A stretch of DNA of 63,951 nucleotides, filler included, from Circinaria calcarea (taxonomy: Eukaryota): NCBI GenBank assembly GCA_051942165.1. It is 4 parts of 4 records of this genome, joined end to end, with 100 filler letters (N's around TTAATTAATTAA, not from the genome) between each part and the next. Parts side by side here need not be neighbours in the genome. Positions count along the whole stretch, not along the records: positions 33,465 to 50,068 come from JAVECS010000312.1; 3 more parts are not named here. The stretch is one strand, 5' to 3'. The translations under genes were made by a program, and so were the position numbers. Below, piece after piece: positions 1 through 63,951 of this stretch (position 1 is the first letter of the stretch; each line of letters begins with the position of its first letter). Below the pieces are notes generated by a model that was not told the DNA's origin, did no database searches, and saw nothing but the letters and a program-made list of their open reading frames with translations.

Positions 1-1138
1 CCCTTCCTTCCCCATACAACTCCTCCCACGCCCTCTCCCCCTTGACCTTCTCCTCGCGCCTCTCGCGCTTCGTCCGCTCCTCCTCCTTGCGCTGCTTTTG
101 CAGTTTCTCGTTGGCGGCACTGCGGAGGGAGGCGAGGTGCGCGTCGCGGGATTCGCGGAGATGCGTGCTGGAGGCCGGAGGCGGGATCTCGGAAAGGGTC
201 TTTTTAAGGCGGTTAAGGATAGGGTTAGCGCGGGTAAGGATAAGGGTGCGTTTAGTCTATTAGGATGGCGGCCGTCAGTTGAGCAGGTAGGGTTAGTGGG
301 GGATAGGGGTTTACGGGGAGAAAAGGAGAGAGAGGGGAGAATAGGTTACCTTTTTGGGTTCGTGGAAGCTGACCTGGCCGGTTGCCATGCTGCCGTTCTT
401 GAGGAGGTTCGACCAGGGCGTGTAGATTATGGTGACGTTGTCACGTTTGTTGCCTGGTGCGCGGCCGTTAGTCATAAGCCTACCTTAGTAAATCCCCCCA
501 AAGGAGGTCAAAACAGCTATAGCTGGCGGCTTTTTTTTCGTAGATGGTTTGAGGTGAAGATGACGGGAGTTGAAAATGGACGGAGGGCAAAGAGGAACAC
601 TGATAAGGCAAAGATGGAAAAATGGGTTTTCCCACCTTCAATCGAGTTCGCCTTGGTAAGCTGGGCACAGTCTTCCACCAGCGCTGCCGGGATACTGTCC
701 CAGGACTGTCCCGGCTCAAGACGCAGGTAGACGTGGGCGCTGGAGAGGTTGTCGGCGTGAAACTATGCTCAAACCAGGAGCGTGTTGGCCATGCGCGTTC
801 ATCAACGCGCAGAGAGAAGGAGAGGTAGGGATTGGTGGATTCGATGTGTGCAATGAGCTCCCGAGGAGGTGAGGCAAGGAAGCATACCCTATTCCACGCA
901 ATCAGCTTGCTGCTCCAAAAGTACCAAAGAACTGAACAGCTCTGTAGAAGTAGGAGACTTGTTTACCATACATCTTCCTCCCAGCCATACTTGATTAGTT
1001 CTTCGTCTACGGCGTCGCTTTAGCTTTGAGGGTCGTAACCACGAGGAGTCATGATGGAGCTATACTCTCAAACTTGTCTTTACCAACATAGATAGTTGCT
1101 GGAGGATTTACAACGTTGGAAGTGTAATAGTAGACCAT
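1..1138 (-). CDS. CCDC25 / NFACT-R (DUF814) domain protein (yeast Jlp2-like); 3' end runs off the window
   Basis: Spliced translation [52 protein letters not shown]...[46 protein letters not shown] matches the CCDC25 signature. Introns are GT-AG and the C-terminus is a charged coiled coil. Confidence 0.92.
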
Positions 1139-1743
1139 ATTGCTCAGGTTAAGGGGACGATACCTTTGTTCAAGGGACGATATTCTACGTTGAAGGGAGG
1201 CTTCATTTAATTCTTCAAAGTGGAGTTTTCTAAGATGTATCACCGCCACACGTGCTACTTAGTAAACTTATAGAAATTTTCAGTTTATTGCATACCATAC
1301 GTATATCACAGTTTATAGATAGATATCACTGATGTATTGCCAACTCCATTGGTTGCCTCGGCGGTTTTCCATTGTATCCCTGTTGCTTCGAATTTCTAAT
1401 CGCATATGTACAAAGAAAAGAAAATTGTCCCCCAAGTCTATTATCGTAGAGGAGACCACTTTTCCAAGCCAGATAGAAGCTGGTAATAGGAATACCATGA
1501 ATTATGCAAAAGCCGAACTGTATGGTACAAATTAACGAGGCCTTTGATGTGGTCCGATGGATAACAAAACTGCGTTGTCGCATGTAAAGTATGTACTATG
1601 ACACAGCTGAATCGTGCGGATGGAGGTTTACACATTCGGCTCGACTGAAGTCAGGATGGTCGCCCAGCAACCGTGGTTGAATTAAGTCTCAGGCCTTTCG
1701 AGAAAGCTCTAAGATATCGGCCACCGTAAGCGTTTATGATTGG

Positions 1744-4092
1744 TCAACGTACGTTCCACGTTGGCTTCAAAATTTCCATGGTATCATTTCTGGTCCCGAC
1801 CATCTCCTTTGGGATACGGCTTAGACGGTATGCGCCGGCACGAAGGTTGTGTATTTGGGCGGCAGACATAGCGCTGCCGTTGCTCCTTCCACTCCGGATA
1901 CTTCCGGCATCGGAACCGGAATCACTATTCTTAAAACGTGGTGGAGGGGCAAAGTCGAGAGCAGTAAACAAACCAGAATTCCTCAATTGATGACTGCAAT
2001 ACTATATCAGCATGGTTAATAGAGTGAATACCAGACGCGAGACTCACGGGCTGGGCATTACAGTGAGTTCGTCAAACGCAGATGCTAACGGGGTATGCGC
2101 AGGCAGTTGGGGCGAAAATGGTCGTGATTGACTGCGAGGGCTGTCGGGACGACCTGCTTGCCGATCCCGATAAGTAGACGGCGGAGCAAAGTCGATTGGT
2201 GCAAAAAACAAATCTTCCTGAAGCATATGGGGTGTAGGAAGTGTTCGCAGGGGGGCTGGTGGTGGTAAACTTCTAGCCGGTGGGCCACGGCCTGGTGGTC
2301 CAGGACGACCCGAAGCGGAGGAGAATGCTCGCGATCGTGGAGTCGGCATCCCCTGGGGGTTCGACGATCGAGGCTCGTGGCGATTTGGACCTTGAAAACG
2401 AGGAGGACCACGGGGTGGCGGTGTCATTGCACGTCGTGTAACAGGCTCGGCATAGGGAGCATGTGCGACAACGAATCGACCGGATCTTGGATCAAAGACC
2501 GTTCCGTCGCCCTGAAACTCTTCCCCGTAGTCTTCATAGTATACTTCAGGTTTAGGTGCATATGCTTTTGCGGGTTTCGAGTCGTCAAAGTATTCTTTGT
2601 AAAAGGATCTGATGCGGTTTGCTCGCTGTTCCGGATTGTCGGTAGGATCGTCAGGCGGAAGTGGTCTCAGTATTGACATTCGTCCAGAGTCCATGTCAAT
2701 TTCTAAGCCAGGAGCCCCGAGTGACGCAGCGGTTGGCTCGTGGCTCATCACACCAGGAGTATAGAAAGGTGTAGACTGCCCGCTGCCGGGCATGGAGAGG
2801 TTATGGTCCTGAATCTTAGTTGCTACAGGATGCGATTCTGTGATGGGATAATGTTTGGGGTTTGATAATGGCCCCCCTTGATTTTCGGGTTCTTTGTACA
2901 TGTTTGTCGGTTCCTGATCCAAATGACCCATTTGGGGTTGCAAAGATTGTTTTTTCTGTGGTGGTTGAACAACGCCATTGACCGTGATCGTTGGGGGTAA
3001 CGATTTGCGAGCCACTGTTGTTTGCAAAGGTACTTCCGTAGACCGCTCATGATCTTTTTGGGATATAGATTGAACTCCTCGGTCGACCGATGGAACCCCA
3101 CTGTGGATGAAGGATCCTAGATAGTTATTACTGCTGCGAAGAGCTACACCGGCCTGGTCTATAATCGAATCCTGCGATCCGGCACGACCGCTTTGAGTAG
3201 TATCAGCATCCCGCGAGATGGGGGAATATGTGGTCTGGGAGACTCCGACTGTAGTAGGGTTCGCCCTAACAGGAGGAGGAACCAGGATAGATGCTTCTGA
3301 GCTGCGTTGGGTAGGTGGCATAGATCTGGACATCCGTTGAGCATTGCGGAGCAGGTTTTGGTTCATACTGTCCTGTTTGTAGCCATGACCACTCGAAGCA
3401 GTATAGCTCGATGAATCATCGGCAGTACGCGTGGATCTTTGAGAAGCTGTAACTGACGTATCATTCGGAATGAAAGTGGTGGCAGGCCGATAACGATCAT
3501 CCCCGTTGTTTTTATTTCGAGACAGAGAATGTATTGATTCTCCAGAGTCCTGCAAACCACCGGGTAGTAGATATGGGTTCCCCATGTCCATCGACATGCC
3601 ACGACCTCGACGCATTGACTTTTCTGTAACTCCCATTTCTGGCCGATTCGACTTGTTCTTTTTACCGTTCACCATCGGCGTATCAGAAGGATCCGTGCCA
3701 AAGTCCAATGACTTATGCTTGTCATTGGCATCTTCAATCCGTTGTTTCTTGATGTGGCGTCGATGGAGAACCAGAATTATGACGAGTGCTATCGTAAGAG
3801 GTACCCTTTATTTCAGTCAGTAGAGTGACAACACGAGCAATGTATAGATGACATACGCAACACCCACTGCAATCGGTATCGTGGTATTAACTGTGGAAGA
3901 AACTTCATAGGTACATCCGGACTCGGATGCACAAGAAGTGGATGCTGCTGCATCTCGACGGCTAAGGTCTGGTAGCTGGAACCAAGTTCTGTCTGAAATA
4001 CGTTCCACCAATGCTGGTTGCATAGGAGGGAGCGGTACTGCGACCCGCCTTTCGAGGTGAAGGTGAGCATGGCGACGGTGGGATGAAGCCAT
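1744..4092 (-). CDS. Single-pass membrane protein with a long Pro/Ser-rich cytoplasmic tail, Skg6/Tos2-like polarity protein
   Basis: Three exons give TM segment IPIAVGVAVPLTIALVIILVLHRRH, then DKHKSLDFG, the conserved RANRIRSFYKEYFD motif and PSPHQLRNSGLFTALDFAPP. Introns at ~3808-3858 and 1994-2047. Confidence 0.7.
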
Positions 4093-5209
4093 GATGAGAC
4101 GCAATTCTGCCCTATGGGCCAGTTGCCAGATGCTGAATGCTAGCGATGAATGTTATTAGGATGATGCAATTGTTGCTATTGCATAGCGATCTGCGTGTGA
4201 TTTAGTATTAAGTGTTCGCGATCGAGGATTGATCAACAAAGGTCGAGCGTGATTCGGTGAAATCGTAAACAATTGTTGCTTTCGAAAATGAGTGTTGACG
4301 AACGAAGACAACCGCAAAGAGTGACTGGACCTTTGAGTAAAGAGCGTGGAGTGGACGATGCCAGAGACAGGAAAGTAAAAAGGAGCGTGGGACCACGAGC
4401 GTGGACGTTGGACCGTGGAGGAGGTAGTAAAAGTAATAAGAATAAGGTGAAGTGCGGCCGCAGCGGAGGAACGGGATGAGATGGGATTGGGGTCGGCGCG
4501 GCTGCTGAGTCCTCCCGATAGGCTCGTCTATTTTCTTGAAAGTAAAAGGGGTGCCGCTACTCACACAAGCCTTCCAGCCCCAACGCCTTTCCACCACTCA
4601 TCTCGCGTTTCATCTCTACCGTCATCTTAAGAGCCTCATTTTAATTTGCGGCACACCTTAGCGATGATGTAGATGCTACCTCGCGTGCTCGGCTTATTAT
4701 AGGTACCAAGGCTACAAGGTTTCATCATTTCAGGTACGGAGTATGGTGCTGCTGCTTGGTCTCGTTAAGGGAAAGGTGAAGCTCTTGATCTCTGTAATCT
4801 CTGACCTAAAATACTAGTGCCACTCTGCCTTACTGTGGTAAGCTTCTGATTGACGGTGCTAAAACCACCATCAAAAGAACACGGCAGTAGGAGGAGAGGT
4901 CAGGGAAGGGACCGTGGGCAAACCAACTGTTTAGTTGCATGGGCATTCCTCACATCTTGAAGGGATATGACGAAACGTGAGATTATGGCCGTTGAGACCT
5001 AACCTGAAGTGTCGTGCGTATTCCTGTTGGCTACTAGACTTAGAGGATCGGCCGGTAGCTACGACAACTCTTGATTACCATAAGGCGATGGCAACGTTGA
5101 AAGCGGCAGGTTTGACATGATAGCAGCTCAATAAGCTACTAAACTTTAGGGTATCGTAAGGATCTTCAGAAGTTCCAAAAAAAAAGAGGAACCGCTATCA
5201 CTAACATGA

Positions 5210-6500
5210 CTACCACAATAACAGTACACCACAGAGAAGGGCAGTATACAACCAAATCACCTTACTGAAAGGAATACAGTCCACCAAACTTTTGACTCCG
5301 CTCTGTGTTAAGCCGATAGCGGTCGGGGTATTGGCAGCCAAAGAAGCCTGGTTCAGCGATGATACAGCGCTTCTTAATGATGCTGCTGCGCGTGACAGAC
5401 TGGCTTCTAGAGAAGCGAGGCTATCGCTAGAGGTGGTGGCGGTGGTTGAAACGCGTGATGTTGTTGTCGTAGGCAATGGAGTTGGCGTGGTAGCGGCTTC
5501 CGCGGTTGAGGAATCAGGTGAGCTTGAGGAATCGGGTGAGCTTGAAGCGGGAGCGAATGGCGGAGGGCTCGAGGTAAGAGCAACAACTGATGCTGTTGTT
5601 GGAGTAGCTACCACTGAAGTATCAGCCTTTGAAACTGGGGATTCTAATGGTGTAGGACTCGGGGCGGGAATCGAGGGTGTCAATGGAGATGGGGCGAGAC
5701 TCGGAGGGATAGATGTCGGCGGGTTATTGTCGGAGGCTTTGGGAGCCACCGACGATGTGCCATCCGCCATGCTCATAGGCGCAACTGACGTACTTGTATC
5801 CACGATGGGGTCGGTCGCCAATGCCGTCCCACCTGAGCCCGATATGAAGTAACCGCTATCACCCGATCCGCAAATACCACCGGGACAGCAGCCCGCTCGG
5901 CCTCTGTAAATAACGCATCGGTTTCCATCTTTGCAGTATCCCCAGCCCCTACAACACTCCGCCCCCTGTGGTGCACACCCTCTGTTGTCGCCGCCACAGC
6001 AAAAGAATCCGGCATCGCAGGAATTGCCATCCGAACAGCACGCGCTTCCGGTAGGTATGCAGCCTGTTTCACAGCAACGGGTTCCAGATAGACAGCTGTG
6101 ACCGTATGTGCAGCAGCGACCTCCTGGCGGGACACAACTATTGGAACAACAGCGATTGTCCGATGGGCAACATCCTCTGTTATCTGCTGATTGTCAGGCA
6201 TAAACTTTTTTCATCTTGATGCAGCATTATCATACTGTCGCAATAACCGTAGCCAGCGTCACAAGTTCGCTGGCGTGCGAAAATTCTATGGACGTCTATA
6301 GCTCCTGTTGAGTTCAAAGGGTTCTGTTTCTCTGCACTTAGGCGAGGCGAAAAGAACGGAATCGCAGCATCATCACGAATGACCAAGTCTGCGTTGACGA
6401 CGTTGCAAAGCCAAAGAGAAAAGAAAATGGGGTAGATAAAGAAAGCAGAGTAAGTAATAATAGGAGTTTGACGTTTGAGCATTGCTATCATGGCTACCAT
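5210..6500 (-). CDS. Secreted, probably GPI-anchored protein: Cys-rich repeat domain plus Ser/Thr/Pro stalk
   Basis: Hydrophobic N-terminal leader. Intron 6184-6235 (GTATGA...CTGAC...CAG) joins a frame with 26 Cys (CCPSDNRCCSNSCVPPGGRCC...), followed by an S/T/P-rich stalk and a hydrophobic C-terminus VIWLYTALLCGVLLLW. Confidence 0.85.
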
Positions 6501-8297
6501 AGCTTTCGCTGAGCTGGGCTCCCAAATTGCAGAACGGTAGTACCAGACAGTAAAAAGATATAGCGCGAGTTGAGCCTGATTAAAGTAAACATTTCTGATA
6601 CCCCTTTATTTCACGGGTTGAAAGAGACCCCATGTTGCTATGACTGACAAGTAACTCGTATTTCTGCCTCGCGCGTGATGTCCCGCCCCGCCAAGATCTC
6701 ACAAGAACCATCAACTAAAGGGCGATAGCAGGACTAGCTGCGCCATTCCGGTTTTACTCACTCAACTCGGTTTAGAAGCGGAAAGCAGGATTAGACGTTG
6801 CAGGATGCCTGTGCTGCACACGGCATATCTTGGGGATGGCTGTGTTAGCTACGGCCAACCCTGATGTGAAAGAAGTCTCACCAGCCTGAGTGGCGTCAGA
6901 TGTGCCAGCTTGGCGCATGGCTAATTTGCCGCTTAGGCAGCAAACCAGCATTATTGTAGAGGTGCAATTTCTGAACCATTACTAGGTAGGCACTGTTCTG
7001 CGAGTAGCACAACGATAAATCCGAGGAGACCCTCGTATTCTATAGATAAATACTCGAGAAAAGCAATTAACGTTGGCTCTCATGGTTGTGACAGCTTTGA
7101 CTTAAGGTTTAAGATCCCCTGCATAGCGGGATCGAAAACCTAAGTCTATATTTAAATCTAGCGAGCTTCCGCATGACCAAAAGACGATATACAAGAGGTA
7201 CTCCTATTCCATTATTCGCTGCTGGTCTTTGCAGAGTAGCAGTTAGGGAGTACACCGGCTTCCCGGAGCATCGTCCATCATACTCCTAATCTGGTAACAC
7301 CTCAAGGCGTTACGTCCTCAAAGACGTCTCCACCCACATTAGACAGCAACTGGACTAATTCTCCGTGCCATTCAGTCATTGTTACAGGATCCACTAGGAT
7401 GTCTTATCCCGCTCAGGCTTCTGTCAAAATGCTTAGCCTAGATCAAAAGCCTGCCCCTTAAGCCCGGAGGTAGGTTTAGCTTTAGAGATCTATTGGTTGC
7501 AGCCACTCTCCATTTGTAGCCCCTAGAATGGCAAGCCCATGGCTTAGCTATAGGATAAAGGAATCAGTTTTGCTGTAATAAACAAACGACTTGCTAAGCT
7601 TCTTCTAGCGGAGAAGTCAGGTGAAGCATGGTTTACATCGATTCTTGCAGAGGATATGTCGAAGTAGAGGGGTATAATCTAGTACTCTGATCTTACAACT
7701 ACTGCCCATGCTTGATTACTTCCTGATCTGATCCGAGGCGACTGTTGTTACTATGGTGGAAGATGACTGATGCTCAAGAGCAAAGAAAGATAAATAAGAA
7801 ACTGCATTTCCTGTGTTACGCCTAGGCTGAATGGATGAATGCTCACTGGTTGAAGGTTCGGTACTCCGTAAGATGCGTTGTCTCGGGCCGTAATTATCGG
7901 CGATCTCGGCATAACACATTCCGCCCTCATTTAGATATCGACTTGGAACAACGCGAGTGCTGGCGAATCACTTCACGCAAACGGGTAATGGACAGCTTCT
8001 GTTCAGTACAACCCTTACCCAGACTCTTCACGTCTTCCTCTTCATAGTGACTACACAGGCTTCCGTGACGACTGAGTTATTAAGCAGTGCCTTAGGACCA
8101 CTACACCCTGTGCTCATCCTTTTAACCCCACCAGACCGGCTTTCAAAGCCCCGCTGTGAGAACACTGCAAGACTTACCTGGTCGCCAACACCAAGAGAGT
8201 ATCGAGACACTGACAAAAGGCGTTTATACCGTGGCCTAGTACGTCGAAGAAATACACAACTGCACATAAGAGCTCAGGTCAAACACCGTCGCCCAAG

Positions 8298-11200
8298 ATG
8301 GCGATGTCGGTGGAAGAGCTGGATACGACAGTGCGGGCGTTCTATGAAAGTCGAGGGGAAATCGTAAGTAGACCCGAAGCCGTGTGATGCTTAAGAAGCT
8401 CGAAATTCTGGAATCGTTGGCTAAAACATTAAACGTTATAGCAAAAGCAAGCTCAAGCTACCATGAACCAGGTATTTATCTCTACCGCGAAACTCACCTG
8501 CCATATACTGTGGTCTAACGTGGTCATTCTACAGTTCAAAGAGAACCCGGACGCATGGTTATTAGTGGACAAGATCCTACAAGAAGCTACATACCCCCAG
8601 ACAAAGTGTAGGATTATTAGGCTCGTAAGCTTATTTGGCGAACTGCACTGACTAGGCATAGATCTCGGCCTACAGGTCTTGGACAGTGTGATAATGACGA
8701 GATGGAAGGTGTTGCCACGAGAACAATGTCAAGGTGAGTGCGCATCTTGAACGTATCGCACTCCCTCTAATCTAGGAGCAAGGAATCCGTAACTTTGTTG
8801 TCAACTTCATCATAGAAAGTTCAAGCTCCGAAGAGAGTCTCAGGACCCAACGAACATTTCTCAACAAGCTGAATCTGGTCCTGGTATCCATCTTAAAACA
8901 AGAATGGCCACATAACTGGCCAACCTTTATCAACGAGATAATCTCATCATGCCATTCCAGCCTATCGATCTGCGAGAACAACATGGCCATCCTACGACTC
9001 CTGTCTGAAGAGGTCTTTGATTATTCCGCAGACCAAATGACTTCGGTAAAGACCAAAAACTTGAAGAACACTATGTCTACGGAATTTGCTTCAATCTTCC
9101 AGCTTTGTTCTGAGGTGCTGAATACGGCTAATCAGGCAAGCTTGATCAAAGCTACCCTTGAGACTCTACTCCGCTTCCTGAACTGGATCCCTCTGGGGTA
9201 CATATTCGAGACACCGATCATCGAAACATTGCGGACAAGATTCCTAAAGACACCGGAGTTCCGAAATATCACATTAAAGTGTCTGACCGAAATTGGCGGT
9301 GTGCAGATCGGTCCGCAGTTCTCGTATGATGAGAAGCTTGTCCAGATGTTTACGGAAGTGATTACCACGGTTTCGGAGATTATCCCTCTGAGCATTAGCT
9401 TAAAGGATACCTACCCCAAGAGTAACTCCCGAGATCAGGAATTCGTTCAGAACTTAGCCCTTTTCCTCTGTAACTTCTTTACAATGCACCTAAATGTAAG
9501 TTCTTGGTCTTCTACCTTGATGAGTCATTCGGCTGATTCCAGCAGGTCATCGAAAACCTCCCGAACCGCGATTATCTCACGCACTCTCATTTCTATCTCA
9601 TACGCATATCTCAGATAGATGACCGCGAGATATTCAAGATATGCCTAGAGTATTGGACAAAGTTAGTGCAAGAGCTGTATGAAGAGATGCAGCAATTACC
9701 AATCACAGACATTAATCCTCTCATCAACATGGGGGTAAGTGGACTGTCAAACGGTGGTGCTCCTCATCCGAACGTGCTTGCCAATTATCCGTTACGCAAG
9801 CACAAGTATAATGAAGTGCTCACAAACTTACGGCAAGTCATGATCGAGCGAATGGTAAAACCCGAAGAAGTCCTGGTTGTCGAGAATGATGAAGGTGAAA
9901 TTGTGCGGGAACATGTGAAGGAGAGTGATACTATTCAGCTGTATAAGACTACTCGAGAATGCCTTGTTTACCTTACGCATCTTGATGTAGTGGATACAGA
10001 GACGATCATGTCAGAAAAGCTAGCGCGACAAGTCGATGGCACGGAGTGGTCTTGGGTCAACTGCAACACCTTATGCTGGGCCATTGGTTCGATCTCAGGT
10101 GCTATGAACGAAGAGACTGAGAAACGCTTTCTGGTTACCGTCATCAAGGACTTGCTTGGACTGACGGAGATGAAGCGGGGAAAGGACAACAAAGCAGTAG
10201 TGGCAAGCAATATCATGTACATTGTTGGCCAATACCCTCGATTTCTCAAGGCTCACTGGAAGTTCTTGAAGACTGTGGTCAACAAGCTCTTTGAATTCAT
10301 GCACGAGACTCATGAAGGTACGGTCTTTCTTTTGCCATTTACTCGGCTTCTGTTGCTTACCTGCCAACAGGGGTTCAAGATATGGCATGTGACACTTTCA
10401 TCAAGATCGCTAACAAGTGCAAACGTCACTTTGTCGCCCTCCAGCCCGGCGAGAGCGAGCCATTCATCGAAGAAATCGTGCGAACCATGGGGAAGATTAC
10501 CAACGATCTGACCCCCCAGCAAGTGCATACCTTCTATGAGGCATGTGGGTATATGATCTCCGCGCAGGGCCAGAAGAGTACCCAAGAGAGATTGATCCAA
10601 GAGCTCATGTCCCTTCCCAATCAAGCGGTATGTTTCCACCTTTGCTGAAACTGGATAGAAGCTGATCCTTTGTTAGTGGGATCAAATTATTTCTTCCGCC
10701 AACCAGGATCCCTCTATCCTGCAAGATGGCGATACTATCAAGGTGGTGGGTAACATCATGAAAACTAATGTTGCTGCTTGCTCGTCGATAGGTAGCTACT
10801 TCTATCCCCAGATCGGACGTATATATCTTGATATGCTGTCAATGTACCGTGCTACAAGCCAGATGATCTCGGACGCAGTACAGAGAGAGGGTTTGTTTCT
10901 ACGACTGTATATCGTGCTTACATCAGGTACTAACTTCAATAGGTGTCAATGCCACAAAGACCCCCAAGGTACGGGGGCTACGGACGATTAAGAAGGAGAT
11001 TCTCAAACTCATCGACATCTACGTTCAAAAAGCCGATGATCTCGAGATGGTCAATACCAACATCGTTCCTGCGCTTCTGGACGCAGTATTGGTTGACTAC
11101 AACCGAAATGATCCCGACGCAAGAGATGCGGAAGTCTTGAATGTGATGACTACCATTATTGCGAAGCTACATGTACGTTGGACCCCTCATAGGTCAAGAT

Positions 11201-12151
11201 ACTCGGTCAGGACCGTTTTCTTGACGTCGTATAGCCCAAAACTGACAAGCAACAGAGCCTTATGGAGGATAAAGTACCAACCATAATGGAGAACGTATTC
11301 GAATGCACCCTTGAAATGATCAACAAGGACTTCTCCGAGTATCCTGATCACCGTGTTGAATTTTTCAAGCTTTTGAAAGCCATCAATCTCTACTGCTTTC
11401 CGGCACTCCTCAAGTTGGACGGGCGGCAGTTCAAGTTTGTCATCGACTCCTGCATGTGGGCAAGCAAACACGATAATCGCGAAGTCGAGAGTACTGGACT
11501 CACAATGTGCATTGAACTCTTGGATAACATGGCCGAGAACACGGACCGACAAACCTCCAGCATGTTTTTCCAGTCGTTCTTTATTACTATTCTGCAAGAC
11601 GTCTTCTTTGTTTTGACTGATACCGATCACAAAGCTGGTATGCCTCAAAGCTGATACTATTGACCACGGCTTACTAAGAGGTCTCTAGGGTTTAAATCGC
11701 AGTCTATGTTACTAGCACGAATGTTCTACTTTATTGAGTCGGGAAAGATCAGCGAGCCCATCTACACTCCGGAACAAGCTCAGCTCGGTACCTCGAACAA
11801 GGACTTCCTCCGTGGTTTCGTTGGAAACCTGCTCCAGACAGCATTTCCCAATCTACAGCCGTAGGTAGTCCCTAACATACGCAAAGGTGTAGTCCTGCTT
11901 ACCATAACAGAATACAAATACAACAATTTGTCGAGGGTCTATTCATCTACAATAGCGACATCAACCGATTCAAGACCAACCTCCGCGATTTCCTCATCCA
12001 ACTAAAAGAGTTCTCTGGCGACAATGCAGAGCTCTATGCAGACGACCGAGAACAGGAACTGAAAGCAGCTCAAGCCGCGGAGAGAGAGCGCGCGTCCAAG
12101 GTCGGAGGTCTATTAAAGCCCGCGGAGATAGATCAGGATGATGAGCTGTGA
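8298..12151 (+). CDS. CRM1: Exportin-1 (CRM1/Xpo1/KapK)
   Basis: [17 protein letters not shown]..., [78 protein letters not shown] and C-terminal [16 protein letters not shown]. Multi-exon with canonical introns. Confidence 0.98.
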
Positions 12152-12720
12152 CTCGAGAAGGAGCTTCGGTCAGAATACGCTACCTATCTCACGAGTGAAA
12201 AACGAGGATCTACGCATGGTATGCACTGTGCGCCAACAAAGGAAGTCGCCAAACCAGACGGACTTGATGGTTGGGATCTGTATGGGTTGTGAGTCAGGAT
12301 CATTTGCAACCCATAACCAGAATTGGTATTGAAGACTCGCATCGTCATCAACCATGGTCGCTGATATCGCGTAGAGTGCTTATGGACAGTGCATTCAAGA
12401 GATTCCGACGATTCCAATGCATCATGCTAACTATTCGTGCCATGTGTTCCCTGCGAATACCTAGGTTGGGAAGTAATTGAAGGTGGAAAACATCTGGCAC
12501 GAGGATATCCAGGGCCCAAAACCGTGCATGGCCATTTCGTCTCAGTTCCTGTAATAACAGATAGAGATAAAGACTTTCGAATGTACGTGATTTTTGTCTA
12601 CTGTGGTATCTCAGAAATAGTAACTCGTAATTGGGAAAGGTGTAACTGAAATCTCGAATCCCATTAGTCGCCTTGTACATCATCTGATATTGCGTCTACT
12701 ATCGCGTGAAAGCCCCGAAT

Positions 12721-13562
12721 CTACTTCACAGCCTCAACGAACAACTCCCTCATTCCCTTCAGAAACGCCGCCAGATCCCTGGTCTCGTTCAGTCGTTCCA
12801 CGCATCTCTCTACCTTCTCCCCTTCTAGCTTCGGCCGCGCACAATCCACACTGTAATCCCGCCTCTCCGTATTCAACTCAAACCAGCCTTCCCGCTCCCA
12901 GTCCCTCTCGTCAATATGCGTGAAGACGAATTTCAGCCGATCCACCATGCCCGCGCCCTCGATCCTCAATCCCAGATACGACGTCCAAAAGTCGAGCTCG
13001 GGTGTATTCTGCTGTTCTTGGCTGCTCAGGTAGAGCGAATGCGCCTGTTGGGCGGCGAGGCGCTGGTTGATAGAGGCTTGCACGGCAGCGATACGGGAGA
13101 GAAGGTGGGCGCGGTGGGAGGTCAGGGTGGTTTGGTGCGCGGTAAGGGACGCGATGGTGGTTTGGATCTCGGCGGTTTCGGCGGCTTGGGAGGTGAGGAG
13201 ATGGGTGTGGGCTTGGGTTTTTTGGTGCAAGATGGAGAGGGAGTGTGATTTCAGGCGGTGGTCCTCTGCGGCGAAGGTTGGTTAGATTTAGGTCGGGGAA
13301 AATAGGGTGAGGTGGAGAGGGGGAGTATACCTTCTAGTTCAGCAACGTTCATTCGGAACTGATTGCGCTCTTCTAGGACGCGTTTACGGCCTTCGGCGAT
13401 AAAATCATCAAAGCGGTGGGTGAAGCGCGCCATGCGCTCGCGGAGCTCGTCGAAGCCAAAGTTTATGGAGGGGAGAGAATCGGCCATTGAGGGTGCGCTG
13501 CTGGAGGAGAGAGGTGGGCGCATGGTGCTGGTTGAGAGGGAGGGCTCGAAGAGAGTCGCCAT
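12721..13562 (-). CDS. SPC25: Kinetochore Ndc80-complex subunit Spc25
   Basis: SLPSINFGFDELRERMARFTHRFDDFI coiled coil and RWD head PELDFWTSYLGLRIEGAG..DRLKFVFTHIDERDWERE..FLKGMRELF. One intron ~13267-13330. Confidence 0.93.
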
Positions 13563-13909
13563 TGCCTGCTTGATATTGATAGAGATGCCTGGGCGTACTA
13601 GAAAGGAAAGTAATGTGGTATCTTCTGTTTCGAGACCTTGGTCCTAGGATGGAGCAAGGTGAGGGTTTGTTTACATCGGAATCGGGATCTGAGAAGCGCC
13701 GCGCTTGCGGCGACTCCGGTGGCTCGTGCGTTCATGTTTAATTTAGGGTTTTTTGATTTTGTGACCCGTAACATTTGTAGAGATTGCCAGCGATAATCCT
13801 GCTGGGGCTTCTCATTTGCTTCGGGCTGTCTTGAAGTCTTGATACCTAAAGATGAATCTCTTCATTACCTCGTCTAGCAATACTAAGCATCGCATTCGAC
13901 GAGAATCGA

Positions 13910-16647
13910 ATGACTGAGGCGCGGAGGAGAGACCTCTCATATGGTCATCTTGGTGAAACTACATATTCTCCTGAAACCGGAGAATGGCAATTCTCTCGAA
14001 ACTTAGGCATCAGTGAGAAAGACCCCCTTGTCTACAGAAACAATCACTGATGCTCTCAAAGGGCGAACCTTGAAACCTTTTGGTGATCTCTTTACTGCTC
14101 TACCCTCAACGTTACTATCAGCGCCTTTGCATTGTGTACAGTCGGCAGCGACTCGAAACAAGCAAATCACGGAGCTCGTTCGTGGAAACCCTACCCTAGC
14201 ACCCGCGGCAGCGATACTGCCATCCTTAGCACAAGTCTCCGAAATAATCAACGAAGCAACATCAAGCCATGATCCTATCGTAGGTGACTTGATCACATTT
14301 GGTAAAGCCACTCGCTCTGAGAAGCAAGGATTTGGCGAGGGGACCATAGATGTTGCTGCCATTGCAGGAGGTCCAGCTGGGGAGGCTGTGAGATTGATCC
14401 AAGTTGAAAAGATGCGACTGGAGTTTGAGGGCAATGGCGGAGTGCAACTTGAAGCTCAGACACTTGAAGAAAGGGGCCATGGACTTTGGTTGGACGATGG
14501 CAGTCCAATACTGCAATTATGCTTTTCTAGCAATACTGGCAATATAAGAGAGCCAGGGGCGTGGTTAGCTGTGAGAAAAGCTGAAGCGGTGACAATACTC
14601 CGGCCCCTAATCCGTCGATCTGCCATTATGGCTCAGAACCCCCATGCTATGGAACGACTTATAAGAGGCTATGCTCCGTCTCGGTTGGATGCCAATCCCT
14701 TCCTTATTTTACCCAAAGAGAGAACTGGCGGCATACCACTCTCTGATGTGTCCTTCAATCCCTGGTACGATCGCCAGTTTGCTGTTATTGATCAGAAAGG
14801 ACATTGGAGCATCTGGGACATGGAGAGACAAGGGAAGCTAAGAAATACCTGGGGTTTAACGGCTGGACCATCGGGCAATCTTCTTGAAGTTAAGGACAGT
14901 CGTTTGCATAATATCATTGATGACGGCTGGGGTGCCATTCTGTGGGCTGGCAATTCTAACACGATTGTTGTCGCGAACCGCAATAATCTAGTGGTTTACC
15001 TTATCAAGAAACGCGCCCATCGGTTGGATACCCCAAACCTCGCCGTCCCTGCCAGATCAGACTGGATCCTTGATATCAAAAGATATTCACGTGATCCATC
15101 GTATCTTTTTGTTCTGACTTCTACAATCGTTCTATGGCTGTGTGTAAGTTCGGACTCAGAAGAGATACCTGAGAACATGCAGTTTGATTCTATCATTAAA
15201 CTCTCGTGGCGTCACTATTTGAATCCTGAGGATTTGAGTCTACGACTACTCGTCGATAGCGGAACAGAAGGTGTGATTTACAATTCGAGCCTTTGAAAAG
15301 TAAGCTTACGCTAGTTAGATACCATAATGATATTGGTTTACTCTCGTCTAAAGGAACTGACCATTGGCTTCAATTGCGCCGCATCTCCCACAAACATGCC
15401 TCACTCGGTTTCGGACCCTTTCATAGTGCCAACAAGCAACTCAAAGGCGGAGTCAGACCCAGTGTCCACGGGTAAATGGGAGCCACAATACGGAATATGC
15501 ACCTCGTCTTTAATTTTGAGGCCTGTCAATACTCTCCATCTATCTTCTGGCGGATACATCCCAGAAGAATCAAAATTCTATCAGATGTTTACATTACGTA
15601 ATGATTTGGCAGTGACTGAGAGACTTTATATACGGGTATCACCAAACGCAACGCCGCCAGGAGGCAGGTTTATCACTAAACGTACTGTGACGGCTTTAAA
15701 GAAGACTTCTACTATAGTGACCGAAGATGACTTTATCGTTGCAGATGGGATGGAGTCCGAGGAAGAAGTACCGTATCTTTCCGTCCGTGCTTTCACTAAG
15801 GCCCGGTATAAAAACACGTCTCGGACTCATGAAGAGGAGGGAGATTCTTCGAATGTAAACTTTGAGTGGCTGGCAAGAAAGATCGAGATCTACAAATCGT
15901 CCCGTGATCAGAGCCATTTGACTCTTGACCAGCCTACGGCATACAAGATTCCTGATGATTATGTGGAAGATCTGAAACAAGTTGGGTCGTCTAATTCGGA
16001 GATTACATATAGTGGTATCAAGTCTCTGTGAGTACCTCGTATCCAATGCCATGCACAGGTTGCTGATCGTATTTTAGGCTGGAATGTTCACCGTATCAAC
16101 TTGCCGTTGATGACATTGACGCAGCTTCGGAGACTCTGGCCACATTTCTGGAAGAAGTGGTAAGGGACAACCTTGTTGAGGATGATGACCGTGGAACTTC
16201 TGCCGAGGGGAATCGACGATGGAATCCCATTTCGTACCTCGGACTGCTACGAGCATCCAGCCCTCTGCTAAGCCATGAGGGTGATGGCAGCAATATATCC
16301 CTCGTGCAACTTTACGATAGACTTGTTAAACACTGGATAACCTCCCTCGCACCTGATATACCTGGACGGGTCAGAGTTGCGATAGAGAAGCGCTTGAGGA
16401 GAACCGCTACGGAGATATATCTTTCGTCCTATGGAATAATGACGAGCCTTCCTAGTACACTATCGGCAGAGCCTAGCGAACTAGGTAGCAACGAAATCAG
16501 CCAGCTCACCCCACCCGTCTGGAGCAAACCCTTTCGATCAAACCTATCTACCAAAGGCAAAGGAAAATCACGCAGTACCTCGCAAACCCGTCATCAAAGC
16601 GCCATGTCAACCACCTACTCAGACCTACCCCGAGGCTCCCTTCCCAC
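13910..16647 (+). CDS. RRN6: RNA polymerase I core-factor subunit Rrn6-like (3' truncated at contig end)
   Basis: N-terminal LSYGHLGETTY...WQFSR and beta-propeller motifs DVSFNPWYDRQFAVIDQKGHWSIWD, DGWGAILW, LFVLTST, LSWRHY..EDLSLRL. Three introns. Confidence 0.8.
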
Positions 16648-16747
16648 NNNNNNNNNNNNNNNNNNNNNNNNNNNNNNNNNNNNNNNNNNNNTTAATTAAT
16701 TAANNNNNNNNNNNNNNNNNNNNNNNNNNNNNNNNNNNNNNNNNNNN
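16648..16747. other. Artificial contig linker (N44-TTAATTAATTAA-N44)
   Basis: Palindromic six-frame-stop spacer flanked by Ns; identical to the other two linkers. Confidence 0.99.
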
Positions 16748-16750
16748 CCG

Positions 16751-19700
16751 TTAACCCCCGAGCACCCTCCCCCGGACCCTCTCCTCAATCATATCGTCCA
16801 GTACCTTTGTAAGCTCGTCCATATTCTCACGGCGGGCTGCTCTTCCCTCAATCTTGTTTGGTCGACAGGAGAGGAGTTCGACGGGAGACAGGGAGTAGGT
16901 GCTGCTGTCGTGACTGGGCTTGGAGGCATGGTTGGCAGTCAGGGTGGCGACGGCGGTATCGATGCTAGGCGAGGGCGTTGGTGATCCGAGTCGCGGTTTC
17001 AAACCCTCGACGGTCTTCTGCAGTGCCCCTAGTCGCTCCTTCAAATTGGCAATCGCTACATCCCTCTCCTCCACCTGCGTCCTCAGGCTAGCAATCTCAT
17101 CATCCTTCTCTTGTAGAAGGGCAACTGGCGTAAACCCCGACGAGGATCTGGTATTGCTAGAGCGGCGGGCTTGGTCGAGACGCTTTTCAAGGGTTGAGAT
17201 GTACCGATTCTTGTCGGCGATGTCGAGTTGCAATGCGCGATTCTGGGCCTGGAGAGTGGCGGTGCCGTCAGCGAATTCGCCCATTGTTTCATCGTCTGGA
17301 TTGACTGGGTCAGTTTCTTGGGCGGTTGGGAAGTCGTATGAGGCAGGTGCCAAAGTCGTGATGTTGGCCGATTCCATCGTAGGAGTAGCGGCGGTCGCAG
17401 ACCCGGCAGAGATGGCGCGATAGAGTCCGGTGTGGCTAGCGGAAGAGCGTAATGATTGAGGACGTATGTTGGTGGTGATTCGACTTATGGGAAGCTTGGG
17501 GTTTGTACAAGTTACTGGGGAGAATGAGTTTTTCATGTTGACGCCGCTGGATTGTGAAGATAAGATCAAGCGATTTAGATGGTCGATGCGCTCCTTCAGT
17601 GCTGTCCTGGCAAGCTGAAGCTCTAGCATATGTTCTTCGTGCCTGTGCTCTATTTCTTCATCGAGTCGTTTCCCATCAACATTCGCCAGAACCAGGAGGT
17701 CATTGTTGTCTTCGTCGAGTTGGTTTACTTCGGCGCTGGCCATACCTCGAGCTCTGTATTGGTCGTCGTCACGTTGTTTATCTTGAGTACCAGCAAACGA
17801 GTTATTTTTGTCTCTGAGCTGTCGACGTAGCGCTCGCACTTCATTCCGATAGTGATCGAGTAATCCTTGACTACCTGCTTCTGTGCTCCGAATGTCATCC
17901 TCGACCATTTTAGCATGGCTGACTAGGTTGTTCTTCGCCCTCGAAGCAAACTTTAGCGTATTCAGGGTTTCCGCCGTGTGGTTGTTTGCTAATGCAGCGC
18001 TCCCAGTCGATCCGATTTGAATGGTGCACAGGATGCTAACTAGGGAGTTACCAGACAAGGCCGGCTGCAGTAGTCGAGTCAGTTTGCTATCTCGGTAGGG
18101 TAGATGCTTTGCGTCCTTTTCTGTAGAGTTCCCTGCTTTCTCCTTCTCACTAGATAGACGAGCAATAATAGTGCCGAGTGTGAGTAGACTCTTATTAATA
18201 TGACCACCCTCTGCGCGACGATCTTTGTTTTCTGCAGCTCGTTCGGAGCCCGCTAGATCGATCAAACTCAGAGTCGACACCCGTACACCGCCGGTCGCGA
18301 TAGGGGCTCGCGTATTTTCTTCACCAGAAGAGTTGGGTTCTGCCCGTTCCCTGCTCTCCACTACAATCTGTACTACTGCATGGCTTCTTGAACTGTGAGA
18401 ATTATATAGTGTGCTTCCTGTTCGTCTCGAGTTATCGCCCCGCGAGATGACACGTAGAAGTTGCGTGGGGCTTTGCACAATTTCCTCCTTCAGCGGCGAA
18501 GCGTACACCCCTCGTTTGCTGTCCTCACGCAACTTGATCTCCTCCTGCTGGCCACCAGTCACCGGCTCTGAGAGTAGATCGTGGATCTTCTCATTATATA
18601 TTTCCAGGTAGCTGACCCGTAACAGAAATTCTCGCTGCGGTGTTTCTCTTATATAGGAGAAAATGTCTTTGATGGCCAACGGAGTGATACCAGGGAAGTC
18701 TTTGGTACCTTGCATCGAAAAAGTTTTGCCAGTACCGGTCATTCCATACGCAAAGACGGTCCCATGATAACCTTCCATGACACGGCGCACTAGACGTTTT
18801 GCAGAAGCATCATACACCCTCCGATTCTCATCATGGGTCACAAACACATTATCTGCATGACGGGGGTCAGCGAATGCGGTATACCACCGTGAAAATGCTA
18901 CTAACCATAGAAGTAGTCTCCACCTTCCTTGCCCTTGAAAGCCACCAACGACCTTCGCCCATCAACCATCCACTCGCCAACGTCTTTCACCTGCTCGCTG
19001 CGGGCTGCATCAGGCCGGACCCGGACACTCACAACGACATTTCCCTTTCGTTCTTTGGTTTTGGACCGCCTCTTACCACCCGTTGCAGCTCTGTCACTTT
19101 TTTCTCTACCCCTTCCTGGTAAATCTTCCACATCCTCAAAGGTAGTCGCAGATGTTTCCGATGATCCTCCCAAAGCAGACGAACTGCGACTATGAAGTGG
19201 CGAAGGTAGGCTTAGAAGACCATCTGAACCTCGCTGACCAGGTCCAGGATCGTTGGGTATGCACTTGCCATCGCCAGTTCCATTCAACAGACTTGGAGCA
19301 CCAGAAGCGAAATGGGATTTTGCTGTCGCCTCATGAAATGTCTTCAATTTTTTACCCCGTACGCTACCCCCAGGAGTTACAGGAGTGCTCAAACAGCCTG
19401 AATCACCTGATCCCCGTCTAAAAGATTCTACTGGTGACGATCCTGAAGATCCCCCTGTTGCTGGACGACCAGGCAAGGTGCTAATGCGAGTACCTCCTTT
19501 GGGAGGCTGTGGGAAATGCGCGATGCTGATTGACCTCCTTACTTTCCGTTCTCTGGGGTTACTCTCTTTGGTCAGATTACTGGTGACAGATCTCAGTGTA
19601 GGTATGGAAGGCGATGAGTTTGCCTGAAGAAGATTTGGTACGGTGCCGGAAGGAATGGTGGACCGAGAGGAAGTCCGGATAGCCAACTTGGAAGGTTGCT

Positions 19701-19851
19701 GAGACGCGGGCTCTTTTCTGCTTGTGATCGGAGGTCCAAGAATCCCGCTACGCTTTCTCATTGGTGTCCTTATGCCTGCTGGTAAGGGCGGTAATGCTGC
19801 GGTAGGAGGATCGCATGGTGGCAACGATGGCCGTGACAGAGTCATTGCCAT
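16751..19851 (-). CDS. kipA: Kinesin-7 family motor (KipA/Kip2/Tea2-like)
   Basis: Low-complexity N-terminal extension, VVVSVRVRP, P-loop YGMTGTGKT, switch I SSRSH, switch II LIDLAGSE, HLPYRDSKLTRLLQPALSG and a coiled-coil tail. One intron ~18854-18906. Confidence 0.9.
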
Positions 19852-22279
19852 GTCGCCGTGGGAGGAAAAGAACAGAAGAGCAAGGGCGAGTGGTCAAGGC
19901 TGAAAGGAGTATTTCGGGGACTCGAAGAATTCGGTCGTAAAATTTCCAAACCCTCAATGTGCTGGACGGGCCATCATCCCATTACCTGCAAGAGGACTTC
20001 TCGTGATACAGTCTCCGACTTCTAATCGGCTAGATTGTCGGTCAGGTAGGTGATTAGGTAGGTGTACCTTACCAGGGTAGCCACTCATCTACTGGTCGAA
20101 CGTGGGGCGGGTTGATTCGATGCCTCACCGAATAGGGAACTGTGGACGTTGATACCCCACAGAGATGCGAGTTGTTTTTGTCAACGACGCAGAATACGGA
20201 TGAATCGATCGGTTGTTGAAGCGCTGATGCAATGCAGGACAGGGTCTAGATGCAGCTCGCCAATGCAGGTCGACCCGTCAGAAAGTTATTGGAGTGCTTC
20301 GATTCTGCAGAAGGCCGATTTTAACGAGATGGTGTTGGAGCCGTTGACGAGAAACGGTCTTCTCTTTTCGGAACACGACCGAAACCCGAATTGGCGCAAA
20401 TACAGTCGATGGGACCGACTATATCGAGTAGACGGCCCCGCCGATGATAGACAAGCTCGACGAGGAGTGCTCCAGGGTGGTGCGCGCAAAGTACCCTTGC
20501 AGTAGCTGAGCGGAAACAAGCGCACCCCAAGGAGCGACAGCACACTGGAAGTGGTCCGACAATACAGCGTCCGACAAGTGAAGGCAGATGGAAGCGGTTT
20601 TCGATCAACGGTCTGCTCCAGGGGTCGGGTTCCGGAATGGGTGAATGGGTGACTGGTCGTTGGATGCGGATGCTTCCTCGACAGGCTACCGCAACGTGTA
20701 GATGGGTCCAAATCAAGCCACTTAAGCCACCAGAATTATTCCGGCAGTTGACGTGGAGGCCGTGGGTCTATTGTCTATACGTGAAGCGAAAAGACCTTGG
20801 GATATCACCAGCTCTCTCGCGTCCAAGAGAAGGATGAGGAGGAGATGAAAAGACTTTCCAACTCAACACTCGAGATGCGGGAGTGGAGTAGACCATAAAG
20901 GCCATCCCTTGCTCCACTATCCCCCCTAGTATGCTCCCCCATCTGCTTCTTACCGAAGCCGGCCTAGTGTCGGTTTCTCCTGCAGCGGAAGAGCATTGCA
21001 ATCGTTCCACGGTGTAGCGTCCCTCACCCGGCACTATGAACGACAGGGTCCTCCTCTTCTGTGGGATGCTGATTTGACAGCTTTACGGAGTACGGGGATG
21101 CGGACGGATAGGGGCAGAATGCTACACGGGGGCGGGGACCTGCCAAAACTTTTTGTTCACGGTTCAAATGGACCCGGCCAGTCATCTACTGCAGGAGGCC
21201 GGCCATCTCGATCTGCAGGAAGTTGGAACAGTGGTCCGGGTGGTGCTCACTCAACCGTGGATCATTTCCGTAATCCTGCCGTGATTGGACGAATCACGGC
21301 TCGAGATAAGATGAAATGGCTACGGTAGGAGGTCTCTATCCCCCCACGGCACTTGTTCTATTCGAACCCTGTTTGCGCCATAATGCGAATGAGCTTCTCC
21401 GCCTCCGCTGCCCGGCGAGTTAGTAACTATCTATTCGAATGGGGTACCCACACTACACCAGCTGATTCGTCAATTCTAAAGTCAACCGTAAAATAGAGTC
21501 TAACGGTGCGAAAAACTGTGGGCCGCCGCCCCTGGCTGGCTTACTAGTACGTATTCTACAAGGGTATGCATAGGGCAGCATAACGTCGAGATTGGGATTT
21601 CTCACCTTTAGTGGGAGAGATTTACAGCAATTACCACTGATGCAATTATTCTGGACTTCTAACAATCCCAATCAAGGGGTAAATCTGTAAGGCTGGCTTG
21701 TTTCCTCGCTGAAACGTTCTCTTCCATGTCATCGAGCGTTTGACGCAAGACTTTTTGCACAGAGGCTGGTAATATTTGATATTCAGGATTGGGTGTCTTC
21801 TTGGATTAGCTGTAATGGATGCTTCCCTGACCTCAAAGGGTTCAATGCCCCCCTGCCTTAGTCAAGCCACTTTCACGCTCTAGTCCAACCCTAGTACCCT
21901 GACAGCTGAAAGCCCTGATCCGGTATACGACCATCTGCAAATGGCAACGATCGGAAAACCTTATTCCCACCGTATCCCGACGCCGCTTCCTTCCCTCGCT
22001 CCCGACAGTTGACGGGTACTGCCGGCTTCTGCTGATATGCAAGTTCCAAAGTCCAAACGGACGTATGGACAACCAACGGGTGAACCACAGCGGCTTCCTC
22101 TATTGCTTCAATATTTTTGTCGTTGCGCAACTTGATATCCATGGGCAATCGTCTCCAGATATCCCAGGACCGTCAAGTCACACGTGAAGCTCTAGCTGTT
22201 GGCCAGTCTTTCTGATTGCAGTGCTTGGATGGATGGGTAGGCCTAAGGTAGATTGCATGGGAAATCGGTGGCGTTGGGC

Positions 22280-23539
22280 TCACTTCATTGACGCAAAGTC
22301 CAACTTTCGGGCCACTTTGTCATTACGGGTATCCTCGATTTCACCTCCCCTTCTTTTCAAATCGTCCCCCATCTTCTCCGCCCCACCGCCTTTCTTTGGT
22401 AAATCCTCCTTCTTTGTCGGCCGAGGGTCGCCAGTCCACCACTTGTGCTGGAGGACTTGCTTGGCTGTACTTCGCTTTCGCGGGTCCAACGTAAGCATCG
22501 ACATCAGAAGATCAACGCCTACCGGTCCAACCGTGCCGAAAGTCGATAGATAGAAGTCACGACCCCGTACCGGCTGATGCGCACCGATTTTTATATACTG
22601 AGGCAGACTCGATACGCCAGGCCAATTTTCCTCAGTCGGTGTACCAATGGCTTGCGAAATAAGTTCGAGTTGATGCATATCACTATTCCCAGCCACAAAT
22701 GGCGTGCGTATAATGAGTTCCGCGAAGACGAGTCCCATTGACCATACATCAACAACTCCCGAGTAGAATTTCGCACCAAATAGTAACTCAGGCGGTCGGT
22801 ACCAGCGTGTAATGACCATATTTGTCATAGCTCTGTAGGGATCCGAAAATGACCTTGCCAAGCCAAAATCTGCAAGCTTGACCTCTCCGTCTGCCGCAAT
22901 CAATAGATTGTTAGGCTTTATGTCCCGATGTAGAACAAAGTTTTCATGGCAGAACCATACGGCTCGTCCCAACATCCCCATCCAGGCTTTGACATCGGCC
23001 GTGCCATACCTCACACCTTCAATATCTTTAATGAGCATCTCGAGATCACCGAGCGGTAAGTATTCAAGGACAAGGTTCAGATTCTGGTTCTTTGAGGAAA
23101 AGACCGAGTGTAGAGCTATGATGTTTGGATGTGAGAGCTCTTGCAGAAATTTGACTTCTCGAATAGCATCTAACGAAAGTCCATCCTTGTACTCCGTGTT
23201 GACTTTGATCTTCTTGATGGCTACCAATGACGCTGGATCTGCCTTGAGATGACCCAGGTAAACAGTGGCATAAGTACCCTCGCCAACCTTTCTATCTGCT
23301 AATCCTTAGCAGAAACCCCAAAGTAACAGGACCCTTTGCCGTTTACCCTTGACGTATTTTTGCTTGGTATCTTCATTCAACTGCTCGGCGAGTTCTGGAC
23401 CAACTCTTGTGCTGGACTGATTGGATTGTTGGAGTCCATTCGTACTCGCGTTGATCCTGACTGCTAAGGATTTGGCTTTGGCTGCAGTGACTTTAAGGTC
23501 TGCGACGCCATCGTGTACGGCAAAAGGAGAGACGGCCAT
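22280..23539 (-). CDS. KIN28: TFIIH/CAK serine-threonine kinase (Kin28/CDK7/Mcs6)
   Basis: GEGTYA, VAIKKIK, DGLSLDAIRE, HRDIKPNNLL, DFGLARSF, VITRWYRPPELLFGA and C-terminal VARKLDF. One intron. Confidence 0.93.
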
Positions 23540-23966
23540 TGAGATTCACAGAGTTGCAGTATAGGAAATGGTTCCAGAAGCAAAATTGTCTATTCGCATG
23601 GCTTGCATAGGCACCGTCGCATCAAAATATCCGCAAAAACATTGTTTCCTGTACAACCGGTAGACATAATTCCATTCCAGCCACACCGTAAGGCCGCGCA
23701 CGGATCATTCTGAACATAGGCAGTTTAAAAGGGTCTCGAAGTGCGTCATCTGCCCGCGATCAGGCTTGAGGTGTGGAGGTCGCGTGAAAGTGTCCTTTCA
23801 ATTGTCAATCGTCGTCTTTACCCATGTATCGTATGATCTTTCAATATCTACAAGATTGAACCCTCTATTGATTCTGACTCAGACCGTTTGTCCACCGTCA
23901 TAACCCAAAAACTATCCTAGCCAGCTGCGCGAGCTTTGCGCTGCGTTCAACCACCAACCTTTCAAG

Positions 23967-24886
23967 ATGTCGAGTGAGTTGGTTCTCGTGGGAATGCTTG
24001 ATTGCAAAGACTAATCCTCGACAACCTAGGTGCTTTACCCGACTATTGTACGCAACTTTCTTTCACGGCGTAAACCCAATCAATCCTAATCAAGCCCAAG
24101 ATGCCATTCTCGAGATCTCTTCTACTGCAACACCACAACAAGTTCGTGACGCTTATAAGAAGTCAGTTGCCCTCCCTTTGATTTCTCCTCCAGATTTTTA
24201 ATTGACCAACTAACCCGCCAATTAGACAAGCGTTAAAATCCCACCCCGATCGTGTAGCCTCTGACTCCCCCGAACGCCCTGCCCGTACCAAGAAATTCCA
24301 GAAAATAAACGATGCCTACTATACACTCTCGGACCCTTCCCGCCGCCGCGAATACGATGCCGCTCGCTCCTATTATGGCTACCAATCCTCCACCAACAAC
24401 GGTGATGACGACCCAGCCGAAGAGATTCCCCGGCCCAATCCCTCTTCGACCACTGGCGGAGGCTTCCCTTGGTCCGCCTTTGGTTTTGGCACCAAAAATA
24501 CCGCCGAGGAAGAACATTTCAGTAACGAGCAGTTCGGTGGGGTCTTTGAGGAGATGTTAAGGGATGAAGGTATGGCGGAAGGGGCAGAGGCGAAACCGAC
24601 AACGAAGTTCTGGAGTTTGCTGGGGGGACTGAGTGGTGGGGCTATGGGATTTATCGTTGCGAATTTTCCTGGGGCGTTGGCAGGTGCAGTAGCTGGCAAT
24701 CGGCTGGGGGCCGTGAGGGATGCGAGGGGGAAGAGTGTGTATAGTGTCTTTCAAGTGAGTCGTTCTGATATCCTTTAGGGGACTTAATCACTAACATTCC
24801 TTGCCCAGGAACTGCCCCAAGGAGATAAGGCAAAGTTATTAAGTGAGCTTGCAGCGAAGGTATTTGCCCATGCTGTAGGCTCATAG
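23967..24886 (+). CDS. Small class-C J-domain (DnaJ) protein with Gly-zipper-like hydrophobic C-terminal region
   Basis: Spliced MSSALPDYYAILEISSTATPQQVRDAYKKQALKSHPDR...KFQKINDAYYTLSDPSRRREYD, with C-terminal GGLSGGAMGFIVANFPGALAGAVAGNRLG. Confidence 0.9.
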
Positions 24887-25488
24887 GGTTGCAGGATGGA
24901 TATTTTGCTATTTTGAGGCGTTGCGGGTACTTGTGAGCGTTCTAGAGTTTCCAGCTGGGTTCCAAACTTCTGTCGATTTTCATCGTGTTGGTAATTTTCC
25001 TTCCAAGCTGCACCTCAAATTCGAATAAGGTCACATATCCAGTCATGAGTATGGGTCGACTATTCCCACGGTGCGCAGACTCTTACCAAGTGATTCTTTT
25101 CCCCTTCTATCCATTTGTTAGTCTGTTCTACCCGTCACCGGATTACTACTACCCAAAGTGGATTTATCACATTATGTCTGCCCACCTGCCCGCTTAAGAC
25201 TTGGCTACAATGAGGCAAGACGTGAGAATCAAGAGAACATGTTAGAAAAAGGAGAGAGCTCTACAACTCCAAGTTCTCGTTATTACACCCGTAGCTGTTT
25301 ATAAACATCTGTTAATAACCCTTAGTCCAGATATATCTATTCTTAGATCCCATTGCATTCTCGATGAAGCCTTACCACATGAAGTCTAGTGTTGAGATTC
25401 CCCCACGTTTTGATCCAGTGACGTCGATTCATCTCAGAAATCACAGAGACATCACACCTCACGCCACGCAGAGTCCATTATTTCTGTC

Positions 25489-26797
25489 ATGGTTCTCTTC
25501 AGCACGATGAGGCCTATCGCTAGCGCGCTATGCGCTGTCTGGCTTCTTTTGAGCGCGGTATCGCACAGCCTCCCTACGAGCCAAATACCTATAGTGAACC
25601 TCGACGTCTCGAAACCCATTAATCGCACCGTCTCTAATAGACTATTCCACGAACTCGAAGAACTTGCCCGCATTGTGGATATATCTTACTGTGTGGGTAC
25701 TACGGGAATAATGAAACCCTTTATGTGCGCCAGCCGATGTCAGGACTTTCCAGATTTCGAGTTGGTCACGGTAAGCAGCGGTGAAGGGGGTCTTGCTACT
25801 TTCTTAAACTGACAGAGTTTCCTAGACTTGGAATACCGGGCCGCTACTTGCAGATTCTTGCGGGTACATCGTTATTTCTCATCCTCCCTCTCCTCCACGC
25901 ATCATCGTAGCCTTTCGTGGAACGTACTCCGTTGCCAACACCATCATAGATTTGTCGACCGTACCCCAGGAGTATGTTCCGTACCCAGGAGAAAGCAGAA
26001 CCGAAAGTGTTCATGGTTCATTCGTCGATTCCATTTTGCACCCACTCAAGAACGTCAAGCGCACACTCGATCCGGAACTGGCAGAGTGCGTCGACTGCAC
26101 CGTTCATGCCGGCTTCATGCTCTCGTGGAGACACACGCGGGCTGAAATACTCCCCTATCTGGAAAAGGTCATCCAGCAATATCCAGATTATCAGCTGACG
26201 TTAGTGGGACATTCCCTTGGCGGGGCCATCGCTGCACTTGCGTCATTAGACTTCAAAGCACGCGGTTGGAATCCCAAGGTGACGACCTTTGGGGAACCAA
26301 GGATTGGCAACAAAGGATTGATGAAATATTTCGACAAGGCATTCCTTAAAGATGACGATATAGAGGAGAACGACATGTATAGACGCGTAACCCATGTCGA
26401 TGATCCCGTCCCGCTACTGCCGCTGAGGGAATGGGGATATAGAATGCATGCAGGAGAAGTCTATATTTCGAAAGCCGCGCTTTCACCTGCGGTCACCGAT
26501 CTGCAACATTGTGAAGGAGGAGAAGATCCACTGTGCATTGCTGGGGCGGATCCAGTTGCCAGGGCTACTGCCAACAACGAGACAGAAAGTTGGTTGGTAT
26601 ATGCAAATATGACGGAATTATGGAACGATGGCAAGACTGTACTGGCCATACCAGCCCGATTCCAGATATGGCAGCTCTTTTTCGCCCACCGAGATTATTT
26701 CTGGAGACTGGGTCTTTGTATTCCTGGCGGTGATCCATCAGATTGGTCTAGGAAATATCCTGACCTAGTCCAGGAGGAAAGAGTCACCATGATCTAA
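25489..26797 (+). CDS. Secreted class-3 (Lipase_3) triacylglycerol lipase
   Basis: Signal peptide, VDISYC, AFRGTYS, VHAGF, nucleophile motif GHSLGG, TFGEPRIGN, HVDDPVPLLP and HRDYF. One intron 25771-25826. Confidence 0.93.
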
Positions 26798-26994
26798 TGA
26801 CGTGCGATTATACCTTGGGGCTCGTGGGTTTAGCGCTTGGTGTTGGTGGATCTGATGATTAATGGCCTCGGTTTGGATACTGGGGGCCTCCGATTGTAGT
26901 TGTTCATAGTATTCCTAACCAATTGTAGAACTCTAATCGCATAAACGATCAACTTCCTCCGTGTTGGTAATCCAGTATCATGGTTGGTTAATTG

Positions 26995-27336
26995 TCAACC
27001 CATGATGTTTCTGATTCCAGGAGCCGAGTAGATCTCCAATTGCCTCTGGCCTTTTCGAAGGAGATATTCTATAGCCGAAAAGTCTTTCTTGTCTAGCATG
27101 GCATTCTTTCTGAATTCATTCCTGCTACAATCAACCGATTGTCCGTAAGTTGCCAAAGCATTGGACTTACCTGGCGTAGCTTCTGAAATTCTCTTGCACA
27201 TCCTAGATTATACATGTGAGCAGTAGATATCACCCCTGCCGGAACCGAAGATCCCTACAGCTGGCTTCTTCCTCGAACCTCGTAAACATTTCCGATACAA
27301 CGACAAGACCTCTCTCTGCAACCCTGACAACCGCAT
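26995..27336 (-). CDS. SDH6: LYR-motif succinate dehydrogenase assembly factor 1 (SDHAF1/Sdh6)
   Basis: Three exons give MRLSGLQREVLSLYRKCLR...FRSYARNEFRKN..LDKKDFSAIEYLLRKGQRQLEIYSAPGI. Confidence 0.92.
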
Positions 27337-27808
27337 TGCTTTTTACAAATTATCTTGAATTATCCGCTTAATCTGTCGTAACAATTGAGCCTCAAGTGAT
27401 GACGGAGTAGGCACGTACTTAGCCCCGGGACCACCCCTCCCGCCGAGATCCTTAATCCGGGGGAAGCTTTGAGAGGATTTTCACATTTCCTTTTTCTAAC
27501 TCTCACCCCAATGCCTCTTATCGAGTGTCATCTTGGCTTTTTCTGATCTCCGGGGGCGACTACTTCTGACTCATGGATAGAATAACGAGTTTTAGTGCGG
27601 AGAAGGACTCGTGTTTCAGAAGATGATTGAGAGATTCAAAAACTGAAACATTGTTCTCCCCGTACCTGTCATTATCGTATCCCTGTTGATATGCGATTCT
27701 GGATTCTAAATCTTGAGGACTTTGGGGCCATCACCCCTCACAGCTTATATACGCTACTCTGATCTTCAACGCTCGTTTACAGACGCCTTTCCCCTATCAC
27801 CCGGCGCT

Positions 27809-30800
27809 ATGGCAGACGGTCAAAAGCCCGTTAGGCGGGGGATACTTCCCCGAACAAGATCAAATTTTATAACACGCACGGCCATCGATGCCACTTCCCA
27901 ACTTGATGGGCCCTCTCCTATGATGCCCCCTGCGCAAACAAAACTTCCGGAAAGGAAACCTCCAGAAAGGAACCTTCCACGGGATCGGTTGGAGGTCTCC
28001 GGTAACTCTTGTGAGCCTCGGAGCATTGCTTCTAGCCGCACGCCACGCCGTCAATCTCCCACCAGGAAGGCACTTAGTATTGATGACAGCAGCCATCCGC
28101 CATTGGTTGGAAGACGATCATCCAGCAGGAGGCGGAAGAATAGCCACATATTGGTAGGAGACTCGTCATTGACAGCCCAAATGCATGTCCCAGCAGACGC
28201 GAAAGACAAGGAAGATCAGTCCGCTGGCCCAAGGATTGGGGCGATGCCTCGGCCAGTTGGGGGACATGCTAAACTCGGTACCTTCTCAGGGGTGTTCGTA
28301 CCTACCAGGTACGTCGACAGTAGTTCATCTTCCTATACAAGTCTCTTACTCACACTGTATCAGCTTGAACGTACTTAGTATTCTTATGTTTCTGCGGTTC
28401 GGCTTCATCCTAGGTCAGAGTGGAGTTCTTGGAATGATGGGTATGTTGATTGCCTCGTACATCATCAATCTCGTAACTACATTGTCTATATCTGCAATCG
28501 CTACGAATGGCACCGTACGCGGTGGGGGCGCTTACTACCTCATATCTCGCTCTTTAGGCCCAGAATTTGGGGGATCCATTGGGGTTGTTTTCTATCTTGG
28601 GTCTCTCTTCAACACTAGTCTTAACTCCGTCGGTTTAATTGATTGCCTAAAGCAGAACTTCGGCAGCGTGTCAGGCGATTGGGCTCAGTGGTTACCCGAG
28701 GGCTATTGGTGGGAGTATCTCTGGGCTACGGTTGTCCTAATCATTTGTACTGGGATCTGTCTAGCTGGTAGTGGTATTTTTGCACGATGCAGCAATGGAC
28801 TACTTGCTATACTACTGGTGGCCACTTTCAGCATTCCATGTTCATCTTTTATTATAAGCCCTTTCAAAAAGCCTAGGACAGGCCTTGAGTACACCGGACT
28901 TAGTGCGCAGACGTTTAAGGAAAACTTTCTTCCTAAGTTTACCCAAGGAGCTGCTGGAAGTCAGCTGCCAGGAAAGGAGAACTTCCAAGATCTCTTTGGC
29001 ATTCTATTTCCTGCGACTGGAGGCATATTTGCGTGAGTGAATATTCTACTTTATACTTCTGCTATACTGACTTCTTCTCCGGCTAGAGGAGCGAGTATGT
29101 CGGGGGATCTGAAGCATCCTAGTAAAGCTATACCAAAGGGCACACTCGGCGGGCTAGTTTTGACCTTCTTCGCCTATGCAGTGGTTATCCTTGCCATGGC
29201 TGCTACCATTACTAGGGCTTCATTGTATAGAGACGTCAATGTCATCCAGGAAGTGAGTTTGCATCTATTCCATATGTCTGTACCAAGCTTACATTTTATT
29301 CTTTCTGTAGACGAATATCTCTGGTGTTCTCGTACTCCTTGGAGAATTTGCTACTAGCTTTTTCTCCTCGCTTATGGGGGTTATTGGATCCGCAAAACTA
29401 CTCCAAGCCCTTGCACGTGATAATCTCCTCCCAGGATTTTCAATCTTCGGTCAAGGGACGAAGGGCAATGACGAGCCAACGTACGCTATCCTTGTTACCT
29501 ATATCATTGCCCAGATCGCAATGCTGAGCAACATCAATCAACTTGCGTCTTTTGTTACCATGACATATTTAATGACATTTCTGGTGACCAATCTTGCTTG
29601 CTTCCTGTTAAAGATCAGTTCGGCTCCGAATTTCCGACCTTCTTTCCACTATTTCAACTGGTGGACTGCTGGATTTGGTACCCTCATCAGTGGAGCTAGC
29701 ATGTTTTTTGTTGACGGTGTCTATGCCACCGGATGCATATGCATTTTGATTGTCATCTTCCTAATCATACATTACACTTCCCCGCCAAAATCTTGGGGTG
29801 ATGTAAGTCAGAGTCTTATTTACCACCAGGTCCGCAAGTATCTACTCCGACTTCGACAGGAGCACGTTAAATTCTGGCGACCACAAATTTTGCTGTTCAT
29901 CAACGACCCCCGCAAACAATACAAGCTTATCCAGTTTTGTAATTCATTGAAGAAGGGTGCGTTATTCGTCCTTGGCCACGTTATTATCTCGGATGATTTT
30001 GGGGCTGCAGTTCCTGAAGCTAGGCGTCAACAGGCGGCCTGGACCAAATATATTGATTTTTCAAAAATCAAAGCTTTTGTGAATGTTGCCATTGCGCCGC
30101 AAATTCAATGGGGCACTCGAAATATTGTGCTTAGCGCGGGTCTGGGAGGTATGCGACCAAACATAGTCGTCATGGGCTTCTATAATCTTGATGAGTTTCG
30201 AAGAAGTCAGCCGTTGATCGACGTACCCTCTCCGCAGCAGTCTAAGGCCGGGAATAAGACGGCCTCTAACCAAAAATCAAGGAGGAAGGGTTACCGACGA
30301 AGTGCGAGTGATAAGTTACGTGGAACCCTTCCCACTGATATATGCAGAACGGAAGGGGGCTACAATCCCACGAACTATGTTACCATATTGGAGGATCTAT
30401 TACTAAGGCTTCAGATCAACGTTGCCGTTGCAAAGGGCTTTGAGAATCTCGAGTTTCCACATCCTAATGAGGAAAACACCAAAAAGTATATAGACTTATG
30501 GCCTATCCAGATGTCGGCCGAAATTGCTGGAGAGGGGGGGGAAGAAAAGCAAAACGTTCTTACAACGAACTTTGATACTTATACGTTGATCCTACAACTG
30601 GGCTGCATCTTGAACACTGTCGATACGTGGAAGAAGGTCTATAAAGTCCGATGTGCTGTGTTTGTAGAATGGGAATCAGAGGTCGCGGAAGAACGTGCTC
30701 GGGTAAAGACGTTGTTAGAGAACCTCAGGATCGAAGCCGAGGTCCTGGTCTTCTGGCTTGCATCGGGCGATGTCAAGAGCTATCAGATTATTGTCAACGG

Positions 30801-32043
30801 TAACTCCGCCACAGCCGACCCTAGTACGGAGCAGGATGTAAATGAAGTGCTCAGGGAAGAAGAATGGTGGCAAGAGGTGCAAAAGGTGCGCGGCAAGCGA
30901 GGAGGGGTCAGTGCTAGGGAAGCACTTGCAGATGTTCAGGGCTTGTTGGATGTTTCTCCAAGTTGGCCCAGTACATCATTTCGATCCAACCGGCAGGAAG
31001 CTAACATGGAAAGGTTCGAGGGCCTGAAAAAGATGCTTCGACAATCGGAGAAGCGACGCCATTCATCCAAGAATCTCGGCAACTTAGGTGTGCGATTAGG
31101 AATGACGACACATAGACTATCAGATCAGGTAGTGTTGCATCATGCAAGCCATGCCAGTGCAAGCGAAGGGTCAAGTACCGGAGACAGCGACGGGGATACC
31201 TTTGATAGCGATAGTGCAGACGAGTCTTCGAGTCGGGCCAGCGCAGCAAGCGAGAATGATGCAAAATCAACAGCGAGTAGATGGAAAGCTGACAGCGGCG
31301 ATGAAGAAGGCGATGAGTTCGAAGCCTTGGGGACTAAGCCGCCGCTTAAAGCAGCCAGGAGACGTAGCGACGGTGGTTCTGTCGAAGATTTGCCGCCAAG
31401 GAAGCTCGGTTCGAGCAGGTTTTTGCAAGAGCCGATCAATATTCCACGTCTCAAGGTCTCAACTGCCCCCTCCGTCGCCTCGTCCCTGGATCAAAAGACC
31501 ACACCCGAAATCACCCGACCGTCTACCTCCAGCCGGGAACCTCAACCATCCTCAAGTACGAGCAATAGCTTGCGTTCAGCAGCATCCAGGCCCCGTCCAA
31601 TGCGTCGCTCCTCCGCCGGTAAATTTTCTTCTCGACCAGTTCCTAACACTACAGTAGCGACGGAAGATGGTCCGGGCCCGTCAATCATGTTCACGGATCC
31701 CGACACCCCTGCACAAGTATCTTCCCCCTTCCCATCCACCAACAACCGCCGCTCCCACAAACCCGCTACGCCAGCCTCGGGCTTCCCCTCTCCCCAAAGC
31801 ATCCCCCTCAGCTTCAACGATCTCCCCTGCCGAGCTCAGCATCTCATCCTCAACGAGCTGATGCAGCAGCACTCAGACGAGACGGCCGTAGTCTTCACGA
31901 CGCTGCCGAGCCCGATCGAGGGAACGTGCTTAAAGGAAGAGGATAGCGTGAGCTATCTGAGCGATTTGGAGGTGCTGTGTCAGGGTCTACCGCCGGTGCT
32001 GCTCGTCCACAGCAATAGTATGACTGTTACGATGAATCTCTAG
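27809..32043 (+). CDS. VHC1: Vacuolar cation-chloride cotransporter (SLC12 family, Vhc1-like)
   Basis: [67 protein letters not shown] and C-terminal [13 protein letters not shown]. Confidence 0.93.
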
Positions 32044-32479
32044 GTCTGTCTGTGGTGCCGCCTGGGTATTTTCTTGGGGCATAGACTTTGGGGGTTTTTT
32101 CAAAGACGGGCGTAGGGGAACCATTTTTGCATGAGCGGTTCTAATGTATACAAGGGACGAAAAGCATGCTAGACAGGGAGAACTCCAGCTTGTGTGTTGA
32201 CAATAGTACAGTCTAGGTTTTTCTCTATTTTGTCCCCAAAAACTAAAGCTGGCTGGCTAATAGATAAGCAAAAAAATTTTCTCGAAATTTCACCGCGCAA
32301 GCTGCCATTTGATCTCTATCTATAATCTATCGGTTTGATCTACAATCACAGACCGACTCGCATCAACTAAACTATCAAACCAGTTATTCCCCCCTTAACA
32401 AGTCTAGCTAAGTAAAGTAAGGTCTCCTCACTCGCCCAAAGGCGAGATTCATTCATGCATGATATGGATGGGAAAACAA

Positions 32480-32890
32480 CATTTATACTATTTTTTTTTG
32501 ACGCAAAGCGTACCATACATACGCTTCCCCACAGTTAAGTTTTTTTTTTAAAAAAAAAAAATACTGCCCTTCCCCAACCCACCTCACCTCATCTCATCTC
32601 ATCTCATCCAATGGTCCCGATCAAGTATGAAAAAAGGTTTTTTTTACCGCGCGAACAGGAAAATGAAGAAAAGTAAGCATTGTGTGGAGGATTGCGAGAG
32701 AAGTGATAAAGGAAGGAGAAGGGGGGGGGGGAATGAGGTTTGGGGGAAACGGTGATATTAGACGACTAATTTTCTCATCCATCTAATCCTAATCCCGTTC
32801 TATGATTTGGCCCTTTTTTTCCTCGCTCGGGTCGCAGAAATTGGGGGTATACAGTAGTTGATGCTTAAAAAAAATCTCTAAATGGGGGCG
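32480..32890. repeat. Low-complexity intergenic tract: T10A12 run (32540-32561), (CTCAT)4 (32588-32607), poly-G (~32721-32731)
   Basis: Directly visible homopolymers and a microsatellite between the convergent VHC1 and AVT stop codons. Confidence 0.85.
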
Positions 32891-33028
32891 GGGGTTCTCC
32901 CACAACCCCATAACATTCTAATCAAGGATGAACGAGGGGTATACAGGTACAGGCCGTCAATGAGCCCCGAAATTCTTTTCAGGTTGCCCATAAGACACAT
33001 TCTATCAATATCTGCCAAAAAAAAGTTC

Positions 33029-33364
33029 TCACTCGTCGCAGTATCCGGGGACTTTGGGATCTGATGCGCGCGCCCAGATGGCGATGGTCAGCGAGGTGGT
33101 GTAGATCATGACCAGGGCACCGAAGACGCAAAGAGACATGTCGACGATCCGTTGCCATTGAGCCCGCGCAACCGCTCTGTAGTGAAGGAGAGGCTTTGAA
33201 TTCTTGATTAGTCAAGTCCGAGGGCTTTCGGGGTTCAAGGCGCGGGACTTACGGGATAAATGTAGACGAGGGGCACGCAAGCAAAGCTACCGACAAGTGC
33301 CACGAATTTGTCGAGATCTCCGGCTCCACCCCAAGCCACGGCCGAGCAGACAATGACCAGGAAG
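33029..33364 (-). CDS. C-terminal fragment of a vacuolar amino-acid transporter (Aa_trans, Avt3/Avt4-like); 5' part lost at contig end
   Basis: Not in the ORF track. Translation FLVIVCSAVAWGGAGDLDKFVALVGSFACVPLVYIYP | GTAAGT intron | PLLHYRAVARAQWQRIVDMSLCVFGALVMIYTTSLTIAIWARASDPKVPGYCDE*. Confidence 0.88.
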
Positions 33365-33464
33365 NNNNNNNNNNNNNNNNNNNNNNNNNNNNNNNNNNNN
33401 NNNNNNNNTTAATTAATTAANNNNNNNNNNNNNNNNNNNNNNNNNNNNNNNNNNNNNNNNNNNN
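33365..33464. other. Artificial contig linker
   Basis: N44-TTAATTAATTAA-N44. Confidence 0.99.
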
Positions 33465-33850
33465 ACTCCAAAAGTTCAACAATACCGTAAATATATTACC
33501 CCCCAAATTTTAATTATTAGGCCCAGGGGTTAAAACATAATTAAAATAACTAGGAATTAAATATTTAAAAATATTTAAAAATAGTATCCAAAAAGCCTAA
33601 AACAACGTGTTATTATTTTAAAAATAATATTTTTTTTCTTTATAAAACACACGAGTATTTAAATATCCCGTCCGCTTTATTATATATAAGTTTAAGATTA
33701 GTTAATTAATAATTAAATAAATAACCACCAGCGAATATTAGCTGTTATATATTTTAATTTTTTATATAAAATATACTTTTGAAATACTTGTACACGAATT
33801 CGAGTTTATTAGATATTATTAACGTTTTTCAGAGCAATATATTTTAGCCA
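33465..33850. mobile_element. AT-rich, TpA-rich degenerate repeat relic (probable RIP-mutated transposon edge)
   Basis: Abrupt very AT-rich block at a contig start, dense in TA/TTA/TAA and with no ORF. Element family not recognisable. Confidence 0.6.
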
Positions 33851-34159
33851 ATGCCCTCGCTAAGCTCAACTACGTTTTCATATTGTTTCCCTTGATGCTG
33901 AAATAGACAATTGAAGATCCACTAGCTAATTAATTATGTCAATCAATATAAGAAATTGCAAATCGCATTTTTCATGGAAAATCTAATAAGATTCGTTGCT
34001 ACGTCTCCAGAGTCCAGAGCAGCAACTATCTCAGTTACTTCTTTACATTAGGCCTTTACGACCCCTATTCGGCTAGCTCGATGTTGATAAGTCTGGAATA
34101 AAGCTAAGAACAAAGCGTTGTGAGAAATGTTTGATATGGCAGGCCACATCCCTATGGAT

Positions 34160-35348
34160 CTACCCGGCCAGCTGGCGTAAGACGTCCGCAAACCCATCAC
34201 AAAATCCACCCAACTCCTTGTCGGACAAAATAAACGGCAGCTTGATAAATGGGCCATAACCCTTCTCCAGTAACAGTGTCCGACCTGCCTTAATGATTGC
34301 TTCGCCACCAGTCAGCATCTCTTTCGCGATGGCTGACGCGCTCGCCTTTGTGCCGCCAAAGCGATTGTGGTAGAATCGATTAAACAGGGACTGGTAGACA
34401 CCGCGGGGCTGCAAATTCAGAGCAATTTCGTCAACAATCGACCAGCCGGGCTTCTTGATCGTCCGTAGATTCATCGCAATGTTGTAGCAATCGGCGTCTT
34501 CGATCATGTCCCGGAGCTTAAAGGTACCCTTGTCAAGAGCCTTGGCCAGCGAGTCCTGACAGTACTGGTATCCCGAGTCGACGTCGGAATCCCGCCAATC
34601 ACCGTAGAACGTTATCCAGTCTCCTCCCCAACCCACCACGTCGGCTCGGCTGATTTCGTGACCGGTAGCGACTAGCTTATCGCCTTTGAGGTAGACACCG
34701 TTCATGCAGGCACCGAGGTGGGCGGCATGTACCTGAACATTGAATTGGGCATCTGGAAATGTGGATACCTCCCACGTCAAACCTTTGCCTTTAGCGTAGG
34801 AGATCCAGTCATCGTCGACATTCCCAATGAGCTCTCCCCATTTGATGTCGTTGTAGTTAGGGTTCTCCTTTCGAAGCCATTCCATCACCAGCAAGTTAGG
34901 ATCTTTCCCGTGACCATATGACTTAGCAAGATCATATATCTTGCGGAAGTATGCGATGAATGCCTCTCTGGGAGTGTTAGGCATACAACACTGGACATCC
35001 TTATCACCCGGACAAAAACCTGGCTGGAAGGAACCGTTCGGGCAGCGGTTCTTCGATTTGTCACTGCATGTACCACTAAAGTTGTCCACTCCACAAGCCT
35101 GCTTGATGCAGCAACGGACGTTGGCAGGGTCATTCGGACATGCCTCCCCTACAGTGAAGCCTGATGTACTGCCGTCAGACCTGAAGAGAAGAACTTGAAA
35201 TAACAAAAACGGACGAACCATTGGAGCAGTTTTCCACCTTCTAGCAGGTACCTCTGCCTTGTGTGGCTCTGCAAGTATCACCGATGGCAGCATAGACACT
35301 GCTAACTAACAAAGAGAATAGCACAGAGTGATATAAGTGGGCAAGCAT
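34160..35348 (-). pseudogene. Secreted chimeric protein (signal peptide, 2 Cys-rich modules, ~265-aa bacterial-like domain) with one premature TAG
   Basis: ATG 35348 gives MLAHLYHSVLFSLLVSSVYA-AIGDTCRATQGRGTC*KVENCSNG. A 58-nt intron (35161-35218; GTTCGT...CTGAC...CAG) precedes an open 1001-nt exon 2. Confidence 0.75.
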
Positions 35349-36400
35349 TTTGAGTGTGTCTCTAGTCAGATGGTTCGTCAACGCAGTTTGAAAATGGAGG
35401 CGAGCGTGAAGAAGTCAGCAGCTTCCAGCAAGACCTTTAATATTCTCCTGACCCGGGAAAACAGAAATAGAACTGGCAAATCTGTGTTGAGGTAAGAACT
35501 GAGTCCGAACGGTGCGCTGGCAGAACACGGGCAGAAAGCCTCACCAAAATACGAGGGCCGGGCGCACATATCACAGTCACGTAAATAGAAAGTTATAAGA
35601 GAAATTAAACAACCAGGTATATCGAGTAACTGAAACAAAGCCACAATGCTAAGGGTCTAGACTCGCTTAGCTTCCCCGGATTTAGCCATCCCATCCCCAA
35701 TAATAGGGTATTCCGCCTCAATGCCAAGCTCTTTCTGCACAGCAAATGACCAAGGACAGCGGCAACCCGCGTTATATGTACGACATAGGGGTTGCTCGGT
35801 GGCACGAAAGCACTTGAACATATCTCTCAATTAGGTCGATTCGTACTCCGTAGCAGTTTTCGCGCCGCCTGCGCCTTGCTCGGTACCTGGCATTCCTATG
35901 TCCTCGAGAAATAGCCTGTTATTGTTGACCTTCCCATTAGTACCTGTCTTAGGATCTGCCTAGACAATCAATGCTATCGACTTCTGAAATCTTGGCTTTT
36001 TTAAGGGGACTTTCCACGAGGCACGCATGGCTATCTAGACTCTCGGCAATAAAGGATATTCCGTCGTGGACGACAGAGCTTCCTACATGGCTAATATAGG
36101 TAACTATGGGGAAGCAGGAATCGAATAAAACCTCCTGTTGCATGAGCCTCTCGTAGATAAGTCCGTACCTCAATATAGAGATGCTTCAAACGGTGAATTG
36201 AGTAGTTGGTGCTGTGAACAAAGTTAGGGGAGAAGTCAATTGCTGCACGTTAGAATAGCGGCTATTCCCAAGATCAGACAGGGGGGCTGCATGCTTATAA
36301 CCTCGGCTCCCCACACTTCCAAACGTTGAAGGACTCGAGAGAGTTCTTGAGGCTGGCCGTTATTCTGCTTCTTGCAACCTCTAATGACTTTAAGAGAAAT

Positions 36401-37721
36401 ATGGCAGGCGCTATAAGGCAGCCCATCGATACTAACTCATTATCAAAATACATTGGGGAGAATGTCCCTGAGATTCAGCTCCCAATAGGTATCAAGCAGG
36501 TTAACCCCCGCTCGAGATCCTTGAACACCGGCGCGAGTATAAGCTAACTCTCAGTCCCCAGTTTGGCTTTGGACAATCGAATCCTACATACCAACTCACT
36601 GCCGCCAACGGACACAGATATGTTATGCGCAAGAAGCCGCCGGGCAAATTGCTGTCGAAAACTGCACACCAAGTAGAGCGAGAATATCGGATCATCCATG
36701 CCTTGGAAAAGACCGATGTGCCTGTCCCCAAAGCGTATGCCTTGTGCGAAGATGTGCGGGTGGTCGGAACCCCATTCTACATCATGGAGTTTCTGGACGG
36801 GAGGATCTTCGAGGATGCTTCTTTCCCAGGGGTCTCACCGGAGGAAAGGAGGGAAATGTAGGTGCGAGCTCACGTACAAATCAGAGTTACGGTCACTTAT
36901 TGAAACAATACAGGTGGTATGATGCCATCCGCACACTCGCCAAACTCCATCGGGTAGACCCTCGCTCAGTCGGTTTGTCGGATTTTGGAAAGCCCTCCGG
37001 CTTCTACAACCGACAGTTGAAGACCCTAGGCATGATCTCAGAATCACAAGCCCAAGCGGTAGATATCGAGAGTAAATTGCCTGTGGGCAAGATACCACAC
37101 TTTGATGACATGGTGTCATTCTTCAAGGACCCCAACACACAGCCGCAGGATAGGGGAACGTTGATACACGGCGATTACAAGATCGACAATTTAGTGTACC
37201 ACAAAAGCGAACCGAAGGTCATTGGAATCTTAGAGTACGTATTGCGACCTCTCTCGCATGTTCCATCTCTCCCTCCCGGAAAAAAGCCTAACCAGCCCAG
37301 CTGGGAAATGTCCACAATCGGTCACCCCCTCTCCGACCTCTCCAACCTCCTTACCCCGTTCACCTTCTCCCTCTCCCTCTCCGGCCCATCCCTTACTTCC
37401 CAAATCCACAACCGCATCAACCCCGCCTTCTCCTCTGCCAACACCCCCGGTCTCCCATCCCGATCGCAGTGCATAGCCTGGTACGCCGAGACCGCCGGCT
37501 GGGACCCTAGCGCCGAGAGTCTGTGGGGAGATGCATTTGGGGTGTTCAAGAACAGTGTGATTATGCAGGGGATTGCGGCGAGGTATGCGCTCCGGCAGGC
37601 GAGCAGTGCGAAGGCGAGAGAGTATGGCGAGCAGATGAGGCCTTTTGGGGAATTTGCGGCGGGGTTGGTAAAAGCGTTGACGCAGCGGGGTCAAGGGGGT
37701 GGAGAGAAGGCGAAATTGTGA
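36401..37721 (+). CDS. Aminoglycoside-phosphotransferase (APH)-family kinase, ACAD10/ACAD11 kinase-domain-like, peroxisomal
   Basis: [60 protein letters not shown] and C-terminal PTS1 -AKL. Three introns. Confidence 0.92.
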
Positions 37722-38458
37722 TGAGAGGCGGTTCTTCGCGGATAGGCTGTCTTGTGTTCTGCCACGGCTACTACTCGTGTGCCGGGACATTTAGAGCTTT
37801 CACGACCGAAGAATCTCCTCCACAAACCCCGAAGTCCCCGACACGGTCCAGTCATCCCTTTGCAAACGTACTTTCCAAGTCCCTGTAAATCTGGAGAGAA
37901 GTCTATCCAATAGTCTGCTGAAACCGAATTGACAAAAATCGGCTACGCTTGGTTGGACTCAGTGATGAGTTTGAGGATGTTTGGTTCTCTAATACTACGT
38001 ATTTTTCACAGTTTTCATCAGAACAACACCTCGAATATCATGAGGCTGAATGGTGAGAGCATGCTTTTACCATCTCCATCCACACATGTTCCGCCAAGTC
38101 AAGCCGGTGAAATGGAGGTACAATGAAGAAGGAACCGGGAAGGGAGAGGATATACCCAGAGGCTGATGTAGATTGCAGAAATCTATTGGCAGATAGATGC
38201 CCTGGAGTGGAGGTGACATGAGTGTGCTACCACCGTACAGAGCTGTAGTCTGGCTATTGTGATTGAATATACAAAACATATGCTTTGTTGCTTCCCTCCC
38301 CGGCTCTGTAGAACCTCAGTTCCTGATTTGTGGCGTTAAGGAGCAAATTCTTTCCCAACTTTACGGGGCCTCGGCCTCGGACGGTGGTTTGATATTGTCT
38401 TGTAGTAGCTTGTCCCGAGGCCACAACGGCACAAGGAACAGTATCTTCCGGGACATGG

Positions 38459-41400
38459 TTATTTAGAAGAGCGGCCGAGGGTCTTCTGAACCTGCTGAGC
38501 GACGTCTATGACGGATTCGGGTATGCCTGGAGGGACGGATAAGCGACGAGAAACGATGACTTGGAAATACCATGGGCTTACCTGCGAGTCGCGCAACCTT
38601 CAGGGCGTGTGACTGTCTATTAACTCCCGGTTTGAGGCGGTGAACGTAGGAAAAGGCACCAGAAGGTGTGTCTACGACATCGGTACAGTAACAGCCCAAT
38701 TCATCCCATTCGCTCGTCATATCGGCTAGGACATGGAAATGCGTGGCGAACAAGGTTCTACATCGATTGGTATGGTAGAGATGATGGAGACAGGCAAACC
38801 CGACCGCAATGCCGTCTTCCGGAGTGGTTCCCCTACCTACTTCGTCCATGATGACAAACGATCGAGGTGTAGCGGTTTTGAGGATACTGGCAGTCTCCAG
38901 CATTTCCACCATAAAGGTAGACTGGTCTTCGAAGAGGCTGTCCGCCGATCCGACCCTGCTGAAGATTTGGTCCACAATCCCAATCTCTGCATGCTCTGCC
39001 GGTACAAAAGACCCGATTTGCGCCAGGATTGAAATCAGAGCGTTTTGCCTTAAAAAGGTACTTTTCCCTGCCATATTCGGTCCGGTGATGAGCCAAATGC
39101 GCTGCTTGTCCCCGACAAGACAGTCATTGCTAATAAAGGTTCTGCCTTGTTCATCGAGTCCAAGCTTTACAGTCGGATGCCTTCCCCCAATGACCTTGTG
39201 ACTTGTTCCAATATTCAAGCTGGGCCGAACAAAGCCTTGTTCCACTGCGACGGCTGCTAGTGAGCAGGCAACGTCGAGTTCGTCGAGTACTGCAGCATTG
39301 CGGCGCAATTTGACTAAATTGGCCACTACTTGCTCACGCAGCTCCTGAAAGACGCACTGCTCTTCTGCGCGAATGCGCACTTTCATCTGGTCAATCTGTC
39401 CTCCAAGGCTTGACCATTCGGGTAGATAAAGTGATCGGGTTGATTTAGTAGAGCTAGCGTTTCGTGCTGTAGCAAGAGTACTCGTCGATGTGCGAACATC
39501 CTTTACACCTCTCACATGGCATATGTGTCCCAAACCCGGAGTCCATCGCAACGTCAAGCTTGTGACTCCAGATCGTTGTCTAAGGTCGGCCGTCAATAAG
39601 CTCTTCGTATCAAAGAGTACCCGCAAGCTCTCATGCAATCTCTTTAAGGTTGGACTTGCGGTTCGGCACATAATCCAGACATCTGCATCATCTAGGCTTT
39701 GCTCCGTCAATGTTCTCGGAGTCGGTTTAGAGCGAGTAATCTGAGAGAACGCTTCCAAATCATCCGCAGCACCCTCACTTTGCAGGATCCCCTGAGCCAT
39801 AGAAACGAGTTTTGCACTTTCATTCTCCTCTTCACGTTGTCTAGCATCCAAACCATCTTCATCAATGGTGTTCTGGATTCGTGCCGCTAATAAGCCAGGG
39901 CCGTCTAGGGCTAGTTGTTTGAACGCTTGTCCCAAAGCGTGACAAATGTTTGAGCTTTCATTTTCAAAGGGGGCTCGGGCTATATTTTGCTTTAGGACCT
40001 CTGCAATGCTCTGTGTGGCAACAATCGTCCGAAGTAGGCTGATTAAATCATCGGCATCACCTCTACCAAGAGAAAACTTTTGTACGAGACGCTGGGAATC
40101 ATGCGTCCTGCGAAGTAGATTTACGATGTCCGCTCGGAGGTCCACGTTCTGAGTAAAACACTCAACAAGGTCCAATCTCTGATTGATAACCGCAAGGGAT
40201 GTCGACGGTGAAGCTATCCACAACAAACAGTATATGTTAGCTAGATGGGTAGCATTTGATTGTATACTGCGCAAGATCTTCGACAGCATATCCCCAAGGC
40301 ACAAGTGGGTAAGAACACGTACATATCCATTCCCGCAACAGTCGGGTTCCACTTTTAGTTACAGTTCTTCTTACTGCATGGAGTAAGCTACCCTTACCGC
40401 CCGAGAGGCCATCTCTGGACGTCTCGAGAACTTCAAGGCCACGCATACTGTGCCTATCTATCATCATACTTTCGTTAATGAGTCTTCTTATCGGTGCTTG
40501 TAATTTAATGCCAAAACCCTGAAGCTTGTCCGTGACGTATCCGAGTAGCATACTGCCTGCTACCACCTCTTGATTCGTGAACATACGTTGTTCCGAATCG
40601 GGGATTGGGGTTTCAAGCATATGTGACCATTCCGATACATTCTTATGGCTTGGCATATTTGACTGCCAGGTGACGAGATTACTGTAATGCCCGAGAACAG
40701 CCGTAACACTCTGCTTTAGACAATCACTCATCGCATTGTCCATTATGATCTCTCTGGCTCCAATCCGTACTAAACTGGTAGGAAGGGCGCTGATTGTAGT
40801 AGATTGAGTATAGAACTCGCCAGCGGATAGGTCTAGCCATGCCAGCCCTGCTGGCTGATCTTTAAGCCTTAATAAGACGGCTTCCCGAAGTGCTAAACTG
40901 CTTATCGCAATAGCCTCTCTGGGCACTTCGTGGTCAATGTCTTGCACGAATATCGCGAGTAGAAAGTTATTCGAACAAGGATCGATAAACTTCTCATCTA
41001 CCAATGTCCCCGGAGTAACAACTCTTGTGACTTTTCGACTGAACAGTAAACCTCCGGACTTGACTTTGCTACTAGCATTGTTCGAGAACTCTTCACTGAT
41101 TGCAACGTACTTGTTTAGATCCTGCACAAGGATCTTCAGGAAGCGGTCAAGTTGGAAGAAAGGGAAGCCGGCCTAGCAGAACGTAAACAAACGCTCTCCG
41201 TATGGTCCTAGCAGTTCTGGATACCATTGACACCGGACCGGCTGTAGTCTTCTTCTGAGCAACCTTGAGATTGAGCAAAGGTCCATACTCCTCGGCGTGT
41301 TCAAGATACAGCTGTAAAGCAGTTAGCTAGGTCGTATACGACCTGCTCTCTACTCCACAAACCTCATAGAAGCCTCCAACCCTGGTCAAAAGTACACAGT

Positions 41401-41719
41401 TGTCGAACTTTCGCATATTGTTCCTAGCCTCCTGTACCACGGTCGGATATGCTGGGCCATCGTCTGAGGTACTGCTGGGTTTCGACTCTGCTCTGAGTAC
41501 CCCCTGAGGAAGTTCATCAAGCAACACTGTTGCTTTGGATTTCACGCCTCGCCTTTGTACGGGAAAGCCTCTTGGGATGAGGTGCAATAGTGATCGGTAG
41601 CTGTGGGACGCGGAACATTGGCCAATTTGACCTATACAGATTCTAAGGCCTCTCAAAGGACTTTTTGGAAGACTGAAGTAACGGAAATGGGATAATCTCA
41701 CGGTGGTCCCATGCAGCAT
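38459..41719 (-). CDS. MSH1: Mitochondrial MutS homologue Msh1
   Basis: Arg/Ser-rich presequence, LLTRVGGFYE, MAGFPFFQLDRFLK, RVVTPGTL, Walker A TGPNMAGKSTFLRQ, STFMVEMLET, DEVGRGTT, ATHFH and SHALKVARLAGIP. Confidence 0.95.
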
Positions 41720-42433
41720 ACTGAATGCTGCAGGAATTTGAAAAGCGAGAGGCGCGCATTCTCAGCCCTATTCTACTAAATCTGCCGCACTATTCTTAGT
41801 TTAGTGGATCCTCATCTCATGCCATAGAACTGCTTGAGCTTTTGTTGCTATGTCACAGATAATTTAGGGATGCAGATCCCACCAACCGACAGTAGCATCA
41901 CTTCAAACTGACTGACATGTTTGGTAGAGATACGCAGAACCGAGAACATCTTTGACTACGGTGCTATCTTCAGAGAGTCTTTGGTCGCCGACAAGGACAC
42001 AAACTGCCCCAAAGAAGTGGAAAGACCGGATTTGAAATCTAAACTGTCTTCATCCATCTATTGCCCCTTAGCGCCACGCGTCAGAAGACGGACATAACAT
42101 TCATGCTGCGCCAACAACAAAGGTTGAAAGCAAAGCTACCGAAAATAGCCCACCAGCCAAAGAGAATCTGAAGTGCCATACAATTGTCCCAGCAAGTAAC
42201 AATGCAAGCTATCTGCAGCTTCTCCAAACGTGACTGGCGCTAGCCAGAACCATGCAAAGTTCGTTAAAAGCGTGACAAAGGGGATGACAGCATCGCACAA
42301 AAGGTTGATGGGGACCACAAAGCTTTGGCCGAGGCAAGATCTGTTTGCTCGACAATCGAGCTGACAGGAAGGTCGTAACCAGCTGCACGGACGCAGATCA
42401 ATTCATCCACATCAACTTCAATGAGCCCTTCCT

Positions 42434-44132
42434 TTATTGAGAGGCACATTGCATTCTTTCACCGCCTGCCGGAATCCCGTCCTCCTCCTCGTCCTCCATC
42501 GTCGCTCCTGCCCGACGTTGTCCGCTGTGATCCACGTTTTCAAGGTAATCTACGTTGGTGATTATAGTTCCGGGGGGTAGCTGAGGCGGAGGAGCTGTTT
42601 GCGATACGGGCAGAGGTTCGAAAGGAATGCGGTCCTCTGGTAGTACTGGTAGCTTTTGTCGCTGCGGAGGCGGAGGCAGATCTGTATCCATTCGCCCTTG
42701 TGCCAGTGCCTTCTCATGCTCGGTTTGCAGCTTCTTATACTCGGCTTCTAGCTTCTTATACTCGGCTTCGAGCTTCCGTATCTCCGGCGCTCTCGAAGCT
42801 AAGATTGGTTCCTTATACAAGAGCTCGCTTTGCAGTCTCTCTACCTCATCTTCCGGACTCTCTTGTTCAATTAATCCGTTTGTTTGACCAAGGACATGCA
42901 TCAAAGACTGAACGTGCCCCTGATCAAGTGAATTCAACCGGGAAGGATACTTGACATCAAATTGGATGTAGAGATTGCCTTTGAATTTTGGATCTCTCAT
43001 CATTGGCATACCCTCGCCTCGGAGCATCTTAACAGTACCTACAATAATTAGCAAGGACCTGAGAGCATACTAATGCACTTGACTTGCCTGGCGTAATAAC
43101 TTCTCCTGAGTCTAGACTTATGTGCAACCACCGCATGGGTATCTCTGGACTGCGATCCAGGCATTCAATCCACAAGTCGCCGCCTACCAATGCAGTGAAA
43201 AGATTGATCTCGGCTTGATAGAAGAGATCGTCACCCTTCCTCTGGAACCGGGGATGTGGTTTTTGCTCGATTTCAAATTGAACATCGCCAGGCTGGATAC
43301 CCGGTGCCTGATCTCCTTCGCCGCGGAAATCAATCTTGTATCCACTCGGTACGCCTTTCTCCACATTCACATACAGAACTTTTCTCTCGACGATAGTCTT
43401 CTTGCCTTTGCATTTGCGACATTTATCTTTCTCGCGAACAATCTCACCTTCTCCTTGGCAATCCGGACAGACGGTTTGGAAGCGCTGAATTACTGGTCCC
43501 ATCTTTCGCATTATGGTCTTCATGCCGGCTCCTTGACATCCACTACATGTCTTAACGGCGCCTACTTTCCCTCCGCGTCCATCGCAATCAGGGCAGATGA
43601 CGGATTTTTGAAGCGCGAGCTTCGATTCTTTCCCGTTGTAGATATCTTCAAGGCTCACTTTGTGGACATGGTGAATTGTTCTAGCTTTCTTGGGCCCAGT
43701 CTCACGCATGCCTCCACCAAACATGCTGCCGAGCCCACCTCCACCGAAGAATTGTGAGAAGAGGTCCTCTGCGTTCATGCCACCTGCGCCACCCTGCTCG
43801 GAGAGACCTGCTTCGCCATATTGATCATATGCAGCGCGTTTCTGTGGATCTGACAATACTTCGTATGCCTTGGAAATGTCTTTGAATGTGTCTGCAGCGC
43901 CTGGGTTGTCACGATTCTTGTCTAAAGCAGTTTGTTAGCTACGCCGGACAAGAATATTACTAGAACTATACCTGGATGATACTTCAGGGCTCCTTTCTTG
44001 TATGCAGTTTTAAGCTGAGCTTCTGAGGCATCGGGCGGCACCTATTCATTCCAGTAATCAGCAACCGCTTATCCTGTTCGGAAGAGCGCATCCTACCCCA
44101 AGGAGGTCGTAGAACTTTGATTCCTTGACCAT
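42434..44132 (-). CDS. YDJ1: Type-I Hsp40 co-chaperone Ydj1/Mas5 with an unusual C-terminal insertion
   Basis: MVKESKFYDLLGV, HPD split by an intron, G/F region, four CxxCxGxG-type zinc motifs, PGDVQFEIEQKPHPRF, GEGMP and CaaX box CASQ. Confidence 0.95.
42710..42772 (-). repeat. 3 x 21-bp in-frame tandem repeat (LEAEYKK LEAEYKK LQTEHEK heptads)
   Basis: Plus-strand units cttctcatgctcggtttgcag / cttcttatactcggcttctag / cttcttatactcggcttcgag. Confidence 0.9.
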
Positions 44133-44762
44133 TTTGCGTTGAGGTTAGGGAGTAAGGTCTTGAGGAATGTTCGACTGGGATGGATTTGACTTCAGGTAGA
44201 AGCCACTCTGCAGTTACTTGTTCTGGAGACTTGAAGCCCAAAGATGAACCCTGGGAGAGATGAAGGGGCCTTGTGTGAGTTTATTGTCAAGTTTAAAGTG
44301 AAAGGGTTGACTGGGCTGAAAGATAGACGATAACTGAAGACGGAAAATGCAGAAAATTAATAAGCCCATGAACGCGAGGCAACAACGCTTTACCTATTCA
44401 GGATTTAGGGGATTCGCCGTGATTCTAAGTGGTTCTATGCCTTCTAGCGTCTCTTTGGGAAAATACAACACAATTCATCCTCTGACAAACGCGTGAGGGG
44501 TAGACGAAATACTAGCAAGTCAACTTTTAAAGTGATACCCCTCCCAAATCTGGTCGATATTAGATCTGATCTCACGTGGCTAAATTTAGAAAAGTCCGTA
44601 TGTGGCTCTTCAGGTCCTGTTCGAATAGGGCTTAGGTTCAAATTAAGGAATCCGGCAATCGAGATCTACAGAGGCTAAATTTCTTTTTCGAAATGAAAGT
44701 TTCCTTTCTACGTCGATGACTCGGAATACATCAAGATACAAATATCTTCTGTACTTATCACT

Positions 44763-45400
44763 ATGGAACAAGACCTAGGTTTCCTTGCGGCAATTGAAGA
44801 AGCCAAGTTAGGAGCAAAGGAGGGTGGTGTCCCAATTGGAGCATGCCTTGTCTCCAAGGATGGCAAAATACTTGGCAGAGGGCACAACATGAGAGTCCAA
44901 AAGGGCAGCGCGACTCTACACGTAGGATGCTAGCATTTGCTTGTTCTCTGTTCAGCAGGAAGCAGGTCTGACATGAATAACATCAGGCGGAAATGTCCGC
45001 ACTCGAGAGCACGGGTAGACTGCATTATTCAGAGTACCGAGGGGGTACTATGTATACCACTCTATCGCCGTGTGACATGGTAAGCCTTTCCCATACATTG
45101 TATTTGTATGTGCGGATTACTGATGCAATTTCCTAGTGCACTGGTGCTTGCGTGCTCTTCAAGGTTGGTCGTGTAGTGATTGCCGAGAATCGCAATTTCG
45201 TGGGTGGAGAGGCCTATCTGAAGGAGAAAGGGATTGAGGTTGTTGTATTGCAGAATGAAGAGTGTATAAAGCTGATGGCAAACTTCATTAAGGAGAAGTC
45301 CGAAATCTGGTGCGTGTGCTTGTCCAGAGTCTCTCAGAAAATGCCGTGAGGCTGAATACTGACGTGTCATAGGAAGGAAGATATACTTCCTCACGAATAA
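44763..45400 (+). CDS. FCY1: Cytosine deaminase
   Basis: EGGVPIGACLV, GRGHNMRVQKGSATLHAE, zinc motif YTTLSPCDMCTGAC and EIWKEDI. Four exons. Confidence 0.95.
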
Positions 45401-45476
45401 TAATTGACTTCTATGCCTTAGCTAGTGTCCCGTTAGTCTACCGCTCATGTCACATAGACTCTAATATGCAACTGCG

Positions 45477-46753
45477 TCATGATTCCGTTCTCTTATCAAC
45501 GAGCATTCCGCCATTAGGAAGTGGTTTGACGGGTCCACCCGTACAGCGCCGTACTTCATGGAAGAAGAACTCCAGATTATCAGGATTCACGCCTGGAGTG
45601 ATTCCTGGTGATGGTTCAGTAACCTATAAAGAATGGAGTGGTTTGATCCTACCATGGCCTAAGTTGACAATCCACCCCTTTTCAGCTCCCTTAAAGCCGT
45701 TCACCATATCTTGTACAGTGTTCGTGATAGCTTTCTTTGCACCATATAGGATCCCAGGATCAGCGTTCCCCTGCAACACTACCCGGCCTCTGGCGATTTT
45801 GACAGCGTCCGCAGGATCCTGGAGCCAATCTAAGCCTACCACCTGGTATCCTAATGCGCAGAGTTCATCCAATGCGTACCATGCACCCTTGGCGAACACA
45901 ACCATTGGTACCTTTTCCAATTTCATCTCTTTCAGCTGCGCAGGAAGATGGATAGATATGTATCGCAGAAATGGTAGCGAAAATTCCTTGAACGTAGATG
46001 GCGACAGTTCTCCTGCCCACGAGTCAAAGACTTGTACAATCTGTGCTCCAGCCTGTACTTGTAGCGCTAGATATTTGACACATATTTCTGAGATCCTCCC
46101 TAGTAGTTTCTTACTCTCGTCGGGGTAAGTGTATATCCATTTCTTTGTTTCTGCAAATATCTTGCTACCACCTCCTTCAACCATGTAACAAAGTAGAGTC
46201 CAGGGTGCCCCACAAAAGCCGAAAAGCGGTACTTTGCCCTTTAACTTGTGTCTTGTCATTGTGATCGCCTTGCAAACATAATCTAGCTCCTTCTCGACAT
46301 CAACCTTCCTATCCATCAGCGCCTTGAATTGTCCATCCTCGGGTGATTTAAGTGGATTAGGAAAATGTGGGCCCTTGTTTTCCAGCATTTCTACCGTCAT
46401 TCCCATGGCTTGAGGTATGACGAGTATATCGGAGAAGATGATAGCAGCATCGAGGTAGCCTTCATAGCGTTCAATTGGTTGGAGAGTGAGCGTTGACGCG
46501 ATTTCGGGAGTACGACAGCATTCGAAAAAGTCACGCGCGCCTTTGTACTCTTTGTATTCGGGGAGGTAGCGACCGGCTAGGAGGAGCTTTCAATTTTGTA
46601 TCACATTAATAGAAGAACAAAACTACCTTGCCGCATTACCCATATCGGCGGCCAGTCGATTTCTCTCTTCTTGATAGGGCTTTCTTCTTGCGGAGTTTGA
46701 CTCCATGCCGCCTGGAGGAGCAGGTCATTCGTCAACTTTGGAAACTCTGTCAT
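45477..46753 (-). CDS. HEM12: Uroporphyrinogen decarboxylase
   Basis: [56 protein letters not shown] and NLGHGITP. Two introns. Confidence 0.97.
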
Positions 46754-47100
46754 TATCAACCCGTAAGCGTAGACATGGGTCGTCGGAGTGAATGCTCGTA
46801 GAATCTTGATGAATGGCGATTAACAAGAGTATCAAAAATTCGTTTTAGTTCTCGGCTCTCAATAGTCCGCTCCAGAATGATAACCCGGCAAGGGGTAGTC
46901 CCGAGCCTGAAGGCCCTAACGCCAGGGGTTGAAAGGGTGTGCACAAATTGTAGAATTCGCAAACTATGGTCACTAGGTTTAACAATGACTGAGCAAAAGA
47001 TTCTTCCTCTGTCCTGGAATTTTCATCGTGACCACTCATCTCTCTAGAAGCCGTAACGTCGGTAGCTTTCTGCACGACTCCGTTTACATACGGTGTTGAT

Positions 47101-48850
47101 CTACTCTTCCCGGCCCCTTTTCCTCAGGTTCTCGATACCATACAAAAGGTCACTCAGCAAAGAGTCTTCACTACCTGTTTGTGCAGATTGACTCCCCCGT
47201 AATGCTGCCCAGTCATTGATAGCAAGCAGTATACTCTCGAAGTCATGTCCTTCTACCCATCGCCTACTATCAGCATCGTAGCTAAATGCTGCTAATGCCG
47301 GCCGATTGCCGGCGTTCTCAACAACCGTCGTTGTGAGAGGAACATGCACGTTATCCATCGTGACCAGGAAAGACCTTTGTCCTTGCAGAATCGCTACATC
47401 GAGAACGTTTCCTTCGACCAGGAGGCATTGACGAAATTCAAGAACATGGCTTGACGTTATACCATAGATGAACAGTGCAGGAATCCTGAGAAGCAAGTTA
47501 GCATGCTTCACGATTACAGGTGGATACACAACTTGCCCTTCACACGCAACAATCAATTCACCAAGATCATCTCCCATCTTGTTCGTTGAGATGTGTATAT
47601 CCCATATCCCAGAGACGGCAATGCTGAGTATGTTACCTGAATCACTTATGGTTTGGTTTTCGATACTCGGGGTTGAACCATTCTCCTTGACCTTTTCTAC
47701 TAACTTGTTTGTGGCGGCTTCCACCGTAGCCTTTAGATTAATTTTCTGACGTACACTTCCAGTTATCCAGTCCCAGACAAGAAGGAAATCATCTCCCCCC
47801 CCTGATACCAGTGTCTCCGGACTTCGGAATGGGACGCAGATTTTACTGATAAATTCAGTATGACCTAAGCAGTACCCTTCGATGATATGGGCTTGAGGTA
47901 GACCTCGGGACACTCTGATGTGCTCATCACGATCGGAGGTGATTATATAGTTACGTAACTGGTTGGGACCCGACTCTTGCGGTTTTATAGTAACGTATGT
48001 AATATCCGTCAGGAGTGACACGTGTCCGAGTATTAACTCATGATCAAAACCGAGAATCTTCTTCTCCGCTACTTTGTTTGCCATAATTTGCTGATTCCTC
48101 AGGGCTTGTTGGTTTCGCTTGGTATGGACAGTCGATAAACTTGCAGCGGGGACATATAGCTTTTGCTCCGGAGCTACATCCGCAATCTCGCTATCCAAAG
48201 AAGATCCATTAATGTCTTCTGATCTGGTGGGACTAGTTATCTTCAAAGGCAAAGCGTAGACATCGCCGAACTTGTCAGCACACACAATTGTCCTTTCATC
48301 AGTGGTCAGAATCACCGAGCATGGTCGTTTCGGCATATGTCTAGAATGGAATTAGCCATCTCCTTTACTCTAGTAATCTACTTTACCTTTCACTAATGGT
48401 TTCTAAGGAGCTATCCTTGTGTATCCCGAAGACTCTAATACATTTGTCCTCACCGGTAACCGCAATCAAGTATTTCCCGTCAGATGTACCAAGGAGCTTG
48501 ATAACAGAAGGGGATAATGAGTTATAAGCTCTTGGTTTTCGACGCTTACTCCAATCATTCTCTACCACAATCTCCGTAGAGGTACTTTCTGAAACATTGC
48601 CCGAGGATGACACCTTAAGTCGTTTCCCAGGAGGCTCGGTAATTGTCTCTTGAACCTCTGCCTTGAATTCTAGATTTGTAGAGACAATGTCATCTGAACG
48701 ATCTGATTTCTTCTCTCGTGGCCATGAAAATAACAGAGATCCATCAGAAGCACTAAAGGAGAGTATTGAAGACACAGATGCAGCGAATATGACATTAGTC
48801 CGCTCATCAGACCTTGAACAATAATATACGCATTGCAATGGCCGTGGCAT
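47101..48850 (-). CDS. TRM82: tRNA m7G46 methyltransferase non-catalytic WD40 subunit (Trm82/WDR4)
   Basis: VTGEDKCIRVF, MPKRPC, CADKFGDVY, LGHVSLLTD, DRDEHIRVSR, LGHTEFIS, SGGGDD and C-terminal ENLRKR. Confidence 0.93.
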
Positions 48851-49133
48851 ACTAAAAGGCGTGCAATCAAGCTTGTACCGATGAAAATGGCCAACCTATG
48901 ATAGATTCCAGGTGCACACTATGATTTACCCCAAGCACAAAAATATATTGCCAGGGATCTATCTACGTACCCGGTCTTAGCTAGAATAAGCGAGCTAGGC
49001 GCACAACCTCCCAATTTCGCAGAACTTCCAAAACATTAGTAAAAGACATCGACAGCAGCGTCAATCCGCCGCACATTCACAATCGCAACCCAACCTTGAC
49101 CCTTAAATAGCCTATCTTCAATCACAAGGAGAT

Positions 49134-50068
49134 ATGGGGGGCAAGACTGCTAACAAAGCGGCGTACTTTGACAAGCTCAAGGCCTTGTTGGAAGAATACA
49201 AGTCGATTTTCATCGTCACAGTTGACAATGTCAGCTCTCAGCAAATGCACAAGATTCGTAGGAGTCTTAGGGGGGATGGTGTCGTATTGATGGGTAAAAA
49301 TACTATGGTATGGTGATGCCCATGATTGGTACAACATCGGGATGGGATGCATAGGCAGCTATTGAATTGAAGCGCTGACTCTCCTCTTTATAGGTTCGCC
49401 GAGCCATCAAGGGCTTCATCACCGATTTCCCCGAATACGAGCGTTTGCTGCCTCATGTCAAAGGTCTTGACACTCCTCCGAACTTCATCCGGGCAACTGA
49501 CTGACAAGTCTTAGGCAACGTTGGCTTCATCTTTACCAATGCGGATCTCAACAAGACTCGAGATGTCATCCTCGCGGAAAAGGTAGCTGCACCAGCTAGA
49601 GCCGGTGCAGTCGCTCCTTTGGATGTCTTTGTGCCCGCTGGAAACACTGGCATGGAGCCGGGTAAAACTTCATTCTTTCAGGCACTTGGTGTACCAACAA
49701 AGATTGCTCGTGGAACCATTGAAATCACAACCGATCTTAAGCTTGTCGAGGCTGGAACTAAGGTCGGAGCGTCAGAGGCCACTCTTCTCAACATGTTGAA
49801 CATCTCTCCTTTCACGTATGGTATGAGTATCGCGCAAGTCTACGACCAGGGGCAGGTATTCAGCCCTGATGTGCTCGATATCGAAGAAAGTCAGCTCTTG
49901 GCCGCTCTTAATTCCGCCATCAAGACCATCACCACAATTTCTCTTGCAGCCAATTACCCAACCTTGCCTTCCATCATACATACGCTCATCAATGGCTACA
50001 AGAATGTGTTGGCGGTCGCCATCGAAACAGACTACAGCTGGCCTGCGATTGAGGAACTCAAGGATCGT
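49134..50068 (+). CDS. RPP0: 60S acidic ribosomal protein P0 (uL10), 3' truncated at contig end
   Basis: [53 protein letters not shown] and [26 protein letters not shown]. Confidence 0.98.
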
Positions 50069-50168
50069 NNNNNNNNNNNNNNNNNNNNNNNNNNNNNNNN
50101 NNNNNNNNNNNNTTAATTAATTAANNNNNNNNNNNNNNNNNNNNNNNNNNNNNNNNNNNNNNNNNNNN
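50069..50168. other. Artificial contig linker
   Basis: N44-TTAATTAATTAA-N44. Confidence 0.99.
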
Positions 50169-50481
50169 GAGGTGGAGAGGGCGGCGGTGAGGGCGGTGCT
50201 GGCAATGGAGGCGAGCTCGGCTTTGGAGGGGGGCCGGGATTTGAGTTCGGCCTGGGAATTCTTAGCCGGAGGAAGTATGGGATGAGGTGAAAGACAAGGA
50301 GGAAGACAAGGGGGAAAGGGGGCCAATGTACCTCGCGTTCCTTTCGGATGCGGCGTTGGGTGTAGGTTTCTTTTTCTTTGGGCTTGGAGGGCTCCTCTAT
50401 AGCCATGGACATGTAGTCGTCTTCCTCGTTGTTGGTTTCGGTGACTGGAGGAGGTGGAGCGGTGGTGGATGAGGGTGACAT
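50169..50481 (-). CDS. N-terminal fragment of a GPATCH11-like G-patch protein
   Basis: EEDDYMSM...KETYTQRRIRKERE | intron | AELKSRPPSKAELA...ALSTS, which resembles the fungal GPATCH11 N-terminus. The G-patch itself lies beyond the contig end. Confidence 0.7.
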
Positions 50482-50892
50482 GGTGGTTGCTGATAGTTAT
50501 CTGAGGTGGATTCGGTATAGCCGGTTTCCATGTGAAGAGGTGTATCTAGTTGTTCGAGACTCTATGGATGTGAAGTTAAGGTGTGGTCGGGGGGTACGGC
50601 AATTAAGCTACCGGTGCTATCTATGTGAAGGCATTTCTTTTGAGACGATTGTAAACACAGTAATGGTGATACATATACATTAGTAAATTCTCGGTTAGGG
50701 CTACCAGGGGCTCTTTACGTGGGTGAAGGGTTTTATAGCATAGATAAATTTCAAAGCAAAGCATCTCGCTATCAAGGATATACGGGTCTTTGTCATCGAC
50801 ATGGATCGCTCTAAAGTAGTTTATTGGGTATCATTTAATTCGATGCTTCTAAATTACAGCTCCGAAATATTACATTCCCGGCGTCATTCCAC

Positions 50893-53800
50893 TCATGCTT
50901 CATCTTCTCCTTCCTCGTCATCGTCCTCATCCATTCCTTCACCAACATCAACGGTGAATGAAGGATCCTGGTCGACACCAACATAACTATCCGACATGAG
51001 GTACAATGTCAACTCATGCTTGCCCGGGGTCGACGGCGCAACATATTCGAGTCGGACCTCCAACATCCTGCCGAATGTAACCCGCTTGATTGCCAATAAG
51101 CTATTGCCGGAACCACCGACTACCAGCCACCAATTTTCAATCTTTTTCAGAGGGTAAAAGGGCGCATGGACGGTGATATCGGGCTCGCCGTCTTCGTCCA
51201 TTTCACGTTCGATTTTGACCTTGATGTATGCAGGAGCTCCCGCGGTGATGTTCTCTTCCTCGACCTCAAAATCCAAATCGATATTGGGATAGTTGTTTGT
51301 GAAATTGGCTGCCTGTGCGAGTTGACTGTTGTCAAGGCCAGTACGTTTGATGAGGGCGGCTGAGCCTTTCTCTGACATCACGTCTATGAATTCGAAGATG
51401 TCCTTTACTCCAGCTTCGTTAACGGCGGAGATGACTTCGGGTGAGAAATGCGGGATTTGCTTCAAAGGACTATCTCTATCCCACATAGCCTGGACAACCA
51501 TTTGCGACATTTCCATGGCACTCATTGCATTCAGGTGTCCTTCCGACGACAGGACATCAACGCACCCGCTCAGAAGGTTGAGTACCTTTGACAATATGAT
51601 TTCCTGGTCTTTCGCGAGGTCTGGTGGAAGCTGCATTCGAGAGAAGTGAGCTTGCAACAGCACGAAAGCCTTAAAGTGAGGGGATTCGTAGGATGGCTGG
51701 GCCATCTTGACAGGTACCCGGTCATAGATACGGCCAAGAATCCTATCTTCATGACGTCGTATCTGGATGGACTCGAACTCTGTTGCTGAAGTTACAATCT
51801 CCAGTATGCCTTTGAGCTTAGTTCGTCCCGTCAAAGACAGTAAAAATGTCTGCATGGTGACAAAAGATATATTGTAGTAGGCAGCAATCATGGCAGCATT
51901 GAGAGGGGTGACTGTATCATCCTCTTCGTCCAACTCGATGATTTTGGCTTCTGCTAGGTCCTTGAGCGTATTCTCGACTAGTTCCGAAAGATGAGTACTA
52001 AGACCTTCATGAGAAGTGTCGGTTAGCCCGTAATAGCTTGGATTGGCGAGTAATCTCCGGTAAAAGTAAGTATATGTTGCCCAGTCCACAGCATCCTGAG
52101 TGGATGCAATCATCTTGGTGCTGATCTCGGAAACAAATGCATCGTGCAAGTAGACTTGAAGATGGCTTTCGATTGGCAAAGCCTCGTTGAGAAACTTCTT
52201 GTAGTATTCCCGTTTGACCGCAGGGACCATCAAGACACCTCTACTTGATCTATCCTCCGATGGTCTACTGGCTTTTCCAAACATCTGCAGAATCTCGCTG
52301 ATAGGGTAGTCAATATACCGGTGCTCCCTTCCTTCGAAGAACTGGGTGCCCATAACGATGACCAGATATGCGGTGCAGTCCATCTCCCAACATACATCTC
52401 GAGAGGCGATCATAACCTGTATAGCTCCTATGGAGTACAAGTGTGACACGATACGCTTGTCACTGTTGCTTAGAGCTTCATGAAAGTAGCCAATGCCATG
52501 TCTAATAGACTCTTCCAGAGGCTTCTCATGAATACGTTCCAACAGCGGAGTTATTTCATCGACACTTGCATGTAGAAATCTATCCTCATCGCCATCAGTA
52601 ATGCATGCAGAAAGAAGATCTAAAGCAGTCGCTCTGGCTTGCCTGCGGCTAGGGACGAAGACGATAGATGGCTTATTGGGGGACATTTGCACGATGGACA
52701 GATAGGTTGGTTTCGCCATGGCCAACATAAGCGATGGGAAGTGCGGGATCGTATAGGATTGTATGTGAAGCTCCAAAGGTACCGGCCGAACGTGAGGACT
52801 AAAATTGTAGATTGTATGTTTCGTAGCTCCAATCCATTCCCCAATGTCTCGAGCGTTCGAAAGAGATACGCTTAATCCCACAATTCTCATGTTGTTCTCC
52901 GTTTGAAGTGCGATGTAATGCATCCGGGAAACGATGATCTCGTATATGAAGCCCGCATGTCCGCCAAGCATGTGGAGCTCGTCTGCGATGAACAGCTGAA
53001 TCGTTTGTACATTCTTGCGACGTTGCCATTGACGCGACAGGACGTCCCATTGCGACGGTGTGGCCAAGACAAGATCGCCCTTCTCTAGAAGCTTCAGATC
53101 TGCCGTCGTTTCACCAGTCAGCTTGACGACCTGCTTGCCACCACCGAGCTGACTGAATCTCTTCTCCCAATCAAAGTGTCTCTGATTGACAAGCTCTTGA
53201 AACGGAGTAATGTATACTGCGCGACCACCAGATTGTGATGACCAATGCCTCAGCAAAGCGAACTCGGCGCACACCGTCTTGCCACTTCCTGTTGGCGCGC
53301 CGATGAAGACATTATCATCGGTGGTGAAAAGTGAATTGAAGACTTGAGTTTGTATCTTGTTGAACTTCTCCAATCGTGGATACAAATCCTGATAGTCTTG
53401 GTTTTTGAGCGCCTTCACTGGCAATGGTTGCAAGTCTAATAGGGGGGTGTGCGTGGGGAACTTCTCAGGCAAGACCAGCTTCTGGAATGAAACAGCCAAT
53501 TTCGTCTCCGAATGCATCCATCTATCGGAGAGTAGGGTGATGAAGTAGTTTGGGGGCTTTGGTTCTGTTATAGGAACAGTAAACTCAACCAGGTGCTCGG
53601 CCATCTCGGACGTGGCGTAGTCACGCCGTAGTAAAAACTGATCATGGAAGAGTATGTCCTCGCCATCACAATCCTCAACGATTATCCAGAAATTCTCTGC
53701 TCCCCCGTGTAACATGTCGTCCCATTCGAAGCTTGGTGTTATCGTCAACTCCACTCGAAGCATCGATCTAGTCATCGGCTGCACTTGAGCCTGTACTTCT

Positions 53801-56800
53801 AGCCTGGGGAATTTCTGGACCAAGTTACAGACAGTCTTACCGGCCCTGGGCATACCGAGGAGCTCACCCATGCGCGGTGGATCGAGATCAAAGTAGCTTG
53901 ACCATGGAACGTCGATCCGTTCAGCCTTTTGAATGATGTCTCTAGGACATGTTGGAAATTGTCGAAGAGGCGTCATGGTAGGCCACATCCGCTTCTCAGC
54001 CATCTTGCACAAGTCAAGCGCTGTCTTAGCCACAGAGGCCCAGCCCTTCTTCAGCGATATTTCAAATATGGCACGAAGGATTCGCCCAGCAGACTGGGTC
54101 ACATATACAAGGTCGGCCATCAGTGCAAGTCCCTCAAGCTTCAGTCGAGAAATGTAAGCCTGCAGGAGAACGTTAATCTTAGCATGAGGCTCCTCGATGC
54201 TCTCTTTCACTGGAATAGGGACTCGGCCGAGGAGCTTCGCGAGTTCGAGCTTCTCGTCTTGTCTGACAGGTATATACTTGAATTCGTCGCTAAGAGCGAA
54301 GATGCGGAAGAGTTCGATTGGGGTGATCATAGGCTGAATGTGATGATTGTATGTCAACATGGAGTTGTGTGTGATGTAGTAATGCGATGCAATTCGTCCA
54401 AGTTCGGTAGACTGCAGCTTACCCGTCTTCTTGTCATACTTGACAAGACTTGACTTCTCAAGGACTGTCGCGGCTGAATGTATCAGATCCACCCGCTTCT
54501 GTTCTAATGCAGCGTCGTTTTCGTACTCAGGCCCAACGCTGTACAAGCCTGGCGAGCGGAGCATTCTCACGAAAAGATATGTATATCCAAGCCACTCAAC
54601 ACCCTCATCACGACTCCTGACGTTGCCCAGGACGACCTCCGCGTTGAGATTATCAACAAGCTTGCTGACGAACTGACTTTCTATCGGTAATTGCTGGTTC
54701 AAGAGTGACAGGTAATACTGAATTTCTGTTTGAGTTGTAATGATGATGCCTTCACCGAATGAATCGTATTGAGGACGCCCAGCTCGACCAAGCATTTGCA
54801 GTACATCTTGTGGACTTAGCTCAACCCAGCTGCCTTTCTCAGGCGAGTAAATCTGCGTTCCCTTGATGATTACAGCATGAGCCGGAAGGTTCACTCCCCA
54901 TGCCAACGTAGCTGTACAAACAAGTAATCGGAGATCTCCCCCTGCAAAAAGCTCTTCTACCGAAGAACGATCCGCCCGGGTCATGCCAGCATGATGGATA
55001 CCAATGCCGTATGGCATCAGGTCCTTAAGGTCTCGATCTGCCACCGAATCGGCTTCGGAAGTCAAGATTTCTCGACTGGCAGCGTCACTTCGAAGTATCT
55101 GGCCAATGGTTTCTAACTCGAGTGCCTTATCCCGTATGTATTTTGCGGTCTTTGCAGTTTCCTTTCTCGAATGTACAAAAATCAGCATCTGATTGCCCTG
55201 GGCGCCGATTTGCTCGAGGACTTTGGTGTAGCAAACATCATTCATGGTTTTGAGTTGCTTGATGGCCTTTTTATCGGTTACACCGATAAATTCCTGGCGA
55301 AGTGGACAAGGTCGGTAAGATCCGTCAAAGTGGAATAATCCCTTGGTTGGATCAACGCGTAGGAAACTGGCTACATCCTTATAATTGGGAAGGGTAGCAC
55401 TAAGACCAATCAACCGTACAGGATCCCCCGTCTGCTCGATTTTGCGAATGGTTCTACTGACGATGCTTTCAAGCACTGGACCTCTGTCGTCATGAAGCAA
55501 GTGTATTTCGTCGATGATGATCAATCGTACCAAATTGGTGTAACTTGTATCTGTTGCTTTACGAGTGATGACATCCCATTTTTCAGGTGTTGTTACTATG
55601 ATCTGTGTATCGGCAATCTGCTGCTTCGTGAGTTGACGATCACCGGTGAGTTCGGATACCTTTATGCCATAGGACTCGAGCCGCTTGCCAAAATTGCCAA
55701 CCTGCTCTTGAACGAGGGCTTTAAGGGGAGCAATGTAGACGATTTTGAAGTCGTCTAGCATGATTTCTCCAGTTTCTGGATTACGATGCTTGCCGATTTC
55801 TCTCAACATGGCGAGCATTCCAACATTGGTTTTCCCAGATCCAGTAGGCGCACATATCAACATGTTGCAGTCATCTTCAAAGGCGGCTGGAAAACACTTT
55901 GTTTGTATACGATTGAGCTTCTCGGATGACCCAAATCCAGGACGTGACCAGTCCGGTAGTTCGGATGCTAACATGTCGGCACGCTCGCTAGAATCTTTGT
56001 GACGCTTTGGCGCTGGTACGTGGATTTCTTCGTAGCCCTTAAAAGTACGCTTAGTCGAACCCTGTGGTAGTTTAACGTTGGGATTCGTCATCAAGTGATT
56101 TCCCTGAGAGAAGACGAGGTTTTCAAGGTTGATCAACCGCTTGGGCTGAAGACCACCAATGAGTGTGCCATCCTTGGCCTGATCATTCCCTCCGCCATTG
56201 GTTGAAGATGTGGGTATATCAATGTCCATTAGGTCAAGCTTCAACTTTTTGCTGGGCTGGGCACCGCCTTCTCCAGTACCAACACCCTGAAGTTCGTCTA
56301 GAATTGCTCTATGACCCTCCGAGACCATCTCACGCTCAATGACAGCCTTAGCTTCTAGATCTTCGACAGCTCTCCGCCAGCGAGTTACCCAGACAATTTT
56401 GTCTCGATTCATAATAAGTTTCTCCACTAGCTCATGGTGCTCATAGTCAAAAAGCTCCATCAGATCGTTTTCAATCTCCCGTAAGGGCCTCTCCTCTCCG
56501 TCCTCGGATACACCAGCCAGAACATGAAGAGCTTCTTGAGTTTTCGTTTGTTGGATATGTGCGTCTGAATAAATTGAGCCAACTTGCCGCTGCAGCCAGT
56601 ATGCGTCTATGTCATGGACAGGAATGAAATTGTGTTTCGCCTTTCGGTCTTGTTTCGAAGTGGTAGGCGCGGTGCTATCATCAATAACCATTTCATCGCC
56701 CTCACTAGCATCAATATTTGTCGCCTGATTTGCGTTTACCGTACCCTCAAGAGCGGAATTATCGAGGCCTTCCCCAGGTCCGTCTACCTCTTCATCTGAT

Positions 56801-57561
56801 GACGGTTCATCCTCGTCCCGAACTTCGTACGTTCTGGCGACACCGTCCTCATCTTCGTCTGACTCATCGAAAACAACGGCTACACCTTGTTTCTCATCCA
56901 ACTCGGCGCCACCTTCTGGACCATTCGTAGCATCGCCGTCTAACAAATCGTCGTCGTCTTCCGCATCATAATCTGTAATTTTCTTCCCAAGGTTGACTAA
57001 CTCGTTGAACTCCTTTGAACCCATTGAGATACCCAGCACATCGTCGATCTCCTTCTTCTTATCGAAGTCCTTCATGTTCTCATCCTTGAGATATTCCAAG
57101 ACCACATCTGCGGCACTTCTCACGATTTCATGTGAGACGTCCCCAAGATGGTTTGCAGTGGTTGTAAGGATAAGATCGTAGGTCTGTCTAGTAGCCGGTG
57201 TTCGCGGCCTATACCGCAGGCCCTCGATAGATGCATCCGCCGCAGATAGAACTCCGGTACCACGGAGCTGTGTAGTTTCGCCTCGCTTCCGTTTCTTCTG
57301 CTCTCTCTCCAACACATCTTCACCTTCTCGTATACTTCCACGCTCGACATCCTTTGGACCGGTGATTTTCTTCTTTTGCTTTGGCGCATGCTCTCGAGCA
57401 TCGCGCGATCCCATGTCCCTGATGTTGATACGCCCTGCCAAAGACTCTGGGTCCCCAGTCACCTCGTCGTTGCGGCGAGTAACAAATCGACGGTCTGCCT
57501 GGAGAACCAGGTTAGACATCGCCGAGTACTTGTACTGCGAGACATTGTTGGGGTCTGCCAT
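50893..57561 (-). CDS. BRR2: U5 snRNP 200-kDa splicing helicase Brr2 (single exon)
   Basis: MSNLVLQADRR, two Ski2-like helicase cassettes (APTGSGKT/DEIH and APTGSGKT/DELH), two Sec63 domains and C-terminal MSDSYVGVDQ. Likely start is Met21 of the listed ORF. Confidence 0.98.
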   Translation of the reverse strand: MADPNNVSQYKYSAMSNLVLQADRRFVTRRNDEVTGDPESLAGRINIRDMGSRDAREHAPKQKKKITGPKDVERGSIREGEDVLEREQKKRKRGETTQLRGTGVLSAADASIEGLRYRPRTPATRQTYDLILTTTANHLGDVSHEIVRSAADVVLEYLKDENMKDFDKKKEIDDVLGISMGSKEFNELVNLGKKITDYDAEDDDDLLDGDATNGPEGGAELDEKQGVAVVFDESDEDEDGVARTYEVRDEDEPSSDEEVDGPGEGLDNSALEGTVNANQATNIDASEGDEMVIDDSTAPTTSKQDRKAKHNFIPVHDIDAYWLQRQVGSIYSDAHIQQTKTQEALHVLAGVSEDGEERPLREIENDLMELFDYEHHELVEKLIMNRDKIVWVTRWRRAVEDLEAKAVIEREMVSEGHRAILDELQGVGTGEGGAQPSKKLKLDLMDIDIPTSSTNGGGNDQAKDGTLIGGLQPKRLINLENLVFSQGNHLMTNPNVKLPQGSTKRTFKGYEEIHVPAPKRHKDSSERADMLASELPDWSRPGFGSSEKLNRIQTKCFPAAFEDDCNMLICAPTGSGKTNVGMLAMLREIGKHRNPETGEIMLDDFKIVYIAPLKALVQEQVGNFGKRLESYGIKVSELTGDRQLTKQQIADTQIIVTTPEKWDVITRKATDTSYTNLVRLIIIDEIHLLHDDRGPVLESIVSRTIRKIEQTGDPVRLIGLSATLPNYKDVASFLRVDPTKGLFHFDGSYRPCPLRQEFIGVTDKKAIKQLKTMNDVCYTKVLEQIGAQGNQMLIFVHSRKETAKTAKYIRDKALELETIGQILRSDAASREILTSEADSVADRDLKDLMPYGIGIHHAGMTRADRSSVEELFAGGDLRLLVCTATLAWGVNLPAHAVIIKGTQIYSPEKGSWVELSPQDVLQMLGRAGRPQYDSFGEGIIITTQTEIQYYLSLLNQQLPIESQFVSKLVDNLNAEVVLGNVRSRDEGVEWLGYTYLFVRMLRSPGLYSVGPEYENDAALEQKRVDLIHSAATVLEKSSLVKYDKKTGKLQSTELGRIASHYYITHNSMLTYNHHIQPMITPIELFRIFALSDEFKYIPVRQDEKLELAKLLGRVPIPVKESIEEPHAKINVLLQAYISRLKLEGLALMADLVYVTQSAGRILRAIFEISLKKGWASVAKTALDLCKMAEKRMWPTMTPLRQFPTCPRDIIQKAERIDVPWSSYFDLDPPRMGELLGMPRAGKTVCNLVQKFPRLEVQAQVQPMTRSMLRVELTITPSFEWDDMLHGGAENFWIIVEDCDGEDILFHDQFLLRRDYATSEMAEHLVEFTVPITEPKPPNYFITLLSDRWMHSETKLAVSFQKLVLPEKFPTHTPLLDLQPLPVKALKNQDYQDLYPRLEKFNKIQTQVFNSLFTTDDNVFIGAPTGSGKTVCAEFALLRHWSSQSGGRAVYITPFQELVNQRHFDWEKRFSQLGGGKQVVKLTGETTADLKLLEKGDLVLATPSQWDVLSRQWQRRKNVQTIQLFIADELHMLGGHAGFIYEIIVSRMHYIALQTENNMRIVGLSVSLSNARDIGEWIGATKHTIYNFSPHVRPVPLELHIQSYTIPHFPSLMLAMAKPTYLSIVQMSPNKPSIVFVPSRRQARATALDLLSACITDGDEDRFLHASVDEITPLLERIHEKPLEESIRHGIGYFHEALSNSDKRIVSHLYSIGAIQVMIASRDVCWEMDCTAYLVIVMGTQFFEGREHRYIDYPISEILQMFGKASRPSEDRSSRGVLMVPAVKREYYKKFLNEALPIESHLQVYLHDAFVSEISTKMIASTQDAVDWATYTYFYRRLLANPSYYGLTDTSHEGLSTHLSELVENTLKDLAEAKIIELDEEDDTVTPLNAAMIAAYYNISFVTMQTFLLSLTGRTKLKGILEIVTSATEFESIQIRRHEDRILGRIYDRVPVKMAQPSYESPHFKAFVLLQAHFSRMQLPPDLAKDQEIILSKVLNLLSGCVDVLSSEGHLNAMSAMEMSQMVVQAMWDRDSPLKQIPHFSPEVISAVNEAGVKDIFEFIDVMSEKGSAALIKRTGLDNSQLAQAANFTNNYPNIDLDFEVEEENITAGAPAYIKVKIEREMDEDGEPDITVHAPFYPLKKIENWWLVVGGSGNSLLAIKRVTFGRMLEVRLEYVAPSTPGKHELTLYLMSDSYVGVDQDPSFTVDVGEGMDEDDDEEGEDEA

Positions 57562-57969
57562 GGCTGTGAAGTGCTGCCAGTGCAGGCGCTGAAAGGACTG
57601 CGAGCACTGTAAGGACTGCAAAAGTTAGTTGACCAGGCCCAAGAATGATACACGTGATAACTCAAGATTCATAAGGCTGAAGCTTAGCTTTATGGGTTAC
57701 AGGGATGCGTTAAGCGCAAACAGCCCTATGATTATCGATACTATATCTGACTTACTCCGTCAACAACTAACATGAAGAGAATTACCGTGGTAGATTTAAT
57801 CAATTTAGCTCTAGACATAGCGGCATTATGAGACTTTTGTTGGGCGAAGCTTTTAAAAAACTGATATGATTGCCATTTAAAAAAATAAAAGCCGACTATG
57901 GATATCCTCGTTGCCCCATTCTTGATCTCTCCACTGTTGTTTTCTCACAGGGTGTACGTCTACCAAAGA

Positions 57970-58404
57970 TTATCGGTAGCCTTTACTCCTCCATATCTCC
58001 TTCTCCGCCTCTTGTTCCAATCCTCTTTTGATTCTGTCCTCTACCCACCGGTCCATTTCGTGCTGCATTTTTTCCGCCTCCAATGGACTCTCGCAGCTCC
58101 TCAATCCCACGAATCTCCCAAATCTCCTCCGTTTGTCATCTATATTTGCATCTCTCTTCCATCTTTCGATGATCGGAGCAGGATAGGAGAAGCTCAACGA
58201 GCTAGGTGTCCGCTGATGATAAAAGTGGGCAAGGTTGTCAAGTTCCGCTTCTGTAAGGAGATGGTAGTGCAGCAGCGTCGGGGGAAAGGATGGGTGAGCT
58301 AGGCCGGTTTGTATGGATAGAAGAGGTTGAAGAGGGAGTCGGAGATGGTCGACATGGCGTTTGAAGCGGGAATGAGGATCCTTTGCTTGAGATTTGTTGC
58401 TCAT
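57970..58404 (-). CDS. Small conserved fungal protein of unknown function
   Basis: 144-aa intronless ORF with motifs HPSFPPTLLHYHLLTEAELDNLAHFYHQ and KRRRFGRFVGLRSCESP, recalled from other ascomycete hypothetical proteins. Confidence 0.75.
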   Translation of the reverse strand: MSNKSQAKDPHSRFKRHVDHLRLPLQPLLSIQTGLAHPSFPPTLLHYHLLTEAELDNLAHFYHQRTPSSLSFSYPAPIIERWKRDANIDDKRRRFGRFVGLRSCESPLEAEKMQHEMDRWVEDRIKRGLEQEAEKEIWRSKGYR

Positions 58405-60937
58405 CTTTCACTTGTGGCAAAGTTGTAGATGTTTACTCCTTGTCGCTGTAGATGTTTGAAGATCAAGCCGTTCTGAAAGATGGTAAATTGTTAAATATGC
58501 GATTCCTGCACGTAGATACTAGAGACTGGATGGTTCTACAGCATAAACGAACAATGTGCGGTCAGGAAATTACTTATGTGGACACAACACAAGGGCTTGT
58601 CTCAGCTTCTCTTTGATATTCAAAGAATGTGAAAAGCCCATCAAGCCGCTTTGTTTACTTATACCTCCGAAGGCGTGATGTATGGTCCTTTGTCCACTTT
58701 GTCTCAACCCTTTACTCCATACAGATTTCCCAAATTAGACATCATAGTACCAGACCCAACGGAAGGTGGGAACCATCGTTAAATGGACAAGGCCTTAACT
58801 TTTGGTGGTGCCAAATAGCGTAATTATTTATGATATAAACTGAGCGCGTCCGGGGGAGACGAGCTAGGCCGACAGGCAGAGCCTCATGCTAGGCGAATGC
58901 GCACATCAGGCTTGTCATCAATACCATCTTCAAAGCCAAACCGATCTCCTACATCGATGGCGAGCATAGCCTTTACCTCACCTAGACCTTCCTGATTTCG
59001 CCACAAGGCCGAAAACAATATTACCAACACAACCCCTTGATAAACCGTAAGGGCCATCGCTCATCGTCACCGGGCTACCCCACCTTAATGTCAACTACAA
59101 CTTCCAACCCACGCAAAGTCGACGACATGATATACGTTGAAGGTGATACGAGGACACAAAGAAAGCAACCGGGAGAATATGGTTGGTCGTTGAATAGGCT
59201 AGTGCCTGGTAAAGAAGTAAGATGATGGGGGTCACTTCTGTAACACCTCGTAAAGTGCTGCTGAAGGCCTTTGACTGCTCTACAGAAGTATCATACTCTT
59301 TATCCGACTGTCCTGGTTGGCAGACGTTAGACTTCAGACTACAAGTTGGTAGGAGTGTACACCGCATAAACTCAAGGCGTGAATCACTACTCTGAAACTG
59401 TTGATTCCAGTTGGATTGGAAACAATCATTCCATTCTTTCGAGATTTGACTCGGATCGTGAGTTTGTTTCTTTCTCTTAGGGTTTCATCTGTATTTCTCA
59501 AAGTACTGCACGTATCAAGGTTTTCTCATGTCATGCTTTGACCTTGATAATTCTATCTTCTATCTTCTGACGCATACTGTTCGTCAGCGGCCCTCGCTGA
59601 TGGAGTATCCTAAATCTTCAGTGCTATGGACCTTAATAATAATTCTATCACGTGTGTGGCCATCGATAATCCGAACAAGCAAGCTGCCCTTTGTAAGAAC
59701 GGGCTCCCGCTTCACGGAAGAGTCCATCATAGTAGCAAGAAGGAGGTGTATTCAATTAAGATATGTGTCTCATTTATTGGGTAGGAGCCCGTTTTATCAT
59801 TCTCTTCTTTGCATACTGCTCTCCTTACTCCAGTCAAGTCCTCTCTTTATCATAACATGAAATGTGCAACGGGTCGTCTTTATATTCTGTACAGATATGA
59901 TTACTGAGCATTAGGGGCCTTCCCCTATTGCTGACATGTCGATGCTCGTAAGTCTCGTTTCGATCTAACTATAACTGTAATCTGTGCTCAAGCAGTTGTA
60001 TCGAAGAAGCCTAGTTTTCCTGAAATGGGTTTTATGTGTCTTGTTTCATGTGTTTTGAAAAGTTTTCATTTCTGTGCTCACAAGTTTTGAGAAGGGAGAC
60101 ATTCTATATTACTGAACTCCCGGTGGCGTAACGGAAACGCATCCGAATTTCCCCAATCCTCCAGCTGACTGAACACAGCAATGGTCTGGGCCGGACAAAT
60201 GCTGGAATCCTATGTTGATTCTTGACAGCTTCTGTGCGAAGTTCGCAAATCTAGCCCAACCACTTGCGTCGAGCGAAACACCATCAGCCATATAATGGCT
60301 GGCTGGCAACGACCGCAGTGAAAGAGTCACGAATTGGAAGACCTACCAAACCTTGCCGAGGAAACATCCAGACTTTGGTTTGCCACGGTCGGTGCATCAC
60401 CGGCTTTCGGCACTGGAGGACAAGGGCACTTGGAGGGGGGCTTTTCTTGCTTTTTCAGCGGTCGGATAAGGAGACAATGGAGGGTGAAGGTGGTGGCAGG
60501 GTGGATGACGATGACAGTCTCATGCTGTTGACGAGCTCTACCGGGGACGGCCTCACGACCGTCGCTGCTGGGGTCAGGACGTGGCAACTTGGCGAGAAGA
60601 GGGTCCTGCGGCATGAGCATGAACGTAACCAGGAGGATACGCGCTAGGATGCGGTCGGGGCGGTTCACTCCACAGGCAGGAAGCGAGCGCTGATTCGTTA
60701 GTCTCTTAGCCTCGTTGAGGATGAGGAGTTTAACACACACACGAACCCTCCGTCTTTCTTTCCTCTCCGCGACCACGACAGCAACAACATCGACCTGTCT
60801 CTCTCGCTGTCATTGTCAGTTCTTCTTCTTGTACTTAGGAGCCTCCCGTTTACTTCACTCGATCATCTGCGATCGTCAATAGGATAAGGCTAGCAGACAA
60901 TAAGAAATCATTTGCACAATCGCATCTTACGTAACCG

Positions 60938-61190
60938 GTAAGGCGCTTTTCCGTAGCATCCATTTCTGAAGTCCTTTTGGATTCTGTCGCGAAGCTTTCA
61001 CGCACTTTTTTCTTCCATCCTCACTCCCAACCTCGCACGTCATCCAGCACCTCTTCTTGACCACAACGTCGTCGTCGTAGCACTGCATTGATCTCTGACT
61101 CACAACCACCACTCATCCACAAGAGCATCCTGTGCTCATCACTTCATCACCTTGTCACGCGTGATTACTGATCGTTGCACGGCATTCCAG
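60938..61190 (+). other. Probable 5'-UTR intron of the PWWP gene
   Basis: GTAAGG donor, ACTGAT branch site and TTCCAG acceptor 35 nt before the ATG, downstream of a CT-rich promoter-like tract (~60750-60830). Confidence 0.45.
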
Positions 61191-61225
61191 CTTGATCGCT
61201 TTCGACTCGTCGGATACATCACGAT

Positions 61226-63413
61226 ATGGCCGACGCAGCGACTACTTCGCCCCTGGCAGCGACCACTGCTCACGATCCAGCTGCAGCAGTAGAGGGCAAG
61301 ACTGAGGTCGCAGACGCGCCGGTCGAGGGTATCAAAGAACAGTCGAGCGCTGTTACTGATGGTGATGGCATTGGTGACGAGGGTAAGAATCTGCCCCAGT
61401 GACATGAGCCTTTTCCGAGAGGTGAACGGTAGCTAACATAATTGGCAAATCTAGCCACTGGTGATACCAACCACGACAGCGAGCATCACGATACCGTAGA
61501 TGAGTCTGCCGACCAAGAAGAAGGAAAGGAAGATGCCGAGACCAAGAATACTACGAACAACACCGAGGTCGCTGCTACAGAGTCTGTCCTTGCTGCATCT
61601 AACACGAATGGAACGCCTGCCTCAACCAAGAAGACGAGTAACGGTTCTTCGAAGAAGAAGTCCTCGATGATACCAGAACACAAGACGAAGAAACTGAATA
61701 GGAAGAAGTCTAAGCCAGTTTTGCGTTTAGATGCAAAGCCCGGAGAGCTTTATTTAGCACGACTGAAAGGTCATCAACCATGGCCGTCTATCATCTGCGA
61801 CGAGGAGATGCTGCCTCAGATTCTTCTCAATAGCCGACCAATCACGACTGCGCAGCCAGATGGCACCTACAAAAAGCCCGAGTACGAGGATGGAGGCAAG
61901 CGAGCATATGAGAGAACCTTTCCGATCATGTTCCTGTAAGCTCATTATACTATCACAAAATATTACTATTCTAACGTTACTAGGCATACTAACGAATTGT
62001 GAGTTATTTCGATGCGGTGTCGGAGGAGAAATTTTAGAATCACTCCCACAAAGCAGCTCCACCAGCTTACCGTACTAACTCATGAGTTATAGTGCTTGGA
62101 TCGTCAACACAGAGCTCACGCCGGTGACACCCGAGGAATGTAAAGAAGTCCCAGAGAAAGGGAAAACCAAGAGCCTCATCGAAGCATATAAGATTGCGGC
62201 GGAGGATCATGACCTTGCCTACTTCAAAGAGATGTTGGCCGACCATATGAATGCTATGCAAGAAGATGCAGATGCCCGTGCAGAGCGAGAGGCGAAGAAG
62301 GCTAGTAAGGCAAAGAGAAAGAGTATGGAGGCGACGACTGCTGAAGCCGATGGCCGAGACGCTGACGAGATGGACCTTGACGATGAGGCGACCACCTCTA
62401 AGCCCAAGTCTAAGAAGAGAAAGAAGAGCCTTGATAGTGACGAACCCGAAGAAAAGGTCAGTACTTAGGCCGGGTATGCTTGAAGCTTCGTCGACTAACA
62501 GATAGTCAGCCGGCAAAGACCCCAAAAACCAGCACGAAGCTCAAGCTATCCACCCCCAAGACTCCAGCTACTGAGACAGCCACTAAGAAAAAGGCGACCA
62601 AGCCCAAGGCTGGCTCAAGGAAATCATCTGCAAAGGTCAATGGAGGTAGCGATGATGAAATGATTGATACTCCAAAAGTAGAAGAAAAACCTCTTACTCC
62701 AGCTGAGGCCAAGGACAAGAAGGAAAAAGAGAGTAAGCTGGTTTTTGTCCACGACATTCTCATGTGCTGACAACATAGTACGCTACTATCGTCACAAGCT
62801 CCAGAAGGGGTTCTTGTCGAGGGACACAGTACCTGCGGAAGAGGAAATTAAAGTAGGATTCTATGCCTCTTATTTTCAGGACTTCATACTAACGTAGAAA
62901 TAGTCGATGTCTACCTACCTCACCAAGCTTGAGACTTATCCTGATCTCGAAGGCAGTATTATCCGTGCCACAAAAATCCACAAAGTCCTCAAAGCTATGA
63001 TTAGACTTTCATCAATCCCAAAGGACGAGGATCACCAATTCAAGAAGCGTTCTCACGAGCTCCTTGCAAAGTGGAATAAGATTCTCCAAGAAGATCCTTC
63101 TGCAGCCGACAAGGACGATGACGCCAAAGGGGAAGATGTCACCACCAATGGAGTGAGCAAGGACGTAGAAGAGCAAGCTACCATGGCCGAGGCTGGAGAA
63201 GCAGCTGCTCCGGAAGAGGAGAAGAAAGAGGATCTTGAGAAGAGAATCGGCACCACTGTTGAAGGTGAAAAAGAAGCAGGTGAGAAGACCACATCTGCCG
63301 AAGCCGCGGAAACAAAGGGAACCGAGGCACCAGAAACCGATGAACCAGACGTGGAAAGCGCACCGGAGAAGGAGTATCAGCCACCTGCAGAAACTCTCGA
63401 GGCGACTGCCTAA
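61226..63413 (+). CDS. PWWP-domain chromatin protein (Pdp3-like) with C-terminal TFIIS-N/IBD-like helical domain
   Basis: YLARLKGHQPWPSIICDEEMLP, FPIMFLHTNEFAWIVNTEL, YYRHKLQKGFL and IIRATKIHKVLKAMIRL...FKKRSHELLAKWNK. Multi-exon. Confidence 0.88.
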
Positions 63414-63951
63414 GTCCGGCCGCAGATCGTCCGTCCTCACTTGGTAGATACCTGGACATGCCAGTAGTGCCATTCGACAAATTGTCTACCCGTCAGCTAT
63501 TGGAGAAATCTATTCTCAAAAAATTTCATACGTTGCTCAGTCCAGTCCAGTCGGCCCAGGGTGCAATCAGATGAGGCAGTGAGAACTCCCTTGCAAGGTT
63601 GTAATCTATCTAGCACACACCCCTCTTATCGACTGGCTGTGGAAACGCGACACCATTTCCCCCAACTTTGTTTGCTTTTGCCGGGCTACGTGTGTATGAA
63701 AGGGAGTCAAGGAATGTCATACTGTCCGTCTTTCTGCTTACCTGACCCTTGCCCTTCTCGTTGAGCTGATGGTAGGACGAAGGGAAGGAGAGGCTACTCA
63801 GTGGATCAGGCAAGACAGATTGACGGTGGTTGTGAACTGCCTACGTGGACTGCCTTTGTGAATATCGTGCCGTGCCATTCGGAGGATAATTTGGTTCTCG
63901 AGAGCTTGGGGTGTTTTCTGCTCGGATTTGCAAAGGAGGGGGAGGAGGGGG

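Follow-up and report, generated by a model that had tools for sequence, protein, structure and literature searches.

A probable one-nucleotide exon completes a conserved tryptophan codon in a CCDC25/Jlp2-like gene of Circinaria calcarea

We analyzed a window of 63,951 nucleotides of DNA from Circinaria calcarea (GCA_051942165.1), which consists of four parts of four records of this genome joined end to end with filler. The beginning of the window carries a CCDC25/Jlp2-like gene on the minus strand. The gene model that we built for it contains the following features.

1066..1138, minus strand: exon 1 of the CCDC25/Jlp2-like gene (73 nt), with the ATG at 1138 and an N terminus, M-V-Y-Y-Y-T-S, that matches those of the homologs
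1007..1065, minus strand: intron after exon 1 (59 nt, GTATAG...CCGTAG), the removal of which restores K-F-E-N-E-E-L-I-K as in the homologs
967..1006, minus strand: exon 2 (40 nt), with the 3' end GAA GAT GTA TG, which closes on the first two bases of the Trp codon
970..971, minus strand: alternative in-frame donor GT inside the Val codon (GTATGG)
889..966, minus strand: first intron of the pair (78 nt), with donor GTAAAC, branch motif GCTGAT at 906-901, and acceptor AATAG
888..888, minus strand: predicted one-nucleotide exon, G, the third base of the Trp38 codon
763..887, minus strand: second intron of the pair (125 nt), with donor GTATGC, CCAAC at 788-784 as a likely non-consensus branch motif, and acceptor CATAG
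636..762, minus strand: exon 4 (127 nt), which begins TTT CAC GCC GAC (F39-H40) and encodes the core of the NFACT-R_1 domain
454..635, minus strand: intron after exon 4 (182 nt, GTGGGA...CACCAG)
350..453, minus strand: exon 5 (104 nt), which encodes the end of the NFACT-R_1 domain
257..349, minus strand: intron after exon 5 (93 nt, GTAACC...CTAATAG)
1..256, minus strand: exon 6, which encodes a charged coiled-coil tail and continues beyond the window start

All five introns of the gene are of the GT..AG type. When the exons are joined with G888 included, they yield a continuous open NFACT-R_1 protein that reads D36-V37-W38-F39-H40. Exon 4 alone scores 38.4 bits against the Pfam family NFACT-R_1 (PF05670), above the gathering cut-off of 29.8 bits, over profile positions 37 to 75 of 112, and exon 5 alone scores 25.3 bits over positions 78 to 111. 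The named proteins nearest to the full model belong to lichen-forming Lecanoromycetes, namely, Icmadophila (148 of ∼200 residues identical), Trapelia (151 of ∼200), and Xylographa (153 of 209), and the top matches to exon 4 alone are proteins from Teloschistaceae genome bins (88 to 93%). The plus strand holds an open reading frame of 242 aa at positions 2 to 730, which is of low complexity and runs antisense to the 3' exons and introns; it is unsupported as a gene and is most likely an antisense artifact of composition. No Rfam match was obtained in positions 1 to 2400 of the window at E values of up to 0.1.

Exon 4 can be aligned to solved chains of human CCDC25, in which the F-H of the window pairs with F53-H54 of 7eoe_A and F49-H50 of 8woh_B. 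The histidine conserved in the family is H40 in our model, where it directly follows W38-F39. We take its counterpart in both chains to be human H41, assuming N-terminal tags of 13 and 9 residues and a corresponding numbering of the human protein. A preprint reports that yeast Jlp2 acts on stalled 60S subunits, where it frees the peptide from peptidyl-tRNA, and that this release needs the conserved histidine H44, with H41 as the orthologous residue of human CCDC25 (10.1101/2025.09.04.673968). The part of the protein that is assembled around G888 would, on this numbering, lie next to the catalytic residue.

The single base G888 is bounded by a canonical AG and a canonical GT, and both of the introns around it are complete. 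Our model reproduces, on the minus strand, the whole arrangement that the original prediction had placed at 763..966, from the end of exon 2 through the introns at 966-889 and 887-763 and the G at 888 to the TTT CAC that opens the next exon. Its claim that the G completes a TGG codon for tryptophan agrees with the translation, as D-V-W-F-H is open with G888. Also as it had stated, removing 966-763 as one intron shifts the frame, and a stop codon is met when the exons are joined without G888. A further claim, that only inclusion of the G both completes the tryptophan and keeps the frame, was right about the tryptophan but too strong about the frame: the GT inside the Val codon (971-970), used with the acceptor at 763, is also in frame and deletes exactly Val37-Trp38. 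G888 is needed for the frame and the conserved W together, with the caveat that the Val-codon donor keeps the frame and loses V-W.

The frameshift of the naive one-intron model could also be taken at face value, as a genuine frame defect in a decaying pseudogene, and it is the sole support for such a reading. The exons, however, are all open and highly conserved (148 to 153 identical residues over 198 to 209 aligned, relative to Icmadophila, Trapelia, and Xylographa), and the same layout is found at 64 loci (described below). A pseudogene is thus an extremely improbable explanation.

The 206-nt stretch of the window locus contains AGGGT once. At this single locus, the motif is only suggestive of an internal acceptor-donor junction, since the chance of finding one is ∼0.07 per such stretch. 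We scanned metagenome contigs with a query in which exon 4 was aligned with 19 homologous open reading frames. The scan matched 348 stretches, 296 of which encode a relative, and the best 80 of the 296 were analyzed. The upstream exon (L-I-x-x-G-x-x-x-D-V) was located in 77 of the 80 loci; in L008, L014, and L038, the DNA ends too early. The taxon labels of the loci, taken from the nearest named protein over 53 residues, are crude, and we used them only to call the loci diverse.

Three states of the Trp/Phe site were present among the 77 loci. The intron is absent, with TGG directly before TTY, in 11 loci; one short intron follows an intact TGG in 2 loci (L072 and L076); and 64 loci have the out-of-phase layout of the window, in which TG is followed by GT...AG and then by TTY. 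These 64 loci contain 46 distinct intervening sequences, and every one of them (46/46) has an AG-G-GT that splits the stretch into two intron-sized parts. With the window included, AG-G-GT is present in 47 of 47 distinct sequences, versus 3.32 expected (∼0.07 each) from 2,000 mononucleotide shuffles per intervening core. Across the 47 sequences, the first intron measures 45 to 88 nt (median, 55) and the second 49 to 133 nt (median, 62). A second AGGGT occurs in L042 and L044; that of L042 leaves a second intron of 19 nt, and the choice in L044 is ambiguous. The loci share descent, so that 47 of 47 does not amount to 47 independent events, and single linkage at 70% identity gathers the sequences into 31 groups. 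On these comparisons, recurrence at the equivalent place in all 47 distinct sequences puts the presumed junction of the window beyond chance. The original prediction had proposed aligning orthologous loci for conservation of the AG-G-GT arrangement, and the alignment bears it out, as the layout is kept in orthologous loci throughout (47/47 distinct out-of-phase sequences, 31 groups).

A search of sequencing runs for the window listed the biocrust metagenome run X1 (word share, 0.06) and no RNA run. Contigs from X1 come close to the site in one case and cross it in another. An intron-carrying contig of 854 nt is 90 to 95% alike to the window and covers positions 17 to 457 and 532 to 883, which indicates that a close relative of the window fungus lives in the X1 sample. 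Its part over 532-883, about 92% alike, includes a counterpart of the second intron, so that this intron is homologous between the window and the relative; the contig stops at 883, 4 to 5 nt short of G888, and leaves the G itself uncovered. Many of its differences from the window are A-to-G changes on the plus strand, and its small indels are confined to introns. A second X1 contig, of 283 nt and from a different organism, is free of introns at the site, with the codons for D-E-D-V-W running directly into those for F-H.

An assembly or sequencing indel could in principle mimic the arrangement in the window. The true sequence would then be TGG followed directly by GTAAAC, with a single intron of 204 nt and an internal AGGGT that is coincidental. 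GG and GGG runs are a common place for length errors, a stretch of ∼200 nt will not rarely have an AGGGT by chance (∼0.07 per shuffled sequence), and the contig of the X1 relative stops short of the site. The same "error," however, would be needed in 46 further distinct sequences from many independent assemblies, each with AG-G-GT at an intron-sized distance, and we find an indel scarcely credible on that account.

Outside the junction, the intervening sequences have changed almost completely. The identity of every other sequence to that of the window is at most 61%, which is the level of unrelated sequences in the permissive global alignment that was used. As the identity is at this level, the introns have diverged beyond alignment while the 5-nt junction stayed. 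A neutral 5-mer in an otherwise saturated intron would not survive, so the junction appears to have been retained by selection. The comparison shows, as far as sequences can, that the AG-G-GT junction is under purifying selection.

The other two states of the site show how the intron pair varies among the loci. In L072 (388-425) and L076 (161-197), a single phase-0 intron of 35 and 34 nt, respectively, lies between Trp and Phe. Such a site would be expected where the upstream intron is absent and its partner is kept; the converse state, with the upstream intron alone at the site, was found in 0 of the 77 loci. L072 and L076 thereby hint that the phase-0 intron between Trp and Phe may be the older of the two. 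The intron pair is missing from L012 and L015 and complete in L013. These three loci encode an identical upstream-exon peptide (L-I-K-F-G-W-D-E-D-V), and L012 and L015 are 91 to 94% identical to L013 over a 47-nt piece of the upstream exon. The comparison suggests a fairly recent joint loss or gain of the two introns. In a search for a cDNA/genomic pair, in which the 11 loci with an intron-free site were compared with all others, no match of at least 90% to a locus with the one-nucleotide exon extended beyond exon pieces of 47 nt. In L066 (1,149 nt), the whole coding sequence, from M-V-Y-Y-F to D-D-F-M, is one uninterrupted open reading frame, with no genomic partner among the 80 loci; it looks like either a transcript or an intron-less gene.

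To characterize the intron pair further, we compared its splice signals across the 47 distinct sequences. In the window, the branch A of the first intron sits 13 nt ahead of the acceptor (GCTGAT, 906-901), and 39 of the 47 sequences have a YTRAY motif within 45 nt of the 3' end of the first intron. In the second intron, YTRAY occurs in 22 of 47, and 16 of the remaining 25, the window among them, have CCAAY. Counted over all 47 sequences, 21 have CCAAY in the second-intron tail (5.4 expected), and 2 have it in the first-intron tail (4.6 expected). It mostly lies 11 to 24 nt ahead of the second acceptor (L007, L010, L011, L032, L041, L043, L051, L053, L055, L064, and others). CCAAY may be a conserved non-consensus branch site of the second intron, with a count that is inflated by shared descent.

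The two donors of the pair differ in strength. A G at +5 is present in the first donor of 29 of 47 sequences versus the second donor of 41 of 47, and the second donor is near the fungal consensus. The first donor of the window, GTAAAC, is weak, having no G at +5, and first donors far from the consensus also occur in relatives (GTGACA, GTATCC, GTATCA, and GTCCGC). The Val-codon donor of the window, GTATGG, does have the +5 G and looks stronger than GTAAAC. Position +3 of this alternative donor, the last base of the Val codon, is however C or T in 23 of 46 loci. With a pyrimidine at +3 in these loci, the Val-codon donor is not maintained as a good site.

The signals also bear on a reading without any microexon, in which there is a single intron and one of its two boundaries is non-canonical and lies one base away, so that the site reads either TGG followed by TA...AG or GT...TA followed by G-TTT. 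Arithmetically, either shift gives TGG TTT, and the mRNA cannot tell which G stays. Such an intron would need TA/TG..AG or GT..YA boundaries in every lineage, and it leaves unexplained the internal AG-G-GT, the branch motif ahead of it (39/47), and the +5 G of the second donor (41/47). Moreover, L072 and L076 show the second intron alone as TGG followed by GT...AG. We regard a shifted boundary as very improbable.

To see how the site is represented in public gene models, we examined 120 listed homologs of the gene. Among these, 31 models longer than 150 aa read D directly followed by F-H, without V-W, and another 31 longer than 150 aa read D-[VIL]-W-F-H; W is present in 31 of the 31 that read through the site. 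The remaining listed homologs are truncated N-terminally, are fused to neighbors (592 to 952 aa), or have an intron read through. The 90% cluster of P0036 contains both genome models and open reading frames on short contigs. None of its 12 named Chaetothyriales genome models has the W (6 read D-E-D followed by F-H, 2 read D-V-C followed by A-H-V-Y, and 4 are otherwise broken), and all three of its short-contig open reading frames do, as D-V-W-F-H (P0036, 980 nt; P0134, 935 nt; P0135, 1,002 nt). P0036 is the same as P0035, a genome model of Exophiala dermatitidis, at every residue except for the added V-W (identity, 0.991).

These three short contigs are most simply read as putative spliced transcripts. 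Some other open reading frames with the W lie on contigs that are longer than an mRNA (P0136 on 13,653 nt and P0116 on 3,785 nt), and these may be intron-less genes rather than transcripts. The deposited models of lichen fungi, black yeasts (Exophiala, Fonsecaea, Cladophialophora, and Capronia), Cryomyces, Coniosporium, and some Aspergillus contain systematic errors at this site. Automated gene models fail at the Trp/Phe site, and the original prediction was right that gene predictors miss such an exon: many public models lack V-W, and the intron-free open reading frames of related lineages carry the W. In the relatives, the predictors evidently use the GT equivalent to that of the Val codon as the donor, to judge from the residues that are deleted.

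The same models could instead be read as correct. The gene would then have one intron of 209 nt (971-763) that starts at the Val-codon donor GTATGG, the protein would lack V37-W38, and G888 would be an ordinary intron base. This keeps the frame, uses a donor with the +5 G that GTAAAC is without, and is how the 31 listed homolog models longer than 150 aa, together with 6 of the 12 named Chaetothyriales models, are built. Those models are software output and not transcripts, however. The W is present in all 31 proteins that read through the site and in P0036, which otherwise equals the V-W-less P0035, and the AG-G-GT shared by 47 of 47 sequences with otherwise unalignable introns would be left unexplained. 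The pyrimidine at +3 in 23 of 46 loci shows a site that is not maintained, and the deletion would remove residues two positions before the histidine that, in the preprint's account, is required for release by Jlp2 (10.1101/2025.09.04.673968). Taken together, these points leave a Val-codon intron decidedly unlikely as the normal structure of the gene.

We consider it highly probable, from the sequences compared here, that the single base at 888 forms a true one-nucleotide exon in a CCDC25/Jlp2-type (NFACT-R) gene of a lichen-forming ascomycete, placed between two complete short spliceosomal introns. Removal of both introns would join TG, G, and TTT into the codons of Trp38 and Phe39, followed by His40. 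The branch motif and acceptor of the first intron and the exon base would all lie within ∼20 nt of the second donor, with acceptor and donor overlapping in AG-G-GT. Because the first acceptor and the second donor overlap within 5 nt, the two introns could hardly be committed simultaneously; with acceptor and donor so crowded in AG-G-GT, 3' splice-site factors and U1 at the next donor are unlikely to be accommodated together. As simultaneous commitment is hardly possible, the introns are probably spliced successively. Each unit is of ordinary fungal intron size, and successive removal could proceed by intron definition. If the first intron were removed first, the second donor would read TGG followed by GT; if the second were removed first, the first acceptor would read AG followed by G-TTT. 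Either order would give the same mRNA, and the sequence alone cannot give the order. Sequential ("recursive-like") splicing, as the original prediction had it, is a reasonable inference from the crowding of the sites.

Two other products would follow from other choices of splice site. If the first donor were joined directly to the last acceptor, the G would be lost and the message would be out of frame, with a premature stop; whether such skipping acts as a switch through nonsense-mediated decay, as the original prediction had proposed, is a matter of conjecture. With the Val-codon GT as the donor, the protein would lack V-W. As the first donor is weak and the Val-codon donor looks stronger in the window, a protein without V-W could arise also, or instead.

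One-nucleotide exons are very rarely reported. A paper of 2026 counts only two published cases, the first from a plant and the second from one genus of fungi (PMC12940212). The fungal case, which that paper calls the first in fungi, is the one-nucleotide exon of the P450 gene CYP621A of Fusarium, with the signature AGGGT (Nelson & Syed 2026, PMC12940212). As described there, CYP621A resembles the CCDC25/Jlp2 gene in having AG-G-GT with a single G between short canonical introns, inside a conserved motif, where the G is needed for phase, recurs in the orthologs, and escapes annotation pipelines (PMC12940212). The G of CYP621A stands in the middle of a Gly codon (PMC12940212), whereas that of the CCDC25/Jlp2 gene would be the third base of a Trp codon. 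The cases also differ in breadth and in kind of evidence: CYP621A comprises 20 to 24 genes of one genus with SRA junction reads (PMC12940212), and the CCDC25/Jlp2 case comprises 64 of 77 loci in ∼31 groups of divergent ascomycetes and is known from sequence alone.

The plant case is APC11 of Arabidopsis thaliana, for which passages of the original report describe a constitutive single-nucleotide exon proven with reporter constructs (Guo & Liu 2015, PMC4674806). There, too, an exon of 1 nt is flanked by two introns, and the cDNA annotation had been wrong (PMC4674806). The present gene is unrelated and belongs to a fungus rather than a plant, and the APC11 exon is proven at the bench (PMC4674806), whereas the CCDC25/Jlp2 exon is read from sequence. 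A full-text search of freely accessible papers found no paper on a one-nucleotide exon in CCDC25, Jlp2, or DUF814. The CCDC25/Jlp2 case would be the third published one-nucleotide exon.

Intron pairs in direct contact are known from filamentous fungi as stwintrons, with a "stwintron sensu lato" in Lipomyces (Fekete, Flipphi and co-workers; PMC7138796, PMC12403724). As these papers describe them in part, they share with the CCDC25/Jlp2 pair two U2-type units in contact, occurrence in Pezizomycotina, removal in two consecutive reactions, and a canonical intron that is left when one unit is lost (PMC7138796, PMC12403724). The external donor of a [D1,2] stwintron is interrupted between G and U by the internal intron, and no base is kept (PMC7138796), whereas one base between the units would be retained in the CCDC25/Jlp2 gene. 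No passage on a microexon or a one-nucleotide exon was found in PMC5639578 or PMC7138796. The window does not hold a [D1,2] stwintron, since one base separates the end of the first intron, at 889, from the GT of the second, at 887-886, and this base, G888, must stay for TGG to be formed. Stwintrons are the nearest mechanistic relatives of the proposed CCDC25/Jlp2 arrangement.

Recursive splicing in Drosophila and vertebrates uses ratchet points, zero-length exons of the form AG/GT that divide very long introns into parts and contribute no base to the mRNA. The CCDC25/Jlp2 junction resembles them in the juxtaposition of an acceptor with a donor, the 5' splice site being used directly at the new junction after the first reaction. 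Unlike at ratchet points, a base would remain in the mRNA, and neither intron is long. The window and the 46 related distinct sequences, without exception, read AG-G-GT where a ratchet point would have AG-GT, and a ratchet point proper is therefore not what the site holds.

It is conceivable that the one-base exon is an ancient regulatory device kept across classes and not a frozen accident. Splicing errors or regulated changes of splice site would then produce a substrate of nonsense-mediated decay or a protein without V-W and would tune the amount of active Jlp2/CCDC25. We think this unlikely. If it were true, the amount of a peptidyl-tRNA release factor would be tuned, for example, under translation stress, and the weak first donor and the recurrent CCAAY of the second intron would be the tuned elements.

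For the protein family, a practical consequence concerns the models in use. If the numbering of the histidine is right, models without V-W drop two residues immediately before the catalytic residue. In dozens of deposited models, Val-Trp is missing, or the protein is truncated or fused, two residues before the histidine that is described as required in the preprint (10.1101/2025.09.04.673968). Because the models are defective there, alignments and structure predictions made from them would be wrong at the active site, provided that the histidine has the role reported for it (10.1101/2025.09.04.673968). The gene that carries the probable exon is conserved and of housekeeping type, and the arrangement recurs in many divergent ascomycetes. 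It would provide a natural system for studying how an intron-definition spliceosome handles two introns that share the 5-nt junction AG-G-GT, and, since loci with one intron lost and with both lost exist, it bears on how such a junction originates and is lost.

Follow-up and report, generated by a model that had tools for sequence, protein, structure and literature searches.

A predicted secreted TelC-like protein with six-cysteine modules, of likely bacterial ancestry, in Circinaria calcarea

A stretch of 63,951 nucleotides of the Circinaria calcarea genome (hereafter the window, meaning the whole stretch of DNA that was analysed) carries a two-exon gene on its minus strand at 34160..35348. 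The spliced coding sequence has 376 codons and encodes, from the N-terminus to the C-terminus, a hydrophobic leader, two six-Cys modules and a 274-residue domain that is related in fold to the lipid II phosphatase TelC of Streptococcus. The explanation that we favour, with more confidence than doubt, is that the gene belongs to a family of domesticated secreted antibacterial enzymes of bacterial ancestry that would cleave lipid II, and that the copy seen here has probably been inactivated.

The gene and its TelC-like domain

A sequence-only reading of this DNA had described a secreted chimera of fungal Cys-rich modules and a bacterial-like domain. Every sequence feature that it claimed within 34160..35348 is present, on the minus strand, and a chimera of the secreted type is borne out by the leader, by the 12 Cys residues and by nearest non-fungal relatives that are bacterial. 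The gene features described here lie far beyond chance. They are listed in the order of transcription, with the basis of each assignment.

34160..35348, minus strand: whole gene, ATG to stop (direct reading of frame and splicing)
35348-35346, minus strand: start codon ATG (direct reading)
35348-35219, minus strand: exon 1 (direct reading)
35289..35348, minus strand: predicted signal peptide, codons 1-20, followed by the conserved xIGD of module 1 (by eye)
35108..35285, minus strand: six-Cys module 1, residues 22-61, ending CPNDPANVRCC, interrupted by the intron and by a TAG
35241..35243, minus strand: in-frame TAG, codon 36, inside Cys module 1 (direct reading)
35218-35161, minus strand: predicted intron, 58 nt, phase 1 (GTTCGT donor, CTGAC branch-like site, CAG acceptor)
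35160-34163, minus strand: exon 2 (direct reading)
34985..35107, minus strand: six-Cys module 2, residues 62-102, ending CPGDKDVQCC (module profile)
34163..34984, minus strand: TelC-like Lipocone domain (Pfam PF27189 YkzU), 274 aa (homologue annotation, fold match, profile)
34162-34160, minus strand: stop codon (direct reading)

The 58-nt intron is predicted from the frame and from the junctions of homologues. It was accepted because splicing restores the frame and yields the ...C-x-x-GFTV... junction of the homologues, and the same C-x-x-G-F-T-V junction matches the intact proteins of Xanthoria, Seirophora, Cryomyces and others. Its branch-like CTGAC lies 15 nt ahead of the CAG acceptor, and the contig of a metagenomic relative covers the intron without gaps. 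Another 58-nt intron, from GTACCT to ...CAAG, was considered and dropped, as it is GTTCGT...CAG that reproduces the homologue junction. The hydrophobic leader, judged by eye, is a predicted signal peptide; the leader together with the IGD start is common to 24 homologues. The Cys residues of module 1 are at positions 26, 35, 41, 51, 60 and 61, and those of module 2 at positions 66, 75, 83, 93, 101 and 102. The TelC-like domain is intronless and bears the motifs LVMEWLR, HLGACMNG, DVVGWGGDWITFYGDWR and TFKLRDMIEDADCYNIA. The predicted secreted enzyme has a size of 40-kDa.

The family label comes from homologues. PF27189 is present on all 12 close homologues (36-89% identity) in precomputed annotation, on which the label rests because the model is absent from the Pfam copy that was scanned. 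The nearest Atlas clusters are likewise YkzU/PF27189, mostly bacterial, with a score of 0.91. Pfam 38.1 names the family "YkzU uncharacterised protein", with an entry that gives no function, and most of its members are stand-alone bacterial proteins of ~260 aa. No family was found for the whole reading frame in NCBIfam or in the Pfam copy without PF27189, and a NAD kinase match to the frame (E 0.29) was set aside as noise.

The AlphaFold model of the domain, made with 13 sequences, was confident (pLDDT 90.2, pTM 0.89) and is all-helical with one beta-hairpin, as TelC is described. The sequence-only reading had put forward AlphaFold followed by Foldseek as a check, of which the second step gave no return: Foldseek against the PDB with the domain model found no chain at E<=0.001 and missed TelC, and its top 1000 chains, when re-examined, reached a best Z of 4.0 and did not include TelC. 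The match emerged from a structural scan of 48,161 chains, where TelC (5ukh_A) aligned to the whole model with Z 9.6 and an rmsd of 4.9 over 202 residues. It was the only chain in that scan with Z>=5, the runner-up having Z 4.4. A family profile of 42 sequences, searched against the PDB, also ranked 5ukh_A first, at E 0.051 and 16.3 bits, which is marginal on its own; the alignment consists of three colinear segments with YN..W, His...AGWxGD and DxxxDxDxxNI...R. A 10-sequence fungal profile searched in the same way gave chance rows only and did not find TelC. The identity of the domain to TelC is ~15%.

Burroughs, Nicastro and Aravind (eLife 2025; PMC12419801) place TelC within the Lipocone superfamily. 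The Prok-TelC table of that paper, in the part available to us, has sequences with LVME..R, H..A..NG, GWGGD..T.Y..W and LIEDAD motifs; fungal-type strings were not found in that part of the table. Judged by these motifs and by the fold match, the domain is a member of the prok-TelC family of the Lipocone superfamily, already described, and equivalent to Pfam PF27189. The sequence-only reading had suggested a family new to science, and on this point it has to be corrected, for the domain family has been published before, as has its occurrence in fungi: the portion of that paper we had at hand mentions fungal TelC (PMC12419801).

The residues on which the assignment of an active site would depend are as follows.

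34718..34720, minus strand: invariant His (domain H89), helix 87-103; present in 42/42 members, aligns with a TelC His
34595..34642, minus strand: D115...GWGGD122...W130, helix 113-132; D122 in 42/42, D115 in 41/42
34481..34510, minus strand: Asp-rich D159-x3-D163-x-D165-x2-N168, helix 157-175; aligns with TelC DxxxDxDxxNI
34385..34387, minus strand: CTG (Leu) at domain position 200; Arg in 39/42 members
34361..34363, minus strand: invariant Arg R208, C-terminal helical extension (helix 196-209); 42/42

The prok-TelC core, as set out in the accessible part of PMC12419801, comprises four helices, of which H2 bears a conserved His, H3 an acidic residue and H4 an Asp, and the window domain has such a four-helix core with a His, an acidic residue and an Asp. 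Helices 29-39, 87-103, 113-132 and 157-175 of the model carry, respectively, LVMEWLR, H89, D115/D122 and D159. From the order of the motifs and the Prok-TelC core sequences in that paper, the four motifs singled out in the sequence-only reading would correspond to the four core helices H1-H4. H89 would then be the Lipocone H2 active-site His and a candidate catalytic residue, the D115/D122 helix would be H3 and the D159 helix H4. The AGWxGD of the domain aligns with TelC, and the His and Asp residues that had been proposed as catalytic prove to be the invariant positions of the family. The same paper gives, in the part available, a criterion specific to TelC, an Asp six positions after the H4 Asp that is contacted by an Arg of the C-terminal helix (PMC12419801). 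D159 and D165 show this spacing; each occurs in 39/42 family members and both are present in the window copy. In helix 196-209, R208 is found in 42/42 members, and it is with the R200 column, which has Arg in 39/42 and Leu in the window, that an Arg of TelC aligns. For D401 of TelC, a residue tested by experiment, alignment placed no counterpart on the PF27189 family.

State of the Circinaria copy

The sequence-only reading spoke of a Gln36-repaired protein, which implied a stop, and the stop is there: TAG at 35243-35241, codon 36, the single internal stop of the 376-codon spliced frame. At this column the homologues have Lys (18), Gln (3), Ser (2) or Arg (1; n=24). Position 200 is the sole highly conserved column where the window copy departs from the family, and in a metagenomic relative of 93% identity the second base of codon 200 differs, giving CGG (Arg). 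On account of both the TAG at codon 36 and the Leu at a near-invariant Arg, we regard the copy as probably inactivated, that is, as a recently inactivated allele or pseudogene. Third codon positions hold 33 of the 40 differences listed against the 93% relative, so the frame appears to have been under purifying selection until recently.

The pattern of substitutions can also be read as that of a copy of the same family and function that is intact in vivo, the TAG being a sequencing or assembly error, a strain polymorphism or a codon bypassed by splicing. For a bypass, a cryptic donor G/GTACCT at 35251 would be joined to the same acceptor, removing a 91-nt in-frame intron and with it two Cys of module 1. 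Apart from the TAG, the 376-codon frame is open, the third-position excess just described is what an intact gene would show, all invariant catalytic-type residues are kept, and the 91-nt alternative intron preserves the frame. An intact copy leaves the Leu at the near-invariant Arg column standing as a second unusual change, specific to the window copy, and the cryptic donor is without the G at +5 that fungal introns usually have. We consider an intact copy, the bypass variant included, to be unlikely while giving it serious weight; recent inactivation is somewhat more likely than error or bypass.

Bacterial relatives, fungal distribution and the six-Cys modules

A profile search with the domain over 1.84 billion protein representatives gave 817 matches at E<=1e-3, 415 at E<=1e-10 and 108 at E<=1e-30. 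In 29 of the 51 long matches scanned, an Rv2525c-like domain (PF08924, formerly DUF1906) lies directly upstream of the TelC-like domain, and 19 of these 29 proteins have PG_binding_1 as well. These architectures match the resemblance, stated in the sequence-only reading, to the tail of actinobacterial PG-binding/DUF1906 proteins. The remaining long matches comprise 21 without a Pfam family and one with a weak Ig-like row. In one relative the domain lies downstream of an Rhs core, an arrangement known from polymorphic toxins. A scan of prokaryotes, at one genome per species, returned 98 relatives. The best 80 of these 98 loci included 79 from Actinomycetota and one on a 1.5-kb contig of a Caballeronia MAG, non-actinobacterial phyla being under-sampled here because the search patterns were drawn from fungal sequences. 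Actinacidiphila supplied the best prokaryote locus, with 45% identity across residues 2-274, and the locus of Actinacidiphila yanglinensis (L001) encodes a full PG_binding_1, Rv2525c-like and TelC-like protein.

The actinobacterial proteins of this type, exemplified by those of Streptomyces xiamenensis (P0030) and A. yanglinensis, have a C-terminal domain that is 32-45% identical to the fungal one over its full length and has the same invariant residues. They differ from the fungal protein in being ~750-900 aa long, with wall-binding and TIM-barrel domains, and in having neither Cys modules nor an intron. Proteins that combine PG_binding_1, Rv2525c-like and TelC domains are described, in the available portion of PMC12419801, as encoded in operons with rapidly evolving partners. 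They are read there as anti-bacterial conflict systems, and fungi are named too.

Many lichen-forming genera have the domain, especially among the Teloschistales, and the domain of Lignoscripta is 84% identical to that of the window. All named fungal members found belong to Pezizomycotina, where they are spread in a patchy way across six or more classes; the lineage was looked up for six of the species. In Lecanoromycetes they include Lignoscripta, Puttea, Psora, Protoblastenia, Letrouitia and some fifteen Teloschistales genera; in Dothideomycetes, Alternaria atra and Cryomyces; and in Eurotiomycetes, Cladophialophora and Penicillium canescens. Further members are Tricladium (Leotiomycetes), Geoglossum (Geoglossomycetes) and representatives of Xylariales. 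No paralogue of the gene was found within the window.

A FastTree of 202 rows placed every one of the seven fungal rows then named in a single group of 48 rows (SH-like 98), which contains no actinobacterial locus. A mixture-model IQ-TREE of 100 rows united the 49 rows of the fungal group, only 13 of which bear a fungal name, with one long bacterial branch (SH-aLRT 93). The group sits in a polytomy with actinobacterial clades, in a tree that is unrooted. When the 49 rows were forced together the likelihood was better by 35.5 and the AU test did not reject the grouping (p-AU 0.915), the group having been drawn after the first tree. The closest non-fungal relatives in the trees are the actinobacterial PG_binding_1/Rv2525c-like proteins. 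Taken with the distribution, the trees favour a bacterial ancestry of the fungal domain, with Actinomycetota as the most likely donor, and we infer that transfer ran from bacteria to fungi. One ancient gain from bacteria is the simplest reading, not a proven one. The horizontal transfer that had been proposed in the sequence-only reading thus agrees with the supported fungal group, with its patchy occurrence and with Actinomycetota as nearest relatives; the nesting and the donor that it foresaw are not shown by the polytomy. The genes neighbouring this one are Lipase_3, SLC12, APH, MutS and DnaJ genes. The gene has a GC of 52% and a GC3 of 60%, compared to 48-53% in two neighbouring genes. The intron, the fungal neighbour genes and the GC argue for long residence and against contamination.

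The six-Cys module follows the pattern C-x-C-x-C-x-CP-x-CC and is N-terminal, after the signal peptide, in one to three copies on fungal enzymes that are secreted; the window gene has two copies. The invariant columns of its alignment are C7, C16, C17, C22, C31, C49 and C57. A single-sequence search with the 58-aa module returned P0001 alone, and the alignment profile was used instead. It found the module on 45 longer proteins: 31 with PF27189, four with NlpC/P60, two cutinases, one VanY and seven without a family, domain calls that were confirmed for the 14 proteins scanned. The statement of the sequence-only reading that such modules are appended to peptidoglycan enzymes holds for NlpC/P60 and VanY; it fails for amidases and lysozymes, with no fusion among the 45 module proteins, and the cutinases have to be added. 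No Pfam family and no usable Atlas match were found for the module, and a module model (pLDDT 70) had no fold match, with a best Z of 2.1. Model pLDDT was about 80 over module 2. Since both subgroups of fungal TelC proteins, that of the window and that of Teloschistales, have the module, its fusion to the domain would predate the split between them. Its repeated pairing with bacterial-wall enzymes suggests a role for the modules, which probably lend the enzyme stability or direct it to the envelopes of bacteria.

Predicted activity and its meaning

The TelC toxin domain (PDB 5UKH) comes from Streptococcus intermedius, which exports this Ca-dependent lipid II phosphatase through the type VII (Esx) pathway. 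Its fold, described as new, consists of helical lobes with one hairpin, and its active site is rich in aspartate; TelC works only outside the cytoplasm and does no harm to yeast (statements taken from the part of PMC5555719 available to us). The fungal domain resembles it in fold, in the single beta-hairpin, in the colinear His, AGWxGD, DxxxDxDxxNI and Arg motifs and, by prediction, in acting outside the cytoplasm. It differs in that TelC has an insertion of ~80-100 residues between the first two aligned segments. The mode of delivery is also different: TelC has an LXG domain, is delivered between bacteria by the T7SS and has an immunity protein, whereas the fungal protein has a eukaryotic signal peptide and Cys modules.

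On the favoured explanation, intact family members would enter the secretory pathway by means of their signal peptide and would be stabilised or targeted by their disulfide-rich Cys modules. Homology to TelC of Streptococcus makes the domain a predicted metal-dependent phosphoesterase. Its His/Asp cluster, probably with a divalent metal, would hydrolyse a polyprenyl-diphosphate linkage, and we infer that the substrate is the undecaprenyl-diphosphate linkage of lipid II or of a related lipid-linked wall precursor. A diffusible antibacterial enzyme of this kind would act at the outer face of bacterial membranes, and the cleavage of the precursor would starve bacterial wall synthesis. As fungi are without the lipid II substrate, no immunity protein would be needed in them.

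The domain could instead be an active Lipocone enzyme that acts on another lipid head group, or that has a non-antibacterial role in fungi, for instance on fungal or algal membrane lipids, in symbiosis signalling or in conflict between fungi. The substrates of the superfamily are varied and other lipids are possibly targeted, as far as the part of PMC12419801 available to us goes. Some fungal relatives lack a signal peptide and begin with different N-terminal regions, and the module is also found on cutinases, enzymes whose targets are not bacterial. Yet PG-binding and Rv2525c-like wall domains go with the domain in its nearest bacterial relatives, and the module also accompanies NlpC/P60 and VanY, so we think such a role improbable.

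We assign a very small probability to a new peptidoglycan hydrolase that cuts the glycan or the peptide of the mature wall, which would have been the closest counterpart of the "cell-wall hydrolase" of the sequence-only reading. The association with PG-binding and PG-active domains is what speaks for it. The only fold match is TelC, and the fold is thus predicted to be that of a lipid II phosphatase, not of a glycosidase or peptidase; Pfam, NCBIfam and PDB profile searches returned no match to a glycosidase, amidase or peptidase family. TelC itself reportedly caused no wall degradation when it was assayed as a peptidoglycan hydrolase. That assay appears in the methods of Whitney et al. 2017, in the part of the paper available to us (PMC5555719). 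Bacterial contamination or a chimeric assembly, to which the closest non-fungal relatives in Actinomycetota might point, can practically be dismissed in view of a spliceosomal-type intron, a signal peptide and module exon common to named fungal proteins, flanking fungal housekeeping genes that contain introns and share its contig, a GC far from actinobacterial values and orthologues annotated in many fungal genomes.

The reading as a domesticated antibacterial enzyme that would cleave lipid II has parallels elsewhere. The tick Dae amidases are a case of an interbacterial toxin gene that was captured by a eukaryote and whose product is secreted against bacteria. They share this concept with the role proposed for the fungal TelC proteins and differ from these in enzyme class and host. 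Met-TelC, an acquisition of TelC by animals found in the N-terminal region of PGLYRP2 and other proteins, is a further parallel, namely a TelC domain of bacterial origin that eukaryotes secrete and that is fused to modules related to peptidoglycan, as described in the part of PMC12419801 available to us. The Met-TelC site is, according to the same pages, reconfigured and mostly inactive, whereas the fungal family keeps the His/Asp set, and the two lineages are independent.

In the literature searched, no relevant paper was found for "YkzU" or "PF27189", and no report of fungal TelC proteins beyond PMC12419801, whose architecture supplement lay outside the search. Within that scope, neither the fungal architecture of signal peptide, Cys modules and TelC domain nor its distribution among lichen fungi seems to have been described. 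What is added here is this architecture, the other partners of the module, the breadth of retention in lichen fungi and the state of the present copy.

A wider scenario is quite possible, and we offer it tentatively and not as an expectation. In it, early Pezizomycotina captured an actinobacterial lipid II phosphatase of the TelC type and joined it to a fungus-specific six-Cys module, giving a family of modular secreted enzymatic "antibiotics" directed at bacterial wall synthesis, with which lichen fungi would police the bacteria of the thallus, the module serving as a new domain for targeting bacterial envelopes. Lipid II is the target of vancomycin and of many lantibiotics, and TelC is one of few protein toxins known to destroy it. 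If the favoured reading is true, a eukaryotic TelC that is freely secreted would represent a new class of antibacterial proteins in fungi. Such a protein would show clearly that fungi have put a bacterial weapon to new use, together with a module that is a candidate for portable targeting, and it may help to account for the influence of lichens and of rock-inhabiting or soil fungi on their bacterial partners.

Genomic setting and architectures of the TelC-like domain

The genes that lie around the TelC-like gene, between positions 24206 and 43934 of the window, are ordinary fungal genes with introns, and they are listed below.

Neighbouring genes within 24206-43934
DnaJ-domain protein
Class 3 lipase
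SLC12 cation-chloride cotransporter
APH-family phosphotransferase
MutS homologue, split between two or more frames
DnaJ/Ydj1-type chaperone

Fungi carry the TelC-like domain in several other architectures, seen among database proteins (P-numbers). Six proteins of a fungal-group subclade (P0009, P0026, P0039, P0042, P0047 and P0062) have a different, Cys-poor N-terminal region of approximately 100 aa, within which no obvious signal peptide was found. In P0051 and P0052 (812-854 aa) the domain is C-terminal, after a long stretch matched by no Pfam or NCBIfam family. These two proteins and the P0009-type Cys-poor proteins may be intracellular versions. In the proteins P0053 (Alternaria atra), P0095 and P0174, of 730-800 aa, the domain comes after an extended N-terminal part and a Cys-rich segment; one relative shows a weak Ig-like match. 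In the Cladophialophora-type proteins P0043, P0050 and P0073, the TelC-like domain is followed by an extra Cys-containing C-terminal domain of approximately 130-170 aa. The Cys module is also found in P0192 (1244 aa, ENA; module-profile match, E 3.7e-69), which matches no Pfam family and appears to be an array of many module repeats.

Bacterial and metagenomic relatives

In the metagenome protein P0156 (709 aa), the TelC-like domain (residues 447-648) is preceded by an Rhs repeat-associated core (residues 68-148, E 2.9e-21), a layout in the style of polymorphic toxins. Among the best 80 prokaryote matches, the sole non-actinobacterial locus is L080, a contig of a Caballeronia MAG; at 1523 bp this contig is very short, and it may be mis-binned.

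Predicted splicing in the first Cys module

A candidate second donor is the GT at 35251-35250 (G|GTACCT), weak in appearance on reading the sequence. Paired with the usual acceptor, it would give a 91-nt in-frame intron (35251-35161, minus strand), whose removal would excise the in-frame TAG together with two cysteines of module 1. Several database models (P0001, P0002, P0170, P0171, P0183, P0024 and P0210) begin within the conserved intron or translate through it; examples start immediately 5' of the GFTV motif at the exon junction, or carry an insert between the third Cys and GFTV. The signal-peptide exon of the TelC-like family is often missed by public gene models.
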